Positions 1-64,000 of a DNA stretch of 64,000 nucleotides are shown one piece after another. Position 1 is the first letter of the stretch. The number at the start of each line of letters is the position of its first letter. The notes under the pieces are model-generated. The model worked only from the letters and a program-made list of their open reading frames with translations, was not told the DNA's origin and made no database searches. The DNA comes from an uncultured virus (IMG/VR IMGVR_UViG_3300042331_000187). Taxonomy: Duplodnaviria > Heunggongvirae > Uroviricota > Caudoviricetes. Made by a program: the position numbers and the translations under genes. Location: the IMG/VR virus record IMGVR_UViG_3300042331_000187; one strand, 5' to 3'.

Positions 1-125
1 GCCAGGAGCTGATGCGCGGCCGGGTGCTGATGCTGATTGACCACCAGCTGGGGATGCTCAGGGAATCGCCTACGGCGGTGCTGCTGCGGGCGTTGCGGCA
101 GCAGGTGAGGGAGGTGGAGGCGTGA
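1..125 (+). repeat. Direct repeat, identical to 60620-60744 (genome wrap-around)
   Basis: Base-by-base match by eye, offset 60619. Confidence 0.95.
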
Positions 126-448
126 ATACACCGATCATCATGTGGCGCGTCAATTCGTCCAGAAAAATTGAGCAAGTTGAATGCAGCAAGGTAACGGAAA
201 AGTCCGTATTCATTGTTGCCGAACCAAACTGGAAAGGTGAAATGTACCGATTGAGAAAACCTCAAAGGGAGAACATCGCTAGCGGATACCGCAGCTACCA
301 CAAAACCTGGGCAGATGCGCACGCTGTTCTGCTGGCTCAGGCAGAGCGCGGAATAGTCGGCGCTCGCCGCAATCTTGAGCATGCACAAAACGAGCACGGC
401 CGAATCAAGGCCATGAAACCACCGGCTGATGCGGAGGTGCCCCAGTGA
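122..448 (+). CDS. Hypothetical protein, allele/homolog of 60741-61034
   Basis: GTGA overlap with upstream gene; shared C-terminus SYHxTWAxA...GRIxAMKPPADAE. Confidence 0.8.
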   Translation: MNTPIIMWRVNSSRKIEQVECSKVTEKSVFIVAEPNWKGEMYRLRKPQRENIASGYRSYHKTWADAHAVLLAQAERGIVGARRNLEHAQNEHGRIKAMKPPADAEVPQ

Positions 449-807
449 GCGCCGAACTCTCACTGCTGCTCGGCTCCATCGTCGGCGGCACCGGCGCCCT
501 GCTGTCTTACTGGGCCGGCTGGCGGGCGAGGGACCAGCAGCGACCACCGAGGGGCAGCTACGGGCCGCGCAAACCCAGCTTTGCCGAGCTGCTGATGCCG
601 CCGCCGCGCGATCAGGACCCCGACTGGCGCCGCAGCTTCAGCCACAAGAACACCAACAGGCCGAGCGGGCCGCCGCCGCTTCGGTTACGCCGCAGCAACC
701 CGTTCGTTAGCGAGTTTCAGCAGCAGATCAACAACGCCCTCAATCTCGACGGCTACCAGCCTCGGCCGTCCAGTCCCGGCGCAAACCCTCCGCCTTCTGA
801 ACCATGA
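445..807 (+). CDS. Hypothetical protein with N-terminal hydrophobic segment
   Basis: Start/stop overlaps on both sides; absent from the second copy of this region. Confidence 0.65.
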   Translation: MSAELSLLLGSIVGGTGALLSYWAGWRARDQQRPPRGSYGPRKPSFAELLMPPPRDQDPDWRRSFSHKNTNRPSGPPPLRLRRSNPFVSEFQQQINNALNLDGYQPRPSSPGANPPPSEP

Positions 808-929
808 CCCTCTCCATCCTCGCCGGCATGATCGAGATCATTGCCGTGCTGGTCATTGTTGGCACCGCCACCTTGGCCACGTCGCTGTGGTGGGCGCTGT
901 GTGAGCGGCTGGTGGGGGAGGCCGCCTGA
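804..929 (+). CDS. Small membrane protein (41 aa), allele of 61031-61162
   Basis: MTLSILAGMIEIIAVLVIVGTATLATSLWWALCERL; conserved in the second copy with mostly synonymous changes. Confidence 0.7.
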   Translation: MTLSILAGMIEIIAVLVIVGTATLATSLWWALCERLVGEAA

Positions 930-2365
930 TGACCACCTACGCCGAGTTCCTAGACCGCAAGCTCCACACCGGCGCTGACCACGGCTTCGATCCAGTGTTC
1001 ATGCCGCCGCAGCTGTTCGACTTCCAGCAAGCCCTAGTCGAGTGGGCTGTCCGCAAGGGCCGCGCCGCAATCTTTGCTGACTGCGGCCTAGGCAAAACCG
1101 CCATGCAGCTCACATGGGCTGAAAACGTGGCGCGTCACACCGCCCACCCGGTGCTAATCCTGACCCCGCTGGCCGTCGCCGCGCAGACCATCCGCGAGGG
1201 TGAAAAGTTCGGCATTGAGGCTCACCGCTCTAGCGATGGCAGCGTGATGGGGCGGATCGTGATCACGAACTACGACAGGCTCCACCTGTTTGATCCTGCT
1301 GATTTTGGTGCGGTTGTCTGCGACGAATCGAGCATCCTGAAATCGTTTAACGGCTCCACCAGAAAGGCGATCACTCGCTTCATGGCCAAGATGCCGTACC
1401 GGCTGCTGTGCACGGCAACAGCTGCGCCGAATGATTACACCGAGCTGGGCAATTCATCTGAAGCGCTGGGTGAGTTGAGCTACAGCGACATGCTGCGCCG
1501 GTTCTTTGCACAGCTGGATGACAAGGGCCAGAAACGCGAAGAGCGCCTGCAAGAGTCAGCCGAAGCGATGATCAACGCCAACGCCAACTACTACAAAAAG
1601 CTGGCCTTCAGGGTGTCGCAGACTATCGGCCAGTGGCGCCTTAAGCATCACGCCCGCGAACATTTCTGGCGCTGGGTGGCCAGCTGGGCTAGGGCTTGCC
1701 GGATGCCGTCTGATCTGGGTTTCGCCAACGATGGCTTTATCCTGCCGCCTCTGGTTGAGCGTGATCACATTATTGCCCCGGCCACCCCGCCAGAGGGGAT
1801 GCTGTTCTCAATGCCCGCCTTTGGCCTGGCGGAGGAACGGGAAGAGCGCAAGCGCACCATGCAGGAGCGCTGCGAGTTTGCGGCTCAGCTGGTGGAGCAT
1901 GATCGCCCTGCGGTGATCTGGTGCCACACCAACGCCGAGGGCGACCTGCTAGAGCAGCTGATCCCCGATGCTGCCCAGGTTGCCGGCCGCACTCCAGACG
2001 ATCGGAAGGTGGAGCTCTATGAGGCCTTCGCCGATGGCCGTCAGCGGGTGCTGGTGATCAAGCCAAAGATCGGCGCATGGGGGCTGAACTGGCAACATTG
2101 CGCCCACGTGGTGACGTTCGCCAGTCACAGCTATGAGCAGTACTACCAATCAGTTCGCCGCTGCTGGCGCTTTGGCCAGCAGAGCACGGTCCACCTTGAC
2201 GTGATCGCCACCGAGGGCGAGGCCAGAGTGCTGGCAAACATGCGCGGCAAGGCTGAGCGAGCGTCCGCCATGTTTGAGGAACTGGTGGCGCAGATGAACA
2301 ACGCCACCACGATCAAGCGCACCAATCTCTACACCACTACACCGAGGCTCCCGCAATGGCTGTAA
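929..2365 (+). CDS. SNF2-like superfamily 2 helicase
   Basis: Walker A DCGLGKT, DESS motif II, TATAAPN motif III, QSVRRCWRFGQ motif VI. Confidence 0.9.
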   Translation: MTTYAEFLDRKLHTGADHGFDPVFMPPQLFDFQQALVEWAVRKGRAAIFADCGLGKTAMQLTWAENVARHTAHPVLILTPLAVAAQTIREGEKFGIEAHRSSDGSVMGRIVITNYDRLHLFDPADFGAVVCDESSILKSFNGSTRKAITRFMAKMPYRLLCTATAAPNDYTELGNSSEALGELSYSDMLRRFFAQLDDKGQKREERLQESAEAMINANANYYKKLAFRVSQTIGQWRLKHHAREHFWRWVASWARACRMPSDLGFANDGFILPPLVERDHIIAPATPPEGMLFSMPAFGLAEEREERKRTMQERCEFAAQLVEHDRPAVIWCHTNAEGDLLEQLIPDAAQVAGRTPDDRKVELYEAFADGRQRVLVIKPKIGAWGLNWQHCAHVVTFASHSYEQYYQSVRRCWRFGQQSTVHLDVIATEGEARVLANMRGKAERASAMFEELVAQMNNATTIKRTNLYTTTPRLPQWL

Positions 2366-3330
2366 AGGATCAGCTCATCACAGACAACTACGCCATCTAC
2401 AACGGCGACTGCATTGAAGTAATGCAAGGCCTGCCAGATGAATCGGTACACCTCACCGTCTACTCTCCGCCCTTTGCCGGGCTGTATCAGTACAGCAGCG
2501 ACGATCGGGATATGTCCAACTGCCTGAACTATGACGAGTTTTTCGCTCATTACGGATTTTGCATTGACGAAATCTCCCGGATCACAATGCCGGGCAGGAT
2601 CTCAGCGGTTCATTGCATGGACATTCCGCTAAGCAATGCCGGATGCGATGCCATGTTTGATCTGCCTGGCCGGATCATCCGCGAGCACGAAGCCCGAGGA
2701 TTTGCTTATGGCGGCCGGCGGGTGATCTGGAAGGAGCCGCTGCTGGTACGCAATCGCACCATGATGAAGAGCTTGCATCACAAGACACTGTGCGAGGACT
2801 CCACGCGCAACAGCATCGCTAACGCTGACTACCTGCTGATGTTCCGCCGCAAGGGCGAGAATCCGGTTCCAGTGACTCACGAAGTAGGCCTGCTGCACTA
2901 CAGCGGCGAGCGAACTGTCCCAGCTGACCTGAACGGGTACAAAGGTATGAAGGGAGATCAGAAAAAAAATCAGTACAGCCAATGGATTTGGCGGCAGTAC
3001 GCCTCCAGCGTTTGGGATGACATCAGGATTGACAACGTGCTGCAGTTCCGCAGCGCTAGGGATGGCGAAGACGAGAAGCACGTGCACCCGCTTCAGCTGG
3101 ACGTGATTGACCGAGCCGTGGTGATGTGGAGCAACCCCGGCGAGACCGTGCTGACCCCCTTCATGGGCGTCGGCAGCGAGGTCTACGGGGCGGTGCAAGC
3201 TGGCCGCCGTGGCGTCGGCATCGAGCTGAAGCCCAGCTACTACCGGCAGGCAGTGCGGAACCTGGAGCTGGCCGGCGAGCCGGATCAGCCCGGCGATCAG
3301 TCATCCCTCTTCGACCTAGAGACCGCCTAA
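2356..3330 (+). CDS. DNA methyltransferase, N4C/N6A family (beta class)
   Basis: GDCIEVM start, VYSPPF catalytic motif, HVHPLQ, TPFMGVGS SAM-binding motif, GIEL. Confidence 0.9.
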   Translation: MAVKDQLITDNYAIYNGDCIEVMQGLPDESVHLTVYSPPFAGLYQYSSDDRDMSNCLNYDEFFAHYGFCIDEISRITMPGRISAVHCMDIPLSNAGCDAMFDLPGRIIREHEARGFAYGGRRVIWKEPLLVRNRTMMKSLHHKTLCEDSTRNSIANADYLLMFRRKGENPVPVTHEVGLLHYSGERTVPADLNGYKGMKGDQKKNQYSQWIWRQYASSVWDDIRIDNVLQFRSARDGEDEKHVHPLQLDVIDRAVVMWSNPGETVLTPFMGVGSEVYGAVQAGRRGVGIELKPSYYRQAVRNLELAGEPDQPGDQSSLFDLETA

Positions 3331-3473
3331 TGGAAACCCGCCGCCTAACCATCTGCCTCACCCTCCCCGAGGTCGAGGCGCTCCGCCGCCAGCTCCGGCC
3401 TGGCGAGGGGATGAACGATCTGCTGCGGCGGATCGTGAACGACCGGATCCACAACCCCACCCCATCACGATGA
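3330..3473 (+). CDS. Small ribbon-helix-helix-like DNA-binding protein
   Basis: METRRLTICLTLPEVEALRRQL...MNDLLRRIV; coupled to methylase stop. Confidence 0.6.
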   Translation: METRRLTICLTLPEVEALRRQLRPGEGMNDLLRRIVNDRIHNPTPSR

Positions 3474-3748
3474 TCACCTACACCACCCCCACCCAGCAGG
3501 CCATGGCCCGCATTGCCACCGCGCCTGTCACCAGCGATCAGGCCCGGCGCCCACCAACACCCTCCATCCGGCTATCCCTGGCCGCCTGCCCCATGCCGGC
3601 GCGGTGCTCTAAGCCGTGCGAGATGTGCTCTGGTGTCGCCCGCAGCGTCGCCGGTGAGCTGGGGCAGGTGCTGAGGGAGCGCCACGGCGGGTCCAGTTCA
3701 GTGGCGGACTGGCTGGATGGATTCACACACACTGGAGATGAACGATGA
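3470..3748 (+). CDS. Hypothetical protein with Cys cluster
   Basis: ATGA overlaps; CPxxxRCSKPCEMC. Confidence 0.6.
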   Translation: MITYTTPTQQAMARIATAPVTSDQARRPPTPSIRLSLAACPMPARCSKPCEMCSGVARSVAGELGQVLRERHGGSSSVADWLDGFTHTGDER

Positions 3749-4377
3749 GCACTGATTACCGCGCCGAACTGCAACGATTGCTAGGGGCAGTTGAAAACGA
3801 TGTAATCGACACCAATGATGGCCTAAGGTTTCAGGCCGCTGTAAACCGCGCCCGCGCCGCCCTGGCCCAGCCCGAGCCGGAGGGGGATGGGCTGTTTCAT
3901 TGGCGGAACCTTGGCGACGGAAAGCCCGTTCAAGTTCGGGAGTGTCCTATGTGCGGTATCGCCCCGGCAAACGTGGACGATTGCGGTCGATTCGGTGATC
4001 CAGCCTGCCCCTATTTCGGTGTTGGCGAACCCGAGCCGGAGGGGGTGACGGAGCGAATCGCATCCATTGCAACGGCGGTTCGAGAGTGCGCTTTCGGCTG
4101 GGAACCTACTGCGCGACTGATCGGCAATGTCTGCGCCGAAGATGTTGCCGATCTATGTGGCGCCATCCTCACCCACTTCGCCCGCCCCACCACCGAGCCG
4201 GTGCCCGTGGCTGAGCGGCCTTGGGAGCGCGAGAAAGGGTGGCGTGATCTTGATGGCGAATGCTGGTGGTGCCCACCAGACGGCCCGCCCTACTGGCAGA
4301 TGGCCAACCCAGCAATGGTCTACGGCGGCTGGCTGCTCCCCCCCCACGCCCTGCCACTACCCACCCCAACGCCATGA
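3745..4377 (+). CDS. Hypothetical modular protein
   Basis: ATGA overlaps; two EPEPEG junctions; CPMCG motif. Confidence 0.65.
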   Translation: MSTDYRAELQRLLGAVENDVIDTNDGLRFQAAVNRARAALAQPEPEGDGLFHWRNLGDGKPVQVRECPMCGIAPANVDDCGRFGDPACPYFGVGEPEPEGVTERIASIATAVRECAFGWEPTARLIGNVCAEDVADLCGAILTHFARPTTEPVPVAERPWEREKGWRDLDGECWWCPPDGPPYWQMANPAMVYGGWLLPPHALPLPTPTP

Positions 4378-6746
4378 CTCGCTGCATCGTCATTGGGTGG
4401 GACGCCCACCACAACTGCATCGGCCGGGCCCATCTGATCGCCCGTGCCGCCGCGCTGGCATTCTCTGAGGTCCAGCTGATCGCCTTCGGGTTCTCCCACC
4501 TAGGCCGTGAGGTGTGGGCGCCGTTGCGAGGTGAGCCGATCACTGTGATCCCTGAGCCCAAAACCGTCGCGGCGCTGATTCATCGCTGCCGCCGCGTCGC
4601 CGCGGCCACCGATGCAGACGTGGTGATCGCCTGCAAAGCCCGGCTGCCGTCAGTGCTGCTGGGCATTGCCATCGCTGAGCGCAACGGCGCCCGGCTGATC
4701 GTTGACATCGATGATCACGAGTTGGCGTTCATTGATCCGAACGATGCCCCGCTCTCGCCGCTGGCGCTGCAGCAGCAGTTCCCCGAACGGCTTGGCGAGG
4801 CCCCCTACTCGCCGTTTTGGACGCTGGCGGCACAGCAGCTCACCAAGGCCGCTGATCACATCATCACCTGCAACACCGAGCTGCAGGCACTGCACGGCGG
4901 GGAGATCATCGCCCACCTGCGCGACCTGGATGCGTTTCAATCGCCGCAGGCTGAGCCGCCCACTGAGCTGCTGGAGATCCGCCGCCGCTGCACCCCGCTG
5001 GTGATGTTCCTAGGCACGCCGCAGCGGCACAAGGGCCTCGACGTCATCGCTCAGGCCGTGGCCCAGGTGCCAGGTGCTGGCGCGGCATTCATCGGCCGCA
5101 TTCCCGACCAAGGGATTGTGAACGACATCACCCGCGCAGCCGGCGATCAGGCCGCAATGATCGACAGCGTGGCATTCGCGGCTATGCCCGCCTGCCTCGC
5201 GCTAGCTGATGCGGCGGTGCTGCTGCAGGATCAGTCCCGCGAGGCCAGCCGGTATCAGCTGCCGGCCAAAGCGTGCGACGCGCTGGCGGCCGGCATCAGG
5301 CTGATCGCCACACCTACCCCGCCGCTGCAGATGCTGGCGGACTGGGGGTTTCGGGGGATTTCGTTTGTGGAGTCGCCCGCCGAACTGCCCGACGCGATCC
5401 GCCAGCTGCAGCCACTGAGCGCTGCCGATCGGGAGGTGAATCAGCGCCTCGCGCACCAGCACCTGTCCTATGCCTCTGGAGCTACCACCATGCGCCACCT
5501 CCTGTCCCAGCCCAGCCGCCGAGCGATCAGTTACGCCGCCAGATCATTGATCGGGCTACCTGAGCCTGGTCGGCGGATCATCTTGATGCTCTGGAAACAG
5601 AACGACGCTGGGGTGTTTGGCAGGCGGGTGGACATGGTGGCAAAGTACCTGGCCAGCCGGAATGACGTGGACCAGGTGCTGTTGGTGGAGAAACCGCTTA
5701 GCACGCTGGACCTGCGCAAGCTGGAGCAAAGCCAGAACCGGCATCACCGGCTGTTGCACCGTTACGCGCAGCGGAAAAGGGTCGGGCTGCTGGACAGAGG
5801 CAAGCTTGCCATCCGCACGCCAGTGATGCCTGCAGGGCTCAGCGTGGCTGAACAGGGCGACTTCATCGAGCGGTACTGCCAAGGGCTGGTGGAGCAGGCC
5901 CTAGCGCGCTTCCCCGGCGCCAAGGTGGGGCTCTGGGTCTATCCGTACTATCGGCACGCCGAGCGGATCGCCGCAGCCCTGCCCACGGACTACGTGATAG
6001 GCGACGTGGTAGACGATCACAGGGCATGGCCCAACACATCCGCCGAGCGGAAAACAGAGCTCACGGAGCACTACCGCGCCATCCTTGATCTGGCCGACAT
6101 GGGCCTTTACAACTGCCGGCACACGCTGCAGAGCATCGGCAGACTCAGCCCCACGAAGGCGCAGGTAGTGGCCAATGGCGTGGATTTCACCGGCGCACCG
6201 GACGCGGCAGAGGTGGCTGACCTGCGGGAGCAGTTGGTAGCGCCCGGCAATTTCCGGGGGATCATCGGCTATGCCGGAAACCTGGAGTCGAAACTGGACT
6301 GGCCATTGGTGGAGCACGTAGCAGCCAAAAACCCTGACGACCTAGTGCTGCTGATCGGCAGCACGCACGTGGCCACCCAGCTGCCACAGCGGCGGAACAT
6401 TCGCTACGTGGGCCCAGTGCCCTATGACGAGCTGCGCACCTACCTGGCGACGTTTGACGTGGCGATCATCCCGCACCTGAAAACGAATCTCACGGCGGCG
6501 ATGAACCCGCTGAAATGCTGGGTGTACGCCACGCTGGGGATCCCGATCATCAGCACCGACATCCCCAACCTGCCGGAGGATCTGCCGCAGCTGAAAGTGA
6601 CGCGCAGCCAGGGCGGGTTTACGAAGAACGTCCGCAAGGCGCTGAATTCGCCGGACGTGATGAGCGCCGAAGAGGTTGTCGAGATCATCCGCCGGCACAG
6701 CTGGGCCAGTCGCCTGGAGTCGGTGGTTAACTGGTTCCACTACTGA
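4374..6746 (+). CDS. Tandem two-module glycosyltransferase (GT-B/GT4-like)
   Basis: FLGTPQRHKGLD...PAKACDALAAGI and GYAGNL...FDVAIIP...NPLKCWVYATLGIPIIST; start placed at ATG 4374 overlapping the upstream stop. Confidence 0.8.
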   Translation: MTRCIVIGWDAHHNCIGRAHLIARAAALAFSEVQLIAFGFSHLGREVWAPLRGEPITVIPEPKTVAALIHRCRRVAAATDADVVIACKARLPSVLLGIAIAERNGARLIVDIDDHELAFIDPNDAPLSPLALQQQFPERLGEAPYSPFWTLAAQQLTKAADHIITCNTELQALHGGEIIAHLRDLDAFQSPQAEPPTELLEIRRRCTPLVMFLGTPQRHKGLDVIAQAVAQVPGAGAAFIGRIPDQGIVNDITRAAGDQAAMIDSVAFAAMPACLALADAAVLLQDQSREASRYQLPAKACDALAAGIRLIATPTPPLQMLADWGFRGISFVESPAELPDAIRQLQPLSAADREVNQRLAHQHLSYASGATTMRHLLSQPSRRAISYAARSLIGLPEPGRRIILMLWKQNDAGVFGRRVDMVAKYLASRNDVDQVLLVEKPLSTLDLRKLEQSQNRHHRLLHRYAQRKRVGLLDRGKLAIRTPVMPAGLSVAEQGDFIERYCQGLVEQALARFPGAKVGLWVYPYYRHAERIAAALPTDYVIGDVVDDHRAWPNTSAERKTELTEHYRAILDLADMGLYNCRHTLQSIGRLSPTKAQVVANGVDFTGAPDAAEVADLREQLVAPGNFRGIIGYAGNLESKLDWPLVEHVAAKNPDDLVLLIGSTHVATQLPQRRNIRYVGPVPYDELRTYLATFDVAIIPHLKTNLTAAMNPLKCWVYATLGIPIISTDIPNLPEDLPQLKVTRSQGGFTKNVRKALNSPDVMSAEEVVEIIRRHSWASRLESVVNWFHY

Positions 6747-6822
6747 CCGGGGGGTGCGGAACCGGAACCGCTGCGGTATGATTTTGCCACGGGCACAGGC
6801 CCGCCACTCGCCATTGCTTGCC

Positions 6823-7005
6823 ATGACCACGATTTTCTGCACCTTCTTGGTGCTGCTGTTATTGCCCGCGCTGTTCCTGTTGTGGCTGACGGAATCCCGC
6901 CAGCAACGCGCCCGCCGCTGGCGCCGCGATGGCTGGACACAGCAGCGCATCGCTGATCGACTGGGGTGTTCACGCACCACGGTTCGGCGGATGTTGGCTG
7001 CTTGA
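6823..7005 (+). CDS. Small protein with TM segment and HTH
   Basis: Hydrophobic N-terminus, then GWTQQRIADRLGCSRTTVRRML. Confidence 0.7.
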   Translation: MTTIFCTFLVLLLLPALFLLWLTESRQQRARRWRRDGWTQQRIADRLGCSRTTVRRMLAA

Positions 7006-7032
7006 TCGCTCACCCCACCACGGAGACACGCC

Positions 7033-7554
7033 ATGACCGACCAGCACCGCGCCACGCCTGAGCAGTGGGCCCTCGTCGCATCCGAAGCCGCCGATGGCAG
7101 CGCGACCCACTCCTGCATGCTCGAACTCAACGACACCCTCCGGGCTCTGTGCATAGCCCGAAACGATCTTGTTGTATGCAGCACAGAGCAGAACCAACGC
7201 ATCGAAGCCCTAGAGGCCGCCCCAGCGTTCCGCGTCTTAGAGACGGGCGAACGAATTCAGATGAACATCGTGCAAGACAAGCTCGACCGCCTGATTGCGT
7301 TGGATGCTGCCGATCCGACTCCCGATCCCGCCATAACCGTACTCCGCGCCGCCAGCGCCGAGGCCCAGCCTGGGGGGTTGGTGGAGAGGGTGGCCAATGC
7401 GATCAGCGAAGGCGACGAGCCCGATAAATGGCACCCAGAAGCGCGTGACGCAATCTGTGAGGTCGCCACCTGGCTCGACCGGTTCGCCCTCCACGGCTCC
7501 GGCGAGTATGCGCAGGCGGCCAAGGTGCTGCGGCAGGAGGCCAACCATGGCTGA
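7033..7554 (+). CDS. Hypothetical protein
   Basis: GGAG RBS upstream; 173-aa ORF. Confidence 0.65.
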   Translation: MTDQHRATPEQWALVASEAADGSATHSCMLELNDTLRALCIARNDLVVCSTEQNQRIEALEAAPAFRVLETGERIQMNIVQDKLDRLIALDAADPTPDPAITVLRAASAEAQPGGLVERVANAISEGDEPDKWHPEARDAICEVATWLDRFALHGSGEYAQAAKVLRQEANHG

Positions 7555-7774
7555 CCTCTCCCCAGCGGCCCAAGCCATCGTGGCCGCGTTCGACGATCGC
7601 TACGAGCTTTGTCCCCTGGAGGACAACTGGCAGGAAGTCTGCATCGCCGCCGCCCTCCGCGCTGCTGCGGATCAGGTCGTGCCACACACGGCTGCTCGAA
7701 CCGATCGGGCAGCAAACCGCCGCAAGGTCCGCTCCGAACTCCTCGCCATCGCCACCGAACTGGAGGCCCAGTAA
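7547..7774 (+). CDS. Hypothetical protein
   Basis: GGAGG RBS; MADLSPAAQAIV...AIATELEAQ. Confidence 0.65.
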   Translation: MADLSPAAQAIVAAFDDRYELCPLEDNWQEVCIAAALRAAADQVVPHTAARTDRAANRRKVRSELLAIATELEAQ

Positions 7775-7917
7775 TGCCCCGCCTCTACCACGTCCAGCTA
7801 ACCACCGGCCCCATCGAGCTCTACGCCGTCAGCCAGGCCCAGGCCATCGCATCTGCCCTAGAGCTGGCTGGTCCTGGCGCCAGAGTGCTCAGGGTGTGGC
7901 GGGAGGGGGAGTGGTGA
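7774..7917 (+). CDS. Hypothetical protein
   Basis: TAATG coupling; MPRLYHVQLTTG. Confidence 0.55.
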   Translation: MPRLYHVQLTTGPIELYAVSQAQAIASALELAGPGARVLRVWREGEW

Positions 7918-8236
7918 TGGATCTCGCAGCGCACCCGTGCCCACTGCCTGCCAGTCCATTCGCAGGACTGATGGCCAGCATCGGAGCACAGCAGATCCGC
8001 AATGCCTATTCGTCGCCGTCACCCCGATGGGAGGCAACCTGTTTCGTTGTTACGCCTGATCCCAGCATCGGACGCAAGCGCAGAGCTCGGCGCCGTCGTG
8101 GGCGGCAGGGCTGATCAGATCTCCCAGTCGCCGCGCTTCTTCTTCCCGCCGCCCTTGCCGGTTCCGTAGGGCTTGCCGCCTTTGGGCATGATCTTAGTGC
8201 TGTTCTGTTCATTCTATCCACTCGCTCTAAACCGCT

Positions 8237-8452
8237 ATGTCCAAGTCTGAGTTTTCTGACTTTTGCATCGTTTCATTGTGTGCAATCCTTGTAGTTGGGG
8301 GTTTTTCACTCGCCGTAATTGGAGGGGTTCTAAAAGAAAGAGAATGGGTGCAGTTTGCTGCTACCCATGACTGCGTCAAGGTTGGGGAGATGAAAGGCAA
8401 CCCTGACAGGATCGGCTGGCGCTGCAATGATGGCGTCACTTACTGGCGCTGA
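8237..8452 (+). CDS. Small membrane protein, lower GC
   Basis: One hydrophobic helix and a Cys pair. Confidence 0.55.
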   Translation: MSKSEFSDFCIVSLCAILVVGGFSLAVIGGVLKEREWVQFAATHDCVKVGEMKGNPDRIGWRCNDGVTYWR

Positions 8453-8662
8453 TCACACCCCCGGCTCATCACACTCCGAAGGCCCGCGCCGCGGCTGCTC
8501 ACTCCCTGCTGGGAGCTGCAGTCCGCGTCGTTGGCATTTCCAGCGAAACGACCGCAGCGCCGCGTGACGGCTGGCACTGACAGCCTCGACTCCCCACCCC
8601 TGGATCAGCCAAACGGGGATCCCGTCGCGGATGACCAGTTCGGTAGTGAAGAGGTGCTCCAT
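8453..8662 (-). CDS. Hypothetical protein
   Basis: Last gene of the leftward operon. Confidence 0.55.
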   Translation of the reverse strand: MEHLFTTELVIRDGIPVWLIQGWGVEAVSASRHAALRSFRWKCQRRGLQLPAGSEQPRRGPSECDEPGV

Positions 8663-8665
8663 GGC

Positions 8666-9019
8666 TCAGGCTACGTGCCGCCAGGCCCGCCGCCGCACGA
8701 TTCGAGTGATGTGGTTGGGCGTCACCCCATACCGCTTAGCCAGCACGGCCCTGGGCGTCCCTGCCGCGGCCTGCTCCCTGAGCCGGCGAATGTCGGCATC
8801 GGTGAGCACCGATCGCCCGTTGCTGGCCCCTTGGCGGGCCGGCCGCCGGCGCCTGACACCAGGAAGCGGCCCCGGAATCCGGCGGCCGCTTTCATAGGTT
8901 TCGATTGATCGGGTGAGCTGGCCGCAGTCTTGGCACCGCAGCCAGCGGCGCTGGCCCTGGGAGATCAACCTAGTGTCCACCACGCGGGTGGTCCCGTTGC
9001 ACCACTGGCAGGGGAGCAT
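8666..9019 (-). CDS. Zn-ribbon (NrdR N-terminal-like) plus HTH regulator
   Basis: CQWC..TRVVDTR...RRWLRCQDCG...TIE-like motif; LAKRYGVTPNHITRIV HTH. Confidence 0.7.
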   Translation of the reverse strand: MLPCQWCNGTTRVVDTRLISQGQRRWLRCQDCGQLTRSIETYESGRRIPGPLPGVRRRRPARQGASNGRSVLTDADIRRLREQAAAGTPRAVLAKRYGVTPNHITRIVRRRAWRHVA

Positions 9020-9531
9020 CAGCCCTTGCTGGCGTGAACAGTGGTGTCGCCGTTGTAGCGGCCAGTCACGGCGTAGCTGTTGATCGGCCGCTCAGCCATC
9101 AGATGGAACACGATCTGCCCGATCTTCATTCCCGGCCACAACCACACGGGCCACAGCTGGCGGGAGTTGTGCAGCTCCAGGGTGAGTACAGATCCATGCC
9201 AGCCGGGGTCACAGTATCCCGCCATCAGGTGCTCCAAGCCTTCACGGGCCCGGCTTGACTTCAACATGAATTGCGCGGCGATGTCATCCGGCAGGTTGAA
9301 CACTTCCACCGTCTGGGCCAGGACAAACTGCCCCGGCCGCAACTCATAGGGATCATTCTGGCTGTGCCGGTGCAGCGGGTACGGCACCAGCTTTGGCGAC
9401 TGCGCCGATTCGATCAGCAGGGTATCCCCTAGCCGCACATCGAGCGACGCCGGGTTGATCAACTCGGAGTCGTGGCCGACCACCATGCCGGCCCTGCAGC
9501 GCTCGGCGATTTGCCAGTCAGAAATAATCAT
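9019..9531 (-). CDS. dcd: dCTP deaminase
   Basis: INPASLDVRLG, KSSRAREG, AGYCDPGWHG, LTLEL, PGMKIGQIVF; start at MIISDWQI. Confidence 0.92.
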   Translation of the reverse strand: MIISDWQIAERCRAGMVVGHDSELINPASLDVRLGDTLLIESAQSPKLVPYPLHRHSQNDPYELRPGQFVLAQTVEVFNLPDDIAAQFMLKSSRAREGLEHLMAGYCDPGWHGSVLTLELHNSRQLWPVWLWPGMKIGQIVFHLMAERPINSYAVTGRYNGDTTVHASKG

Positions 9532-9740
9532 GCCTGAATCGGTGAGATGCTTAAGTGAATCTGCGGCACAAGCCATTCGTGACCATCGGCATCCACTAGG
9601 TAGTAGTGCGGCCAGTTGGCGCGGCTACGCTGGACCCTGCTGGTGATGATGGCGGGCTCTTGGGGGTGACCGGCGATGTAGACGTGATCCCCTGGGCTGA
9701 ATCGCCAGGGGTTGGCGGTACGGGTGGCGGTTAGAGCCAT
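9528..9740 (-). CDS. Hypothetical protein (SH3-like beta barrel)
   Basis: FSPGDHVYI...HYYLVD pattern; overlapping operon. Confidence 0.55.
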   Translation of the reverse strand: MALTATRTANPWRFSPGDHVYIAGHPQEPAIITSRVQRSRANWPHYYLVDADGHEWLVPQIHLSISPIQA

Positions 9741-9964
9741 GGTGTGGATCTCCGAGACAGGATTTCAATCGAGCTGGCGTCAGGGTGTCGCCGTTCGGCG
9801 AACTGGTACGCCTGTTGTTTGCAGGTGGCGCGAATGGTGCAGCGCATCGGCCGGCAGCCGGGCCAGTGGATTTGCACCGGCCAGAACTTGGCGCCCGGCT
9901 CGCTGGTCCGGGTGATGCCCTCGCCAGCGGACTGGCAGGCGTCGTCGTCGGGGAGGAAGGTCAT
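9731..9964 (-). CDS. Hypothetical protein
   Basis: ATGA coupling. Confidence 0.55.
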   Translation of the reverse strand: MTFLPDDDACQSAGEGITRTSEPGAKFWPVQIHWPGCRPMRCTIRATCKQQAYQFAERRHPDASSIEILSRRSTPWL

Positions 9965-10503
9965 TGCTGGGCCTCCAGTTCGGCGAGGCGGCTGCTGAGT
10001 TCGTACCGGTATCTAAGGTCGTTTACCTCTTGCTGGTTCTGCTTTATCCGACCCCGTAGCACCCTCAATCGAGACTCAATGTCATCAGCGCATTGCACTA
10101 TGCCATCCCAGTCATGGGAGTCTGCCGCCTGATCGCCTTCGGCGATGCGGCTGCTGAGTTCGCAAAGGTCGTTTACCTCTTGCTGGTCCTGCGCCATCCG
10201 ACCCAGTAGCAACCTCAATCGAGGCTCAATGTCGTCAGCGCATCGCACTATGCCATCCCAGTCAGAAGAGGTGCTGTTGTGCTGGGCCTCCAGTTCGCGG
10301 GTGGAGAATTGGGCGACAACTGCAGCACCACGGCCGCTTGCATGATTAACACAAACTTGACGCGCTTGCCTAATGCTTATGTTAGTGTTTACGCCATTAC
10401 ATTGCCACCAAAACGGAGACCACCACGGGCGAAACTGCGCCTCGTAGCCGAGGTGGGAATCCCGCACCACGCGGTAACGGGTCGGGGGGAATCTGAGTTT
10501 CAT
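9961..10503 (-). CDS. Hypothetical protein with an internal duplication
   Basis: Two copies of DWDGIVxCADDIExRLRxLxGR...QQEVNDL. Confidence 0.7.
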   Translation of the reverse strand: MKLRFPPTRYRVVRDSHLGYEAQFRPWWSPFWWQCNGVNTNISIRQARQVCVNHASGRGAAVVAQFSTRELEAQHNSTSSDWDGIVRCADDIEPRLRLLLGRMAQDQQEVNDLCELSSRIAEGDQAADSHDWDGIVQCADDIESRLRVLRGRIKQNQQEVNDLRYRYELSSRLAELEAQQ

Positions 10504-10838
10504 TGCTGGGCCTCCAGTTCGGCGAGACGGGTGAGGGCGGCGAACATTGCGTCGTAGTGGCGCTGCTCAGTGCAGGGTGTTGACCGCAGCGCTTCCAGCC
10601 CCTGCTCTGCCAGCGTCGGCGGCTTGGGGCGGCGAGTGGCGCGGAGTCCGTCAGCAGCAAGGCGGGAATATCCTCTGGCTTCTACCCACTCACAGCACGC
10701 CTCTAGTTCCTGATCCGCGCCCCACTGGGCGGCGCGGTCGGCGACATGCGCAGGCCAATATTCAGACCTGGCCTCAACGGCTTCTTCCCACCACTGGCTC
10801 ACTAGATCTTCTGACACCTTCACAGGATGATCAGCCAC
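10500..10838 (-). CDS. Hypothetical protein
   Basis: GTG start after GGAGG; AAQWGADQELEACCEW. Confidence 0.65.
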   Translation of the reverse strand: MADHPVKVSEDLVSQWWEEAVEARSEYWPAHVADRAAQWGADQELEACCEWVEARGYSRLAADGLRATRRPKPPTLAEQGLEALRSTPCTEQRHYDAMFAALTRLAELEAQQ

Positions 10839-11011
10839 GGCGCACCTCCTGAGCCTGAATCCCCACCTCCTGCACCAGCACCACGGCGCCAGCCACCATG
10901 CCCAACAGGGCCAGCGCGGCGGCAATCACGGCTCGGCGACCGGCAGCGGCCTGGGCAGCAGCCTGAGCGCGGCGGGCCTGGCCCTGACGGAGCTGAGCAG
11001 CCAGGCGGTGA

Positions 11012-11194
11012 TCAGATGGAGCATGGGGCCTCCGTGATTTCGATGATTTCGGCGCCGGGGAACTGAGCGTAGAAGGCCTCTCGAACGGCAGTACGACTCC
11101 ACCCCTTGGGGCAGGTCCATTCAAGTTTGTGGATCGTGTCATCAGTGAGTCTCCGGTAGGTAATTCTGTGGGTGATTCCGGTGAGTGTGGACAT
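11012..11194 (-). CDS. Hypothetical protein
   Basis: Fits operon spacing. Confidence 0.55.
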   Translation of the reverse strand: MSTLTGITHRITYRRLTDDTIHKLEWTCPKGWSRTAVREAFYAQFPGAEIIEITEAPCSI

Positions 11195-11197
11195 GGT

Positions 11198-11494
11198 TTA
11201 GAAAGCATCATTGGCGGCGAGGATATGCAAGCGGATGGCTTCCAGCTCGGCGACCAGATCGACCGTCAGATCCTTTGGCACGGCCTGCCCTGAGTCCCAG
11301 GCGTTGTCGTTGATGGCGGTGGCCGTGACCTTTGCCGCATCGATCAGCCCCACCAATAGGGGCATGAGGGGGCGGTTGCGCTCGCCGCAGTCGGGGAGGC
11401 GGATCAGCTGCTGCGGGTTAGTTGGCAGCGCCTGGCGGGCGGCCTGAAGGATCAGGTCGGAGAGGGCGCCGGGGCATTCCAGGGGGGTGCTCAT
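11198..11494 (-). CDS. Hypothetical protein
   Basis: ATGA coupling to the upstream gene. Confidence 0.6.
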   Translation of the reverse strand: MSTPLECPGALSDLILQAARQALPTNPQQLIRLPDCGERNRPLMPLLVGLIDAAKVTATAINDNAWDSGQAVPKDLTVDLVAELEAIRLHILAANDAF

Positions 11495-12099
11495 TTGATA
11501 CTCCAGCTCCGTCGCTCCATCAGGAAGCAGCCGGGCACGGTCCCCACCACGGCGGCTGCGTAGGCCTTGGCCTTGGCCTCTTCATCCGGCGCAGCCTTCA
11601 CCGCTGCGACCAAAGCGGTCTTGATTGCGTCCTTGATCGCGGTCTTGTCGGCCTCGATCTTGATCCGCTGGAACATCTCCGGCAGGTCCTCCGGCTCGCA
11701 GTCCACCACCACAACCGTGGTTTTCCGGCTGGCCAGCTTGTGCTCAGGCAGCTGGTAGGAGGTCTCATCAGGGATGGCCTTCTGCAGCGCCTGGACCAAC
11801 CGATCCTGCAGCGCATCCGCCTGCTGCTCATCAGCAGCGGCCAGCTCTGCCAGCGCCTGAGCGCGAGCCTTGCGGGCAGCGTGCCGGGCCCTGAGCGAGT
11901 CAATCACCCAGCACCAGGCGTCGGCCTTGGAGAGGATGGCCTGTTTGTTGTCGGCCTCGGCCGAGATCAGGCCTTCCAGCGTGGCAGTGGCCGCGGCCAC
12001 CACTGCGGGGTCATCAGAGAACAGATCGGCGGCGGCCTCGTCGATCTGGTTTTGGAGCCTGAGAGCGTCGCCGGTTAGGGCGTAGAGGGTGGTGGTCAT
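11491..12099 (-). CDS. Siphovirus Gp157-like protein
   Basis: MTTTLYALT start, KADAWCWVI, coiled coil, EDLPEMFQRIKIEADKTAIKDAIK, VPGCFL. Confidence 0.8.
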   Translation of the reverse strand: MTTTLYALTGDALRLQNQIDEAAADLFSDDPAVVAAATATLEGLISAEADNKQAILSKADAWCWVIDSLRARHAARKARAQALAELAAADEQQADALQDRLVQALQKAIPDETSYQLPEHKLASRKTTVVVVDCEPEDLPEMFQRIKIEADKTAIKDAIKTALVAAVKAAPDEEAKAKAYAAAVVGTVPGCFLMERRSWSIK

Positions 12100-12101
12100 G
12101 G

Positions 12102-12410
12102 TCAATTCCCCAGGTAGTAGCGGACGGATGGCTGCATTAGCGCCTTCTTGAACGCCTCCAGCTCCGCCACCCGCCGCTCCAGCGCGGTGACGCGCTGACG
12201 AAACGTCAGCAAGGGCTCGGTGGGGATGGGGTTGGCGGGCGGCTTCCAGCAGCTGGTGTGCTGCCACGGAACGGCATCGCCCACGTAGCTCCAGTGGACT
12301 AGCAGGTAATCATCAGGGTCCGCGTGCGGGGCTGGAACCATCCGCACATCCCCGTCACAATCCCCATCCGCCTCTGTCGGCAGACGGTCTGTGATCCATT
12401 CCTGTGGCAT
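12102..12410 (-). CDS. Hypothetical protein
   Basis: MPQEWITDRLPTEADGD. Confidence 0.6.
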   Translation of the reverse strand: MPQEWITDRLPTEADGDCDGDVRMVPAPHADPDDYLLVHWSYVGDAVPWQHTSCWKPPANPIPTEPLLTFRQRVTALERRVAELEAFKKALMQPSVRYYLGN

Positions 12411-12500
12411 GGCGTAGCGAGTGGTGAACGCCCACACACCATACCGGATCGGAACCCCTTTCGCACCCTATGATGGGGGCAAATCGTCACACTCGACCCG

Positions 12501-13559
12501 GTGCCAGCCAGCTCCAACCAGTCCTGGTGGCTCGACTCGATCGGGCGCATACCCCTGCTCACGCCAGCCGAGGAAATCGAACTCGGCACGGCCATCCAGC
12601 AATGGCAGACCCATCCCGGCGAGTGCCCGCCAGGCATCCGGCGCCGGGGCATGCGGGCGCGGGATCGCTTCGTCTCAGCGAATCTGCGGCTGGTGGTGGC
12701 GTACATCTCCCGCCGCAGCCGCCTGTTCGCCGGGCAGGATCGCGAGGATCTGATCCAGGCCGGGAACATGGCCTTGCTGACGGCAGCAGAGCGGTTCGAT
12801 CCCGCTAAGGGCTACAGATTCAGCACGTATGCCTGGTGGTGGATCCGGCAGGGGGTGAACCGGCACATTGACCAGTACAGCAGGGCGATCGCCATCCCCG
12901 GCAGCCACTGCCAGCATCTAGCGAAGCTGCAGGCCATCACCAGCCGGCTGGAGCTGGAGCTAAACCGCACGCCAACGCAGGCGGAGATCGCCGCAGAGCT
13001 GGGCGTCAGCGTGAAGGTGCTGGAGCAGGTGGTTGAGAACGGCCGATCGGTCGCCAGCCTTGACCAGGTGGTGACGGATGACGGGCTAGAGCTGGGCAGC
13101 CTGTGCGCCACCTACGACCGCACGCCAGAGGATGAAGAGGAGCAGCGCGAACGCTGGCGCCAGGCGGAGCAGCTGCGTGGCCTGATCGCCAGGTTGGCGC
13201 CGCAGGATCGCAGGTTGTTGTCCCTGGCCTGGGGCCTCGACGGGGTGGAGGTGCCGCGGCCTGAGCTGGCCCAGCAGGAAGGCCTGAGCACACGGGCTTT
13301 GGAGGTGCGACTGGAGCGGCTGCAGGCGGCACTGGCGTCGCAGTCGGTGCAGCTGGTTCTGGTGGCGGTGGAACGGGGGACGGTGGAGCCGAAGGATCGG
13401 AGCAGGCGGCGCCGCGAGCGGCCTGATCAGCTGGTGCTGGTGCCGATTGAAAGGGTGAAGCCCACGTCCCCGGCGCTGCGCAGGGTTGGGGGATTTCCTC
13501 GGAACTGGGTCTGCCTCGGCGATCGGCTGCGGATCGCTGCTGCTGGGGGGAGTTGGTGA
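12501..13559 (+). CDS. RNA polymerase sigma factor, RpoD/group-2-like
   Basis: IGRIPLLTPAEEIELG, ANLRLVV, EDLIQAGNxxL, ERFDPAKGYRFSTYAWWWIRQG, PTQAEIAAELG. Confidence 0.93.
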   Translation: MPASSNQSWWLDSIGRIPLLTPAEEIELGTAIQQWQTHPGECPPGIRRRGMRARDRFVSANLRLVVAYISRRSRLFAGQDREDLIQAGNMALLTAAERFDPAKGYRFSTYAWWWIRQGVNRHIDQYSRAIAIPGSHCQHLAKLQAITSRLELELNRTPTQAEIAAELGVSVKVLEQVVENGRSVASLDQVVTDDGLELGSLCATYDRTPEDEEEQRERWRQAEQLRGLIARLAPQDRRLLSLAWGLDGVEVPRPELAQQEGLSTRALEVRLERLQAALASQSVQLVLVAVERGTVEPKDRSRRRRERPDQLVLVPIERVKPTSPALRRVGGFPRNWVCLGDRLRIAAAGGSW

Positions 13560-13633
13560 GCACCCAGGCAGGAATTGAACCTGCATCGCCCCGCAGCAGC
13601 GGAGCCGTCCTATCCGTTGGCTCGGACTGGGTG
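13554..13633 (-). ncRNA. Degenerate tRNA-like element
   Basis: Minus strand: acceptor CACCCAG/CTGGGTG, T-arm GCAGG-TTCAATT-CCTGC, D-like AGCCAACGGATAGG, 3' CTCACCA; non-canonical anticodon arm. Confidence 0.55.
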
Positions 13634-13661
13634 AATGAGTGACCCGCTTGGCGGGTGTTGA

Positions 13662-13934
13662 TCACGGCAGCCGCCTCCCCAGCTCCCGCGCCCACCGGTG
13701 ATGCTCACCCGTCGGCTCACCCAACGGCGGCGCCCCCTTCAGCGCAAGTTCCACCTGCAGGTTGGCCGCCTTGCGCTGCAGCTCCACGATCAGGTGCTGC
13801 TGCTGGTACCAGGCCTGGATCAGCTCATCGCAGCGCTCCGCCAGCTGGTCCCGGCTCATGTGCGCGGCGGCGCGGCGGTCGCGCTCCATCTCGAAGGAGC
13901 TCGACAGGCTGAGGGTGAGATCGAGGCCCAGCAT
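13662..13934 (-). CDS. Hypothetical coiled-coil protein
   Basis: LSLSSSFEMER...LIQAWYQQ. Confidence 0.65.
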   Translation of the reverse strand: MLGLDLTLSLSSSFEMERDRRAAAHMSRDQLAERCDELIQAWYQQQHLIVELQRKAANLQVELALKGAPPLGEPTGEHHRWARELGRRLP

Positions 13935-14134
13935 GTCCGCGCAGCAGTTGGTTCAGTCTGTGCAGCCACCTGTGCAGCCCCCGCCCTACATCACCGTGGA
14001 GCGTGACGCCCGTGGCGGCGCCTGCTGGGTTGTGGTTGGCCTGGGCAAGCGGGTCAGGTGCTACTCAGGGGAGCGAGCCATCGCGGTGCTAAGGATGATG
14101 CTCGCCAGCCGCGGGATCCCGACGCCCTAGGCGC

Positions 14135-15286
14135 TCACTCGGTGAAGATCGGGAACGATCCGGCAAATCCCTTGTGGCTGTGCAGGAACCGCATCCCCTG
14201 CTGTGGCCGCTCGATTCGGTAGCCGCTCTGTAGCCCGTACGGTGCGCACCCCGGCAGGCTGCCGTTGCTCGTTGCCCTGGACCCAAACCCCAGCGTGTGG
14301 AAGTGGCCGTGGAAGGTGTGATCAGCCGGCACCGACTGGTCCAGGTTCTTGGCGTGTTTGTCCACGTTCCACAGCGGCCCCGCCGCCCCGCCGTTGTATT
14401 TCACCGAATCGCCATGGAAGAATCGCAAACGCTTGCCGTACACATCCAGATAGAGGCAGTCAGCATCAGCGATGAACCACTCCAGCCGCGACTCATCCCG
14501 GTAATGCCGGCGCATTGAGCAATACGCCAGATGCTCGTAGCTGTTCTCTGTTGCGTTGCTCTGCTGCTTCTTGGTGTTTCGCCCGTGGTTGCCCACGTTG
14601 CAGGGGATCAGGATCCTCTCCAGGTCGGAATGCTGCAGCAGGTAGTCCAGCCCCCGCACGATCGCCCGTTCACACCTGACGATCTGCTGCGTGGTGGTCA
14701 GCGTCTGATTCTGCACCGCATCGCCGTGTAGCTCCCCTTCAATCAGATCGCCGCCCAGCCAGATCACCGCCTCGCGGATTGTTGCTGTGCTCCGCTGCCC
14801 GTTGATCACCTTCTGCGCATTGCGGAACACGGCATCTAGCCGGTCGTCAAAGATCTCGGGGTTGAACTCGTTGAGCCCGTTGACGGATGACGGCTTGACG
14901 ATCTGCCCGCAGTGCAGATCAGACAGCAGCAGGATTGGCACCGCCTCATCTTTCTGCGGATCCTCTGGCGGGGTGATGACGCCCTGATCAAAAATGTCCT
15001 TGATCTCAAGCGCCAGCGTCAGCGCATCCTGCACCGCCTCCAGCTTGGCCAGGGCGCGCTCTGCGCTGGCTTTGGCATCCCGCGTCTCTGCCCGCAGCCG
15101 GCGCGCTTCCAGCTGTAGCGCCAGCACATCATCGGCTGTATCGCTGCGCTTGCCGTTGGGGCAGCACCCCGGCTTGCATAAAGGCCGCCGCTGGCCTGAC
15201 TGTTCAACCCACTCAACCGACGATTCAGGAATCCAAGCCCTGCAAACCTTTGACCGGCGACACTGATAAGGGCGTTCGGTCGTCAT
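14135..15286 (-). CDS. Calcineurin-like metallophosphoesterase with N-terminal Cys-rich and coiled-coil region
   Basis: LSDLHCG, LGGDLIEG, GNHGR, FHGD, GHFH. Confidence 0.85.
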   Translation of the reverse strand: MTTERPYQCRRSKVCRAWIPESSVEWVEQSGQRRPLCKPGCCPNGKRSDTADDVLALQLEARRLRAETRDAKASAERALAKLEAVQDALTLALEIKDIFDQGVITPPEDPQKDEAVPILLLSDLHCGQIVKPSSVNGLNEFNPEIFDDRLDAVFRNAQKVINGQRSTATIREAVIWLGGDLIEGELHGDAVQNQTLTTTQQIVRCERAIVRGLDYLLQHSDLERILIPCNVGNHGRNTKKQQSNATENSYEHLAYCSMRRHYRDESRLEWFIADADCLYLDVYGKRLRFFHGDSVKYNGGAAGPLWNVDKHAKNLDQSVPADHTFHGHFHTLGFGSRATSNGSLPGCAPYGLQSGYRIERPQQGMRFLHSHKGFAGSFPIFTE

Positions 15287-15301
15287 CGCTTCAGATAGCT
15301 A

Positions 15302-15646
15302 TCACGACGGGGGAGACTGGGCTATGCCTTCAGTGTGCAGACCACCCCCTAGCCATCCATCAATCCTGCCCTCCCGCTCGATGCAGTGCCAGGCCTGGGC
15401 CCTGAACCACTCCCGCCAGTCGGTGGATGACTTGGCCCCGTTGCACCGGCGGCATGCCGGCACCAGGTTCTCAGCCACCGTCAGCCCGCCCCTGGAGCGC
15501 GGCAGCACGTGGTCGAGCGTGTCGGCTGGGTCGGCGCAGTATGCGCAGGCGTGGTCCCACTCGGCGAAGATCCTGCGCCTGAATCGGGCCTTGGTGGCTT
15601 TCTTGGGCTGTAGTTCGGTCTGGTCGATCTGGTGATCGAAGGGCAT
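15302..15646 (-). CDS. HNH endonuclease
   Basis: CAYC...TLDHVLPRSRGG...NLVPACRRCNGAKS. Confidence 0.92.
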   Translation of the reverse strand: MPFDHQIDQTELQPKKATKARFRRRIFAEWDHACAYCADPADTLDHVLPRSRGGLTVAENLVPACRRCNGAKSSTDWREWFRAQAWHCIEREGRIDGWLGGGLHTEGIAQSPPS

Positions 15647-16836
15647 CAGCGCTCAGCGATGACTGCCCATCCCGTATTCGCGCCTTCCACCATCCACCGC
15701 GAGCCGAAGTTTCGCCGGCTGTATCTGGCGAACCGGGCCACGCCGCCCAGGGTGGTGCCGTTTACTAGATCGGCTTCACCGAAGGGATCGTGAACGATCA
15801 GATCGTCCCGGTCGTAGCCCACCACGATCAGCCAGTGGCCGCCGCCGGATGGGGCCGACACCGGGCCGCGATGCAGGAACCCGCAGGGCACAGGCACGCC
15901 GCGGTTGATCTGCTGCTCCAGATCGGCGAACCCTGCCACCTTGGTGAACTTCGCCCGGATCCCAAAGCTCGACAGCGCCCGGATCTGCGCGGTCGGGTCG
16001 GTCGTGTCGCCGTACTGCTGGACTCGCTTGAGATACTGATCGTCGCCATTGGCGCCCTTGAGGGTGCCGGGTTTGAGGTACTGCAGCAGCATGGCATTGC
16101 TGGAGCTGAAACACATCCGGGCGGCTTGGGCGCGGTCGGCTGAATCCATCTGCGAGTACCAGGGCACCTGCAGCGGGTTGCCGTAGCCGGTCTGCTGCTG
16201 CAGCTGCTGCCCCACAAACAGCGCCACCTCTGCAGCCCGCCTGCGGGTCAGCCCGGGCAGCGGGTTGCCGTCCGCCTTGTTCCACCTGGGGAGCTCTGCC
16301 GCCACCACCTGCGCCGGATCCTCGCCCGCCAGGATGCGCCGCCGCAGGGTGCTGTCCTGCATCGCCCCCACTCCCACGTTGTAGGTCCACGACACCAGCG
16401 CGGCGGCCCTGTTCGGTGGCCAGCCAGCGACCGCAGGGATCGCCCGGGCGAGGGCGTCATAGAACCGTTGCAGATCGGCGTCCAGTTGCGCATCGGCCTG
16501 CGCCTGGGTGATGCTCTGACCCTCTCTCACCACCTTGCCGGCGATGGTGGTCGAGCCCCATCCCACGGTCCACACATTGGCCGGGCACAGGTAGGCCTTC
16601 AGGTGGCAGCCCTCGAACTCGCGCACGATCGTGCGGGCCGGTGCCAGCCAAACGGCCACGGGCGCCGGCGCTGCAGGGCTGCCCTGCGCCCGCCAGCCGT
16701 CCGTGAACTCCTGCATGATGTCCGGGTGATCCCTCAGGCGTTCATCCAGTCGGCCCAGGGCAGCCAGCTGGTGAGGGGTGATGGTGCCGGCGCGGGCGAG
16801 ATGCTCGGCGGCGCCGCGAACGGTGGCGTAAGTCAT
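15646..16836 (-). CDS. Endolysin: GH24 lysozyme plus C39-like peptidase domain
   Basis: FEGCHLKAYLCPANVWTVGWGST...LPGLTRRRAAE; VPWYSQ..CFSSS..GHW..HDP. Confidence 0.9.
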   Translation of the reverse strand: MTYATVRGAAEHLARAGTITPHQLAALGRLDERLRDHPDIMQEFTDGWRAQGSPAAPAPVAVWLAPARTIVREFEGCHLKAYLCPANVWTVGWGSTTIAGKVVREGQSITQAQADAQLDADLQRFYDALARAIPAVAGWPPNRAAALVSWTYNVGVGAMQDSTLRRRILAGEDPAQVVAAELPRWNKADGNPLPGLTRRRAAEVALFVGQQLQQQTGYGNPLQVPWYSQMDSADRAQAARMCFSSSNAMLLQYLKPGTLKGANGDDQYLKRVQQYGDTTDPTAQIRALSSFGIRAKFTKVAGFADLEQQINRGVPVPCGFLHRGPVSAPSGGGHWLIVVGYDRDDLIVHDPFGEADLVNGTTLGGVARFARYSRRNFGSRWMVEGANTGWAVIAER

Positions 16837-17711
16837 AGCAGGGAAGAAATGAAAGCGCGGTCAGGTGCGAGGCTGTCGATATTGGCCAGCATCGTGCCCT
16901 GGAACCCGTCCATCAGCCAGATGGGGCGGCCGGCCCTAGCTGCAGTCTGCAGGCCTGGCACGTTCGACCTGAGCGCCCAGGAGTGGTCCGTGTCGAGCAC
17001 CTGCGGCCCCTTGAACCCGGCGACCGGGGCAGTCCCGCCAGGCGCGAGCCAATCGGCACCGGTGCGGCGCATCCACTGCTGGCCGCCGGAGGGGTGCACG
17101 CCACGGGCATAGGAGACGCCCACGGGTGCATCGGTGAGCTTCTGCACCTGCTTGACCACCCAGCCCTGGAACCAGCCGGTGGAAGGCTTGGTCAGCTCGT
17201 TGCCGACCTCGTAGATCACGTTGTCGTAAGGCTCCAGGGTGCGCACCATCCGCTTGATGTGCGCCTTCTGGTACTGGTTCCAGGGCCCCTTCGTGTGCAC
17301 GTCGTGGTGCGTCGCTGGCCCCTTGCCGCGGAACGGGTGAAACTCCCAAGCACGGGGGAACAGATCGGGCAGCGAGCCCTCAAACAGCACTACGCCGGTC
17401 ACGATGTCCCGCCGGTCGGCCTGCGCAACGGCCTGCTCCATGCGTCGGTAGAACCGGCCGTTGAGGCTCAGATCCTTGCGCCACGGCCCACCCTTGACGC
17501 GGATCAGGCCAGGGTCGGCGCCAACGAACGGCGGGCGATTGTTGACGAAGGCCTTGGTCTCCACCGTCCACAACCGGGTGAAGTTCCCGGTGAGCTTGTC
17601 GATCGGCGTGCGGTTCCCGTTGATCTCCTGCACCACGTCCCATGTGTGATTGCCGGCCAACCGCCGGGCCTCGCCGTCGATCAGGAACCGGTCGCCTTTG
17701 ATGGTGATCAT
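16833..17711 (-). CDS. Glycoside hydrolase-like (TIM barrel) protein
   Basis: FYRRMEQAV..AD, YDNVIYEVGNE (clan GH-A-like NE motif). Confidence 0.6.
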   Translation of the reverse strand: MITIKGDRFLIDGEARRLAGNHTWDVVQEINGNRTPIDKLTGNFTRLWTVETKAFVNNRPPFVGADPGLIRVKGGPWRKDLSLNGRFYRRMEQAVAQADRRDIVTGVVLFEGSLPDLFPRAWEFHPFRGKGPATHHDVHTKGPWNQYQKAHIKRMVRTLEPYDNVIYEVGNELTKPSTGWFQGWVVKQVQKLTDAPVGVSYARGVHPSGGQQWMRRTGADWLAPGGTAPVAGFKGPQVLDTDHSWALRSNVPGLQTAARAGRPIWLMDGFQGTMLANIDSLAPDRAFISSLL

Positions 17712-17857
17712 TTCAGATCGGGCAGGCGGTCGCCGGTAGCCTTGTCAGCGCGGCGGTAGAGCCGGCGCCAGGCGGGCTTGACGACCAGCTCTGCAACGCC
17801 GGTGGTGAGGGTCCATACCGCCAGCCCCAGCAGCAGGTCAGCGTTCGGGTGAAGCAT
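17708..17857 (-). CDS. Small membrane protein (holin candidate)
   Basis: MLHPNADLLLGLAVWTLTTGVAELVVKPAWRR; within the lysis cassette. Confidence 0.5.
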   Translation of the reverse strand: MLHPNADLLLGLAVWTLTTGVAELVVKPAWRRLYRRADKATGDRLPDLK

Positions 17858-18090
17858 CATGCGTCAGGGTCGCCAGGGCGGCGGCTGCGTAGTTTCGGAT
17901 TGAGGGTGTCGTAGCCCAGCTTGAACGCCCCGGCGCTGGCGCCGCCCAGGCCCATAAACGGCAGCCCAGTGAGCCAGCAGCGCTCCACGTCGCCGCCAGC
18001 GCGGCGGCAGTCCACGATGTAGAGCATCCCTGCCAGCACCGACATGGTGGCGGCTGAGGTGATGCTGGCGATGACGGTGGAGCGGTTCAC
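17857..18090 (-). CDS. Small membrane protein (holin candidate)
   Basis: GTG start; two hydrophobic segments. Confidence 0.55.
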   Translation of the reverse strand: MNRSTVIASITSAATMSVLAGMLYIVDCRRAGGDVERCWLTGLPFMGLGGASAGAFKLGYDTLNPKLRSRRPGDPDA

Positions 18091-18350
18091 GGTCTTACCT
18101 GCGAAGGACTGGCGGATGGGAAGTGGATCCGCGGCGCTGCGGCCGAAACCACCAGCGGGATGATGATGCTGGCCACCAGCGCGATACCGGCCCACTTGGC
18201 CAAGCCCTGCTCTAGGGCATTGATCCTCCGGAATGCCTCGCCCAGGTCGGTGCGCTTTTCGCCGACGCTTGCGATCACGGCGTCCAGCTTGCCCTCCAGG
18301 GCGCCCAGTTTGTGGTAAATGTCCCCGTGTGAGACTTCGTGCTCGGCCAT
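18087..18350 (-). CDS. Coiled-coil plus TM protein (holin-like)
   Basis: LGALEGKLDAV...RINALEQ followed by a TM helix. Confidence 0.65.
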   Translation of the reverse strand: MAEHEVSHGDIYHKLGALEGKLDAVIASVGEKRTDLGEAFRRINALEQGLAKWAGIALVASIIIPLVVSAAAPRIHFPSASPSQVRP

Positions 18351-18539
18351 TACGCGGCGCGGATCTGCCTCAGTCTGCAGAGCTGGGCCTACCGATTCCG
18401 TGGGCAGGAGTCGTGGCGCTCGCAGCCTGTTTCAGCGCTGCATTTTCTTCCGTCAGAATCCGCACTTGCGCTTGCAGGTATGCGACCTGGACACCAAGAT
18501 CGCCAATGATTGCAGAAAGTTCTTTTGTTGGATCCATAA

Positions 18540-20849
18540 TTAAGCAGCGGTCATGAGTTTTACAAGGTTGCCGGCGTTGTCTCGGATCGTGATGTATCCG
18601 TTATTGGTTACCGGAGTCGCCGTAACAATACCAAATCTAAGATGCCCAGTCCCTTTTGGCGCAAGCCATAGGTCAATGTTGGCGCTGGTTCCCCTGGCAA
18701 GAATGAGAGGTGTCACGCCGCCGTTAGCGTTCGGCGCGATCTGAACTCCGGTTGTTGCGGTAGAAGGGTTTTCGACCTGGAAGGCTGTGTTGTTGTTGAC
18801 GAGCGAGCTGACAAGCAGTCCCGAGTCGGTGAATGACAGCCTGGTCCTCATGGCGCCTGTGGATGTCTGGCCGATTTCCGCCAGAGCACTGCTGTCTGAC
18901 GCCTTGTGCCACCTCATGTAGGCGCCATCGCCAAAGCCGATAACTCCAGTTCCCTTGGCAGCAAGAAACAGGTCGATGTTTGTGGCGTTCCCTCTAGCTT
19001 GAATCAGTGGTGAGGGGCCGCCATTGGCGTTGGGGACGATCTGAACCCCTGTCGTAGCGTCAGAGGGTATTTCGACCTGCAGGCAAACGTTGCCATTAAC
19101 TGCCGAGCTAGCCAGAAAACCGAAGCCATTTGACAGGTTGAGCTGAGGCCGCATACTGCCCACGCCGGAATGAATGATGTCCGCCAGCAGCTGGCCGTCG
19201 CCTGGGTTGATCCATTTCAGCCTGGTGCCGCCGTTGAAGCCGATGCCCCCGGTGCCCTTGCCAGAGAGCATCAGATCAATGTTGGCCGCAGCACCTCGCG
19301 CCAAGATCAGCGGAGCGGATCCGGCATTGGCGTTGGGGGCGATCTGAATGCCGGTTGTGGCAGTGGCGGGGTTCTCAACTTGAAGCGCTATGTTGTTGTT
19401 GGTAATCGACGAAATTAGAAACCCGATGTCGGTAAATGTGACCCGCGTAGGCTGAACGCCATTTGATGTAGAGCCAATCTCACCAATAACCGCATCATCG
19501 CTATTGCGAAACCATTTCATAAAATGGCGATTCGCAAAGCCAATCGCGCAACCGTTCCCGCCGGTGCCCTCAAAGCCGTCAACACCTCGGATTGCAGTGC
19601 TGTGGAACAGGATCCCCTTATCCCAACAGGCGGCCTTGACGGGGCGAGAATCGTTCCTGACAATAGCGATGGCTACCGACGCGATACCGGCTTCGGGCTG
19701 AACCGTTGGCTGCTGGGTGTACTCGCCGCCTGCCCCAATCCACAGGCCATTTGTCATCCCCGCCTTCGCAATGCGGTGGGGTGTCACTTCAACTACGGCG
19801 CTTCTGTTGAAGATGTCCACCTCCATGCAGTGCGAAATCCCCAGCGGGGTATCGTGCAGCACTGTGGAATAGAAGGGCCAGGCGGTGGTGTCAGCTGTTG
19901 GATTGTTGTTGTGGATGAAGCTGGAAAACGACAATGCCCCGCTGCCGGTGCCAAAACCGTATGTGATCTCTGACGTTTGTTGTGCGCAGGAAATGCCAAC
20001 CGATGTAATCGACGGCCGGATGTTCAGGACCGGGTTAAAATCGAGATAGGTGTAGATCCCGCCCGCAATTGTTGAGACCCACGAGTTTGCGTCGCCCAGG
20101 TGAATCCTTTTGGCCGACGTGGGCCATGTGCCCGTGAAGCTCGCTCCATTGTCGAAAATAAAAACACTATCCTGCGCCAGCGAAGGAGTTGATGCAAACT
20201 GGTATGTTCCGGCGGGAACGAAAACTGCAGGATTGCCGCTTACATTGGATGCTGCGGCAAACGCTGGCGCGTCGTTAGCTGTAGTGCCAGCGCCAAAGTC
20301 CTTGACAGATACAAGGTCACGCAGCTTGGCCTGCACAGTCTGCGCAACTGCACTGCCGCCGGCTTGGGAAAAGCCAAGTTTACTCGAATCAATCGCTGCA
20401 CTGCTGCTGATGTCAGCATTAACAATCGTACCGTCCACGATGTTTGCAGACGCCACAGTGACACCAGATGGCAATGCACCGGTGGCGAGCTTGGACAGGC
20501 CAATCGCTGCACTGCTGCTGATGTCAGCATTAACAATCGTACCGTCCACGATGTTTGCAGACGCCACGGTGACACCAGATGGCAATGCACCGGTGGCGAG
20601 CTTGGACAGGCCAATCGCTGCACTGCTGCTGATGTCAGCATTAACAATCGTACCGTCTACGATGTTTGCGCTTGCAACGGTGACGCCCGCCGGTAGTGCG
20701 CCTGGCGCCAGTTTGCTTAGCGGGATATTCTCAAGCGTTGTGCCGCTGGGGCCCTGGATGCCGGGCACGACAACCGCCAGTGCTACGGATTGCTGGCCAT
20801 CATCGACTAGGGAGATCTTGATCTGAGAAGCGTCATTTAGCGTAGTCAT
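18540..20849 (-). CDS. Tail fiber/tailspike protein
   Basis: 37-aa tandem repeats; KLRDLVSVKDFGA..VPAGTY beta-helix entry motif; three C-terminal repeats. Confidence 0.85.
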   Translation of the reverse strand: MTTLNDASQIKISLVDDGQQSVALAVVVPGIQGPSGTTLENIPLSKLAPGALPAGVTVASANIVDGTIVNADISSSAAIGLSKLATGALPSGVTVASANIVDGTIVNADISSSAAIGLSKLATGALPSGVTVASANIVDGTIVNADISSSAAIDSSKLGFSQAGGSAVAQTVQAKLRDLVSVKDFGAGTTANDAPAFAAASNVSGNPAVFVPAGTYQFASTPSLAQDSVFIFDNGASFTGTWPTSAKRIHLGDANSWVSTIAGGIYTYLDFNPVLNIRPSITSVGISCAQQTSEITYGFGTGSGALSFSSFIHNNNPTADTTAWPFYSTVLHDTPLGISHCMEVDIFNRSAVVEVTPHRIAKAGMTNGLWIGAGGEYTQQPTVQPEAGIASVAIAIVRNDSRPVKAACWDKGILFHSTAIRGVDGFEGTGGNGCAIGFANRHFMKWFRNSDDAVIGEIGSTSNGVQPTRVTFTDIGFLISSITNNNIALQVENPATATTGIQIAPNANAGSAPLILARGAAANIDLMLSGKGTGGIGFNGGTRLKWINPGDGQLLADIIHSGVGSMRPQLNLSNGFGFLASSAVNGNVCLQVEIPSDATTGVQIVPNANGGPSPLIQARGNATNIDLFLAAKGTGVIGFGDGAYMRWHKASDSSALAEIGQTSTGAMRTRLSFTDSGLLVSSLVNNNTAFQVENPSTATTGVQIAPNANGGVTPLILARGTSANIDLWLAPKGTGHLRFGIVTATPVTNNGYITIRDNAGNLVKLMTAA
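20391..20720. repeat. 111-bp tandem repeat x3 (37 aa) within tail fiber
   Basis: AATCGCTGCACTGCTGCTGATGTCAGC at 20391, 20502 and 20613. Confidence 0.95.
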
Positions 20850-21481
20850 CAGCTGTTCCTCGAATAGGTTTTCGCCACTGTTGCCACACCTTGCAGCCAG
20901 TAGTAACGCTCCCCGGCGCCGCTGGTCAGCGAGGCATCCCACCCGTAGCGGCCCACCTCCAACCCGGCGGCGGTTGAAGGTGTCATGGCGATGCTCACCA
21001 GTCCGTCAGCAGCGGTTTCCAGCGCACAAGTGAAGGTGGCCTTTTGTAAATCATCGATCAGCCCCTTCACATCCGCGTCAGCGGCATAGCCGGTCAGATC
21101 GATCGGCTGGGCAATCACCATTGTGCCAAGCGCGGTGCTCGCCACCGTGATAGGGCTGCCGCCATTGGTGGCGGAAACGGTAAATGCGCTACTGGTCAAC
21201 CCGGTGGCCGAGACGAAATACACCTTGTTAAGCTCCAGCCCGCAGGGCACGTCCGGGGGCTCAGGCGTGGTCGTTGCCGGCAGTGTGGCCTCTGCGTTGC
21301 CCGGTGGCACGATTACCACCTTGTTGCCAGCGATCAGGCCGTGGCACGGCACGGTGAAGAACGGATTGCCGGTGGTCACGGTGAACGCCGTGATTGCCTG
21401 CTGTTTCTGCAGCGCTCGGAACACAGCCCGAAACGTCGAGTTCTGCAGGATCGTGATGTCCAGCTTGGCGGGGTAGATCAC
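20849..21481 (-). CDS. Virion structural protein
   Basis: PIDLTGY...GRYGWD...YWLQG motif typical of tail-associated proteins. Confidence 0.7.
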   Translation of the reverse strand: MIYPAKLDITILQNSTFRAVFRALQKQQAITAFTVTTGNPFFTVPCHGLIAGNKVVIVPPGNAEATLPATTTPEPPDVPCGLELNKVYFVSATGLTSSAFTVSATNGGSPITVASTALGTMVIAQPIDLTGYAADADVKGLIDDLQKATFTCALETAADGLVSIAMTPSTAAGLEVGRYGWDASLTSGAGERYYWLQGVATVAKTYSRNS

Positions 21482-21654
21482 TGGCCCTCAACCTCTGCAG
21501 CCACCACCTCAGGCGCAGCCGGCTCAGGCCTGATAACCTCAACCGCTGATAGGAACGCATCCAGCTGGCCAGCAGCAAGCTGCTTCAGGATGGCGTTGCC
21601 GCTGGCGTGGGCCACGCCGTAGGCGGTGATTAGCTGGGTTAGCTGGTCTTTCAT
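21478..21654 (-). CDS. Hypothetical protein
   Basis: MKDQLTQLITAYG. Confidence 0.55.
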   Translation of the reverse strand: MKDQLTQLITAYGVAHASGNAILKQLAAGQLDAFLSAVEVIRPEPAAPEVVAAEVEGQ

Positions 21655-21674
21655 CGGGGCTCCTGTCCTATCCA

Positions 21675-24122
21675 TCAGGATAGAGACTGCAGCGCTGCTT
21701 CCAGCGCGGCAATCCTGGCCTCATGGTCGTTCGCCACATTGATCAGGTGCACGCCAAAGCGGTCGTAGCTCACGCCTTCCGCCTCCCCGCCGAGGCCCCA
21801 CATCACCATCTCCGGCGCATATTCTGCCACCTCTTCAGCGATCAGGCCCCACACCCTGATGGTCGGATCGTCGCTGGTATTCTTTGGGTTGGGCAGGTAG
21901 CTCACCGGCCTAGTAGCCGACAGGATCCGGCGGCTTTCGGCCAGTGGTGCTGTCTGAATGTGAATCTTATATTTTTGCGATGATGTGACCCGTTGCACCT
22001 GATCATTCGTGGTGTTCAGGAACACGTTGGCGCTCACGCCTGTGGTGGTATTGGTGCGGATGCCGGAACTGAACACCGTGCCGTTAGCGGTGAAGGTGCC
22101 ATCGCTCACCAGTGCGTTGGAGAACGTCTTGGCCCCGCCGATGGTTTGCGCGCCGATGGTGTAAACGCCGTTGGTGACGGTCGCGGCATTGCCGCTGATA
22201 TTGTTGGACCACGCCAGCCCCGTAGCCGTACTATTGTCTGCCACCAGCACCTGCCCGCTGGCACCGACCGTCAGCCTGGCGAGAGTCGTGGCGCCGCTGG
22301 CAACCAGTAGATCACCCTTGGTGTAGCTGGCTAGGTTGGTGCCGCCCCTAGCCACCGCCAGGGTGCCGCTGGACAGGTTGCTGGCGTTACGGCATTCGTT
22401 GCTCACCTCCTCGATCGCCAGCTGCACGTTGGTGGCAGCGACCTGCCCCGCAGGGACAAAATCCACACCGCTGGCGGTCAGTGTGGTATAGCCCGCCGAT
22501 GTATCCACCTCGACCCATGCCGTGCCGGTGGAAAGCAGCAGGTCCGGGGGCGCCAGCGCAACAGTAGGCGCCGGGCTGGTGCCGGTGCCGCTTTTGCTCA
22601 CCACCAGGTAGTAGCCCGAGTTGGCTGCTGCAGCGGTAGGCAATGCGTTGCCGACCACTAGGCCCAGCGTTGCGCCCTCGGCGGTGGTGCTGGCCACCTT
22701 ATTGTTGGAGGCGTCATAGGTGCCGGCAAACTTGACCGCGCCGGTGCTGAGCCCGATCGGCTGCCAGACGTTGCCATCCCACATGAAGAAGGCTTTATCC
22801 AATGGGTTGAAATACAGCTGGCTGATGTAATCAGCAACTGGAATCGCCTCGCTTAGTTTCCCTACGCTGTAATCCGCCAGCTTGACGCCGGTTACGGCAT
22901 CATTCGCCAGACGATCGGTCGGGAACTCGCCGGCTGTGATCTTGCTGGCGTTCAGGTCGGGAACACCAGATTCAGGGATGGTCGGTGCTTGGTGTTCCTG
23001 CCACTCGCTGCCGGTCCATGTCCACTCCACGCCCGTGGCAGCGTTGAACCACTGCTGACCCACAAACGCCCCATCGCCCGATGGCGATCCGTTGCTCACT
23101 ACCGCAGAGGATTGATCCGCCAGCTTGGCGGCGGTGATTGCGCCGTCCTTCACCGCGCCGGTGGGGATGCTCAGTGCGGCGTACTTCAGTTCGGTGATCG
23201 CCCCATCGGCAATCGTTGCGGCGAACGTCCCAGTGCCAGTGCCGGTTACGTCCCCAGTGAGGGTGATGGTCTGATCGCCGGTGTTAGTGCCCGAGCTGGT
23301 GCCTGCGAACGTCGATCCGTCCGTCCAGGTGCCGGATGCTGTCGCCAGCGTTCCCAGGCCTAGTGCGCTGCGCTGCGCTGCAGCATCCACGCCAGCGATC
23401 AGGGCGCGGCCAGCAGCAGTCAGCGGCACTTCCTGAACCGGCCCCGCACCGGCAGAGCTGCGGCCCAGCAGTCGATCGGTGGCAGAGACGTTCTGAATGC
23501 GGTCGTAAGTCACCGCGCCGGCGCCCAGCTTGGCCGTGATGACAGCACCCGTGCCGATCTTGTCGGCCAGCACCGCCCCATCGGCCAGCTTGCCGCTGGT
23601 CACGTTCAGATCCGCCAGCGCGGCGGTATTCACCGATCCGGCGGCATAGGCGGCCGAACCGAGCGGCGACACCTTCGCGGTAGTCACAGCACCGTCAGCC
23701 AGCTTGCCGGCGGTCACCTGCAGATCACCGATGCCGGCGGTGGGCATCACCACCTGCTGGAACGCTGCCCCATCCCACACCTGCAGATTGCCGGTGCCGC
23801 TGTGCAGCCACCCACGGCCGCGGTGGTTCCCCGTGCTGGGGGCTGTGACCGCAACGGCTGTTGCCGCATCGGCGGCCATCTTGGCGGCGGTGAGCACGCC
23901 ATCGCCAATCGCCGCAGCACCCAGCTTAGTAACGCTGGTCTGATCCAGCTTTTCCAGGTCAATCTCCCCGGCGTCCACCAGGTCGATGCCTGCGGCAACC
24001 AAATCCTTCAGCGTGATTTTCTTCGTCTCGCTGGCAGAGATGTCGGCGATGGGCACCACATCATTAGCCGCCGCACCCGCCTTTGACAGGGCCGTGAGCT
24101 GGGTTATCCGCTGATCAGCCAA
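21675..24122 (-). CDS. Tail fiber with C-terminal intramolecular chaperone (peptidase S74-like)
   Basis: VTxxKLADGAV repeats; SSQKYKIHI..RPVSY..GLIAEEV..RIAALE. Confidence 0.85.
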   Translation of the reverse strand: MADQRITQLTALSKAGAAANDVVPIADISASETKKITLKDLVAAGIDLVDAGEIDLEKLDQTSVTKLGAAAIGDGVLTAAKMAADAATAVAVTAPSTGNHRGRGWLHSGTGNLQVWDGAAFQQVVMPTAGIGDLQVTAGKLADGAVTTAKVSPLGSAAYAAGSVNTAALADLNVTSGKLADGAVLADKIGTGAVITAKLGAGAVTYDRIQNVSATDRLLGRSSAGAGPVQEVPLTAAGRALIAGVDAAAQRSALGLGTLATASGTWTDGSTFAGTSSGTNTGDQTITLTGDVTGTGTGTFAATIADGAITELKYAALSIPTGAVKDGAITAAKLADQSSAVVSNGSPSGDGAFVGQQWFNAATGVEWTWTGSEWQEHQAPTIPESGVPDLNASKITAGEFPTDRLANDAVTGVKLADYSVGKLSEAIPVADYISQLYFNPLDKAFFMWDGNVWQPIGLSTGAVKFAGTYDASNNKVASTTAEGATLGLVVGNALPTAAAANSGYYLVVSKSGTGTSPAPTVALAPPDLLLSTGTAWVEVDTSAGYTTLTASGVDFVPAGQVAATNVQLAIEEVSNECRNASNLSSGTLAVARGGTNLASYTKGDLLVASGATTLARLTVGASGQVLVADNSTATGLAWSNNISGNAATVTNGVYTIGAQTIGGAKTFSNALVSDGTFTANGTVFSSGIRTNTTTGVSANVFLNTTNDQVQRVTSSQKYKIHIQTAPLAESRRILSATRPVSYLPNPKNTSDDPTIRVWGLIAEEVAEYAPEMVMWGLGGEAEGVSYDRFGVHLINVANDHEARIAALEAALQSLS

Positions 24123-24169
24123 GGGTGCGCCTCACCGCGACCGTCCACAGGCTCAGGCTACGGACGGGC

Positions 24170-25054
24170 TCAGTCGTCCACCTCCTGCAGCAGGTAGTCC
24201 AGCGACTGCTCCAGCTCGATGCGGTCGTCATCCTCTTTCAGGATATAGTTAGCCGGCTTGCCATACACCAGCTGGATTTCATCGGTGGTGACAAAATCAA
24301 TGGCGCAGCGCACGATGTCGCCAGCTCGCACCTGCACACCGGAGCGATTTACCACTGCGGTCAGGTTGTAGAAGACCGTATCAACCGTAGGATCAATGTC
24401 CTTGTCGGTCAGATACAGGGCTAGATCAAACTCGCTGCCAATCTCCACCCGCTGGATCAGCTGCAGTAGCAGCAGAGACGGCTCGGTAAGCCCGATCGTG
24501 CGGTAGTTGAACTCGCACTCGATCCGCCCAGCGCCGCTGATCAGGCCGGCGGATAGCTGCTGGCGAAACCGATCATTGAGGCTTGTGGCGTCAATTGTCT
24601 GCCGGTCGGTGTTGAACTCGTAGCCCTCCACCGATCCCAATAGGTTGAACTGCACATCACGCACGCGCACGCTGATCTGCAGCGGGTCGCCGGTGAATGC
24701 TGCCAGCGGGATCTCATTGGCGCGGACGTTGTTGACCGCATCGGTGAAGGTCGGGAAGAATCGCAGGCCACCCACGGCGTTGACATGCACGTAGGCCGTG
24801 AAGCTCTCCTGGGGCGGGTCGGTGCTCTCCAGGCCCCACACGGACGGCGGGAAGAATACCAGCCCACGGGCGTCCGTGGTGCTGATGTCCACCCGATCGC
24901 CGATCAGGATGTTGTTGATCGCCCCATCAAACGACAACCGGTTTAGCGACGTGTTCACATCGTCGGGGATGATCTGATCTGACACCCGGCCGATGAATGC
25001 TTTGGTGCCACGCCTCAGCTTGACGTTGCCCTTTGTGCCGAGGTAGTGCGTCAT
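24170..25054 (-). CDS. Virion structural protein
   Basis: Position in tail operon; tube-like ISGAGRIECEF motif. Confidence 0.7.
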   Translation of the reverse strand: MTHYLGTKGNVKLRRGTKAFIGRVSDQIIPDDVNTSLNRLSFDGAINNILIGDRVDISTTDARGLVFFPPSVWGLESTDPPQESFTAYVHVNAVGGLRFFPTFTDAVNNVRANEIPLAAFTGDPLQISVRVRDVQFNLLGSVEGYEFNTDRQTIDATSLNDRFRQQLSAGLISGAGRIECEFNYRTIGLTEPSLLLLQLIQRVEIGSEFDLALYLTDKDIDPTVDTVFYNLTAVVNRSGVQVRAGDIVRCAIDFVTTDEIQLVYGKPANYILKEDDDRIELEQSLDYLLQEVDD

Positions 25055-25494
25055 CAGTTGGCCTGGTTGATGGCCTCGTCAAAGTCTCCGTCCATCGTGA
25101 ACTGAATCGGCACCACCACCAGCTCACCCACCGCCGAGCCGATCACAGCGCTGGTGATGTAGGCGTACATCTTGATGTCGTCAACGCCGCCGGTGTCTAC
25201 GTCCAGCTCCAGAAAGACCCGATCCTGTTCGGTGATAGCGCCCCGCTTGTGGATCTTGGCCAGTAGCGCGGTGAACTGCGTTTTCTGCGCCGACTCGCCC
25301 GGCTCCAGCCGGTAGTACATCAGGGTGGCGCTGCCCGTTGCGCCCTTTAGCGATGGGATGAACGACCGCGCATCAGCGCCTAGGTCAGTGGTGGGCAGCA
25401 GGTCAACGCTGCTCTCCACAGACCAGCTCTGCACCTTCGCAACGGGCTTGCCGTTGAAGATCAGCCCCCCGGTTCGGCCTGTGTAGTAACCCAT
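25054..25494 (-). CDS. Tail tube-like structural protein
   Basis: AKVQSWSVE...TDLG..ARSF..GATGSATL. Confidence 0.7.
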   Translation of the reverse strand: MGYYTGRTGGLIFNGKPVAKVQSWSVESSVDLLPTTDLGADARSFIPSLKGATGSATLMYYRLEPGESAQKTQFTALLAKIHKRGAITEQDRVFLELDVDTGGVDDIKMYAYITSAVIGSAVGELVVVPIQFTMDGDFDEAINQAN

Positions 25495-25524
25495 CAGCTG
25501 GCGCCCTCCTGCATCTCAGGCTAC

Positions 25525-28455
25525 TCACCGCACACTGAACAGCGCATCGCTGAAGTCCGCCACCCGACTCAGCAGGTTGCCGTCCACCGTCTCGCAAGGG
25601 TGCTCCAGCGCCTTAACCGTCACCTCCCCTTCCTCGCTCATCGTCACCTCCGTCACCCGGAACACCCGCTTGCGATCAGTGACGGCGCCCAGCACGAACA
25701 TGGAGCCCGCGTCATCGCTCAGGGCGTTGGCTTTGCCGTCCGCCACCGTCACGCTGGCCAGCGAGCGGACGTTGCCGCCGCTGCGATACACCAGCGCGGC
25801 ATAGGTGCCATCGCGCAGCCGATCGCTCAGCGGGGCATTGAGCACGCCGCCAGGCATCACCACGCCGGCTGTCATCCGGTCCCAGGTGTTCAGGCCCACG
25901 TCCACGTAGATGTAGGCGCCAGGGCTCACCGGTGTGTCGGTGGGGAAGGTCTGGAACTCAATGCCTCGCCGCACCCATCGCCGCTGATTGCACAGCAGCT
26001 TGCCGTAGAGGATTGCCTGCTTGCGCTGGGTAACGAACTGCGATAGGTCGAACGTCTGGCGGATCGCTGCATCCTCAACGGCATCCACCAACCGCACATC
26101 GACGCTGGCGTTGCGCGGGAACACGTCATCTTCCTCTGTTTCCCGGTAGATCACCGTGGCGATCAGATCCTGAACGCTGGCGCCGTAGTCAAGGAACTCT
26201 TCGCGGTAGGTGCCCTCCAGGATGTTGCCAGTGGTGAACAGCGCCGAGATGTTCACCCGGCGATTGGCGCGGCCGCTGCTGTTCACCGGCACTGCCGGCA
26301 CTAGCGTCTCCTTTCCGCCGATCTTGCCGAACTCCAGCAGCGAGTAGGGCGCCACCTCGGCCCAGAACTGCCGCCAGGATCCGACCTCAGCGATCAGCGG
26401 ATCCATGAACAGTTGGCACCCGAGGCCGCTGTACTGACAGAACCGCTTGCTTAAGGCCAGGCTTTGCCAGTCCACGCCGGATGGCTTGGCATACCGGCCG
26501 ATGCCGTTTTCCTTGTCCAGCACCGTGTCAGCGAAGATGTCCGGCGCCCAGCTGGTGCTGCCAGCGCTCTTGCTGTAGGTGCCGTCATCACTCACCACCC
26601 AGGAATCCTTACCCTCGGTGACGAACGCCGAGATGCTGCGCAGATCCTGCACGCCGCGGCCGGAAAATACCCCGAATGCCATGGTGCTCATCCGGGCATA
26701 CTTGCCCTCAGTTGATCTCAGCTGTTGCTCTGTAACGGCCGTGATCTGGAACTCTGGGCCCGCCTCGAAACTGAACTGAATGTCGGTGTCGCTGCGGACG
26801 CTGAACAGATCCCACTCATTGGTGAGCACCGGCCCGCGATCCTTCAGCACTGAGCTGATGTCCTTTAGGTCGCCCACCCATCGAAACCGATTGCCGTTGT
26901 GCCTAAAGCTTTCGCCTTTGCCGCTGTTCTCAATCAGGGCGATTTGTTTCTGCCCGTTTTGCGCCCGCTCGGCCGCTAGGTCGCTGATCGGCTGAAACTC
27001 AAACTCCCACTTCTGGTTGCCGCTGCCGGCGCGAAAGTCAAGGCTGATGAAATTATCGAGATCAGCGGACCTGCGGCAGGCGATAATCAGCGGCAGCAGA
27101 TCCTGTGTGGCCCTGCTGAGCGGCCGATACAGCAGCCGGAAGAATGCCAGCCGGGACTTAATGCCGTTGTCACTTGCCTTGTATCCCTCGGGCTCGCTGT
27201 CGCCGTATTTCTTTTGCCTGCCTTGGATGCGGCGGAACAGCTTGACCCGCATTGAGAACGACACCATCTCGCAGGCTGTCACCGTCTGATACGCGGCGCT
27301 GTCGGCCTTCACCAGCGCCTTGGTGTAAAAGCTGTCATCCTTTGCGCCGTTTTCCGGCGCCTTGCTGTCGCCGTAGGGCGTTGACGGGGTGCGGCCGGCA
27401 GCGATGCAGCGGAACGTGGCCCGCACCTCGTTGTCGTCAAGGTTGGTGTTGTCGGTGATGCTGAGCAGGGCGAATCGGGCAGTGCCCAGCTGGTAGGTGC
27501 TGCCACGGTCCAGGCTGCTCACCAGCTGGTAGCGCTGCTCCTGGGCGGCCTCTTCGGCGATGTTGGTTTTTTTGTTCTGGGTCTTGGCGAATACCAGCGT
27601 GATCTGTGTGCCGACCGTGTAGCGACCACTGCCGCCAGCGCCCCATCCGTTGGTGGTCAGGGTGATGCCGTTGTTGGCGGTCACGATGTCGCCTTTGCTG
27701 TTGCGCTCCTGTAGCTGGACGTTGATCGGGATCGGATTGAACACCCCGCAGCTGGTCAAGCTGCTGGGGCTGAATGCCTGGCTGTAGCCGCTGCGGCGAG
27801 TTGCGCCATCGATGATCCGGCACACGTCATCACCCGGCGCGGCGCCCTCGCGGGAGGGGTCGCTGTCATCGCCGATCTGCCGTTGGTTGAACCTGGCGTT
27901 GCCGCTCTGGTTGAAATAGAGCCAGGTTTTTGATGCGGCGAACTCCCGCAGCGGCAGCTGGCCGAACGCCACCCGGTCCCAATCAATCTTGCGGATACTG
28001 GCAGCACCGGCCACCAGCAGCAGCTGCATAAATTGCGAACTGCCATAGCTGCGGACGCTGGACCACACCAGCGACGTGGCCACACGCACGCCGCCGCGTG
28101 GATTCTGCGCGGTGTTGGTGTAGACCAGATTCAGCGGCTCGCCGTACTGGGCCAGCTCCTGGGAGCTGTTGAACCCGAACCGTGGGGCGAAGCGCTGCTC
28201 ACGGGTCTGCCGCGGGCTGCGGCCGGCGCTCGGCACCGATGGCCGCAGCAGCAGGGCGCTGGCCACCTGAAACAGGATGCCCACCACCGTGAGCGCAAGG
28301 GCGACGGCGCCGGGGCCCGCTTGGATCTCCGCCTGTTGATCCTCAATGCTGCGGCTGTAGTCCTTCTGTTGCGCCGCGATGAAGTCTAGGTAGTCCTCCT
28401 GACTCACGCCCAGCTGCTCAATCAGCTGGTGCTCATAGGGCAGCAGTCGTCTCAT
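25525..28455 (-). CDS. Tail tip/host-specificity protein (gpJ-like position)
   Basis: Long ORF after NlpC-like gene; start at MRRLLPYEHQL. Confidence 0.75.
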   Translation of the reverse strand: MRRLLPYEHQLIEQLGVSQEDYLDFIAAQQKDYSRSIEDQQAEIQAGPGAVALALTVVGILFQVASALLLRPSVPSAGRSPRQTREQRFAPRFGFNSSQELAQYGEPLNLVYTNTAQNPRGGVRVATSLVWSSVRSYGSSQFMQLLLVAGAASIRKIDWDRVAFGQLPLREFAASKTWLYFNQSGNARFNQRQIGDDSDPSREGAAPGDDVCRIIDGATRRSGYSQAFSPSSLTSCGVFNPIPINVQLQERNSKGDIVTANNGITLTTNGWGAGGSGRYTVGTQITLVFAKTQNKKTNIAEEAAQEQRYQLVSSLDRGSTYQLGTARFALLSITDNTNLDDNEVRATFRCIAAGRTPSTPYGDSKAPENGAKDDSFYTKALVKADSAAYQTVTACEMVSFSMRVKLFRRIQGRQKKYGDSEPEGYKASDNGIKSRLAFFRLLYRPLSRATQDLLPLIIACRRSADLDNFISLDFRAGSGNQKWEFEFQPISDLAAERAQNGQKQIALIENSGKGESFRHNGNRFRWVGDLKDISSVLKDRGPVLTNEWDLFSVRSDTDIQFSFEAGPEFQITAVTEQQLRSTEGKYARMSTMAFGVFSGRGVQDLRSISAFVTEGKDSWVVSDDGTYSKSAGSTSWAPDIFADTVLDKENGIGRYAKPSGVDWQSLALSKRFCQYSGLGCQLFMDPLIAEVGSWRQFWAEVAPYSLLEFGKIGGKETLVPAVPVNSSGRANRRVNISALFTTGNILEGTYREEFLDYGASVQDLIATVIYRETEEDDVFPRNASVDVRLVDAVEDAAIRQTFDLSQFVTQRKQAILYGKLLCNQRRWVRRGIEFQTFPTDTPVSPGAYIYVDVGLNTWDRMTAGVVMPGGVLNAPLSDRLRDGTYAALVYRSGGNVRSLASVTVADGKANALSDDAGSMFVLGAVTDRKRVFRVTEVTMSEEGEVTVKALEHPCETVDGNLLSRVADFSDALFSVR

Positions 28456-28823
28456 CGCAGCCGGTAGCACTGGCCGGCGCCCTGCGGCAGCGGCGTCATC
28501 ACCACAGTCTGTCCAGGGGCAATGAACATCACCCCGCCATCCACCGCGACGCCCAGCGCCGCTGCAGCGCCGCCCAGCAAGATCGGGTCGCCCGGTAGGG
28601 CCGCGGCCACAGGATCGGCCAGAGAGGCCAGCAGCCGCCGCAGGTGAAGCAGCCCGAACGTCTCGGCCGTGTGCTCCCGGTAGACCCACTCAAACTGCGC
28701 CGCGTGATCCGGCAGGCCCAGCTGCCGCCGCACTGCGCAGACCAGCTGAAAGCAGTCCGTGCATCCGCTGCCATCACCAGGCCGGCAGCCCCACCGATAC
28801 GCCAAGCCGATCAGATCATTCAT
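28452..28823 (-). CDS. NlpC/P60-like tail assembly protein (gpK-like)
   Basis: LIGLAYRWG...DCFQLV. Confidence 0.75.
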   Translation of the reverse strand: MNDLIGLAYRWGCRPGDGSGCTDCFQLVCAVRRQLGLPDHAAQFEWVYREHTAETFGLLHLRRLLASLADPVAAALPGDPILLGGAAAALGVAVDGGVMFIAPGQTVVMTPLPQGAGQCYRLR

Positions 28824-29284
28824 CTGAGGTAGAGCTCCGCATTGAGCGGCAGGATGCCCACGTTCTGGCTGGTCAGTGTGCGGGCCGGGAAGTTGCTGCC
28901 GACTGAATCCATCGCTGATCTGAACCGCAGCTCCACCGTGTCATCGTTGAACCCGGAACCTGAGCCCACATAATAATCCTCGTACTGGTTGGCGATTGCG
29001 CCGGTAGCGTTAAGCCAGAGGGTGGTCAGGGTCAACTCGCTCAGCCGGTTGCCGTCGCCTTCCTCCACCAGCCGCAGCACCACCTCTAGGCTGGGGAACA
29101 GCACCTGCACGGTTTCATTGTCGCCGCCCAGGCTGGCCATTGCGCCGCTCACTTGGAACGGAGCGAAGTCATACTTGGCGCCTAGGTAGGTGTACTCCTG
29201 GGCGACAAAATAGTTCTGATAGCGGTGCCGGGTGCCGCTGCTGGTGCGCAGATTGAACAGCTGAGCGATGCGAATCGTGCTCAT
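28820..29284 (-). CDS. Minor tail protein (gpL-like position)
   Basis: YDFAPF and FPARTLT motifs; synteny. Confidence 0.65.
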   Translation of the reverse strand: MSTIRIAQLFNLRTSSGTRHRYQNYFVAQEYTYLGAKYDFAPFQVSGAMASLGGDNETVQVLFPSLEVVLRLVEEGDGNRLSELTLTTLWLNATGAIANQYEDYYVGSGSGFNDDTVELRFRSAMDSVGSNFPARTLTSQNVGILPLNAELYLR

Positions 29285-29697
29285 ACGTTCAGCTCGGCCA
29301 CCAGCTCCACGGTGATGCTGCTGATCTCATTGCCGGCCCATTGAATCGACGGCGGGCCGGCATACTCCCACAGGCAGCCGTCAGGGGAGCGCAGCATTGA
29401 ACGCAAGCCGGGGCGCTGCGGGCTGCTGCTTTGGCCGGTGGTGGTGACGCCCGCAAACGTCTCAGGCGGCAGCTCAAAGCGATCGTCCTCATCGATGTTT
29501 TCGTAGTGCCGCACCACCTGCAGGATGTCCCGATCGCGGCGGTTAGCAAAGGTGAGGCGCAGCTGATAGCCGAACTTTTTGTTTCCGTACCGGCGCTTTA
29601 CCGTCGTGCCCGCCATGGTGCGGAACACCTTTGTTGGGTAGGTGCCGAGCGTCATCTGCCGCTCGTTCGGTTTCAAATCGGGGAAGGTCGCGGCCAT
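29281..29697 (-). CDS. Distal tail protein (gpM-like position)
   Basis: Directly after tape measure; WEYAGPP. Confidence 0.65.
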   Translation of the reverse strand: MAATFPDLKPNERQMTLGTYPTKVFRTMAGTTVKRRYGNKKFGYQLRLTFANRRDRDILQVVRHYENIDEDDRFELPPETFAGVTTTGQSSSPQRPGLRSMLRSPDGCLWEYAGPPSIQWAGNEISSITVELVAELNV

Positions 29698-32600
29698 CAG
29701 CGGATGCCCACCTTGCTACGGGTTGCTGGGCTCTGTTGCAGTCTGTTTAGCGTCATGCTCATCCCCCGCTTGGCGCCATCATTGGCGGCACGCTTGCGGG
29801 TCTCGGCCATTGCCGATTCGAGCTGGTCACGGGAGACGTACTCCACCCCGTTGATCGTGGTGGTCTCGAAGCTCATGCTCAGCACCGGCGAGGCGTTGCT
29901 GCCGGCAGGTGATGCACCCATCAGCTCGCGCATCCGATCGCCACGGTTGCCGTCCGGGGCCTGCAGCGCCACGGGGATCCGGCGGCCATCAGGCAGCGGC
30001 ACATAGGCCTCATTCATCGAGCCTTCGCCGAATAGGGCCACCTGGGGGGTGCTGGCGACGCCACCGCGAGAGTAGGCCTTCAGCGGCAGCGGGCCGGATG
30101 GGGACATGATGCCGCCGTTGGCGAAGCCGGTAGTGGGGAAGCTGAGGGCGGGGCTGATGCCACCAGCGCCGAACGGGCCGACAGAGGAACCAGAGAACCC
30201 GCCAACTGCAGATCCACCGATCCCAGCGAACATCCGGGCGATGCCGATGGCGATGTACTGGGCGATCATCTTCTTTGCCGTGTCAATCAGCGCGCTGGCG
30301 ATGCCCTGCAGGAAGTCGGCGAACACCTCCTTGGCGGACTTGGTGCCGGCGATCATCTCCGCCATGCCGTTGGTCGCCAGGGTGGCCGCAGCATCAGCCG
30401 CTTGGCCAATCGCCGGGTACTTCTGCAGGATCTCATCGAGCTGCGCCTTCTGCTGCTCCAGCACGTTAAACACCGTCGGCTCGGATGCTTGGCGGGCGAG
30501 GTCTTGCATCATGCGCCGGCGCTCCATCAGGATCTCGTTCAGATCCTGTTCTGCCCTGAGCCGAGCCAGTGCCAGCTGTTGCTCCTTTTCGCGCTCCAGT
30601 CCTTCGCGGATGGCGGCGGTTTCAGCCACGCCGCCGAGCCGGGCGATTTCCTCTTCAATCGCCTTCAGGTTCTGCAGCTTCTCAAAATGCTGCTGGGTGA
30701 TATTGTCAATCTCAATTTCTAACTCTAACCGGCGGCGCTGCTCATCGGTTGTGGCACCTAGCAAGCTCCTTTCGTTATAAAGCTGCAAGGCGGTCTTGGC
30801 CCGTTCTTCGTTGAACTGTTCGAGCTGTTTCTGTGCGGCGGCTTGCTGTTCTTGGAGTTGCTCCATTGCGGCCATGCTTTCCTCGTAGCCGGCGACTTGA
30901 GCTTGCGCCTGTTCGACAGCGCCAAACCCAATATTTTCCATTGAGCCCCCAAAGAATGTGCTCAGCGCTTTCTGGCGATGCGGCCCCATCCGTTGCACTC
31001 CGCTCACGGCGCTAGTGCCGAATGAGTCGCGGGCGTTGCGATTGGCGCGAGGGTTGCCGGCCAGTACGGTGGTATAGAGATCCAACAGGCTGGCCCCTTG
31101 GGTGCTCATGCCCACACCCTTGAAGCGGTCTTGGAAGTACCGCACGACGGGCCCCATTACCTGCTCCTCGAACGACTGGCCGGGAGTGACGCCGTACTGC
31201 CGCCGTTCAGGTGCGCCGAACTGGATCAGGCCCTGGTAGTTGCCGCCAGCGCCGCCACGGATTGACGGGCTGAAGGTGCCGGCGGTCTCAAAGCTGATGA
31301 TCGTCGCCAGGTCGAGCGGGCTGACGCCGAGCTTTTGAGCCGCAGCAACCAGCGCCTTGCCGCGGCTGGAGATCTCAAACCTCGGGGCGGCAGCGGCGGT
31401 GGGTTGGCGCCCGGCCCCAGCACCCGCCCCTCCACCAGCCGGCACAACCGGCAGCGGCACTGCAGCGGCCGGCACGCCTGTGATCTGCTGCGCACGGGCA
31501 AACGCCGCATCGCGGGCCCCGGCAAAACGCGACACGTAGGCGCTTGATGCCTGATTCCTGCGCGTCACCGCAGCGCTCGGCGTGTAGGTCAGGCCCCGAC
31601 GCTCGGCCATCGCCTTGGCCGCGGCCTCTGCATCCTGCACGCCCACCAGTCCGGTGAGCAGCTCGTCAAGGCCCTCGATCGCGAACTTCACGCCGATCGT
31701 GATCAGGCCGATTTTGCCCAGCGTGCCCAGTACCGTCAGCAGCCGGCCGGCACTGGTGGCCGCGGCGGTTGATGCGGTGCCGGCGGCAGTAGCGGAGGCG
31801 GTGTAGGCGTTCAGGGCTGCAGTGGCGGCCCGAATCCCGCCGATGGCGTTCATTGCCGTGGTCAGGCTCACGACGGCCACACCAGCCGCCGCCGCTGCCA
31901 CGCCCACATTGCGCACCGGCTCGGGGAGCTTGTTGACTTCCTGCAGCAGCTGGGTTGCCGCCTTGGCCATCGCCAGCGCCGTGGGCAGCAGCGCCTCTCC
32001 GATCTCGATCTGCAGCTCCTGCCCCGCAATCTGCAGGTTGCGGAACTGTTGCGCCGGGCCCTTCATCGCCTCGGCCAGCTTGGGGGCGCCGTCGCGTTCA
32101 ATCCGCCCTAAGGCTGTCAACACGATGTCGCCGGTGATTTTGCCTTCCTTCGCCAGCTCGCGGATCTGGCCGATCGGCACACCCATCACCTGAGCGATGC
32201 TCTGCACCACTGCCGGGGTCTGCTCAAAGACGCTGTTCAGCTCTTCGCCGCGCAGGACGCCAGTGCCCAGCGCCTGGCTCAGCTGCAGGAACGCCGCGCT
32301 TGCCTCAGTTGAGGTGGTGCCGCTCAGCTTGGCCGCCGTGTTGAATCCGTTGTAGACGGTGCTGACTTCCTCCAGCGTCAGCCCGATTGGCCGCAGCCTG
32401 GCGTAGATCTGCGCGAACTCTTGATTGGCCTGCGTCTGCGCAGTGCCGAACTTTTGCGCAGCAGCAGTGGCGGCGGCCTGCACCCTGCTGTAATCGTCAA
32501 GCCCCTGCGACAGCGACCTCAACCGCCGCTCTGATTCCTCACTCGCCACCACGGCGCCCAGCGATCCGCCAATGGCCCTGCCAGCGCCGATGGTAGCCAG

Positions 32601-32972
32601 GCTGCTGGCGAGGCCTGCCGCCAACCTGCGGCCCATCGAATCACCAGCTGCGGTGGCCGTGGTGTCGAGCCCCCGCAGCTTCCCTTCGAGCTTTTGGATC
32701 TCGGCGCCGTACCGCTGAAACTCCCTGCTGCCGATCTTGGCCTGCTCCTGCAGGCCACGGAATGCGCCAATGCTGCTGCGGATCCCGGCGATCGTGTTGT
32801 CGTTGGCGCGGGCGAACTGGAACGTGGCCGCCCGCAAGGTGCTGATCTCGCGTGCCGTGGTCTGGCTGTTCTTGCCCAGATCCTGCAGCGACTTCTTCAC
32901 CCGGTCGATATTCCCGCCGCCCTTCACCTCGGCTGAGAGCCGGATGGCGGTATCCAGGCTCATTCGGGCCAT
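29697..32972 (-). CDS. Tape measure protein with embedded lytic-transglycosylase-like domain
   Basis: [54 protein letters not shown]. Confidence 0.9.
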
Positions 32973-33003
32973 TGATTATCCGATCGCCATTCCTGAGATC
33001 AGC

Positions 33004-33357
33004 CTACGGATCCGCCCTCATCACCCCCAGGAACTCCCGCTCCACCAACCGCAGATCCTCCAGCAGCCACAGCCGGTCCTGGCGTTTCACGCCCTCATCC
33101 TTGGCCCACAGGAAGAACACCTGATAGTCCAGCCCCACAGGGCCATTCATCCCCATCCGCCACTGGGTCTGCAGCTTCATAAACCACCCGATCGCCTCGA
33201 CGTTTTCCGCCAGCAGGCCGAACGTCTCCGGCCGCCGCTCTACCTCAGGCACCGCCAGGCCGAACATGGCTGCAGCATCAGCCGCATCCTTGCCATCGTC
33301 GGCTGGGTCGCCCTTCGCGGCAGCGGCGAGGAACCGCGCCGCGTCGATCAGTTTTTT
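33004..33357 (-). CDS. Tail assembly chaperone, frameshifted extension (gpGT-like)
   Basis: The -1 frame is open from the slippery site: LIDAARFLAAA...MFGL...TQWRMGMNGPVGLDY. Confidence 0.8.
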   Translation of the reverse strand, partial: KKLIDAARFLAAAAKGDPADDGKDAADAAAMFGLAVPEVERRPETFGLLAENVEAIGWFMKLQTQWRMGMNGPVGLDYQVFFLWAKDEGVKRQDRLWLLEDLRLVEREFLGVMRADP

Positions 33358-33803
33358 GCGCGGAACCCTCCAGCCTTCGCGGCGGCCTTCTCAGAGGGCT
33401 GGCCCAGGCTTTCAAGCCAGGCCTTGAAGATTGCAGCGCTGGCGCCCTGCACCCGGTAGAGCTGGGCTTTAGTGGCGTCGCTGAACTCGATCGGCTCGCC
33501 ATCCTCGCCCACCACCTCATCACCCCAGCCGCAGAGCACCTCATCAGCCAGGTCCTGATAGGTGCAGGGCAGCGGGTCGCTCAGCGAGGCTTCCTCATCC
33601 TTGGCGTAGCCCTGCAGCGCCTCAATGCGCTTACGCATCGCCACCAACATCTGATTGTGCTGATCCTGCAGCGCCTGCGCGTCCTGCTCATCGAGAACGC
33701 TGAAATGAGCGGTGAACTTGTAGGGCTTCTTGACTCCACCTTTGGCCGGCAGGTCAACACTCACCGGCCATTCGATGTGGTCGGGCTGAAACAGGTGGAA
33801 CAT
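33348..33803 (-). CDS. Tail assembly chaperone (gpG-like)
   Basis: Between tail tube and tape measure genes; ends GCA AAA AAC TGA. Confidence 0.85.
   Translation of the reverse strand: MFHLFQPDHIEWPVSVDLPAKGGVKKPYKFTAHFSVLDEQDAQALQDQHNQMLVAMRKRIEALQGYAKDEEASLSDPLPCTYQDLADEVLCGWGDEVVGEDGEPIEFSDATKAQLYRVQGASAAIFKAWLESLGQPSEKAAAKAGGFRAKN
33351..33357 (-). other. -1 ribosomal frameshift heptamer A AAA AAC
   Basis: X XXY YYZ pattern immediately before the stop; -1 frame joins the next ORF. Confidence 0.8.
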
Positions 33804-33809
33804 GGCGAA

Positions 33810-34994
33810 TCAGAAGAAGATCAGGCGGGTTTCGTCGTTCTGCGTCTTGGGCAGCGCAGTAAACGGGATCTGCAGCATGTCGATTCCATCGGAATCGCTG
33901 AACGACAGATCGCCGCTAATCGCAGCCTTCGGGCAGAAGAAGATGGAGCTTTCCGTTGCTGCCGTACCCTGTTGCACCACGAACGGGCCATCGCTGGCGC
34001 CGCTGTTGTCAGCAGCAGCAGTGAAGTAGTTTTTGGTCGCAACCGGCGGATTTTCAATCGTCAGCGTTCCATTGGGGTTCGGGCGATCGGTGATACGGGC
34101 GCGAGGCTCGCAGTTGATCAGCGAACGGAACGAGGTAGTGAGACCCCAGTCGAAGGTGAAGCCCTCGGTGCAGGGCCCGTAGCCCTGGAACCGCAGCGCC
34201 TTGGTGTGGCGCGGGGTGACGGGCACCGGCTCGGCCTGGTTGCCGTAGGTGAAGGCCTCGGCGCTCTTTGCGGTCGGGGTGACGTACTTGCCGATGCCGG
34301 TGATCGTGAAGGTGCCGTAGCTGTTCAGCGGTGAGTTGAGCGCTGGGGAGCCGCGGAAGCCTTCGATGCGGTGCACGTTCTGATCCTTCACCGCCACCAG
34401 CGTGCAGCTAGAGCCGTTGCCAAAGGTGCTGATCGGCTGGTAGAGCGACAGCGCGGGAATCTTGTAGTTCACTGTGCCACCGGTGAACGATGCCGTGGAC
34501 GCCACCACCGTCACCTCTCGGGTAGTGCCGTTGTGGGCCACGATCACGCCCTTGTCACCGGCATTGGCGCCGCTGGTGATCTCAATCGGGAAACCCACGT
34601 AGGCGTCAGTCGCTGGGTTGCTGCCGCCCAGGTTCGCCAGGGTGATAGTGTTGGCGCCGCCTGCAGTGGCCGTGCCGGAGATCTCAGCCGATGCGGCCAG
34701 ATTCATGCCGGCCGCCAGCAGCAGCGGAGAGAACCGGGGTGCGGTGGCAGCAACACCGGAGCCGCCCCACTCGAATGTCACCGTGACGGCGACGTGCTCA
34801 TTGGTGAGCGGCTGACGGTCAGCGCCGAGGAACCCCTTGATCAAGTCCCGTTCGACTCGGGTGCCGGTGTACGGGTTCACTTCCAGCGAGGTGATCTTCA
34901 CTGCATCGGTGGCGCCGATCGCGCTGGCCAGGGTGCCGTAAGCGGTTTCCGTCTTGGCCAGCAAGAACGAATTACGGATCAGGAGAGCAGTCAT
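33810..34994 (-). CDS. Major tail tube protein
   Basis: LLAKTETAYG..; position upstream of chaperones. Confidence 0.8.
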   Translation of the reverse strand: MTALLIRNSFLLAKTETAYGTLASAIGATDAVKITSLEVNPYTGTRVERDLIKGFLGADRQPLTNEHVAVTVTFEWGGSGVAATAPRFSPLLLAAGMNLAASAEISGTATAGGANTITLANLGGSNPATDAYVGFPIEITSGANAGDKGVIVAHNGTTREVTVVASTASFTGGTVNYKIPALSLYQPISTFGNGSSCTLVAVKDQNVHRIEGFRGSPALNSPLNSYGTFTITGIGKYVTPTAKSAEAFTYGNQAEPVPVTPRHTKALRFQGYGPCTEGFTFDWGLTTSFRSLINCEPRARITDRPNPNGTLTIENPPVATKNYFTAAADNSGASDGPFVVQQGTAATESSIFFCPKAAISGDLSFSDSDGIDMLQIPFTALPKTQNDETRLIFF

Positions 34995-35134
34995 CAGTCC
35001 TTGGCCTTGCTGGGTTGGGCGGGCTTGGCGGGCTCAGCTTTGGGCGGCTGGTAGTCAGCAGCAGACACCATCTCGCCGCTGGGGAGCATCACGTACTCAC
35101 CAGACTCGCCGTGGTGCTCGAATTGTTCCGCCAT
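34994..35134 (-). CDS. Small hypothetical protein
   Basis: MAEQFEHHGESGEYVMLPSGEMV; TGATG coupling to tail tube gene. Confidence 0.55.
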   Translation of the reverse strand: MAEQFEHHGESGEYVMLPSGEMVSAADYQPPKAEPAKPAQPSKAKD

Positions 35135-35177
35135 GGATGGGGGCTGAGCGTCCTGGCCTCAGGCTACGGAGGCCGGC

Positions 35178-35627
35178 TCAGGGCAGCTGATCGATCGCGT
35201 CGTCTCGGGTGCGATACCGGATCAGGAACCGATACTGCATCCACCCAGCAGAGGCGTCAGCCTGCTCATACTCAGGCCGGAAGCCATCGGGCTGCACGTC
35301 ATGGGCTAGGCCGCCCATCGTGCGGTCGGCCATCATCCGGGCGTGCACGTCAACGCCGATCGGGTCCGCTAGCTGGTCGGGCACGTCGCCGCGCACATAG
35401 ATTTCAACCAGTACCGGCAGCGCCTGATCCAGGCGCCCCAGGCCGGCGCCGATGGTGCGTGGTGCGTTGACCGGGTTGTCTTCGCCGGGGCTGATCGTGA
35501 TCGCTGGCGCCTCGGACTTGGAGTAGGCCTGCGCACGGCTGCGGTAGATCCGCTGGCCCACCTGCACCGTGCCGGGAAGGGTGACGCTACGGATGCGTTC
35601 GAGGATCTGTTCGCGGATACTTGCCAT
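35178..35627 (-). CDS. Tail terminator/completion protein
   Basis: MASIREQIL...IYRSR...YRT. Confidence 0.75.
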   Translation of the reverse strand: MASIREQILERIRSVTLPGTVQVGQRIYRSRAQAYSKSEAPAITISPGEDNPVNAPRTIGAGLGRLDQALPVLVEIYVRGDVPDQLADPIGVDVHARMMADRTMGGLAHDVQPDGFRPEYEQADASAGWMQYRFLIRYRTRDDAIDQLP

Positions 35628-35883
35628 GGGCTCAGGCTAAAAAGGCTGCACCAGATCGAACACCACCCAAGCGCAGACGACCGCGACGCCCAGCGCCACT
35701 GGTAGGGGCACGGCACTCAGCAGCCAGCCCAGCAGGCCGGCCACCAGTGCAACGGCCGCGGTGAAGCGGATTAGATAGGGCATCACTCGACCCATCCAAT
35801 TCGCAGCAGCGCCACCAGCAGCACCGCAACGGCAACGCTAACTGGGGCCATCATCACGGCGATCATTGCGACATCAGTCCAGG

Positions 35884-36717
35884 TCATGGGATAACAGCTC
35901 CGAATGCGTTGATTAGGGTGGTCACGCGGGCGTCAAGTAGGGCGAGGTCCAGGGCCTCGCCTATGCTGTAGAAGGCGAGGCGGGCGTTGGAGAAATCGCC
36001 GCCGTTCCTAGAGAAAACATCAATAGGAACCGCTGCCGGGGCGGAGCTGCTTTCGTTGATCGTTGTACTTGCTCCGCTAAACCTTACAGTGCATTGAGTG
36101 TCGCTAGATCTAGACCCACCAAATAGCCCTGTAAATGGTGTAGCGTTTGCCGTACTTGACGTGCCTGAGGTGTTTATGCGCGCAACCACTACGCTGGCGG
36201 TTGTTAGAATATGCGTTGATCCAACGGCTCCGCTGGGGCTTCGCGAGGCAATCGCAGCTCTAGTGGCATTGCGTGTTTCCGATTCGGAGGTGAATACTGC
36301 GACATGCTTGCTATTTTGTGGGTCAGCGCTATTACTCCTATTGCTATCTAAATAGTTATTGGTCCCATTCGCCTGTAACCCCGTCTTTCGGTTGTAATTC
36401 CACCCGCCAGCCGTGCCAAACCGTGTCGGCGCCGTCCCCACCAACGGCGTCAGCGCACCGGCCAGCGTGCGGGCGCCGGCCATGATCGGCGCGGCCTTGA
36501 TGATGCTGTTGGCTTGGCTCAGCACGCCGCCGCTGGTGCCCAGGTCGCCGACGTTGATTGAGTCGCGGATGAACACGTCGTAGGCGTCACGCACGCCAAC
36601 CTCTAGGCCCAGCGTGTTGCCCGCTGCTACATCAGCAGCCACCACCCGGTCGATGTAATCCTGAACAGGGCCGATGTAGGCGCTAAACCTCCCCGTTCCA
36701 ACCCAGATAATCGCCAT
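35884..36717 (-). CDS. Hypothetical virion-associated protein
   Basis: YNRKTGLQANGTNNYL; RLAFYSIGE. Confidence 0.65.
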   Translation of the reverse strand: MAIIWVGTGRFSAYIGPVQDYIDRVVAADVAAGNTLGLEVGVRDAYDVFIRDSINVGDLGTSGGVLSQANSIIKAAPIMAGARTLAGALTPLVGTAPTRFGTAGGWNYNRKTGLQANGTNNYLDSNRSNSADPQNSKHVAVFTSESETRNATRAAIASRSPSGAVGSTHILTTASVVVARINTSGTSSTANATPFTGLFGGSRSSDTQCTVRFSGASTTINESSSAPAAVPIDVFSRNGGDFSNARLAFYSIGEALDLALLDARVTTLINAFGAVIP

Positions 36718-37250
36718 CAGCTCACCCCCGGCGACAGCGAGTAAACGCCCGACAGGCGGTGCTCATCCATCAGCGCCAGCAGCTCAGCCAGCCCCTCGGC
36801 GCTCAACTGGAGCTGGCCCAGCAGCAGCCAGACTGCCTGCTGCAGTGCAGGGCGGTTTTCGCGGCCACTGAGGGAGTCCTGGATCGCGCCGAGAAACACC
36901 GTCATCGCGGCGGCCTGATCGCCACTTTTCCCCGGCGTGGCCACCACGGCGCCATACACCTGGCTGGCCAGCAGGGCGTCATAGAACGACCGATAGTTCG
37001 GCTCCGGCGGGGGCGGCGGCGGCAGATCCTGAACGTCCCAGCCCCAGATCCAGGTCAGCGCCTCAGGGTTCACAGCGCGAGTTTCTGACAGGCGCTGCGT
37101 GGCAGGGTCGTACTCAGGCTGAGGCTCCCGCACCACCTGCAGCGCGAAAAGCGGCGGCTGCTCCAGCCCCACGACCGGCTCATCGTCGCCGCGTGGGTAA
37201 TCGCGGATCTCGTTGGTCTGGCTGTTCCAGATCACCAGGTTGGCCATCAT
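36717..37250 (-). CDS. Hypothetical protein
   Basis: Coupled ORF; PEYDPATQRL. Confidence 0.65.
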   Translation of the reverse strand: MMANLVIWNSQTNEIRDYPRGDDEPVVGLEQPPLFALQVVREPQPEYDPATQRLSETRAVNPEALTWIWGWDVQDLPPPPPPEPNYRSFYDALLASQVYGAVVATPGKSGDQAAAMTVFLGAIQDSLSGRENRPALQQAVWLLLGQLQLSAEGLAELLALMDEHRLSGVYSLSPGVS

Positions 37251-38662
37251 GCCCTCCGCACGAACAGCGAGACCTTCAGGCCCGCACCGGCCACCGTTGA
37301 ACCGATCTGGTCAATATCGATGCTGATCTCGGCGTCGTCCGCCAGGCTGGAATCGGTGATCGTCGCGGCGCTAGCTGCTGTGGTGCTACTGAACTCGCTG
37401 GCGTCGATGCTGAGTTTCGTGCCCAGCACGCTGGCGCCTGCCTCGTTCACGTCCACGATCAGCGTGCTGCCGGTCGGCGCTGTGTTCACATTGGCCCGCA
37501 CCGCCAGCAGCGTGGCAGCAAACGGCATCCTGAATCTCACCCGGTTGGTGCCGGTGGTGAGCGCGGTGGTCTCGTCGCCAACAGGAATCACGATTACATC
37601 GGAATCGCGCTGGTGGGCGTGATCCTCCCTGGCGTAGTCTGCGCTGCTGCCGATGGCTGCAGTGGCCGCCAGCGGCTGCGGGGCGGCGTCGGCGGGGGAG
37701 GGAATGGCAGGGCGCCCGCTTAGATCGCCATAGGCCCCCGTGAATCCCACCCGGGCCATCGCCGCGCCGGTGTTCACCAGGATGGTCCCGGTGTTGACGT
37801 TCACCCTCACTACGCTGCCGACCTGCTGCACCTCGCCAGATGCCGGGATCGTCGCCACCATGGCGCCACCAGCGCCGACATAGAGCTGATCGCCCAGCTG
37901 ATAGCTATTGGAATTGAACGGCCTCAGCTCGCCCAAGATCACGGCATCGCCGGGGTCGTTGTTGGCAAGGGTGGTCTCCAGCACGGCGATCGCCGGCATT
38001 TTGAGCGGATCGGTCGGGTCGCAGGCCGCCACTGTGATCCGATCGGTGTCGCCCACGCTGCCGGTCGCATAGACCGCCGTGCCCGCTGCTAGCGGGCCGC
38101 CGCTGGTGTTTTTGACGTGAACGTAAAAATTGCCGGCGATGCTGCCGTGGATGTGGGGGATGACGACCGGCGCCGTGCCGGTGATCGTCAGGCCGGTGAA
38201 TGATGGGCTGTCAGCCGTGCCCAGGCCCAGCAGCGTGCGCTGTGCGGCCGCGTCAAGGGCCTCCACCATGGCGCGGCCTGCCACGCTGCTGGCGCTGGTC
38301 CACCATGCCGCGATGGCCTGCCGCACCCGTTGCGCGGTAAACGCCCGTCGGGTCGTCGCGGTGCCGGTCTCGGCCTCAGCCTGCTCGATTGTGGCAGCGG
38401 TCCATTCGCGGGCGTCGCTCAGCCGGGCGTCGCTCAACCCCACATAGGCCGCGTCACCCTCGGCGGCGGTCAGGTAGCCAGGATGCGGGTCTGCAGCTGC
38501 TACGTGGGCAGCCACAGCACTGCTGATCGCGCCAGCCGCCAGATTCGCGATCGCCTGGGTGCTGGCGTCCACCGTGGCGCCGTTCTGATCCATCGGCACC
38601 CGCTCGGTTCCATCGAGCGGGGTCGTGGCGTTCGGCAGGCCTGTGATCGTGGTTTCAGCCAT
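37247..38662 (-). CDS. Fiber-like structural protein
   Basis: AHVAAADPHPGY, DARLSDAR, YAREDHAH fiber motifs. Confidence 0.7.
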   Translation of the reverse strand: MAETTITGLPNATTPLDGTERVPMDQNGATVDASTQAIANLAAGAISSAVAAHVAAADPHPGYLTAAEGDAAYVGLSDARLSDAREWTAATIEQAEAETGTATTRRAFTAQRVRQAIAAWWTSASSVAGRAMVEALDAAAQRTLLGLGTADSPSFTGLTITGTAPVVIPHIHGSIAGNFYVHVKNTSGGPLAAGTAVYATGSVGDTDRITVAACDPTDPLKMPAIAVLETTLANNDPGDAVILGELRPFNSNSYQLGDQLYVGAGGAMVATIPASGEVQQVGSVVRVNVNTGTILVNTGAAMARVGFTGAYGDLSGRPAIPSPADAAPQPLAATAAIGSSADYAREDHAHQRDSDVIVIPVGDETTALTTGTNRVRFRMPFAATLLAVRANVNTAPTGSTLIVDVNEAGASVLGTKLSIDASEFSSTTAASAATITDSSLADDAEISIDIDQIGSTVAGAGLKVSLFVRRA

Positions 38663-38664
38663 GC

Positions 38665-39024
38665 CTACAGAATGCGGAGTTGCTTGTTATTCAGGGTCGT
38701 GATCCGCAGGCCGCTCAGCGTGGTGAGGTACGTGACAGCTGCCTCCACCATCTCCAGCACCATCACGCAGAACCGGCCATCAGCTAGCCGTAGCGGCTCA
38801 TGCTGCAGCCTGTATGTCTGCCCTTCGTGCTGCACCTGGTCGCCATACTGCAAACCGCCGAACTGATCAGTCCTGGCAGTCAGCGCATAGTCCACCGTCA
38901 CCACGTTGTCATTCATAATGATCTGGCTAGCGCGGTCCATAAACCCCAAACCAACAACGGCCCCAGCAGTGACGCTGGAGCCGAAGTCAGCCAGCAGGAA
39001 ATCATCGGGGATTTCCTGGATCAT
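38665..39024 (-). CDS. Head-tail joining protein (gpFII-like)
   Basis: FLLADFG...GLQYGD..DGRF; synteny. Confidence 0.7.
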   Translation of the reverse strand: MIQEIPDDFLLADFGSSVTAGAVVGLGFMDRASQIIMNDNVVTVDYALTARTDQFGGLQYGDQVQHEGQTYRLQHEPLRLADGRFCVMVLEMVEAAVTYLTTLSGLRITTLNNKQLRIL

Positions 39025-39026
39025 GG

Positions 39027-39407
39027 TCAGACCGCGTAACGGGCGCCGCCGACTGCCACACAGCTCACGGCAGCCGAGTAGGAGGATGCCAGGCCGGAGA
39101 AGTTGATGCGCAGGAAGGGGCGCAGTTCCTCGCGGGCAACCGCCACTTTCTGGGTGCTGGCAGTAGCGGTCAGCTGAGCGAACGCGCCGTTGGGCACGTC
39201 TTCATAAGTGCCGCCGACGGTCAGCGAGTGCTGCAGCTTGGCGTTGATGGTTCCCGTCGAACTGGTGCCGGCGCTCAGGATGAACAGGGCGTCACCATCG
39301 ATGCCCGACAGATCGACGCCGGTGGTGTCGCTGTTGGAGCTGAGGGTCGCGGGAGTGCGGATGTTGAAGGTCTGGAGTTGCTCCAGGTTTCTGAGTTCAA
39401 TGGCCAT
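39027..39407 (-). CDS. Capsid-associated (cement-like) protein
   Basis: Beta-rich 126 aa downstream of capsid gene. Confidence 0.6.
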   Translation of the reverse strand: MAIELRNLEQLQTFNIRTPATLSSNSDTTGVDLSGIDGDALFILSAGTSSTGTINAKLQHSLTVGGTYEDVPNGAFAQLTATASTQKVAVAREELRPFLRINFSGLASSYSAAVSCVAVGGARYAV

Positions 39408-39410
39408 GGA

Positions 39411-39632
39411 TCAATCCTCCGGGGTGGGGGTGGGGTCAGGGGTGGAAGTCTTTGCAGAGCGCCGCGGCTTGGGTGGACAGGCCGGGGCGGGCTCAAGTTC
39501 GGGCTCTGGCGCAATTGACGCCATGCCCAGCGCCAGCAGCTCGTTGGCTGGGCCTTGAGGAAGGTCAGCCACCTCACCCATAGCGAGGTGGCGACCGTCT
39601 GCTCTGCAGTTCGAGAGAATCTGCAGCCTCAT
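39411..39632 (-). CDS. Small head-associated protein
   Basis: GEVADL...ANELLALG.A; follows capsid gene. Confidence 0.6.
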   Translation of the reverse strand: MRLQILSNCRADGRHLAMGEVADLPQGPANELLALGMASIAPEPELEPAPACPPKPRRSAKTSTPDPTPTPED

Positions 39633-39634
39633 AA

Positions 39635-41623
39635 TCAGGTGCCCAGAGCGAAGGACTGCGGGCGGCGAACCGCCACGTCGAAGTCCTGATGCACGGTCAG
39701 GATTACCTGGCCGCTGGCGCTCTGGGTGTAGGGGTCAACCACCACATCCAGGCCGCTCCACATGCCCACCACGCAATCGGCAAAGTTGCCGAACAGAACA
39801 TCGTTCAGCTGCATCTGGTTGGACACGGTGAACTGGTAGCCGTTCACAGTGCCGGCATCGGTCATGATGTAGTCAGAACCAGCCGAGGATGCCCTCAGGG
39901 TCTGCTTCAGGGCGCCGCGCACCACGCTGTTGCCGATGTAGCGCATTGAGCCGGCGTCAAGATTGTCGATCGCCAGTTCGGTTTCCAGGTCCACGTAGTC
40001 GGCCCAGTCGCCGCAGTTGTGAGTGGTGGAGCCGTCGCCGCCGAGGCTCACAGGGAATGCCTTGGCAGTGCCGCCGCCCAAGGTCACGCTGCCGATGCCG
40101 GTGGTGTTGATGATGCCCAGCGGCTGACCGTTGGAGCCGGTGCCATAACCGATGGTGTAATCCATGCCCAAAGCGACAGACTCGGCCATGTCGATCCGTA
40201 CCAGGTTCTCCACGTCAGGGGAGCTCTGGATCATCATCCGGCGGCTGATCGGCACGCGAACGCCGATGGTCCGGGGGATCATGTTCACCAGGCCGAAGGT
40301 GAGCTTGCTGTTGGCAACCCCAGCATTCTCGCCGACAAAGTAATACTGGCTGGAGCTGAGCTTCTTGGGAATCTCAACGTTGCCCTCCAGGCCGGAGAGC
40401 ATGGTGAGGCCGCTGTTCAGGAAGGCGCTGCGGGTGCGGATCAGGTCAATGAACTGCGCATCGAGCCGATCGGTGCCGACCAGTGCGCCGCCATCGCCGA
40501 AGGTGCCGACCACCTGGCCGGGGGTCTCAGCAGCGCGGCTGGAGCCCAGCACTTCCCAGGGGATCAGCACGCCGTTGGCAGAGCGGCTGTGCTTGGCCTG
40601 GGCGGCACGGGCCACCTCCAGCTCAAAGCCGGCGGCCTCAGCGGTACGGGGGTTGGGGTCGGCCAAATACTGAGCGACGCGCAGGAAGCTGTAGCGCTTC
40701 ACTTCACGCTTGCTCAGGCCAAGCTCAGCGCCGCCGGCATCGTGCACGCGGCCCTCAAAGGAAACCTTGCGCATGCCGATCTGTTCCATCACCACCGCAC
40801 GGGCGGCGTCGATGGAAGCGTCGTCATTGATGAGTTTCTCGGCCAGCTCGGAAAGCTGGAACTGGTCGCACATTGATTTGATGGACGCGACGCGCTCACG
40901 CTCAGCAATGCGAGCGGATTGCGCCACCTCCTCCACGTTGATCGTTTCAGTGGTCATGAGAGTCTGAACAGGGGTGTCAGTCCGCTCGGCGGTCTGTGCT
41001 GTCAGGCTATGGAGGGCCTGACTAACGGCTGCCTTGATTGCCTCATCGTGAGCCGTCACGGTCGGCTCTGCCGGTGCGGAGGGCTCCGGGGTGGGCTCAG
41101 CAGCAGGCTCAGGCTCAGCCGCCGGCTCATCCATGGCGCGGCCCAGGCCTACGGTCTGATCGGCGGGGACGCTGACGCTGGAGACTTCCAGGGCCTTCCA
41201 GCTAGTCACGTAAAAGTCGCCGCTGCGCTCTTCGATGTCGTCAATGCTGTAGGCGAACGAGACGTTTTTCGTAATGCCGGCTTCAATATCGACGCGGCGA
41301 CGGAACTCCTCAGTTCCGCGCTCAGTGGTGTTGGGCGACCACCGCACCGTGCTGTAGAGCCGGCGATCGTCGCCGAGCCAGGCCTTTTCAACGACTCCCA
41401 GGACCTTGTTAGGGTCATGCCCCCAGAGCCATGGTGCGCCGTCGTTCAGGCGCGAGAGGTCCATGGTGCCTTCCTCGTGCACTAGGATCTCGCGGCCAAA
41501 CCAGCGATCTACTGGCTGTTCACTGGAAAACGAAAAGGTGAGGGTCTCATCCGTTTTCTCTTCAATCTGGAGACCCATCGGCAGCTCTCGCCGCTGGGGG
41601 CCTTTGAGTTTCGTGAGATCCAA
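39635..41623 (-). CDS. Prohead protease-major capsid protein fusion (HK97 fold)
   Basis: FSSEQPVDRWFGREIL, LWGHD, EVSSVSVPADQTVG; GGALVGTD; FGNFAD..VDPY..DVAVRRPQSF. Confidence 0.9.
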   Translation of the reverse strand: MDLTKLKGPQRRELPMGLQIEEKTDETLTFSFSSEQPVDRWFGREILVHEEGTMDLSRLNDGAPWLWGHDPNKVLGVVEKAWLGDDRRLYSTVRWSPNTTERGTEEFRRRVDIEAGITKNVSFAYSIDDIEERSGDFYVTSWKALEVSSVSVPADQTVGLGRAMDEPAAEPEPAAEPTPEPSAPAEPTVTAHDEAIKAAVSQALHSLTAQTAERTDTPVQTLMTTETINVEEVAQSARIAERERVASIKSMCDQFQLSELAEKLINDDASIDAARAVVMEQIGMRKVSFEGRVHDAGGAELGLSKREVKRYSFLRVAQYLADPNPRTAEAAGFELEVARAAQAKHSRSANGVLIPWEVLGSSRAAETPGQVVGTFGDGGALVGTDRLDAQFIDLIRTRSAFLNSGLTMLSGLEGNVEIPKKLSSSQYYFVGENAGVANSKLTFGLVNMIPRTIGVRVPISRRMMIQSSPDVENLVRIDMAESVALGMDYTIGYGTGSNGQPLGIINTTGIGSVTLGGGTAKAFPVSLGGDGSTTHNCGDWADYVDLETELAIDNLDAGSMRYIGNSVVRGALKQTLRASSAGSDYIMTDAGTVNGYQFTVSNQMQLNDVLFGNFADCVVGMWSGLDVVVDPYTQSASGQVILTVHQDFDVAVRRPQSFALGT

Positions 41624-41658
41624 AGCCGGATAGTCGCTGGTCTCAGGTTAAAGACGGC

Positions 41659-42444
41659 CTACGCCGCCAGCGCCAGAGGTAGTTGGCCCACCACGGCGGC
41701 GGGGCAATGGCGCTGGATCTTGCGCCAGCGAGCCTCTGTGAACCACGGTTGCTGCCGGTACCAATCCTCAACCGGTGAGTTGTGCTTGCTGGAGTTGCAA
41801 GCGGTGCAGGCGGGAATGATGTTGCTCGCCTCGTCAAGCCCGCCCTTGGTCAGGGCCAACACGTGTTCAACCGTGAGGCGTTCGCGGCCGTGGTTTCGTT
41901 CGTGGCTGGCATCCACTCCACAGAATGCGCAGCGGTTGTCCCAGATGGCGAAGCGAGCGTCGATTTGAGCGCGGGTGACGGGGTGGAGGGCGGCGCGGCG
42001 GGATGACCTCCTCCATTCGCGACGCCGACGGCACTTTTCCCGAGCAGCTCCAGGATTGTTCTGATACACGCGGCGCCGAAGCTCAAATGCTTTTTCTGGA
42101 TTTTCTCTTTGCCATCGACGGGTTCTTTCTCGCTCTATTTCAGGATTGGCTCTGTAACGGAGCCGAGCGCGTTCGCGTTCAATCTTGATGTTCGATTGAT
42201 AGTAGCGGCGCCTTCGTTGGCGCTCTTCATGTAAATTGTCGTAATAGTATCGCTTGTTGCGCTCAAAGATTTTTTCTGTTTCACCTTGGATTAGGTGCGC
42301 TGAAATGGTGCCGTCTGATCGGCCCATATACCGAGCAATCGCCTTGCATTTTATGCCACACGCCGCCATGACTTCGGCGGTTACTTGGTCTTGCGCTGTC
42401 CACGGTCGACGCTTCTGACGGCTGCTCTGCGATACTGATGCCAT
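41659..42444 (-). CDS. HNH homing endonuclease with N-terminal HTH
   Basis: IARYMGRSDGTISAHL; CAFCG...EHVLALTKGG...NIIPACTACNSSKH; inserted between portal and capsid genes. Confidence 0.88.
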   Translation of the reverse strand: MASVSQSSRQKRRPWTAQDQVTAEVMAACGIKCKAIARYMGRSDGTISAHLIQGETEKIFERNKRYYYDNLHEERQRRRRYYQSNIKIERERARLRYRANPEIERERTRRWQRENPEKAFELRRRVYQNNPGAAREKCRRRREWRRSSRRAALHPVTRAQIDARFAIWDNRCAFCGVDASHERNHGRERLTVEHVLALTKGGLDEASNIIPACTACNSSKHNSPVEDWYRQQPWFTEARWRKIQRHCPAAVVGQLPLALAA

Positions 42445-42502
42445 CGGCCTGTCCTTTCAGGTTGGTCACGCCTCGGGCTGGTGACACAGCGCCGGGGCAC
42501 AC

Positions 42503-44035
42503 CTATTCTACATCTTCTGGGGCGTCGTCGTCCTCTTCCGGCTCAGGCGGTTGCACCACGGGCTCAGGCGGTTGCTCCACGGTGGGCATCAGGCCCAGTG
42601 ATTCTTTCAGCTCGTTTTCCATGGCGATTTGCGCCATCACCTGCTCAAACTGCTCGCCGCTGTATTCAGTTATCAGCTCGCTGTGAGATTTCAATAGCAT
42701 CGCCTTGGCTTTTTCCATGGCGGAAACATCCTTAACTGGGTCCACCCAGTCCCATGATCTAGCCTGCCAGCGTGGAGCGTTATACCTTTCTGGCCTGGTC
42801 CAATAGTCATTAAAAGCTGGCGACGGCAACTCACCCGCCAGCATTGCAGCGCGTAGCCACTCTTCAAATACGCGCTGGTGGAACACCTCAATGATTGCGC
42901 TCTGCACTACCCGCCAGTGGTCGCGATCCTCCAGCACGCTGGTGCGCATGCTGCTGTAGTTCGTGTCGCTGAAATCCTTGCTAATGGTCGCGTAACTACA
43001 CCCAAACCCAGCCGCAAACCGCCTCGTAAGGTTCTTTACTACATGACTGTACTGGCCGTCGTCAGGTCCGAAGTTCGGCGGTACCGGTTCCTGGCCGGGG
43101 TCGAGGATGTTCCAGCTGCCGGGCTCAGTGTTGAACAGCTGCTGGCCGTTCTGGACCTCATCACCCTGCAACTCACCGTCTGGGGTGCGGATCCATCCCA
43201 GAGCTGCCGCTTGGACGCGCTTCCGTACCAGGTGAGCCTTTTCGTATTCAGAAAGCCCATGGACAGTTGTGATCACCGACGCCAGCCACGGCACGCCCCG
43301 GTTCTGCCCGATCCGCTCCGGCAGGAACACATGGATCATGTCCGCCGCCGGCACTAGGACGTGCTTCCGCTCTACGCCACGGCGGTTCAGGCCGAGCTCC
43401 ACATCACCAGGGTGGCGGGTCAGGATGGCGTACCGGGTGGGGCGGCCCCATTCGTTGATCTCGACGCCCAGCCGCCATTCGTGGCCAGCGCGATCTGATA
43501 CCCCGCTCTTGTCCTCATCGAGCTGGTGCGCCTCGATCAGCTCCAGCGCCAGCGGGGTGCGGCCCTGCCCCATCGGCTGCCGCACGATCCTGATCAGGCA
43601 CTCGCCCGACTCCGGCAGGCTGCCTGCGATCATCATCTCAAAGCCGTGGAACGACAGCCGGCCCGCCACGTCGCAGGTATCCGGTCGGCACCAGCGGCGC
43701 CATGCTTCCTCCAGCAGCCGATTCCGGCGCACGTCCTTTTCCGTGCCGTTAGGGCGCATCACCTGCCCCTGCATCTGGATCCCGCGAGGGCCGACCACGT
43801 TGATCTGCGTGGTCCGCTTGGCCTGGCGGGCATAGGGGTTGTCCCTGACCAGCTGATGGCAGCGGTCGCGCAGCACCGCCAGGCTGACGCGCAGCTCGGC
43901 ATCGGCGGAGGTGGTTGGCGCCACCAAGTCGTGGAGCAGCCGGTTACGCCGGGCGCCCTCAAACATCCGCTGGCCCTGCTGCCGGCCGTGCCGGGTGGTC
44001 AGGATCTGCCGCTGCAGCCAGGATCGAACACCCAT
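42503..44035 (-). CDS. Portal protein, lambda family
   Basis: LVRDNPYAR, GVEINEWGRP, GQNRGVPW, NYSSMR, WVDPVKD. Confidence 0.93.
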   Translation of the reverse strand: MGVRSWLQRQILTTRHGRQQGQRMFEGARRNRLLHDLVAPTTSADAELRVSLAVLRDRCHQLVRDNPYARQAKRTTQINVVGPRGIQMQGQVMRPNGTEKDVRRNRLLEEAWRRWCRPDTCDVAGRLSFHGFEMMIAGSLPESGECLIRIVRQPMGQGRTPLALELIEAHQLDEDKSGVSDRAGHEWRLGVEINEWGRPTRYAILTRHPGDVELGLNRRGVERKHVLVPAADMIHVFLPERIGQNRGVPWLASVITTVHGLSEYEKAHLVRKRVQAAALGWIRTPDGELQGDEVQNGQQLFNTEPGSWNILDPGQEPVPPNFGPDDGQYSHVVKNLTRRFAAGFGCSYATISKDFSDTNYSSMRTSVLEDRDHWRVVQSAIIEVFHQRVFEEWLRAAMLAGELPSPAFNDYWTRPERYNAPRWQARSWDWVDPVKDVSAMEKAKAMLLKSHSELITEYSGEQFEQVMAQIAMENELKESLGLMPTVEQPPEPVVQPPEPEEDDDAPEDVE

Positions 44036-44598
44036 CAGCTCACCCCCTGAAACCGCACATAGAGCCGGCGCGGATCGCCGAGGCCTTGCGCGATCATCTC
44101 GGCGCGTTTCTCACGGGCGACCTCGGCCTTGAGGCGGTCGCGCCACATGATTAGATCGGGCAGGTCCACCCGGCGAACTTTCCTGCCGCCGGAGCCGAGG
44201 CTGCCGATCTGATACTCAACCGCACCACCGACCAAGGCCCGAATGGCTTCCTCGGCAGCAGCCAAATCTTTCTCGGCCTGACTGCGATCGTCGAACGCGC
44301 CAGACGTTCCGCTGAAGGCCAAAGTCTTGCGGACGGTCAGGCTGCCGCGGCGCAGAGTGTGCGGCACGCCGTCAACCGTGGCCACCACCTGCACAGTCCA
44401 GTCGCCCGATGCCATCGCAGCGGTGGTGGCCGTGGTCAGCGTGACGCGCCAGCCGTCATCCGTCAGCGTCGCCGGGGCCTCGACGCCGGCGCCGGCTGCA
44501 GCGGCGCGGAGCCATGCGACCACGGCCGTAGCGTCATCAGGCGCAGGCTCAAGCCAGGTGACCTGATCGCCTTGGTAGATCTGCAGCGGCTGGGTCAT
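44035..44598 (-). CDS. Head-tail joining protein (gpW-like C-terminus)
   Basis: Immediately upstream of portal; EYQIG..RKVRRVDLPDL..RDRLKAEV. Confidence 0.75.
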   Translation of the reverse strand: MTQPLQIYQGDQVTWLEPAPDDATAVVAWLRAAAAGAGVEAPATLTDDGWRVTLTTATTAAMASGDWTVQVVATVDGVPHTLRRGSLTVRKTLAFSGTSGAFDDRSQAEKDLAAAEEAIRALVGGAVEYQIGSLGSGGRKVRRVDLPDLIMWRDRLKAEVAREKRAEMIAQGLGDPRRLYVRFQGVS

Positions 44599-44651
44599 TG
44601 ATCAGTGTCGGCAGCCTGTCTAGATCCTGACTCAAGACTAGGGAGAACAGG

Positions 44652-44671
44652 AAAAGGCGGGTTGCCCCGCC
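44652..44671 (-). terminator. Intrinsic terminator closing the repeat array
   Basis: Minus strand GGCGGG-GCAA-CCCGCC-TTTT. Confidence 0.75.
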
Positions 44672-45158
44672 TTGCCTTGCCGCCGGAAGCGGCCCTCGCC
44701 TTGCCACGCCAGTCCCTGCCACGCCATGCCTGGCCTAGCATCGCCCAGCCGCGCCCCAGGGTGCCGCGTCTGCCCTCAAAAGAGAGCAGCAGGGAGCCTC
44801 CGCAGAAGCTCCGTGCTGCTGTCTGCAGCCCTTGCCAGGCCCGGCCATGCCTCGCATGGGCTCGCCCCGCCACAACGTACCCCGCTGCGCCTGGCCTTGC
44901 CCACCCCTTGTGAGGGTGGCAGGGAGGCCGGAGCCTCCGTGCCACCGTCTGTGGCCCACACCATGCCCAGCCCTGCCGAGCTTGACATCGCCCCGCCTGA
45001 CCTAGCCAGGCCTCGCCGCGCCTCATCCGCCAATGAAGGCGGCAGGGAAGGCCCGTAGGCCCTCCGTGCTGCCATCGCAGCCCTTGCCGCGCCATGCCTC
45101 GCCCTGCCTGACCTGACCATGCCGGGCTCCGCCTGACCGAACCCCGCCAGGCCTTGCT
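44672..45158 (-). ncRNA. VIPR-like guide RNA array: four (GGY-NN)n tracts with hairpin linkers
   Basis: Tracts 45084-45158 (15 pentamers), 44958-45022 (13), 44832-44901 (14), 44696-44770 (15); 45 of 57 triplets are GGC/GGT; linkers carry UNCG hairpins. Confidence 0.85.
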
Positions 45159-45189
45159 GGGACTTACACCGTCACCGGATGCCAGCGCA

Positions 45190-45822
45190 TCAGGCCACCT
45201 CCGCCAGCAGTCGATCTAGTTGCTCGGCGACAGGTATCACCTCAGCATCAAACCGGCCATGCTTAGGCCGCCAATCGCCAATCCCCACCAGCTTGCCGGC
45301 GTCGATGGCGATCTCTTCAACGTCCCGCATGTTGAGCACGTCGGGGTCGTACTGAGCCAAGGCAGTGATGTTCCAGTTGCGGAACACGGGGCGGGTGCGC
45401 ATCACCTTGGCCATGCCTACCTTGACGCCAATCGTGTGGGTGAAGTCGCCACTGGCAAACATTTCCGAAAGCGTTTCATCGGTGATGATCTCAGGTTTGC
45501 CGTCAAACTGCAGTGAAGCGTGCTCAGTGAAGAACAGGCCGCACTTCGCTTGAGGGCCGCGCTTTGACTTTTTGGCGCCGCCGATCATCGTGCTTTCAAT
45601 CACGTAATCAGGGATCACCAAGTCGCCGTCGATGCGATATAGGCCAGCAAGCCATTCAAGCCGGGCCAGCTCGTCGTAATCAGCGTCGGTCTTCTTGCGC
45701 TTGCTGCTGACTGCTTTCATCGCCTTCGCGTAAGTATTTCGCGGATCGGCGGTCTGACCGTTGTGGCACAACAGTGGGCTCACGCCTTGCAGTCGAATCT
45801 GAACAGAAGGAAGGCTGGACAT
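45190..45822 (-). CDS. Stand-alone Cas7/RAMP-like protein (Vipr-like), 210 aa
   Basis: IRLQGVSPLLCHN beta1, LVIPDYVIESTM helix, RTRPVFRNW, C-terminal Gly loop AGKLVGIGDWRPKHGRF; GGAG RBS before ATG 45822. Confidence 0.8.
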   Translation of the reverse strand: MSSLPSVQIRLQGVSPLLCHNGQTADPRNTYAKAMKAVSSKRKKTDADYDELARLEWLAGLYRIDGDLVIPDYVIESTMIGGAKKSKRGPQAKCGLFFTEHASLQFDGKPEIITDETLSEMFASGDFTHTIGVKVGMAKVMRTRPVFRNWNITALAQYDPDVLNMRDVEEIAIDAGKLVGIGDWRPKHGRFDAEVIPVAEQLDRLLAEVA

Positions 45823-46177
45823 TTTGTCTCCGTGAAGTTGTTGGAACAGAAAGTGAAGGCGGGGCAATGTGAACCGGATCGACTTGCTTTTTGGGGTCCA
45901 GCTTGAATCGTTGGCGCCGAACTGAATTGGTGATGCCGTCATGGCACTCGGAGCACAGCGTCAGCAGGTCTGACATTTGCTCGTTGCCGAATGACGGGTA
46001 CGTGTAGTTCGGTGGGCCAGCGTTCTTGTGATGAACCTGAAGCACAGGCCAGCCCAGCTCAGCCAACTGCGCAGCAGTGATGCCGCACCCTTGGCACTGG
46101 TGGCCGTCGATCTCAAGGCGTTGCTGCCTGCGCTGCCGCCACTGGCGAGACAGGTAGTAGCCGCTAGGAGTGTTCAA
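45680..46177 (-). CDS. HNH endonuclease
   Basis: YYLSRQWRQRRQQRLEIDGHQCQGCG..LQVHHK..DLLTLCSECHD; tail overlaps the next gene. Confidence 0.82.
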   Translation of the reverse strand: MNTPSGYYLSRQWRQRRQQRLEIDGHQCQGCGITAAQLAELGWPVLQVHHKNAGPPNYTYPSFGNEQMSDLLTLCSECHDGITNSVRRQRFKLDPKKQVDPVHIAPPSLSVPTTSRRQNVQPSFCSDSTARREPTVVPQRSDRRSAKYLREGDESSQQQAQEDRR

Positions 46178-46241
46178 GCATGGTAAAGCCGGTTCTGGAC
46201 CGGGCGAGGTGTCAGCGGCCGCTAGGCTGCTGTTGGATCAA

Positions 46242-46250
46242 ACTATACCA
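46242..46250 (-). promoter_or_regulatory. Extended -10 promoter for the HNH-RAMP-array unit
   Basis: TGGTATAGT on the minus strand, about 65 nt upstream of the HNH start. Confidence 0.55.
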
Positions 46251-46260
46251 CGATCAGAGC

Positions 46261-46428
46261 ATGGCGCAAGGAATCAGGGTCCAGGTCGTTCTGCCGGTGC
46301 CCACCGTCGAGGCCCTTAGGGCCCGCGCCAAGGCGGAGGGTCGCACCGTCTCCGCCATGGGGGCGTTCTTCATCGAGGCGGGCCTGCGGGCGATACCTGA
46401 CCTCGCAAGGCCTGCTGACGCGCCTTAG
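46261..46428 (+). CDS. Ribbon-helix-helix (Arc/CopG-like) regulator
   Basis: RVQVVLPVPTVEALRARAKAEGRTVSAMGAFFIEAGL; only clear plus-strand gene within the late region. Confidence 0.75.
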   Translation: MAQGIRVQVVLPVPTVEALRARAKAEGRTVSAMGAFFIEAGLRAIPDLARPADAP

Positions 46429-48305
46429 ATCACCTTGAAGGATCGGGCCCGGCGCGGCGCGGGCTGCTGGTCTAAGGCTACTGACGCCGCCAGATCCCTT
46501 GATGCCTGCAGCTGCGCGGCCAGCTTCTCCCACATGCTCGCCTTCGCATAGCGCCTCGACGCCAGCTGCAGCGCCGCATAGGCGTACACCATGCAATCCA
46601 GCGCCTCATTCCGTGCGCTCGGGCTCTTGACCCATTCGCGCACCGGGAATCCCTTCACGTAGCGCAGCTGCTGCTTTTCGCTGGTCACTTGGCTGCACCA
46701 TTCGTCATCACCCGATAGGCCGAAGTGCACATAGCCAGGCCCTGGCTTGTTGTGCCGCAGCCGGCCAAACAGCGTGGTCTTCACCGTGTCGGTGCCCACT
46801 TGATACAGCACCACGCCGCGCTTAATTGTCTTGCCCTTCCAGTTCACATCCTGCGGCGTCCCCTTGTTGACGGGCTGCTGACTGCGGCGGCTGCTGCCCT
46901 TGATCGCCACCACGTATCGATCTCGGCGCTCCCTGGCGTACTGGTACACCTCATGGGTTGCGTGGCCGCCTGAGTCGATCGCCACTTGCGCCAGCCTGAG
47001 CTCTCCGCCACCCTCCACAGGCCAGGCAGTGTCCAGCACGGCATCAAGCTGATCCCATACCTTGGACTGCGTAGGGTCGCCCATGATCTCTTGGTGCCAC
47101 ACCAGCCACGCCTCTTCACCGGCGCCCCAGCCCCACACGCTCACCGCTAAACGGTTGTCCTGCACGTCCACGCCAGCAGTCAGCAGCAACACGCCAGCAG
47201 GGCAGTGCCCCGGTGGGTATTCCTCGCGGCGTGCAGCCAGCCCTGTGGCGCTCAGAGCAGCGGCGTAGTCATCCTCGAACGTCTCGCCCAGCAGCGTGTT
47301 GACAAAGGTCTGCAGCTGCGTGCGGTCGCTCTTCACCTCCAAGAACTCCTGAACCAGCTGGGCCCAGCTGGCGTTCGGGCTGTAGCTGTAGGCCGCCCAG
47401 ATATGGAATCCCGCCAGCCCAGGACGCTTGCTTTCCGCTGTGGCCCGCCACTCACCCCGCTCCACCATCCATCGCTTCTTGCTGTGCGGGATCAGCTGCT
47501 GGCAGTTCTCGCATTCGTAGGCCGCCGTTTCCGGTAGCCCGTTGCCGTCGGCATCCTTCTCCCACTTCATCTGAGTCCACCGCAGCACCTGGTAGTGGTC
47601 ACAGTGCGGGCAGGGCACGAAATACCGCCGCTGATCCGACAGCTCAAACCACTTCTCGATTCGGCTAAACCCTTTCAGGGTTGGCGTGCTGATCAGCCCA
47701 ATCTTTCGATTCCAAAAATACTCCGATCGCTTAATGCCCAGCTTGATCTGATCGCCCTCGGGCGTGCTGGCCGGATATCCGTCCACCTCATCGAACAGCA
47801 CAATGCGCCGGCTGACGCGGCGAAACCCCCTAGCGCTGTTGGCCCCCACCATCTGCAGCGCGGCGCCGTTCTTGAACTGCTTTAGCAGGATGGTGTTGCT
47901 GCCGTCTTTCTGTTTCGGGTCAACGATCAGCGGCTGCAATACAGGCGTATCGCGCAGCATCGGGGCAACCTCATCCTTGCTGTAGCCCTCGGCGTCCTCC
48001 ACCGTTGGCTGCACGATCATCACCGGGCAGGGGTCCTGGTGCGTGTGGTAGCCGATCACATGGTTGAAGATCTTGGTGGCGCCCACCCGCGCCGATTTCT
48101 GCCAGACCACCATCTCCACGGTTGGATCGGTAAACGCATCCATCACCGCACGCTGATACGGCAACGAGTGCCAGCGGCCGGCCTCCGCCGAGCTCTCGGC
48201 GCTGAGCATGGCGTACTCATCGGCCCACTCGCTCAGCCTGAGTTTCCGTGGTGGCCGCCACATCGCCGCACCGGCCCGCAGCAGCGGCAGATCGATCGCG
48301 CTCAC
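46425..48305 (-). CDS. terL: Terminase large subunit, GpA family
   Basis: LSEWADEY, KSARVGATK, FDEVDGYP, ISTPT, CPHC/CENC, GVDVQ, IDSGG, RNEALDC. Confidence 0.95.
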   Translation of the reverse strand: MSAIDLPLLRAGAAMWRPPRKLRLSEWADEYAMLSAESSAEAGRWHSLPYQRAVMDAFTDPTVEMVVWQKSARVGATKIFNHVIGYHTHQDPCPVMIVQPTVEDAEGYSKDEVAPMLRDTPVLQPLIVDPKQKDGSNTILLKQFKNGAALQMVGANSARGFRRVSRRIVLFDEVDGYPASTPEGDQIKLGIKRSEYFWNRKIGLISTPTLKGFSRIEKWFELSDQRRYFVPCPHCDHYQVLRWTQMKWEKDADGNGLPETAAYECENCQQLIPHSKKRWMVERGEWRATAESKRPGLAGFHIWAAYSYSPNASWAQLVQEFLEVKSDRTQLQTFVNTLLGETFEDDYAAALSATGLAARREEYPPGHCPAGVLLLTAGVDVQDNRLAVSVWGWGAGEEAWLVWHQEIMGDPTQSKVWDQLDAVLDTAWPVEGGGELRLAQVAIDSGGHATHEVYQYARERRDRYVVAIKGSSRRSQQPVNKGTPQDVNWKGKTIKRGVVLYQVGTDTVKTTLFGRLRHNKPGPGYVHFGLSGDDEWCSQVTSEKQQLRYVKGFPVREWVKSPSARNEALDCMVYAYAALQLASRRYAKASMWEKLAAQLQASRDLAASVALDQQPAPRRARSFKVI

Positions 48306-48910
48306 AGCTGCACCTGCGCAGGGCAGCCGGCATCCTCCGCCAGCCCTTCCATCGCGTCCCTGATCAGGGCATCAATGATCTCCGCTTCCTCTGCGGTCAG
48401 GTGCGGGATGCGCTGGCGGCACGCTGTCCTGACGCCCAACAACTTGGTCTTGGCGCTGTTGATCAGCTGGGCCCAAGTGTTCACCACGCTTTCACGCTCC
48501 ACTAACTGGCCCTCTTTCTGCCGGCGCTCGATCTCCAGCAGCAGGCTCTTTTCGTATTCCGTCTTTGCTCGGCTTTCGTTGTAGTCCGGCACCTCGGCAT
48601 TGGTGGTGCGCGGACGATCAGCTGGGCGATGCTGCTGTGGAGCGCGCTCAGCTGCTGAGACCAAAGCCGGCTTTGAGCGCCTGCTACGGGCGGCTACACG
48701 GCCGGCCTCCTTGCCACCGCCACCAGCGCGAGGCCTGACCTTGGCCGCGTACTCCTCGGTGAACGACGCCGCATCCTTGACGCCGATCGCCCTGCCATTT
48801 GGATCGCGCACCACGCAATCAGTCAATACCCCCCGTTTCACGAGGTCGCAGACCGCTTGCCGAGATTTCCCGACAATCGCCGCAGCTGCCGACCAATTCA
48901 GTGGATCCAT
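48302..48910 (-). CDS. terS: Terminase small subunit, Nu1-like
   Basis: N-terminal HTH; YNESRAKTE...EGQLVERE; upstream of GpA. Confidence 0.85.
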   Translation of the reverse strand: MDPLNWSAAAAIVGKSRQAVCDLVKRGVLTDCVVRDPNGRAIGVKDAASFTEEYAAKVRPRAGGGGKEAGRVAARSRRSKPALVSAAERAPQQHRPADRPRTTNAEVPDYNESRAKTEYEKSLLLEIERRQKEGQLVERESVVNTWAQLINSAKTKLLGVRTACRQRIPHLTAEEAEIIDALIRDAMEGLAEDAGCPAQVQL

Positions 48911-49032
48911 GCAAGAAATCTACGCAAGATTGGCGCTGATCTTGCGCAAGTGCATAGCAGGCAGCGACCAGCCGGGGGAGGATTCTCAATAGTGGCAAGA
49001 ATTGTTTGGCCTGATACCAAGCCAAACCGAAC

Positions 49033-49074
49033 GCGGCGGAACCTAACCGCTTGGCTTAGGCGCCAGGAGGACCC
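49033..49074 (-). other. Putative cos site (cosQ-like plus cosN-like)
   Basis: GGGTCCT, then GCG-GTTAGGTTCCGC-CGC, upstream of terS as in lambda. Confidence 0.55.
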
Positions 49075-49157
49075 GCAATCCCTTGGTATAACTAGGTTTC
49101 TCAATAAACCGGCTTGCTGACTCTCAACTAGCTGCCCGGCTGATTCTCAATAGCGCT

Positions 49158-49904
49158 TCATCTGAACCCCGCCCTCGTCAGCTCAGCCCTGAGCTGCGCC
49201 GTGATCTCCCCAGGCCACACCACCTGAGCCGACCGCTGCAGGTCGCCGGTGAGGTCGTAGGTGCTCTGGCGGATCTTGGGCTGTGGCTCCAGGGTGAACC
49301 GCATCTGAGTGCCTTGGAAACTGCCGTAGCGGCCACGGCCAGGCTTGCCGGTCCGCTCAAAGATCCCCATGCGCCCCGCCGGGCCCTTGATCGGGATGAT
49401 GAAGAACCGCCCGGCGCCCCGGTTGTACTGGCGACCGTTGCGGATGACAGAGGCGGATGCCAGCGCCTTGCTGAAGGCAGCGCGGCTCACGTTGCCCTTG
49501 CTGTCCTTGCGCTGCGCAGGCGTTGGCACGATGGTGAGCCCTGAGCCACCGGCGAGGGCGGCAGCTTTGAGGTCTACGCCCTTGGTGCGCGGCGGCCCAC
49601 CACGAGTCATCGTGGAGATGTAGCGACCGGCTGCGCGGGGCCGATCCGATCGCAGGCCCACCTCGGCGTTGAGGTTGTTGGGTGATGGCCGCTGAGTGTA
49701 GGTGCCGCCGATGGTCCAGCGTGTGGCGCCGCCCTCAATGGGGCCGCCTGAGCTCTTGGCCAAGTCTTGCTTCAGCTGCTTCTCAGCAGCTCGCACAGTG
49801 GCCGCCATGGCGCGGCCTGTGGCGTAGCGGATGTTCTTCTCGGTGAGCAGGGCGAATCGATCGATTGCCTTGGTGTCGATTGTCAGCTTCAGCTCCAACA
49901 TCAC
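49158..49904 (-). CDS. Hypothetical basic phage protein (possible tail completion)
   Basis: 248-aa ORF; family not confidently recognised. Confidence 0.6.
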   Translation of the reverse strand: MMLELKLTIDTKAIDRFALLTEKNIRYATGRAMAATVRAAEKQLKQDLAKSSGGPIEGGATRWTIGGTYTQRPSPNNLNAEVGLRSDRPRAAGRYISTMTRGGPPRTKGVDLKAAALAGGSGLTIVPTPAQRKDSKGNVSRAAFSKALASASVIRNGRQYNRGAGRFFIIPIKGPAGRMGIFERTGKPGRGRYGSFQGTQMRFTLEPQPKIRQSTYDLTGDLQRSAQVVWPGEITAQLRAELTRAGFR

Positions 49905-50248
49905 CCCTCATCCTCTCCCACTGCCAGCAGCTCCTCCAGCTCCATCCGCTGCAGCTCCAGATCAGTCGGCAGATCCCAGGCGGCGAACTCTTCAGGGTCA
50001 GCAGCGCTGACAACAGTCAGGCAGCCGATGGAATTCCACGACGACACCCAGTTAAGGATCAGCTCCTGCCACCAGGCCAGCCACGGTGTCGAGCGGTCTA
50101 GCAGGTGCCAAGGAGTGGCGGCGCGCTTCACGGTGGCAGGGCATCTGCGCACAGTCTGCCAGCAGGCATGAAAAACCCCCGCCTGCCAGGGCGAGGGTTG
50201 GGGTCCACTCGATGCGCCATGCACCGAGGGCAGTGTAGGGGATGGCCG

Positions 50249-50746
50249 TCAGGTGGCGGCCAGCTGGCGGCGCTGGGCAGGCTGCTGAGCCTCGCTAGTA
50301 AAACCCTGATAGCCGTACTTGGCGGCCAGCGTCTCCAGCCCGCCGGGGTTGCTGCGGCTCTTGCCGCACCATGCGGGCTTCCAGTACCAGCAGCTGCGGC
50401 CGGAGTGCCAGCGGCACTGCTGAGCCTTGAGCTGATCCTTGACGGGCTTGGTGTCACCCTGCACCCAGATCCAGTAGCCGATCAGGCTGATCTCCAGGTT
50501 GGGGATCTTGAGCAGTTCAGCGATCACATCCATGATCTCTTGCTCCGACTTGGCGTTGTACTTGTAGGTGCGGCCGTCGTTGGTCTTGCCGTTTTGGCCA
50601 CTCAGGGCAGCGTGGTAGGCGGCATTGATCGCCTTTATGGTCTCCAGGTCGCCGCCGAGGTCGGGGTGGTGCTGGCGGGCGAGATCGCGGTAGGCGCGCT
50701 TGATTTCTTCAGGGGTGCTGAGGCCGGCGAAGTAGGTGGCGGTCAT
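50249..50746 (-). CDS. DnaJ (J-domain) protein
   Basis: EEIKRAYRDLARQHHPDLGG..KAINAAY. Confidence 0.88.
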   Translation of the reverse strand: MTATYFAGLSTPEEIKRAYRDLARQHHPDLGGDLETIKAINAAYHAALSGQNGKTNDGRTYKYNAKSEQEIMDVIAELLKIPNLEISLIGYWIWVQGDTKPVKDQLKAQQCRWHSGRSCWYWKPAWCGKSRSNPGGLETLAAKYGYQGFTSEAQQPAQRRQLAAT

Positions 50747-50835
50747 GGCTGGCTGGCGAGTGGTGGAGGGGCTTGCCTCCGATGCACATACCTTAGCGCG
50801 TGCCTTACGGTGTGGCGACCATCAGGGCGGCCAGT

Positions 50836-51057
50836 TCACAATCTGTCACGCTTGCGGCGCTGAGCGCGTCTGACCCGTTCGGAGTGGGCCGCCTTGCCCT
50901 CTCGCGTGGTGCGCTCCCAGCAGATGGCGCACAGGGCGCCATGGGCGCCACGGTGGACCTTGCCGCAGGCAGTGCAGCAGGGGCGCTCCACAGGCGGCAG
51001 GCGGCCGGCCTGGCGTTCCCTCCAGCGGCGCTGGTGTTCGGCATTGGTGAGGGCCAT
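50836..51057 (-). CDS. Small Zn-finger protein
   Basis: MALTNAEHQRRWRER; CTAC..CAIC. Confidence 0.65.
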   Translation of the reverse strand: MALTNAEHQRRWRERQAGRLPPVERPCCTACGKVHRGAHGALCAICWERTTREGKAAHSERVRRAQRRKRDRL

Positions 51058-51485
51058 CAGGCGGTTATGGGGTGGCCGCGGCGGTGAGCAGGTTGGCTGG
51101 GCTTGCGTGGGGGCTCAATGCGCATCTCTTCGACGACCGCCTTCCATGCGGCGATGCGATCAGGCGCCATGGGCTGGCCGGCCTGCAGCGCGGCGAACTC
51201 GGCGTCCCATTGCTTGGCGTAGGCCTTGGCGCGCTCCATGTTGCCGTGGCAGCTGCCCATGGCTAGGCCGCTGTTGATGTGGGTCAAATTCCACAGGCCT
51301 TGCACCTGCTTGAAGTAGGGCTGGTCGTCGTCACCATGAAAGCCGACGGGCTTGTGGATGGCGATCCCTTTGCCGGCCCATGCCGGGGTGATTTCAATGG
51401 TGTCTTCGTAGCTGCCCCAGCGAGTGCCGGGGCCGGAAGCATGGCATCGATTGCGCTGGAAACGGAGCTTGACGTTGCGGGGCAT
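51057..51485 (-). CDS. Hypothetical protein
   Basis: WNLTHINSG motif; coupled to next gene. Confidence 0.65.
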   Translation of the reverse strand: MPRNVKLRFQRNRCHASGPGTRWGSYEDTIEITPAWAGKGIAIHKPVGFHGDDDQPYFKQVQGLWNLTHINSGLAMGSCHGNMERAKAYAKQWDAEFAALQAGQPMAPDRIAAWKAVVEEMRIEPPRKPSQPAHRRGHPITA

Positions 51486-51546
51486 GGCGGGATGGATAGC
51501 GGTGGAGTGGTTGCCGGGGTGAGCCCCCGGCGGGCGTGGGTGGCTG

Positions 51547-51732
51547 TCAGGCGGCGGTGCTGAAAGTTCCGTTTTCGTAGCCGATGATGATGTAGGTACG
51601 GCGGCCGCGGGGGCGCTTGCAGGTGTAGCTGACGCGATTACGGCCGTTGAAGGTGTAGGTGCTGGCCTTGAGAACGTCGTACAGGATGCCGTCTTTGCAT
51701 GTGACTTGGGGAAGGGTCGCGGAAGGGGTCAT
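51547..51732 (-). CDS. Hypothetical protein
   Basis: Follows a duplicated promoter/leader. Confidence 0.6.
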   Translation of the reverse strand: MTPSATLPQVTCKDGILYDVLKASTYTFNGRNRVSYTCKRPRGRRTYIIIGYENGTFSTAA

Positions 51733-51830
51733 GGCTGGCGGCGAGTGGCGGAGCGCCTCGGCTCCTGTCCCCATAGCTTAGCGCGTGCCTTATGGCCTGG
51801 GGTGGCCATGAGTGGCCGGTTAACCGATCG

Positions 51831-52154
51831 TCACACTTCGCCCAGCAGTTCGCGGAACTGCTCCAGGCTCATCACCACAAACTGATCGGCCGCGGCCGTG
51901 CTGCCCTTGCGCTTCACCACCAGGGCATGGAGGCGCTTGCCGGCGTTGGCCTGCTGCTCCATCGCATCGCGCAGCCAGGCGCCGAGGGACAGGGTGCGGC
52001 AGCACTTCGCCTGAATTGCGCAGCTCGGTGTCCACAGGTCGCCGCGGTCAAGGGTGGCGCCGGCAGGGATGCGCTCGCAGGGCATGCGCTCGGCCAGGTA
52101 GTCAGCGATCAGCCGCTCAAAGGCGCTGCCCTTGCGTTTCTGGGGGTTGGCCAT
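51831..52154 (-). CDS. Holliday junction resolvase-like PD-(D/E)xK nuclease
   Basis: KRKGSAFER..DRGDL..IQAK. Confidence 0.8.
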   Translation of the reverse strand: MANPQKRKGSAFERLIADYLAERMPCERIPAGATLDRGDLWTPSCAIQAKCCRTLSLGAWLRDAMEQQANAGKRLHALVVKRKGSTAAADQFVVMSLEQFRELLGEV

Positions 52155-52157
52155 GGA

Positions 52158-52544
52158 TCAAGCGCCGAGACGTGCGGCGAGTCGCTGCAGAGCAGTCTGA
52201 GGGCAGCAGCTGCTCTCCACCTCGCTGCCGTCGGGCAGATAGATCGCGTTGCGCTGGTACGGCTCCAGCGTGAGGGGCGGGCTGTAGCTGGGGATAGGCA
52301 GCGGCGGCACCCACTCGCGGCGCCACCAGGCCACCACAACGCCACCCAGCAGCACTGCACGCTGAGCCTCGCCGGGGTGGGCCTGCGGGTCGGTGCGGGG
52401 CAGCCAGTCGCCGAACGTGAACGGGCAGGGCCGCAGGGGCGCCGCTGCGGGGGCTGCAAGCGATGGGGCGGGTGTGGGCACCGGCGGAGTGGTCGAGGCG
52501 CCTTCCTGGGCCACGGCGGCGCGCAGCTGCTGCAAGACGTTCAC
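52158..52544 (-). CDS. Hypothetical protein
   Basis: 128-aa ORF in operon. Confidence 0.55.
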   Translation of the reverse strand: MNVLQQLRAAVAQEGASTTPPVPTPAPSLAAPAAAPLRPCPFTFGDWLPRTDPQAHPGEAQRAVLLGGVVVAWWRREWVPPLPIPSYSPPLTLEPYQRNAIYLPDGSEVESSCCPQTALQRLAARLGA

Positions 52545-52625
52545 GGCATGGCGGCGGGTAGGGGCATCCTACCGGCAGATGCACCCATCAGCACCAAACA
52601 GCCGGATTTCGGAGGGTTGAAGTGG

Positions 52626-53010
52626 TTTTGGGACATTTGGGACATTTGGGACAGCGCTGTCCCAAAGCAGAAACCGCACTAGCACTAGCAGGTTGGCTGT
52701 GTTTTGGGACATTGGGACGCCTCTAGGGACATTTCCATCCATACCCATAGGACTAGGTACTAATACTTAAATAAATAATAGAAAAGGTATTTTCTTAGGG
52801 GCTGTCCCAAAGTCCCAAAACCTGCCCAGATCCGTTGCGCCGCAGTCGATTTGCTCTGGGACACTTCTGTCCCAAACTGTCCCAAATGTCCCAAAAACGC
52901 TGCAGTGCCGCCCATGCCAGCACCCTCCCCAGCGCCTGAAACTGCAGCCAGGGACAGGCCTGCCGCTACATGGGACAGCCGGGCAGCAGCTTTGGGACGT
53001 GTCCCAAAAG
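52626..53010. repeat. Putative replication origin: GGGACA/TGTCCC iterons around an AT-rich core
   Basis: More than 15 (T)GGGAC(A) copies in both orientations; AT tract about 52760-52797; next to primase gene. Confidence 0.8.
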
Positions 53011-53084
53011 GGCGTCAGCTCAGCTGACACCCTCAGTTGAAATGAGGGTGGCCGGGATCTCCGGCCACGGTGCAGCAGTGCGTC

Positions 53085-55622
53085 TCAGTCGCCAGGGGGC
53101 ACCCACTCCACGGCCTTGCCCTTGCGGATTACCTGCCCGCAATCCGGGGTCTCGGCCACGACGGACAGCAGCCAGGTGCGCACCTCAGCGGCAGGGGTGC
53201 GGCGCGCCGGTAGGCACCATGCCCTGATCTGCGCTTGAGGCACGGGCCGGCTGCCGTGACTGCGGCGCCACTCGCGGCCCTTGTCGAGCAGCCGCTTGAT
53301 CGCCCCACCGGCACCTGTTCGCACCGGGCCGAGCACCTTGTCCCGCTCACGGGCGAAGAGGGCCGTGAAGATGATCGCGGCGCGGATCACGTCTTCAGGG
53401 ATGGGGGTGTTCAGGCTCAGCCCTGCAGAGGCCTGCCTGATCGCGTGAATGGCCAGGGCAATGCGGAGGGTGGCGCCGCGCTGCTTGCCCCAGTACTGCC
53501 GGTCAGATGGATCGCTGGCGGCGAACTTGAACGACTCCGCCTGTCTGACCCACTGCACCATCGTGGCCTTGGCATCCTCGGCCACGGTGATGATGATCGG
53601 CTCGCCATCTTCGCCGATGGGCAGCTTTGATGCGGCCGCGTCCACCTGCTTGTAGAGGTTGGTGATCGCGGGGGCGATTAGTACGGTCGAGTCCTGATAG
53701 TCATAGGCCCACTCGCCTAGGTCGAACATCAGGAAGCGGCTCCACAGTCCATCAGCGTCCGCCATGCCCTCATTGGCATCGGCGTCCGCTTTCCACAGGC
53801 CTTCGAGGCGTGCCGGCTGCAAGCTGCCGAACAGGGAGACGGCAGGGTTAGGCACGAAGATCGAATCGCGCCCCACCCGGTCGGTGATGATCTGCTCCCC
53901 GGGGTATAGGCTGAGCCACTTCGCCCGATCGCTGCGGTTCGGTGCGCGGCACAACTGGCTGAACCACCCAGCGAGCTCATCGTGCACGGCCAGCAGCCCC
54001 GGGTTGGATCCGTTGCTGAGGATCATCTCGATCCGCTCAAAGGTGGCATCGCTGACCAGCAGGTGCCGCAGCTCAGGTTGAGGGTTCTCCGCCAGGAACT
54101 GGGCCATGGGATCACCACCGGCGCCACCTGACTCAGAGGCCGCAGCCTTCGCCTCGCGCTCCGCCTGGGCCCGGCGATGCTTCCAGTCCGAGAGGGCATC
54201 AGCGTGCCGCTTGCGTTCTTGCGCCTGCCACGGCTTGAACGCCTGCATGGTGGTCGGGCCGGAGGTTGGCGACTTACCGGAGCTGGCGGTAGCGATGTTG
54301 GCACCCCATAGCACACAGGCCTCCTTCCATGCGTGGGTGGGCGTCATGGCCACCCTGGCCCGGTTGCCGATGACAGAGCACACGCTGCAGAGGATCGGCA
54401 GCAGGAAACCGCAGGGCTTGAGGGTCTGCTCCTTGGCGTAAGTGTTGATGAAGCTGGCCAGGCCAGGCGGGAATGCCAGATCGATCGATGCCAGCTCAGC
54501 GGCCGCGGCCACGTCGCGGTAGTTGCGGATCTCAACCGCGAGCTCTTGGCGCTCGATGTCGTCGCCCTCCTCATCCGGCTCCAACTGCCACGGCGGCAGC
54601 TCCACCGGCGCATCAGGCGGGATGAACTGCTCGCCGTTGAGGGGTGGGGTTGGTGGGTCAGGCTTCGGCTTGGGCTTGTCGATCACGAACAGCGAGCGCT
54701 CGCCGAAGCTGTCGTGATCCTCGGTGCGGACATAACCCCAGGTGCGGCCATCGTGGCCGGTGACCGTCTCGCCCTTTTTGCTGCAATCAGGGGCTGATTT
54801 CGTCTCGCCGTGGCAACACCAGACCGAATCGCCGTCCTGATGGATGCTGCAGGCGCCGGAGTGGTCGCGGCCGCACATCGGGCATGGCTGCCGCTGACTG
54901 CTGTTGCGCCAGGTGCCGGATGCGCCGCTGTAGCTGCGCGGGCCGCGGGTGGACTGAGGCGAGATTGAGCGTCGTGTTTTCGGCCGCAGTGGTCGATCGC
55001 CGCAGAAGACGCCCTGCAGCAGCGCGAACCATTCAGCCGGCAGCGGCTGCGCATCGGCAGGTGGCCGGCCAGCCCAGGCATACTGATCGTCGTTGTCGGT
55101 GAAGTGAGATTCCTTCGTGTAGTGCTGGCCCAGCACCACCACCTGAGTGCCGTGCTTAGCAAAGACGGCAAACTCCTCGCCCTTGTCATCGGGCCCACCT
55201 TCGCCAATGCCGACCTTCACAGTCTTCCCGCCGGCGGCAAGGATGGCCTTCTGCTCAGCGGTGACGGTGTAGACCAGCTTCAGCCGGTCGCTGTTGCCGG
55301 TGCGCACGATGCGCCAGGTGTCGGCTGTGTACGGCTCGCAGCCATGCTGCTGGCAGAACGCCGCGGCCCTCGGCCCGTCAATGTCGATGGCGATGTGGCC
55401 AGGGGCGGCGCCGATGTGCCAGCAAACGCATTCAGGCGCCGTGGTCTGTAGCTCGGCCACGGGCACGCCGGCATGGTTCTCCCAGCCGTCACCAACGAGT
55501 GGCCGTTTGTCAGGCGCGCCAGGGAGCAACGGCCCGAAACTGGCGAGCATCGGCAGGCGTTCTAGGCGCCAGCGATCGGGCCCATAGGGGCCTGCCGCAG
55601 CGGCGGCTTGAGGTGTCTGCAC
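53085..55622 (-). CDS. Primase-polymerase/helicase replication protein (DUF3987-like C-terminus)
   Basis: N-terminal IAIDIDG; CPMCG..C..C Zn finger; ASSGKSP, DATFERI, HDELAGW, GSLQP, DGLWSRF. Confidence 0.85.
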   Translation of the reverse strand: MQTPQAAAAAGPYGPDRWRLERLPMLASFGPLLPGAPDKRPLVGDGWENHAGVPVAELQTTAPECVCWHIGAAPGHIAIDIDGPRAAAFCQQHGCEPYTADTWRIVRTGNSDRLKLVYTVTAEQKAILAAGGKTVKVGIGEGGPDDKGEEFAVFAKHGTQVVVLGQHYTKESHFTDNDDQYAWAGRPPADAQPLPAEWFALLQGVFCGDRPLRPKTRRSISPQSTRGPRSYSGASGTWRNSSQRQPCPMCGRDHSGACSIHQDGDSVWCCHGETKSAPDCSKKGETVTGHDGRTWGYVRTEDHDSFGERSLFVIDKPKPKPDPPTPPLNGEQFIPPDAPVELPPWQLEPDEEGDDIERQELAVEIRNYRDVAAAAELASIDLAFPPGLASFINTYAKEQTLKPCGFLLPILCSVCSVIGNRARVAMTPTHAWKEACVLWGANIATASSGKSPTSGPTTMQAFKPWQAQERKRHADALSDWKHRRAQAEREAKAAASESGGAGGDPMAQFLAENPQPELRHLLVSDATFERIEMILSNGSNPGLLAVHDELAGWFSQLCRAPNRSDRAKWLSLYPGEQIITDRVGRDSIFVPNPAVSLFGSLQPARLEGLWKADADANEGMADADGLWSRFLMFDLGEWAYDYQDSTVLIAPAITNLYKQVDAAASKLPIGEDGEPIIITVAEDAKATMVQWVRQAESFKFAASDPSDRQYWGKQRGATLRIALAIHAIRQASAGLSLNTPIPEDVIRAAIIFTALFARERDKVLGPVRTGAGGAIKRLLDKGREWRRSHGSRPVPQAQIRAWCLPARRTPAAEVRTWLLSVVAETPDCGQVIRKGKAVEWVPPGD

Positions 55623-55625
55623 GGT

Positions 55626-55790
55626 TCACGCCTTGGCGGCGAGGGCCTTGTCTGCCTGCTCGATCAGCATGCGGACAACGGCGCTGCGGGTGTCAACCCC
55701 GGCCGTGGCGGCGGCGATGCGGTCAAGAGCCTCGACGTGCCATGGCTTGACCATGACGTTGAGGGGGGTGCTGCGGGCTGCGGGCGGCAT
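55626..55790 (-). CDS. Small ribbon-helix-helix-like regulator (54 aa)
   Basis: Read from sequence: PLNVMVKPWHVEALDRIA...TRSAVVRMLIEQA. Confidence 0.6.
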   Translation of the reverse strand: MPPAARSTPLNVMVKPWHVEALDRIAAATAGVDTRSAVVRMLIEQADKALAAKA

Positions 55791-55844
55791 ATGGTAGGGT
55801 TGCGCATAGGTTGTAGAACCTTAGCATACGCACCACCAGCCGCC

Positions 55845-57317
55845 ATGCCCTTTCAGCTCCGCGACTACCAGACCCACCTCGCCGATGCCGGCGACGCGGC
55901 CATGCTTGACGGGCGGCGGCCCTGCATGGTTGGGCCTACCGGCTGCGGCAAGACCGTGATCATCGCCGAGCTGGTTCGCCGCGCCCTCGCCCGTGGTGAG
56001 CAAGTGGTGGTGATCTGCCACCGAGAGGAGATTCTGCAGCAGATCGTGGCCAGCCTGCAGGCGCACCTAGGCCCGCAGCAGGTGATCGCCATGGTGACGG
56101 CCGGCAGCCGCCCCCGGATGGATCGCCGGGTGGTGGTGGGCATGGTGCCCACGATGGTGCGGCGATTGAAGCTGCTGGAGCAGCTGACGGGCTGCACCCT
56201 GCTGGCCGATGAATGCCACCACGCACCATCCCCCACCTGGCGCAAGGTGATCGAGGCGGCGCAGCCGCGGCGCTTTGGCGGGCTCACTGCCACGCCGGTC
56301 AGGCCCGATGGCAAAGGGCTGGGCGACGAAGAGATGTTCGATCTGCTGCTCAATGGCCCGGAGGCCGGCGAGCTGATGGCAGCAGGCAAGCTTTGCCGCT
56401 ACCGGCTATTCGCCGCCCCGCATCGGATCGACTCCAGGGGCATGCGCAAGCGCGGCGGCGACTTCACCACCGCCGACATGGAGCGCAAGGTGGTCGAGAT
56501 CCAAGGCGAGATCGTCCGCGACTGGATGCAGCTCAACCCGAACCGTGAGCGGACCATCTGCGTGGCGGTGAGTGTTCCGCATGCCCACCAGGTGGCGGAG
56601 CAGTACCGAGACCAGGGCATCGCCGCCGAAGCGGTGGACGGCGACACCCCGAAGCCTGAGCGACGGGGGATCTTTGAGCGATTCCGCCGCGGCCAGATCA
56701 CGGTGCTTTGCGCCTGTGCTGTGATTGATGAGGGCCTCGACGTGCCGGAGGCGACCTGCCTGCAGATCTTGCGGCCCACTGCCAGCCTCAGGCTGTGGCG
56801 CCAGTTGATCGGGCGGGTGCTCAGGCCAGCGCCAGGGAAGGATGCGGCGCTGCTCATCGACCATACGGACAACTGGCGCCGGCTGCCGCCGCCTGATGCG
56901 GAGATGGACTGGAAGCTCAATGCCGAGGTGCAGGAACCCCGCGAGAAGCGCGAGGCAGTGATTGACCCGGACACGGGTGAGGTGACGGAGGGCGAACCGA
57001 TCGAGACGGAGGTGCACCAGACCGGCGCCAAGCTGATCGAAATCACCCCCGACCTGCTGGCCCAGGCGCATCCTGTGGTCGCGCGGCGGCTGCTGAATGA
57101 GCGGTGCCGCTTGGAGGTGGAGCAGCGGGCCCCGGACCTGCGCCGCTGGCTCAACTACCTTGACGTGATGGAGGATGAGACGTTGAAGGTGCTGGAGCCA
57201 GCGCTAGGGCTGCAGCCGGGCTGGGCCCAAGGGCAGATGATGCTGAGGATGCTGCTGAGCCCTGCGCAGCGGCTGGCGGCCACGAAGCGGCTGCAGCGGT
57301 CGTGGGGTGGGGTATAG
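55845..57317 (+). CDS. Superfamily 2 DNA helicase (DEAH/RadD-like)
   Basis: LRDYQ, PTGCGKT, DECHH, GLTATP, EGLDVP, QLIGRVLRP. Confidence 0.92.
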   Translation: MPFQLRDYQTHLADAGDAAMLDGRRPCMVGPTGCGKTVIIAELVRRALARGEQVVVICHREEILQQIVASLQAHLGPQQVIAMVTAGSRPRMDRRVVVGMVPTMVRRLKLLEQLTGCTLLADECHHAPSPTWRKVIEAAQPRRFGGLTATPVRPDGKGLGDEEMFDLLLNGPEAGELMAAGKLCRYRLFAAPHRIDSRGMRKRGGDFTTADMERKVVEIQGEIVRDWMQLNPNRERTICVAVSVPHAHQVAEQYRDQGIAAEAVDGDTPKPERRGIFERFRRGQITVLCACAVIDEGLDVPEATCLQILRPTASLRLWRQLIGRVLRPAPGKDAALLIDHTDNWRRLPPPDAEMDWKLNAEVQEPREKREAVIDPDTGEVTEGEPIETEVHQTGAKLIEITPDLLAQAHPVVARRLLNERCRLEVEQRAPDLRRWLNYLDVMEDETLKVLEPALGLQPGWAQGQMMLRMLLSPAQRLAATKRLQRSWGGV

Positions 57318-57337
57318 TGGCGGCAACTGCGCCCGCG

Positions 57338-57493
57338 ATGATGCCAGCAGCAACCACTGAGGCGCGCAGCATTACGCTGCGGCTGCCTGTTCTACTGTTC
57401 GACCGCTTACGGGCGGCGGCAGCTGATGACCGGCGATCAATGAACAGCATGGCAGCGTTGCTGCTGGAGGCTGAGCTTGATCGCCGCAGCTGA
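57338..57493 (+). CDS. Arc-like RHH regulator
   Basis: ITLRLP..LFDRLRAAAADDRRSMNS; TATAGT upstream. Confidence 0.75.
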   Translation: MMPAATTEARSITLRLPVLLFDRLRAAAADDRRSMNSMAALLLEAELDRRS

Positions 57494-57547
57494 CCCGGCC
57501 CGCCAGAGCCGTGCCCAATCTGGCCGTCCTACCGCTCGATTCTGACC

Positions 57548-58126
57548 ATGCCCACAGCACGCGGGGCTGATGCCGCCCCGATCGATGAATTGCTGCCACC
57601 GAATTGCGGCCCCACTGGCCAGCAACTGGCCGCGCTTGATGCGGCAGTGGCTGCCGCCTTCCCTGCGTTCGGCAGCCTGGCTCCGAACGACGTCGCCGAC
57701 ATTAAAGGCCGGCGTCACGCCTACCTGAACCTGCCAGGGTTGCTGGAGGCCGTCCGCCCTGCCCTGATGGCGCAGCAGGTGATCATCGCCAATACCATCA
57801 GCATCGTGCCGGGTGGGTTTGTGGTGTCCACCATGCTGCGGCACAGCGGCGGCGGCTGGCGACTGTCTCAGTTCCCGGTGCTGAGCCTGACCAGCTCCAG
57901 CGCGATCAGCGCTGCGGCCACCAGCGGCTTCAGGGTGAACCTGCAGCTGCTGCTCGGCATCTGCGCCTCCGATGAGGATGCAGCGCATGACGCGGCGCCT
58001 GCTGCAGGTCCACAGCCGTGGGAGCAGCCAGCACCGGCGGCGCCCGCCTATGCCGCTCCGCCCCAACAGCAGCCCTGGGCTGCCACTGCTCCACAGCCTC
58101 AACCCGATCCCTCCGCATACGTCTGA
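57548..58126 (+). CDS. ERF-like ssDNA annealing protein
   Basis: YLNLPGLLEAVRPAL, TMLRHSGG.W, LLGICASDED. Confidence 0.75.
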   Translation: MPTARGADAAPIDELLPPNCGPTGQQLAALDAAVAAAFPAFGSLAPNDVADIKGRRHAYLNLPGLLEAVRPALMAQQVIIANTISIVPGGFVVSTMLRHSGGGWRLSQFPVLSLTSSSAISAAATSGFRVNLQLLLGICASDEDAAHDAAPAAGPQPWEQPAPAAPAYAAPPQQQPWAATAPQPQPDPSAYV

Positions 58127-58128
58127 CC

Positions 58129-58635
58129 ATGAAGAGCGCACGTGTCAATCTCTGGAACGCCCAGCCGTCCCAGAACCCCAAGGCCCCGATCCTGAACGGT
58201 GCTGTCGAGCTTCCCGCCCAGCTGATCTGGGAGTTGTCCCAAGCGATGCAGCAGGGCCAAGGGTTGGAAGTCAATCAGCAAACCGGGGAGCAGTTCTTCA
58301 AGCTGCGCCTGTCCGTCTGGCGCGGCACCGGCGAGAACAACGCCCCGGTGCTCAATGGCCAGATCGAAAGCCCCAGCGAACGCGCCGCCTACCTAGCGCA
58401 GAAGGCGCAGCAGCAGGGCGGCGGGCAGTGGGGATCTCCTGCCTCAGCCCCATCCCAAACGCCCGCCTATGGGCAGCCTGCCCAACAGCCTGCGCCTGCT
58501 GGGTATCCGCCAGCAGCAGCGCCGCAGCCTGCCGGGCCGCCAGCGGGCTACCCTGCGGCGCCTCCGGCAGCTGCTCCGCCAGCAGCAGCACCGCCGCAGT
58601 GGGGACAGCCTGCCCCCGGCGGATGGGGCGGCTGA
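58129..58635 (+). CDS. Putative ssDNA-binding protein
   Basis: PILNGAVE...LSVW...LNGQI core with a Pro/Gln/Ala tail; next to ERF. Confidence 0.55.
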   Translation: MKSARVNLWNAQPSQNPKAPILNGAVELPAQLIWELSQAMQQGQGLEVNQQTGEQFFKLRLSVWRGTGENNAPVLNGQIESPSERAAYLAQKAQQQGGGQWGSPASAPSQTPAYGQPAQQPAPAGYPPAAAPQPAGPPAGYPAAPPAAAPPAAAPPQWGQPAPGGWGG

Positions 58636-59508
58636 TTGACCACCGATCGCCCACGGATCGCCCTCCTGCCGCAGCAGGGGGGCATTCAATTTGATGAGCT
58701 CAGCCATCGCTACTGGGTGTGGTCGCAGCGCCGTGGGCGGTGGCTGCAGCCGCCCAGCTGCTCACAGGTGCTCGGCCTCTCTGGCGCCAAGGGCTTCAAC
58801 CCCGAGCACTGGCGCCGCAAGCTGATCAACAAGGAAGGCATGCGGCCGGATGAGGCCGAGGCCTACATGGATCTACATCGCAACGGCCGCGCCGACATCG
58901 GCACCGAGCTCCACGCCCTGATCAGGCAGGAGCTGCTGAGCGTCGCCGCGCCGCCGGTGCAGTTCGCCGAGTCGCTGATGCTGTTGGCCACCTGGCGGCG
59001 GTTGTTCCTGCCGCAGATTGAGGAGGTGATTGCCTGCGAGTCGCCGCTGGCCTCACTGCAGTTGTTCTACACCGGCACGCCGGATCTGATCGCCCGCGTA
59101 GCCGGGCAGTGGCTGATCGTGGACTGGAAAACCAAGGTGAGCCAGGAGAAGGCAAAGCCCGATCAGGCGTGGCCGCTGCAGCTGGCGGGCTACGACCTGC
59201 TGGCCCAGGAGCGCTACGGCATCCGCTTGGATGGGGCGATGAATCTGATGGTGTGGCCTGGCGGCTGCGAGGAGGTGTTCTGGCCGCCTGAGAAGATGGC
59301 CGAGCTGCGGCGCCGCTACATCGGCCACGTCGCCTGGGCCCATGCCGTCAAGGGGGTGCGCAGTGATGCTGCTGCCACCGGCGCACTGGCTCATGTGTTA
59401 CGGCTCCACCCTGAAGCGCTGGAGCTGGCCACACCACCATCAGGACATGGGGCGTGGACGGTGGCGCAGCTGCTGGGCAGCGATCACCCCGCTTTGCGTG
59501 CGGCTTGA
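58636..59508 (+). CDS. PD-(D/E)xK exonuclease (Cas4-like/RecB-family)
   Basis: GTELHALI, GTPDLI, IVDWKT, QLAGY. Confidence 0.85.
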   Translation: MTTDRPRIALLPQQGGIQFDELSHRYWVWSQRRGRWLQPPSCSQVLGLSGAKGFNPEHWRRKLINKEGMRPDEAEAYMDLHRNGRADIGTELHALIRQELLSVAAPPVQFAESLMLLATWRRLFLPQIEEVIACESPLASLQLFYTGTPDLIARVAGQWLIVDWKTKVSQEKAKPDQAWPLQLAGYDLLAQERYGIRLDGAMNLMVWPGGCEEVFWPPEKMAELRRRYIGHVAWAHAVKGVRSDAAATGALAHVLRLHPEALELATPPSGHGAWTVAQLLGSDHPALRAA

Positions 59509-59675
59509 CGCTGAGCGCGAGACTGCCGGCGCATGTCCTCGAAGAGCAACTGCCGCAGGTATCCGACCCTACCGAGCCCCCGCAGTTCGGCCTCGCGGTC
59601 AAGGTGATCCACCTGTTCGGCGGGCAGTTCAACGGAGATTTGCCGGTGTCCGGGTTTCAGGGGCCAGCTGGGCAT
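59484..59675 (-). CDS. RHH-like regulator
   Basis: ISVELPAEQVDHLDREAELRGLGRVGYLRQLL. Confidence 0.65.
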   Translation of the reverse strand: MPSWPLKPGHRQISVELPAEQVDHLDREAELRGLGRVGYLRQLLFEDMRRQSRAQRQAARKAG

Positions 59676-59910
59676 CGCGCTCTGTTCAGTGAATCTACTC
59701 TAGAGGGTACCGGATGGGAACCTATGAGGTAGGGTACTGGGGCCATCCGCACACGCTGCTCCCTGACGATGCCGACCACTGCCCGGGCTAGGCGGTGGGT
59801 CTCAATCGGCCTCTGGTCTGTACGGGTCCCATCGAGGACTGCCGCTGGTTCCGGCTTTGTAAGGCTCAGGGCGGCAGCAAGCAACGAGCGGGTGGCTCCT
59901 ATTCCGCGCC

Positions 59911-60378
59911 ATGATTGAACCCGCCTACCTGGCAGCACTGCGTCATCAGGTGCGCTGTGAACTGCTGCTGACGATGGTGCAGCTAGAGCAGCTGTGCCCT
60001 AGCTGGTGGGCTGACCTCAGCGAGATGGCCCAGCAGCTAGGCACCGATCGCGCATCCCTGAATCGGTCGCTGACCAAGCTGGAGGCGATGGGATTGATCA
60101 GGCGCGAGCGGATCAGCAACACCGGCGGGAACTGGGTTTGGTGGGTCAAGCGTTGCGAGGATGACCAGCCGTGTCCAGACGCCGAGCCGGCGTGGAGGCT
60201 GCGCGATCTTCAGCGCGGACGAGTCATTCGCGTCACGATCCGCGGCAGGTGGCAATGGGCGGAGCGCCAAGGGATCCCTCGGGCAACGATGCAGAGCTTT
60301 CTTGGCGGCCACCAACGCACGATGAAAGGCCGCTGGCAGGTGGCAGGCAGCCCATGGGATGACGAATCTGGCTGCTGA
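59911..60378 (+). CDS. Winged-HTH DNA-binding protein
   Basis: LSEMAQQLGTDRASLNRSLTKLEAMGLI. Confidence 0.75.
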   Translation: MIEPAYLAALRHQVRCELLLTMVQLEQLCPSWWADLSEMAQQLGTDRASLNRSLTKLEAMGLIRRERISNTGGNWVWWVKRCEDDQPCPDAEPAWRLRDLQRGRVIRVTIRGRWQWAERQGIPRATMQSFLGGHQRTMKGRWQVAGSPWDDESGC

Positions 60379-60381
60379 TGG

Positions 60382-60744
60382 GTGCAAATGGGGAACCGTT
60401 GCGGTAGGGTGGTGGAGACCACTCGCCATGTACCAATGGGCCACCATCAGGCGCCCTGCGCGCCGCCCCCGTCACTCGACACCATCCGCCAGCAGCTCGA
60501 CACCCTGCTAGCCCGAATCGAAACCGATCAACAGGCCCTCGCCGCCGAACAGGCCGCCGTCGCCCGTGCCACCGAAGCGCTGCACGAATCCCCGGCGCTG
60601 CAGGCTGCCCTATCCCAGGGCCAGGAGCTGATGCGCGGCCGGGTGCTGATGCTGATTGACCACCAGCTGGGGATGCTCAGGGAATCGCCTACGGCGGTGC
60701 TGCTGCGGGCGTTGCGGCAGCAGGTGAGGGAGGTGGAGGCGTGA
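60382..60744 (+). CDS. Hypothetical coiled-coil protein (start uncertain)
   Basis: SLDTIRQQLDTLLARIE; its 3' end is repeated at 1-125. Confidence 0.6.
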   Translation: MQMGNRCGRVVETTRHVPMGHHQAPCAPPPSLDTIRQQLDTLLARIETDQQALAAEQAAVARATEALHESPALQAALSQGQELMRGRVLMLIDHQLGMLRESPTAVLLRALRQQVREVEA

Positions 60745-61034
60745 GCGCACCGATCACTCTTTGGCGCCTCAAGTGGGGCGAGATCAAGCTCGTTGAATGC
60801 ACCAAGGCCACCGCTTGCTACGTCTGGCCGGCAGATGATCACTGGGGCGGCAAAGAGGCGCGCCGATCTGATCGGCACAGCTACCACGAAACCTGGGCAG
60901 AGGCGTATCACACGCTGCTGGAGCGGGCGGAGAACAAGCTGGCCTATTGCCGCCGCGAGCTTGAACGGGCCCAAGGCAATTACGGCCGAATCCAGGCCAT
61001 GAAACCACCGGCTGATGCGGAGGCCCAGCCATGA
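60741..61034 (+). CDS. Hypothetical protein, allele of 122-448
   Basis: Shared C-terminal motif. Confidence 0.75.
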   Translation: MSAPITLWRLKWGEIKLVECTKATACYVWPADDHWGGKEARRSDRHSYHETWAEAYHTLLERAENKLAYCRRELERAQGNYGRIQAMKPPADAEAQP

Positions 61035-61162
61035 CCCTCTGCATCCTCGCCGGCATGGTCGAGATCATCGCCGTGTTGGTCATTGTCGGCACCGCCACCC
61101 TCGCCACGTCGCTGTGGTGGGCGCTGTGTGAGCGGTTGGTGGGGGAGGGGATTGATGCCTGA
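61031..61162 (+). CDS. Small membrane protein, allele of 804-929
   Basis: Near-identical sequence. Confidence 0.7.
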   Translation: MTLCILAGMVEIIAVLVIVGTATLATSLWWALCERLVGEGIDA

Positions 61163-61370
61163 CAACACCCTGCTAGGCCGCTGCACCGTGGCCTATGAAG
61201 AGGCCTTTAACGATGCACTGCAGGCCTGGCCCGACGCCTCAGCCCGCCGCCGTGGCGTGGCTGCCGTAATCGAGCATCTGGCCGCTGAGCTGCTGGTGAT
61301 GCACCAGCGCAATGAGGGCCGGCTGTCGGCGCACGACGCAGCGCGGATGCTGCTGGAGGATCTGCGATGA
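61155..61370 (+). CDS. Hypothetical protein unique to this copy
   Basis: MPDNTLLGRC; ATGA coupling to helicase. Confidence 0.6.
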   Translation: MPDNTLLGRCTVAYEEAFNDALQAWPDASARRRGVAAVIEHLAAELLVMHQRNEGRLSAHDAARMLLEDLR

Positions 61371-62803
61371 CCACCTACGCTGAGTTCCTAGACCGCAAGC
61401 TCCACACCGGCGCTGACCACGGCTTCGATCCAGTGTTCATGCCGCCGCAGCTGTTCGACTTCCAGCAAGCCCTAGTCGAGTGGGCTGTCCGCAAGGGCCG
61501 CGCCGCAATCTTTGCTGACTGCGGCCTAGGCAAAACCGCCATGCAGCTCACATGGGCTGAAAACGTGGCGCGTCACACCGCCCACCCGGTGCTAATCCTG
61601 ACCCCGCTGGCCGTCGCCGCGCAGACCATCCGCGAGGGTGAAAAGTTCGGCATTGAGGCTCACCGCTCTAGCGATGGCAGCGTGATGGGGCGGATCGTGA
61701 TCACGAACTACGACAGGCTCCACCTGTTTGATCCTGCTGATTTTGGTGCGGTTGTCTGCGACGAATCGAGCATCCTGAAATCGTTTAACGGCTCCACCAG
61801 AAAGGCGATCACTCGCTTCATGGCCAAGATGCCGTACCGGCTGCTGTGCACGGCAACAGCTGCGCCGAATGATTACACCGAGCTGGGCAATTCATCTGAA
61901 GCGCTGGGTGAGTTGAGCTACAGCGACATGCTGCGCCGGTTCTTTGCACAGCTGGATGACAAGGGCCAGAAACGCGAAGAGCGCCTGCAAGAGTCAGCCG
62001 AAGCGATGATCAACGCCAACGCCAACTACTACAAAAAGCTGGCCTTCAGGGTGTCGCAGACTATCGGCCAGTGGCGCCTTAAGCATCACGCCCGCGAACA
62101 TTTCTGGCGCTGGGTGGCCAGCTGGGCTAGGGCTTGCCGGATGCCGTCTGATCTGGGTTTCGCCAACGATGGCTTTATCCTGCCGCCTCTGGTTGAGCGT
62201 GATCACATTATTGCCCCGGCCACCCCGCCAGAGGGGATGCTGTTCTCAATGCCCGCCTTTGGCCTGGCGGAGGAACGGGAAGAGCGCAAGCGCACCATGC
62301 AGGAGCGCTGCGAGTTTGCGGCTCAGCTGGTGGAGCATGATCGCCCTGCGGTGATCTGGTGCCACACCAACGCCGAGGGCGACCTGCTAGAGCAGCTGAT
62401 CCCCGATGCTGCCCAGGTTGCCGGCCGCACTCCAGACGATCGGAAGGTGGAGCTCTATGAGGCCTTCGCCGATGGCCGTCAGCGGGTGCTGGTGATCAAG
62501 CCAAAGATCGGCGCATGGGGGCTGAACTGGCAACATTGCGCCCACGTGGTGACGTTCGCCAGTCACAGCTATGAGCAGTACTACCAATCAGTTCGCCGCT
62601 GCTGGCGCTTTGGCCAGCAGAGCACGGTCCACCTTGACGTGATCGCCACCGAGGGCGAGGCCAGAGTGCTGGCAAACATGCGCGGCAAGGCTGAGCGAGC
62701 GTCCGCCATGTTTGAGGAACTGGTGGCGCAGATGAACAACGCCACCACGATCAAGCGCACCAATCTCTACACCACTACACCGAGGCTCCCGCAATGGCTG
62801 TAA
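61367..62803 (+). CDS. SNF2-like helicase (repeat copy)
   Basis: Same protein as 929-2365. Confidence 0.9.
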   Translation: MTTYAEFLDRKLHTGADHGFDPVFMPPQLFDFQQALVEWAVRKGRAAIFADCGLGKTAMQLTWAENVARHTAHPVLILTPLAVAAQTIREGEKFGIEAHRSSDGSVMGRIVITNYDRLHLFDPADFGAVVCDESSILKSFNGSTRKAITRFMAKMPYRLLCTATAAPNDYTELGNSSEALGELSYSDMLRRFFAQLDDKGQKREERLQESAEAMINANANYYKKLAFRVSQTIGQWRLKHHAREHFWRWVASWARACRMPSDLGFANDGFILPPLVERDHIIAPATPPEGMLFSMPAFGLAEEREERKRTMQERCEFAAQLVEHDRPAVIWCHTNAEGDLLEQLIPDAAQVAGRTPDDRKVELYEAFADGRQRVLVIKPKIGAWGLNWQHCAHVVTFASHSYEQYYQSVRRCWRFGQQSTVHLDVIATEGEARVLANMRGKAERASAMFEELVAQMNNATTIKRTNLYTTTPRLPQWL

Positions 62804-63768
62804 AGGATCAGCTCATCACAGACAACTACGCCATCTACAACGGCGACTGCATTGAAGTAATGCAAGGCCTGCCAGATGAATCGGTACACCTCACCGTCTA
62901 CTCTCCGCCCTTTGCCGGGCTGTATCAGTACAGCAGCGACGATCGGGATATGTCCAACTGCCTGAACTATGACGAGTTTTTCGCTCATTACGGATTTTGC
63001 ATTGACGAAATCTCCCGGATCACAATGCCGGGCAGGATCTCAGCGGTTCATTGCATGGACATTCCGCTAAGCAATGCCGGATGCGATGCCATGTTTGATC
63101 TGCCTGGCCGGATCATCCGCGAGCACGAAGCCCGAGGATTTGCTTATGGCGGCCGGCGGGTGATCTGGAAGGAGCCGCTGCTGGTACGCAATCGCACCAT
63201 GATGAAGAGCTTGCATCACAAGACACTGTGCGAGGACTCCACGCGCAACAGCATCGCTAACGCTGACTACCTGCTGATGTTCCGCCGCAAGGGCGAGAAT
63301 CCGGTTCCAGTGACTCACGAAGTAGGCCTGCTGCACTACAGCGGCGAGCGAACTGTCCCAGCTGACCTGAACGGGTACAAAGGTATGAAGGGAGATCAGA
63401 AAAAAAATCAGTACAGCCAATGGATTTGGCGGCAGTACGCCTCCAGCGTTTGGGATGACATCAGGATTGACAACGTGCTGCAGTTCCGCAGCGCTAGGGA
63501 TGGCGAAGACGAGAAGCACGTGCACCCGCTTCAGCTGGACGTGATTGACCGAGCCGTGGTGATGTGGAGCAACCCCGGCGAGACCGTGCTGACCCCCTTC
63601 ATGGGCGTCGGCAGCGAGGTCTACGGGGCGGTGCAAGCTGGCCGCCGTGGCGTCGGCATCGAGCTGAAGCCCAGCTACTACCGGCAGGCAGTGCGGAACC
63701 TGGAGCTGGCCGGCGAGCCGGATCAGCCCGGCGATCAGTCATCCCTCTTCGACCTAGAGACCGCCTAA
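62794..63768 (+). CDS. DNA methyltransferase (repeat copy)
   Basis: Same protein as 2356-3330. Confidence 0.9.
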   Translation: MAVKDQLITDNYAIYNGDCIEVMQGLPDESVHLTVYSPPFAGLYQYSSDDRDMSNCLNYDEFFAHYGFCIDEISRITMPGRISAVHCMDIPLSNAGCDAMFDLPGRIIREHEARGFAYGGRRVIWKEPLLVRNRTMMKSLHHKTLCEDSTRNSIANADYLLMFRRKGENPVPVTHEVGLLHYSGERTVPADLNGYKGMKGDQKKNQYSQWIWRQYASSVWDDIRIDNVLQFRSARDGEDEKHVHPLQLDVIDRAVVMWSNPGETVLTPFMGVGSEVYGAVQAGRRGVGIELKPSYYRQAVRNLELAGEPDQPGDQSSLFDLETA

Positions 63769-64000
63769 TGGAAACCCGCCGCCTAACCATCTGCCTCACC
63801 CTCCCCGAGGTCGAGGCGCTCCGCCGCCAGCTCCGGCCTGGCGAGGGGATGAACGATCTGCTGCGGCGGATCGTGAACGACCGGATCCACAACCCCACCC
63901 CATCACGATGATCACCTACACCACCCCCACCCAGCAGGCCATGGCCCGCATTGCCACCGCGCCTGTCACCAGCGATCAGGCCCGGCGCCCACCAACACCC

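Follow-up and report, generated by a model that had tools for sequence, protein, structure and literature searches.

An HNH-bearing VIPR cassette between terL and the head-tail joining gene of an uncultured phage: a candidate RNA-guided homing element

VIPR systems were described in 2026 preprints (bioRxiv 10.64898/2026.04.26.720920). The VIPRs characterised there act by transcriptional repression and carry no nuclease; the nuclease-bearing forms are uncharacterised. Nuclease Vaps belong to VIPR types III–V, and in the supplement text HNH is named only in the legend of Fig. S21. The nuclease-bearing types are presented as host immunity, with an enrichment in bacterial defence islands. Vipr is a minimal RAMP with a single RRM. 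A vrRNA typically has ~9–16 YNNGG repeats in which GGY is conserved and NN varies, ends in a structured 3' tail and lies beside vipr on the vipr strand (10.64898/2026.04.26.720920). The words 'homing' and 'terminase' are absent from the available text of this preprint, and 'homing' is absent from the other VIPR preprints. The window analysed here is the whole stretch of 64,000 nucleotides from an uncultured virus of the Caudoviricetes.

Three other groups of nucleases are relevant to an HNH gene next to terL. Free-standing homing endonucleases of phages, which are also linked to marker exclusion, include the seg and mob genes of T4 and HNH genes lying between conserved phage genes. The omega-RNA-guided nucleases TnpB and IscB promote transposon retention by homing. 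In phages of the HK97 gp74 type, an HNH protein serves as a terminase packaging accessory.

An insert of 1,830 bp separates terL from the head-tail joining gene (HTJ) in the window (Table 1). Its ends were determined with blastn against the cassette-free relatives L125 and L119: window positions 49000–46429 align with nt 48–2619 of these relatives at 98.6–98.7% identity, and homology restarts at 44598 against nt 2620. The first-pass annotation had described an RHH-HNH-RAMP-array cassette interrupting this junction and had read it as a possible RNA-guided homing element. Its observation was partly confirmed and its interpretation partly supported; empty junctions, HNH linkage and guide targets all turned out as homing would predict. 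The insertion is real and precise, but it starts at 44599 and not at 44652. The terminator assigned to the cassette is present as a terminator-like hairpin, whereas the extended −10 promoter placed at 46242–46250 was not recovered: the sigma-70 scan gave zero promoter-like sites in 44500–46600.

Table 1. Features of the cassette and its flanks (positions in the window)
Feature	Position	Strand	Evidence
Whole cassette: RHH, HNH, vipr, four vrRNAs, terminator	44599–46428	−	blastn and junction sequences
terL (lambda gpA type), upstream flank	46425–48305	−	Pfam GpA_ATPase 2e-78, GpA_nuclease 2.5e-101
HTJ, downstream flank; guide target in relatives	44035–44598	−	phrog_5774 'head-tail joining', 2.7e-26
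Ribbon-helix-helix (RHH) gene	46180–46428	+	Pfam RHH_5, E 3.8e-10, aa 33–71
HNH nuclease (Vap of this VIPR)	45680–46177	−	PHROG HNH families down to 2.3e-10
vipr, 210-aa Cas7-like RAMP	45190–45822	−	PDB 36pp_D profile match; phrog_4652 2.2e-48
vrRNA1 repeat tract, 15 GGY/NN units; hairpin tail ~45028–45083	45084–45158	−	Pentamer register; self-match 30/30 with 3-nt-skip pattern
vrRNA2 repeat tract, 13 good and 1 degenerate unit; tail ~44907–44957	44958–45027	−	Pentamer register, self-match
vrRNA3 repeat tract, 15 units; tail ~44771–44831	44832–44906	−	Pentamer register, self-match, tail fold
vrRNA4 repeat tract, 15 units, then a different tail and terminator	44696–44770	−	Pentamer register, self-match
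Intrinsic-terminator-like hairpin, end of array	44654–44673	−	Terminator-like hairpin
Diverged (replaced) 5' HTJ tract with own mismatched vr2 and vr4 sites	44170–44598	−	100-nt identity against L125
Own mismatched vr2 site, HTJ 5' tract	44549–44590
Own mismatched vr4 site, HTJ 5' tract	44189–44233

The insert is a VIPR system and not a new kind of system, because its RAMP matches the PDB entry 'SUSP1 Vipr protein' and is accompanied by four GGY/NN pentamer vrRNAs with hairpin tails. The profile of 117 Vipr homologs matched 36pp_D with an E value of 2.8e-57 over positions 2–189 of 190. The AF2 model of Vipr reached a pLDDT of 96, and its best Foldseek matches were Csm3/Cas7 (E 1e-5). The gene starts at 45822, with GGAG upstream. 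RAMP and array had been pointed out before and are real, but they belong to this already published system (2026 preprints), which had gone unrecognised. The CRISPR-like reading of the array did not hold: it consists of four tracts of 13–15 pentamers (GGY+NN) with ~50-nt hairpins between them. Units recur every ~125 nt and are phased internally by 5 nt, and the lag-5 autocorrelation is 0.39, compared to ~0.25 in coding DNA. Across loci, 165 of the 166 YNNGG chains detected lie on the vipr strand. The vrRNA tails fold as hairpins (z −2.0 to −2.9, the vrRNA1 tail at −2.9), and the sequence differences between copies preserve the pairing. The remaining traits of VIPR are also present, namely an adjacent vap gene (the HNH gene), targets in codon phase with a 1-nt skip and no self-target at an NN match of at least 80%. 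Vipr is 33–37% identical to the copies of Felixounavirus, LESphi2 and Medea1, and RNA units of the same pentamer-plus-hairpin make lie beside these copies. In such a system, the vrRNAs would read DNA via the NN dinucleotides of their pentamers, with one target base skipped per unit.

Several other readings of the array were rejected. CRISPR-Cas did not fit, as there was no repeat-spacer array with contiguous spacers and no PADLOC or NCBIfam Cas match. The ORF at 44595–45095 is not a protein because the region is phased by 5 nt and not by 3. Two 17-nt inverted matches (88%) suggested a contiguous complementarity of the array to 45851–45873; they look like G+C-rich chance matches and are at odds with the VIPR rule. 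Rfam returned two weak chance-level matches and nothing else.

The Pfam HNH match of the HNH ORF is weak (0.0079). The motif CxxC...HH.N...CxxCH was found in 30 of 30 sequences, and the catalytic and zinc residues (C28, C31, H49, H50, N52, C75, C78 and H79) are invariant in all 30 aligned homologs. In the AF2 model, residues 1–95 are folded and the tail has a pLDDT below 55; a separate DNA-binding domain is absent, and ~95 aa are predicted to fold. A basic helix at aa 81–99 is conserved, and the tail is disordered. The last 143 nt of the ORF overlap vipr in another frame, as the first-pass annotation had stated, and 45822 is the true vipr start. Of 59 unique cassettes, 57 have such an overlap (86 to 197 nt), and its frame is constant. 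Linkage between HNH and RAMP homologs had been proposed as a check. An intact HNH gene was found directly upstream of vipr at all 82 loci of the clade (Vipr identity at least 69%), where the two are never separate, and it was absent beside the distant type-II Vipr homologs of LESphi2, Medea1 and wV8. A fusion of HNH and Vipr by frameshift found no support: in 59 cassettes, the open stretch upstream of vipr has a median length of 23 codons in the vipr frame, compared to 40 in the third frame. A prediction of the Vipr-HNH complex scored 0.00 without controls, which counts neither for nor against binding. The HNH protein is predicted to be recruited by the guide complex and to cut in a guide-dependent manner. 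A second HNH gene, at 41659–42444, is variably present among the relatives.

The RHH gene is divergent from the HNH gene, as annotated before, and convergent with terL. Translation probably begins at M28 (46261), and a homolog was detected in 66 of the 82 cassettes. The RHH protein probably represses the divergent HNH-vipr promoter region. The direct repeat GCCGCTAGG reported earlier is indeed present at 46160 and 46218. The window as a whole has three copies where 0.87 would be expected, a number reached in 4 of 100 shuffles. However, a direct repeat of at least 9 nt occurs in the RHH-HNH spacer of just 3 of 42 other cassettes; it is therefore not a conserved operator, and its role as an RHH operator was rejected.

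Two of the four guides spell HTJ sites as they occur in cassette-free sister phages, and the phage itself has mismatches at both sites. vr2 matches HTJ codons ~4–17 of cassette-free relatives with 23 of 26–28 coded bases, and vr4 matches aa ~123–137 with 24 of 30; the L095 guide homologous to vr4 reaches 27 of 30. Shuffled guides reached a maximum of 21–22 in the relatives' loci. In the phage's own HTJ allele the scores are 17/26–28 (vr2) and 20/30 (vr4), no better than shuffled guides, and the best guide score in the own window is 20/30, equal to shuffles. Hence, the earlier statement that two guides point at the flanking gene is right for the alleles of relatives but not for the allele in the window. 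Over 64 empty-site alleles, the homologous sites scored 17–23/26 for vr2 (at least 21/26 in 33 alleles) and 17–24/30 for vr4 (24/30 in 21 alleles); the cassette's own lineage scored 17/26 and 17–20/30. L125, which by terL and portal is nearest among the cassette-free relatives, scored 17/26 and 20/30 and is therefore not a predicted target. The vr2 and vr4 targets are offset by 8 and 368 nt from the ATG, so that the skipped base is codon position 3 (wobble). Inside the window, no match rose above shuffles when the skip length was set to 0, 2 or 3.

Clade-wide, 97 guides gave 180 matches at 80% or more, compared to 0–1 per shuffle replicate. Measured from the junction, 15 of the 21 distinct guide-site pairs fall between −200 and +400 nt, a proportion to be read with a target database of DNA within 4–6 kb of cassette sites, which is biased toward nearby targets, and with guides that are counted as distinct and may share ancestry. 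All 15 guides with foreign matches score below 80% in their own locus. In the 1.2 Mb of related loci, no target of vr1 or vr3 reached 80%. For vr1, two exact 10-unit patterns had no match in viral contigs, a type of scan that would miss even the real vr2 and vr4 targets, and the full vr1 pattern with up to three mismatches had none in five whole contigs.

Empty junctions in related genomes, which had been proposed as a comparison, are common: terL abuts HTJ without a cassette in 68 of 77 related loci, and in some of these (L116–L120 and L125) terL is 99–100% identical at the amino acid level. Next to the insert lies a diverged tract of ~430 bp (44598–44170). In 100-nt windows, its identity to L125 is 62–81%, compared to 96–100% upstream and 91–100% further downstream. 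The tract is bracketed by the two guide target sites and ends within ~60 nt of the distal (vr4) site. Conservation is much higher in the cassette than in the flanking DNA, and the cassette travels with the adjacent resistant HTJ tract. The same cassette and HTJ allele (HNH 96%, Vipr 97%, HTJ 93% aa identity) were found in a background whose terL is just 41% identical; this terL is 96% nt identical to that of cassette-free phages. Among the 82 loci are 35 cassettes between a gpA-type terL and HTJ, 34 between a T4-like terL and a DUF4055 portal, six between primase and helicase and one between terS and terL. Filled and empty forms coexist in one lake sample (run X7), where a contig spans exactly 44167–46490 and another joins 46429 to 44351. 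The lake metagenomes with both forms date from 2020–2024; contigs of four runs were compared, and none of the runs listed with this stretch is an RNA run.

The pattern of filled and empty sites with a diverged tract recurs in an unrelated phage lineage, at the terL-portal junction, where 67 of 79 loci lack a cassette. A single guide matches 71 of the 79 portals at +219 nt, and shuffled guides match none. The first 400 nt of the portal are 71–84% identical between cassette-bearing and empty forms and 91–100% identical beyond (empty-versus-empty control). The guide of L047 also matches five cassette-bearing portals. The terL-portal gap of this lineage carries several other alternative inserts as well.

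As in homing elements, presence or absence at an exact site in near-identical genomes is combined with a flanking diverged tract and a resistant carrier allele. We lean towards RNA-guided homing, or marker exclusion, by an HNH-armed VIPR cassette as the explanation. In a mixed infection, Vipr filaments with vr2 or vr4 would bind the rival's sensitive allele at the guide sites 10–410 bp from the junction, which are the predicted binding sites. The always-linked HNH would cut at the bound allele, and the break would be repaired off the cassette-bearing genome. Repair would thereby copy the resistant tract together with the cassette, 10–410 bp away, into the rival. Several points count against this account: the guides of the window match just 80–88% of the coded bases in their targets, the VIPR preprints contain no cleavage by the HNH and no guide dependence of it, characterised VIPRs repress transcription and have no nuclease, L125 is not a predicted target, and vr1 and vr3 had no target in the DNA scanned. 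Moreover, phage mosaicism alone can yield diverged tracts, and a tight linkage of guide to resistant allele is expected even without a DNA break.

A less likely rival is a weapon with a linked antidote. Here, VIPR would silence, or HNH degrade, the head-tail, terL or portal genes of rivals in co-infection or superinfection, and the cassette would spread by ordinary recombination and selection and not by guided-cut repair. It would stay beside its own resistant allele because recombinants parting guide from allele would self-target. Characterised VIPRs do repress competing elements, as described in the available part of the preprint (10.64898/2026.04.26.720920), the own alleles are mismatched for every one of the guides with foreign matches, and the L047 guide that matches cassette-bearing portals suits warfare more than homing. 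On the other hand, an intact nuclease is fixed in all cassettes of the clade, the replaced tract ends close to the distal guide site, and at least four kinds of junction were entered, always beside the guides' target gene, for which selection on linkage alone is a less simple account.

A cut directed by the protein itself appears improbable. In that case, HNH would be an ordinary free-standing homing endonuclease with a protein-encoded target, and vipr and the array would be hitch-hiking cargo. Such genes are common in the region, the second HNH gene is itself variably present, and the terL-portal gap of the second lineage has several alternative inserts. However, the constant-frame overlap and unbroken association with vipr, the small predicted fold that has no separate DNA-binding domain and the clustering of guide targets at the junctions, which a protein-guided element does not need, argue against it. 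Still further down, and very improbable, is a packaging accessory of the HK97 gp74 type whose adjacency to terL reflects its role, even though HNH does adjoin terL and matches phrog_4581, a 'terminase small subunit' family with an HNH region (1.2e-5). A fixed terminase partner is contradicted by the relatives that carry a nearly or fully identical terL and lack HNH at this locus and by the same HNH-vipr pair between primase and helicase; moreover, the gpA-type terminase has its own nuclease domain (Pfam GpA_nuclease).

A wider form of the homing explanation is put forward tentatively, and we hold it a little short of an even chance. HNH-linked VIPR cassettes in general may be natural RNA-programmable homing elements of phages, with guides against rival alleles of the adjacent gene; HNH would cut, repair would copy cassette and resistant tract, and a change of guide would open unrelated junctions. 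If true, nuclease-bearing VIPRs would primarily be selfish, gene-drive-like phage elements and not the host defence the preprint reads them as. They would constitute a natural programmable gene drive among phages, and the origin and placement of VIPR guides would be explained. With ~95 folded HNH residues and a RAMP of 210 aa, the cassette would also offer a small candidate nuclease directed by guides. The ~240 related loci are a natural experiment: sites occur with and without the cassette, alleles are resistant or sensitive, and guides point from one to the other. The locus lets one test whether an RNA-guided Cas7-like filament recruits a minimal HNH and drives homing.

Compared with known systems, TnpB and IscB share the principle of a mobile element whose RNA-guided nuclease is directed at sites lacking the element, which is a prediction for the cassette described here. 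The proteins are unrelated (the NCBIfam IscB model gave 0.0073 and 15.5 bits, its cut-off being 175), and no transposase is present here. Recognition in the cassette would be multi-subunit and non-contiguous, with several guides at alleles of the flanking gene and not at the donor joint. Free-standing homing endonucleases share the exact intergenic present/absent site between essential genes, the diverged flank and the resistant carrier allele. In contrast to them, the choice of target here apparently resides in the RNA guides, which vary among near-identical cassettes, and not in the nuclease protein. Type II VIPR (Escherichia phage SUSP1 and a P. fulva prophage) has a homologous Vipr and a role in conflict between phages, but it has a downstream DNA-binding Vap of ~150 aa, no nuclease and acts by repression, and its targets are satellites or prophage regulators and not alleles of a neighbouring gene. 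Nuclease-Vap VIPR shares the Vipr RAMP, GGY/NN vrRNAs with a 3' tail, 1-nt-skip targets in codon phase, the absence of self-targets at 80% or more and the adjacent HNH accessory gene. The defence-island context of type III does not apply, as the locus sits in a phage packaging module. Unlike the described nuclease-Vap systems, the cassette is phage-borne, lies in the packaging/head module, has a four-guide array and an RHH gene, and directs its guides at the gene beside its insertion site.

The minus strand of the packaging region reads from a terS-like gene through terL, the insert region and the head-tail joining gene (HTJ) to the portal gene. The HNH ORF and the gene of a 210-aa protein overlap by 143 nt, as the first-pass annotation had stated, and the 9-mer GCCGCTAGG described there is present at 46160 and 46218. 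The extended -10 promoter that it had assigned to the insert was not recovered, as there were no sigma-70-like sites within 44500-46600.

Features of the packaging region and the insert, with strand and supporting match
Feature	Position	Strand	Match or remark
terS-like gene	48302-48910	-	phrog_57
terL, lambda gpA type	46425-48305	-	Pfam GpA_ATPase 2e-78, GpA_nuclease 2.5e-101
RHH gene	46180-46428	+	Pfam RHH_5, 3.8e-10
HNH ORF	45680-46177	-	
210-aa gene (vipr)	45190-45822	-	true start ATG at 45822, GGAG ahead
Non-coding DNA			about 590 nt, between terL and HTJ
vrRNA1 tract (guide vr1)	45084-45158	-	
vrRNA2 tract (guide vr2)	44958-45027	-	
vrRNA3 tract (guide vr3)	44832-44906	-	
vrRNA4 tract (guide vr4)	44696-44770	-	
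Terminator-like hairpin	44673-44654	-	
HTJ	44035-44598	-	phrog_5774, 2.7e-26
Portal, lambda-family	42503-44035	-	

The 210-aa protein had no match in Pfam, NCBIfam or PADLOC. It is a member of phrog_4652 (2.2e-48), and its family comprises 2,480 representatives (50% clustering) at E 0.001 or better. A 117-member profile matched the PDB chain 36pp_D, 'SUSP1 Vipr protein', at full length (E 2.8e-57), and in a Foldseek search the AF2 model (pLDDT 96) came closest to Csm3/Cas7 subunits (E 1e-5). The non-coding stretch is phased at 5 nt (autocorrelation of 0.39 at lag 5 and 0.42 at lag 10; ~0.25 in a neighbouring gene). It consists of four tracts of 13-15 Y-NN-GG units, each followed by a hairpin of ~50 nt. 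Such pentamer-plus-hairpin units also lie beside distant vipr homologs in the phages wV8, LESphi2 and Medea1. According to the accessible text of three preprints from 2026, Vipr protomers form polymers along a vrRNA in which GGY and NN alternate, pairing with double-stranded DNA is through the NN dinucleotides and skips every third target base, and the VIPRs characterised so far (type II) silence rival phages and satellites (10.64898/2026.04.26.720920, 10.64898/2026.04.26.720927, 10.64898/2026.10.15.759431). For types III-V, nucleases or helicases are predicted, and one figure legend mentions an HNH domain (10.64898/2026.04.26.720920). We identify the locus as a VIPR system whose accessory gene encodes an HNH nuclease. 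Since the 'RAMP' and 'array' of the first-pass annotation match published VIPR, the system is already known and is no new kind of RNA-guided system.

The first-pass annotation had taken the cassette to interrupt genes that are otherwise contiguous, and empty terL/HTJ junctions were indeed found in relatives. Of 77 further viral-contig loci gathered by HTJ protein search, 68 had terL abutting HTJ without a cassette, 7 carried the cassette and 2 did not cover the junction. Six empty loci (L116-L120, L125) encode terS and terL proteins 99-100% identical to those of the window. Blastn homology to L125 and L119 (98.6-98.7%) runs as far as window position 46429 and restarts at 44598, and these two points meet without a gap in the relative. 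In the empty form, the stop codon of terL and the start codon of HTJ overlap (GGTGAT/ATGACC), and the window has 1,830 bp between these points. The cassette is a precise, mobile insertion.

The tract between the cassette and the target site was replaced. Compared with L125 in 100-nt steps, identity is 96-100% upstream, right to the junction, 62-81% from 44598 to ~44170 and 91-100% beyond. L095 and its sister loci provide a second background, with HNH 96% and Vipr 97% identical (aa) to the window's cassette and an HTJ allele at 93% aa and 92% nt, downstream of a terL that is just 41% identical. This terL is 96% identical (nt) to that of the cassette-free phages L139, L141 and L144, and the homology to them ends 47 nt short of the terL stop. 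The same cassette and HTJ allele in two terL backgrounds means that the cassette travels between phages together with the HTJ tract beside it. Contigs from four lake-water metagenome runs were aligned to window positions 43000-48000. In two runs, X6 and X7, one 2,324-nt contig spans exactly 44167-46490 with zero differences, i.e. the cassette plus the replaced tract, with the flanks on separate contigs. A second contig of X7 joins 46429 straight to 44351 (the cassette-free form). Filled and empty forms thus coexist in one sample.

Guides were searched on both strands by the published rule, with GGY treated as one free base. In the 64-kb window itself, no guide scored above shuffled guides (best 20/30; shuffles 20-21). 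In 1.2 Mb of related loci, the best scores were 23/28 for vr2 and 24/30 for vr4 (shuffled guides: a maximum of 21-22), and vr1 and vr3 scored ≤20. Hence, the earlier claim that two guides aim at the flanking gene holds for the HTJ alleles of cassette-free relatives, but not for the window's own HTJ. The sites correspond to HTJ codons ~4-17 (vr2) and aa ~123-137 (vr4), and the skipped base is codon position 3 in both.

At homologous sites, vr2 was scored out of 26, with the degenerate first unit left out. The 64 cassette-free alleles scored 17-23 of 26 for vr2 (21 or more in 33 of 64) and 17-24 of 30 for vr4 (24 in 21 of 64); in five loci of the cassette lineage itself, the scores were 17/26 and 17-20/30, respectively. 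With 17/26 and 20/30, the closest empty relative, L125, is not predicted to be a target. The L095 version of vr4 scored 27/30 on 40 loci, none of which has the cassette. The carrier's own HTJ allele is mismatched to its guides, and the mismatched sites (vr2: 44549-44590; vr4: 44189-44233) lie at either end of the replaced tract.

Vipr was found in 86 loci, in 82 of them at ≥69% identity. The first-pass annotation had proposed co-occurrence of HNH with RAMP homologs as a check, and in these loci HNH and Vipr go together: HNH lies upstream of vipr in all 82, and RHH is present in 66. In 57 of 59 unique cassettes, the HNH ORF runs 86-197 nt past the start of vipr, always in the same relative frame. 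The cassette is conserved much above its surroundings (Vipr 70-100% and HNH 62-100% versus terL 38-70%). It lies between gpA-terL and HTJ in 35 loci, between T4-like terL (in some cases accompanied by an AbrB-like gene) and a DUF4055 portal in 34, between Prim-Pol primase and helicase in 6, between terS and terL in 1 and at an unresolved junction in 7.

A total of 97 unique guides (≥11 units), some of them probably kin by descent, were scanned against 145 non-redundant loci with a cut-off of 80%, covering 4-6 kb around the cassette sites. This yielded 180 matches, with 0-1 per replicate for unit-shuffled guides: 74 in HTJ (5 guides), 64 in terL (7), 8 in the portal (1) and 34 in other genes (8). 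Within the 4-6 kb searched, 15 of 21 distinct guide-site pairs lay -200 to +400 nt from the junction. Four guides matched terL aa ~580-608 and three HTJ aa 6-31. All 15 guides with foreign matches scored <80% in their own locus. By these matches, vr2, vr4 and many sister-cassette guides are predicted to read rival alleles of the gene beside the insertion site.

The lineage with T4-like terL served as an independent replicate, with 79 further portal loci (67 without the cassette, 5 with it and 7 not covering the junction). A guide of L047 had matches in 71 of the 79, at portal position +219 nt counted from the ATG (best 92%). A second guide matched at +155, and shuffles gave 0. Between cassette-bearing and empty genomes, the first 400 nt of the portal are 71-84% identical, followed by 91-100%, versus 94, 77, 93 and 98% over the four 100-nt portal steps in an empty-versus-empty control. 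The cassette-free loci L169 and L170 are only 77% identical at portal nt 100-200 (neighbours 93-98%). This stretch holds or borders the +155 and +219 sites, and its low identity may be escape variation at the targeted site. The gap between T4-like terL and the DUF4055 portal in L169-L245 is an insertion hot spot: 375 nt with an AbrB-like gene when empty, about 1,500-2,100 nt with VIPR and 894-1,177 nt with other small ORFs.

Some further observations concern guides and repeats. A guide of the MAG contig L084 matches the window's portal gene (aa ~183, 43449-43487) at 21/26, so this phage, too, is predicted to be targeted by a sister VIPR. A 16-unit guide of L023 matches 59801-59848 at 27/32, a short distance upstream of the gene for a 155-aa product (59911-60378); L023 has its cassette between primase and helicase, with a MarR-like 156-aa gene nearby. 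The vrRNA tracts at L018 4640-4755 and L023 4888-5018 have 23-26 units with internal block duplications, which hints at how guides grow or get remade. A 300-nt direct repeat (905-1204 and 61343-61642; 96% identity, 60,438 nt apart) may be either a pair of related copies or the product of assembly wrap-around combined with strain variation.

In 30 HNH homologs, C28, C31, H49, H50, N52, C75, C78 and H79 are all invariant, and the basic stretch at aa 81-99 is also kept. In the AF2 model, aa 1-95 are folded, and the tail, whose coding sequence lies inside vipr, is unstructured. In the MAG contig L088 (3805-4560), an HNH-like ORF (tblastn 29% identity) runs into the start of a distant Vipr (44% identity); the HNH-vipr overlap may predate the clade examined here. 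A second, unrelated HNH (41659-42444, minus strand; Pfam HNH 1e-07) lies between the portal and the protease-capsid gene. It is absent in L125 and L108, 53-62% identical in L100, L119 and L134 and 100% in L155, and resembles a typical free-standing homing endonuclease, one junction further along.

We lean, by a modest degree, towards RNA-guided homing, in which the HNH would cut at the guide-bound site in the rival allele and repair would copy the cassette into the rival. The same weapon could also act with no break-driven copying, with selection against self-targeting recombinants keeping it beside a resistant allele. We regard this second reading as possible but the less probable. An autonomous, protein-guided HNH fits poorly and is improbable next to 82 of 82 loci with HNH upstream of vipr. 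A packaging HNH also fits poorly, and we give it hardly any weight.

VIPR and the existence of HNH-bearing VIPR types are already published. By term search, the homing reading is absent from the accessible text of the VIPR preprints (10.64898/2026.04.26.720920, 10.64898/2026.04.26.720927, 10.64898/2026.10.15.759431), and a literature search for 'vrRNA' gave, by title and abstract, no VIPR paper beyond these three. In 10.64898/2026.04.26.720920, the nuclease-bearing VIPR types are interpreted as host defence and placed in defence islands. The window's VIPR is carried by a phage packaging module.

What the first reader, a model, noticed from the sequence alone, without database searches (positions are those of the whole stretch)
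44771..45083. Array linkers are covarying structured RNA modules with UNCG tetraloops and alternative pairings
Each tract ends in GGG plus a 5-bp hairpin (GCTGC/GCAGC, GCCAC/GTGGC, GCTGC/GCAGC, GCCGC/GCGGC). In the three linkers this is followed by AC-GGAG stems closed by cUACGg, cUCCGg and cUGCGg loops, and then a third hairpin (CCGCC/GGCGG, CCACCC/GGGTGG, CTGCTCTC/GAGGGCAG). Sequences differ but pairing is kept. The 3' arm of the first hairpin can also pair with the segment after the UNCG stem (GGCAG/CTGCC, GGTGGCA/TGCCACC, AGCAGCA/TGCTGCT). Inference: these are processing signals or filament caps that define individual guides of about 120-135 nt without a Cas6.
Basis: partly seen in the sequence, partly recalled or inferred. 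Interest (0 to 1): 0.75.

Follow-up and report, generated by a model that had tools for sequence, protein, structure and literature searches.

The report
Cut-and-refold linkers in phage VIPR array
These spacers separate the guide RNAs of a known phage RNA-guided system (VIPR); their folding pattern suggests a host double-strand RNA cutter snips each spacer and the halves refold into protective end caps, a guide-maturation step that has not yet been shown.

Summary
The linkers are real and lie in a VIPR locus. The upstream gene matches SUSP1 Vipr (E 4e-27), there are four GGY/NN tracts, and two guides match rival phages by the 1-nt skip rule.

Across 132 distinct homologous linkers two mutually exclusive folds are conserved: three short hairpins (H1-H2-H3), and one ~18-position rod with two fixed pyrimidine mismatches. 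A rod-only pair changes on both sides in 12 of 12 tree events. UNCG loops are not required (62 of 135).

Best reading (inferred, about 0.6): the rod is a host RNase III site cut 1-2 nt after H1. In other VIPR clades a published E. coli RNase III matrix picks exactly H1+2 in 69 of 104 linkers. In this clade the fit is not significant (551 of 1000 permutations).

VIPR is known. RNase III maturation was not found in the VIPR preprints searched. No RNA data were available.

The parts
45680..46177 (-). HNH-domain gene overlapping the vipr start; candidate accessory (vap) gene
   Evidence: PHROG HNH hits to E 2e-10; core present without stops in 80 of 80 vipr loci of this clade and 0 of 131 loci from the other clades
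45190..45822 (-). vipr gene (RAMP-fold guide-binding protein, 210 aa)
   Evidence: PDB 36pp SUSP1 Vipr E 3.8e-27; SUSP1 H17, K33, R138, D177, W178, R179 align to H20, K36, R144, D183, W184, R185 (read); phrog_4652
45156..45186 (-). Conserved leader hairpin; probable 5' cap of guide 1, ends in the same CAG-4 nt-GGY register as H3
   Evidence: Motif seen by eye in most of the distinct leaders printed (not counted)
45086..45153 (-). GGY/NN tract 1 (14 units)
   Evidence: no target of 80% or more found in fetched loci (best 20 of 28)
45023..45085 (-). Linker 1: H1 45081-45068, H2 45065-45046, H3 45042-45027; alternative rod 45076-45035; predicted cuts near 45066|45065 and 45044|45043 (or 1 nt outward)
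   Evidence: cut sites inferred
44960..45022 (-). GGY/NN tract 2 (13 units); matches the head-tail adaptor gene of related phages
   Evidence: 23 of 26 NN with 1-nt skip, skip on codon position 3, e.g. L160:1513; own gene 17 of 26
44901..44959 (-). Linker 2: H1 44955-44941, H2 44938-44923, H3 44919-44901; rod 44949-44912
44834..44901 (-). GGY/NN tract 3 (14 units, first one shared with the H3 end)
   Evidence: no target found (best 18 of 28 in adaptor-gene loci)
44766..44833 (-). Linker 3: H1 44829-44815, H2 44812-44793, H3 44789-44770; rod 44823-44782
44698..44765 (-). GGY/NN tract 4 (14 units); matches a second site in the adaptor gene of related phages
   Evidence: 23 of 28 NN, e.g. L164:1873; own gene 19 of 28
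44646..44697 (-). Terminal tail: H1-like hairpin 44693-44679, then terminator-like hairpin 44673-44654 with U run; no rod, no H3
   Evidence: one terminator-like match is within the shuffle expectation of 1.5 for the region

Best explanation
The array is a VIPR guide array, probably transcribed with hnh-vipr as one precursor (inferred). Each linker is a cut-and-refold junction. As it is transcribed, the 3' arm and loop of H1 pair with the 5' arm of H3 and extend H2 into an ~18-position rod (fold supported by covariation). A host RNase III-family enzyme makes a staggered double cut 1-2 nt after H1 and 0-1 nt before H3 (inferred), releasing H2 (18-22 nt). The freed ends refold: H1 is the 3' hairpin at which the Vipr filament ends, like the SUSP1 pseudoknot, and H3 is a 5' hairpin that shields the next guide. 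Internal guides are ~105-108 nt. Vipr then coats the GGY units and the NN positions read rival-phage DNA with a 1-nt skip (shown for SUSP1 in the literature; target matches shown here). In the compared clades the ~11-bp arm lies in a long H2. In this clade H2 is short and the arm is built from the caps themselves, which is why the alternative pairing is so extensive.
For: Rod: 15 pairs, 96.4% paired, 12 with two-sided changes, far above slid controls, and RNAalifold finds it unprompted. Pair 19-42 exists only in the rod and changes on both sides in 12 of 12 parsimony events, against 0-1 in ten non-partner controls. H1 forms in 128 of 135 and H3 in 132 of 135 linkers, with their own shared changes (H1 up to 3, H3 up to 8 per pair). 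The rod dominates until the H3 3' arm is made (P>0.5 in 132 of 135). H3 ends 4 or 9 nt before a GGY in 126 of 132, and the leader hairpin ends in the same register. Last tracts are usually followed by an unrelated hairpin (46 of 53 distinct arrays). With the E. coli RNase III pair counts (PMC6212723 Table S4), linkers of other clades give the best site exactly 2 nt after H1 in 69 of 104 (unsupervised). In a motif-anchored set this holds for 90 of 110, with 4 of 1000 permutations as good; most have an 11-position upper stem, the minimal length in PMC1540722. In this clade the best site lies on the rod axis in at least 106 of 135 and at 19|20 or 20|21 in 76 of 135. At 20|21 the D and D' positions are A-U in 111 and 105 of 135, and the rod ends exactly at I'/J' with the top E. 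coli pairs. Cyanobacterial RNase III homologs cut several E. coli substrates in vitro (PMC5829567 passages).
Against: No RNA ends or cleavage data exist here. In this clade the matrix fit is not significant once the register is free (1494 of 2000 and 551 of 1000 permutations; fixed register 106 of 2000 and 169 of 1000), and the register was first chosen from a recalled consensus. Only 8 of 135 reach the high E. coli threshold. A different scoring gave scattered best sites. At 20|21 a C.C mismatch sits between the cuts (0 of 85 E. coli sites), G-C at C' is disfavoured, and a C-G next to the cut is a catalytic antideterminant in PMC1540722. The stem above the cut is only 6-8 positions. On the full linker the three hairpins are a median 2.7 kcal/mol more stable than the rod alone. 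A covariance model of this clade does not find the Pseudomonas-type linkers (best E 0.022), so homology rests on architecture and short motifs. Seven of 135 linkers lack H1. The host is only inferred to be a picocyanobacterium.
Confidence: 0.6

Rival explanations
1. The rod is itself the mature 3' tail that caps the filament (guides ~120-135 nt). Units are separated by single-strand cleavage 3' of the rod (RNase E/J type) or by trimming, and H1/H3 are alternative folds that gate this.
For: The rod is the consensus fold and its mismatches are fixed, as a protein-read feature might be. Seven linkers lack H1 but keep the rod. Some terminal linkers keep the rod and lose the H3 3' arm. SUSP1 keeps a ~40-nt structured tail.
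Against: It does not explain why H1 and H3 both covary and begin or end exactly beside the matrix-predicted cuts, nor the H1+2 register in other clades. Last tracts mostly end in an unrelated hairpin, so no specific rod is needed for a cap.
Confidence: 0.18
2. A locus-encoded protein does the cutting: Vipr itself acting like Cas6 (both are RAMP folds), or the conserved HNH protein, reading the fixed C.C mismatch.
For: RAMP ancestry; HNH present in 80 of 80 loci; the C.C mismatch is atypical for E. coli RNase III.
Against: The same H1-H2-H3 layout and cut register occur in clades without this HNH (0 of 131). The passages of the structure preprint that I read mention no RNase activity of Vipr.
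Confidence: 0.09
3. The linker is an unrecognised self-cleaving ribozyme, as hammerheads are in VIPR types I and V.
For: Hammerhead-interspersed VIPR arrays exist; a few invariant nucleotides and fixed mismatches; CUGANGA occurs in 24 of 135 H1 regions.
Against: No Rfam ribozyme at threshold. The hammerhead core is complete in 1 of 135. Nearly all conserved positions are explained by base pairs, leaving no conserved single-stranded core.
Confidence: 0.05
4. The linker acts mainly at DNA level or as a transcription switch: inverted repeats that mark units for guide shuffling or acquisition, or a rod/three-hairpin switch that tunes read-through.
For: A-A'-A-A' symmetry with folds close in energy; linker types are shuffled among positions and arrays.
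Against: Abundant G-U pairs and stable RNA tetraloops on the guide strand point to RNA. There is no U run after internal rods. It gives no account of the RNase III register elsewhere.
Confidence: 0.08

Closest known systems
VIPR type II (SUSP1, P. fulva prophage; bioRxiv 10.64898/2026.04.26.720920, .720927)
   Same: Vipr protein with the GGY-reading residues, multi-guide GGY/NN array in a phage, structured element after each tract, 1-nt skip targets in rival phages, ~100-nt guides predicted
   Different: No pseudoknot; nested H1/H2/H3 versus rod; HNH gene upstream instead of vap1 downstream; only ~33% protein identity to Felixounavirus/LES-type Vipr. Type cannot be assigned without the paper's Data S4.
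VIPR hammerhead-interspersed and staggered arrays (same preprint, Figs S18-S19, legends read)
   Same: A cis element between guides defines their ends without Cas6
   Different: No hammerhead core; predicted to need a host enzyme and to discard an 18-22 nt hairpin
RNase III maturation of type II CRISPR RNAs (tracrRNA:crRNA), as summarised in PMC12045711
   Same: Host RNase III would separate guides in an array
   Different: The duplex is formed in cis inside each linker, with no tracrRNA, and the product ends refold into caps
Intramolecular RNase III stems of E. coli (PMC6212723, PMC1540722)
   Same: ~11 positions of helix on one side of a staggered cut, A-U at D/D'
   Different: C.C mismatch between or beside the cuts, GC-rich proximal box, short upper stem; matrix fit not significant in this clade

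Membership tests
VIPR | Vipr (RAMP) protein with G-loop and thumb residues that read GGY | tested here: met
   E 3.8e-27 to PDB 36pp; H, K, R, D, W, R residues align
VIPR | Tracts of 9-16 GGY/NN units beside the gene | tested here: met
   14, 13, 14, 14 units
VIPR | Targets follow the 1-nt skip rule, in competing phages, not self | tested here: met
   21 of 100 distinct clade guides reach 80% with skip 1, versus 0, 3, 1 with skips 0, 2, 3, in 718 kb of fetched loci; window guides 2 and 4 give 23/26 and 23/28; own gene 17/26 and 19/28
VIPR | Conserved structured 3' tail after each tract | tested here: met
   H1 in 128 of 135
VIPR | Accessory vap gene and assignment to types I-VII | tested here: inconclusive
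   HNH in 80 of 80 loci; the type-defining tree and Data S4 were not visible
VIPR | Expression as discrete ~100-nt RNAs bound by Vipr | not testable with these tools
   needs small-RNA sequencing or pull-down
SUSP1-type pseudoknot tail | Hairpin loop pairs with downstream sequence while the stem stays | tested here: not met
   The alternative helix uses the H1 3' arm itself, so it excludes H1; contrast the wV8 tails
RNase III substrate | About 11 positions of helix on at least one side of the cut | tested here: met
   Positions 20 to 10: 9 pairs plus 2 single mismatches; 11-bp minimum from PMC1540722
RNase III substrate | A-U/U-A at D and D' | tested here: met
   111 and 105 of 135 at register 20|21
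RNase III substrate | Paired, G-C-rich positions between the cuts (E. coli in vivo) | tested here: not met
   C.C at A in 131 of 135; 0 of 85 E. coli sites; in vitro these positions need not pair
RNase III substrate | Overall fit to the E. coli pair matrix better than permuted stems | tested here: inconclusive
   This clade 551 of 1000; other clades 4 of 1000
RNase III substrate | rnc-dependent ends with 2-nt 3' overhang | not testable with these tools
   experiment needed
Hammerhead ribozyme | CUGANGA and GAAA core around three stems | tested here: not met
   1 of 135; no Rfam hit

The most novel reading that the evidence does not exclude
Cis RNase III stems are the general maturation route of multi-guide VIPR arrays that lack ribozymes, including the SUSP1-like and Pseudomonas-like ones already studied. 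This probably cyanophage clade has compressed the site so that the two end caps are themselves the recognition arm: a self-sealing junction that is cleavable only while the rod lasts and turns into caps once cut. The same clade always carries an HNH gene, so it may be a phage-borne, nuclease-armed VIPR aimed at sister phages, whereas the preprint places predicted nucleases only in the antiviral types III and V.
Probability: 0.4. Interest if true: 0.75.

Novelty: new variant of a known kind. Interest (0 to 1): 0.58.

Why it matters
How non-ribozyme VIPR arrays are cut into single guides is not addressed in the preprint texts searched. This gives a nucleotide-level, cheaply testable answer that extends to the model systems, and a 60-70 nt module for multiplexing guides with built-in end protection. 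It also explains an otherwise odd conserved two-state RNA, and ties an inter-phage weapon to a host housekeeping enzyme.

Tried and rejected
Rfam, gathering over the window and E-value mode over the array: nothing above threshold. Hammerhead core: absent. Pseudoknot reading: excluded by strand sharing. UNCG as signal: not conserved.

Exact 18-base guide patterns in viral contigs gave one match each (L092, L093). Neither was among the best full-guide matches, so they were treated as chance. Targets for guides 1 and 3 were not found in the fetched loci, and no collection scan was run for them.

Sequencing runs: no RNA holder listed, which is no evidence either way. No whole genome is held for the window. 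Earlier scan notes: none returned. The covariance model did not bridge to other clades. The energy comparison used a loose constraint and was redone. Genome-contig hits carry mixed labels and were not used for the host. ARAGORN found no tRNA in the actinophage tails.

Full report
Setting. The window is a tailed-phage sequence (terminase, portal, capsid, lysozyme). Its closest terminase among phage records is Synechococcus phage S-LBS1 (51%), and a neighbouring RHH protein clusters with cyanobacterial ones, so a freshwater picocyanobacterial host is inferred, not shown. Between the terminase and head-tail adaptor genes lie, on the minus strand, an HNH gene, a 210-aa gene at 45822-45190 and four pentamer tracts. 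The 210-aa protein matches the solved SUSP1 Vipr (E 3.8e-27), with the GGY-reading residues named in the structure preprint aligned. The tracts have 14, 13, 14 and 14 GGY/NN units. This is a VIPR system (10.64898/2026.04.26.720920).

Targets confirm membership. Guides 2 and 4 match the head-tail adaptor gene of related phages at 23 of 26 and 23 of 28 NN positions, with the skipped base on codon position 3. The phage's own copy matches at 17 of 26 and 19 of 28. Over 100 distinct guides from homologous arrays, 21 reach 80% under the 1-nt skip against 0, 3 and 1 under skips 0, 2 and 3 in 718 kb of fetched loci. That search space was enriched for the adaptor gene on purpose.

The observation. Every hairpin and loop listed is there, and each linker folds better than shuffles (z about -2.7). 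Eighty viral loci (the best 80 of 87) gave 197 usable linker hits, 137 distinct. 132 were aligned by MAFFT after dropping four terminal linkers and one weak upstream hit; an anchored parse kept 135 rows and failed on two. Numbering from 45085 as position 1, two folds are conserved. One is three hairpins: H1 (5-18), H2 (21-40), H3 (from 44). The other is a rod, 10-51, in which the H1 loop and 3' arm pair with the H3 5' arm. The rod has 15 pairs, 96.4% paired, 12 with two-sided changes, against at most 64% paired in slid controls; RNAalifold chooses it. The three-hairpin fold is 95.2% paired. Two rod columns never pair: 12.49 (C.C or U.U) and 20.41 (C.C). Because relatives inflate such counts, I counted changes on trees built without the focal columns. 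The rod-only pair 19-42 changes on both sides in 12 of 12 events, 23-38 in 12 of 12, 18-43 in 3, 10-51 in 2, against 0-1 in ten controls. H1 and H3 pairs show fewer but real shared changes (125 rows having both). These trees come from ~45 columns and are rough. UNCG closes H2 in only 62 of 135.

Anatomy that points to function. H3 ends 4 or 9 nt before a GGY in 126 of 132 linkers. A different conserved hairpin before the first tract ends in the same register, so every guide seems to start with a 5' hairpin. Last tracts are followed by an unrelated hairpin in most arrays (46 of 53 distinct arrays end in a tract plus tail, 7 in a linker), so every guide ends in a hairpin whose sequence is free. 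The rod is predicted to dominate until the H3 3' arm is transcribed (132 of 135). After that the three hairpins are a median 2.7 kcal/mol more stable than the rod alone. A cut across the rod between H1 and H3 would leave both caps intact.

Testing RNase III. I first placed the cut at 20|21 and 42|43 from a recalled consensus, then scored with the published pair counts of 85 E. coli sites (PMC6212723 Table S4). In this clade 20|21 has the best mean score, with D, D', E, E', I' and J' among the top E. coli pairs and the rod ending at J'. However, C.C sits at A and G-C at C', and permuted columns do as well in 1494 of 2000 trials (551 of 1000 with core scoring). An unsupervised scan with the paper's own score puts the best site on the rod axis in at least 106 of 135, at 19|20 in 60 and 20|21 in 16; a different score scattered.

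The stronger evidence is comparative. Loci fetched with two Pseudomonas-phage Vipr proteins (131 loci scanned, 212 distinct tails) show the same layout: H1, two nucleotides, a long H2, two nucleotides, H3. Among the 110 tails that a motif parse accepted (the motif fixes positions 15-18, so their conservation is by construction), the best register is H1+2 in 90, with 4 of 1000 permutations as good, and the upper stem mostly runs 11 positions. Without fixing the stem axis or cut, 69 of 104 internal linkers give H1+2. In E. coli and Shigella Ounavirinae a long stem follows the pseudoknot. In most internal linkers of four genomes it has a site scoring about -22 to -28 (published thresholds -25.5 and -33.8), usually with the second cut a few nucleotides before the next tract; some linkers did not give this. 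A covariance model of the window's clade does not detect those other linkers, so common descent of the linkers is inferred from layout.

Mechanism. Shown: VIPR membership, target rule, two conserved folds, cap registers. Inferred: one precursor, RNase III cutting at H1+1 or +2, release of H2, caps refolding, guides of 105 and 108 nt, close to the ~100 nt reported for SUSP1. Here the H2 stem above the cut is only 6-8 positions, too short for the 11-bp minimum (PMC1540722), and the rod supplies exactly 11 positions below the cut. I put this at 0.6. The rod as retained tail is 0.18, a locus-encoded cutter 0.09, a DNA-level or switch role 0.08, a ribozyme 0.05.

What is in print. The discovery preprint describes a structured 3' tail, a SUSP1 pseudoknot, and staggered and hammerhead arrays (parts 1-5 of 6 and passages read). 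The words RNase and ribonuclease do not occur in its main text, and RNase does not occur in the held supplement PDF. The structure preprint shows the pseudoknot capping the filament and has no RNase mention (part 1 and passages). The satellite preprint mentions RNase once, in DNA extraction (passages). Library searches for vrRNA with RNase III returned 0 papers, and for VIPR, vrRNA and processing only these preprints and 10.64898/2026.10.21.760802 (passages). Figures (S6, S8, S16-S20), Data S1-S4 and bioRxiv supplements were not visible and may already show these tails, their ends or this clade's type. Subscription journals are mostly outside the library. Also consulted as passages: PMC5829567, PMC12045711, PMC5371410, 10.1101/2023.03.12.532304, PMC1540722, PMC6212723.

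Verdict. A real, conserved two-state RNA junction in a known system. It is a new variant of vrRNA array architecture, with a specific and untested maturation model that also makes predictions for the published model systems.

Noticed in passing
window 45680-46177 (-): HNH gene directly upstream of vipr in 80 of 80 loci of this clade, while a terminase hit was seen in only 35 and an adaptor hit in 34 within the 2.5 kb flanks; may be a phage-borne nuclease vap.
   Followed up: partly
window 45156-45186 (-): Conserved leader hairpin with a 4-nt bulge on its 3' side before the first tract; in some loci it overlaps the vipr stop codon. The bulge is unexplained.
   Followed up: partly
L083:2680-2741, L085:1249-1305 and 2829-2902: VIPR tails of Gordonia phage MakoManhole and Mycobacterium phage LittleE contain a T-loop-like hairpin on a closing stem, suggesting tRNA-like processing (RNase P/Z); ARAGORN calls no tRNA; 'tRNA' is absent from the discovery preprint text.
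   Followed up: partly
L081, L174-L176 (Ounavirinae arrays): A long AU-rich stem follows each pseudoknot tail and often scores as an RNase III site with the second cut just before the next tract.
   Followed up: partly
linker positions 12.49 (window 45074/45037): A mismatch that switches between C.C and U.U but never pairs (0 of 135); selection for a pyrimidine mismatch is unexplained.
   Followed up: no
L152:1100 and similar: Guide 1 matches 20 of 28 just upstream of the adaptor start codon in related phages, so three guides may aim at one gene; below the 80% line.
   Followed up: no
L012:2730: A guide from L019 matches the vipr gene of another phage at 80%, as reported for other clades.
   Followed up: no
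window 928-3562 and 61366-64000: 2635-bp repeat at 99.96% identity: terminal redundancy or assembly overlap of a ~60 kb genome.
   Followed up: no
window 57483-57525 (-): Nine-unit GGY-like run (6 good) inside an ORF, with a weak model hit nearby on the other strand; probably chance.
   Followed up: no
L011, L021, L030, L068 upstream of vipr: An extra GGY tract about 500-650 nt upstream of vipr in 4 of 80 loci.
   Followed up: no
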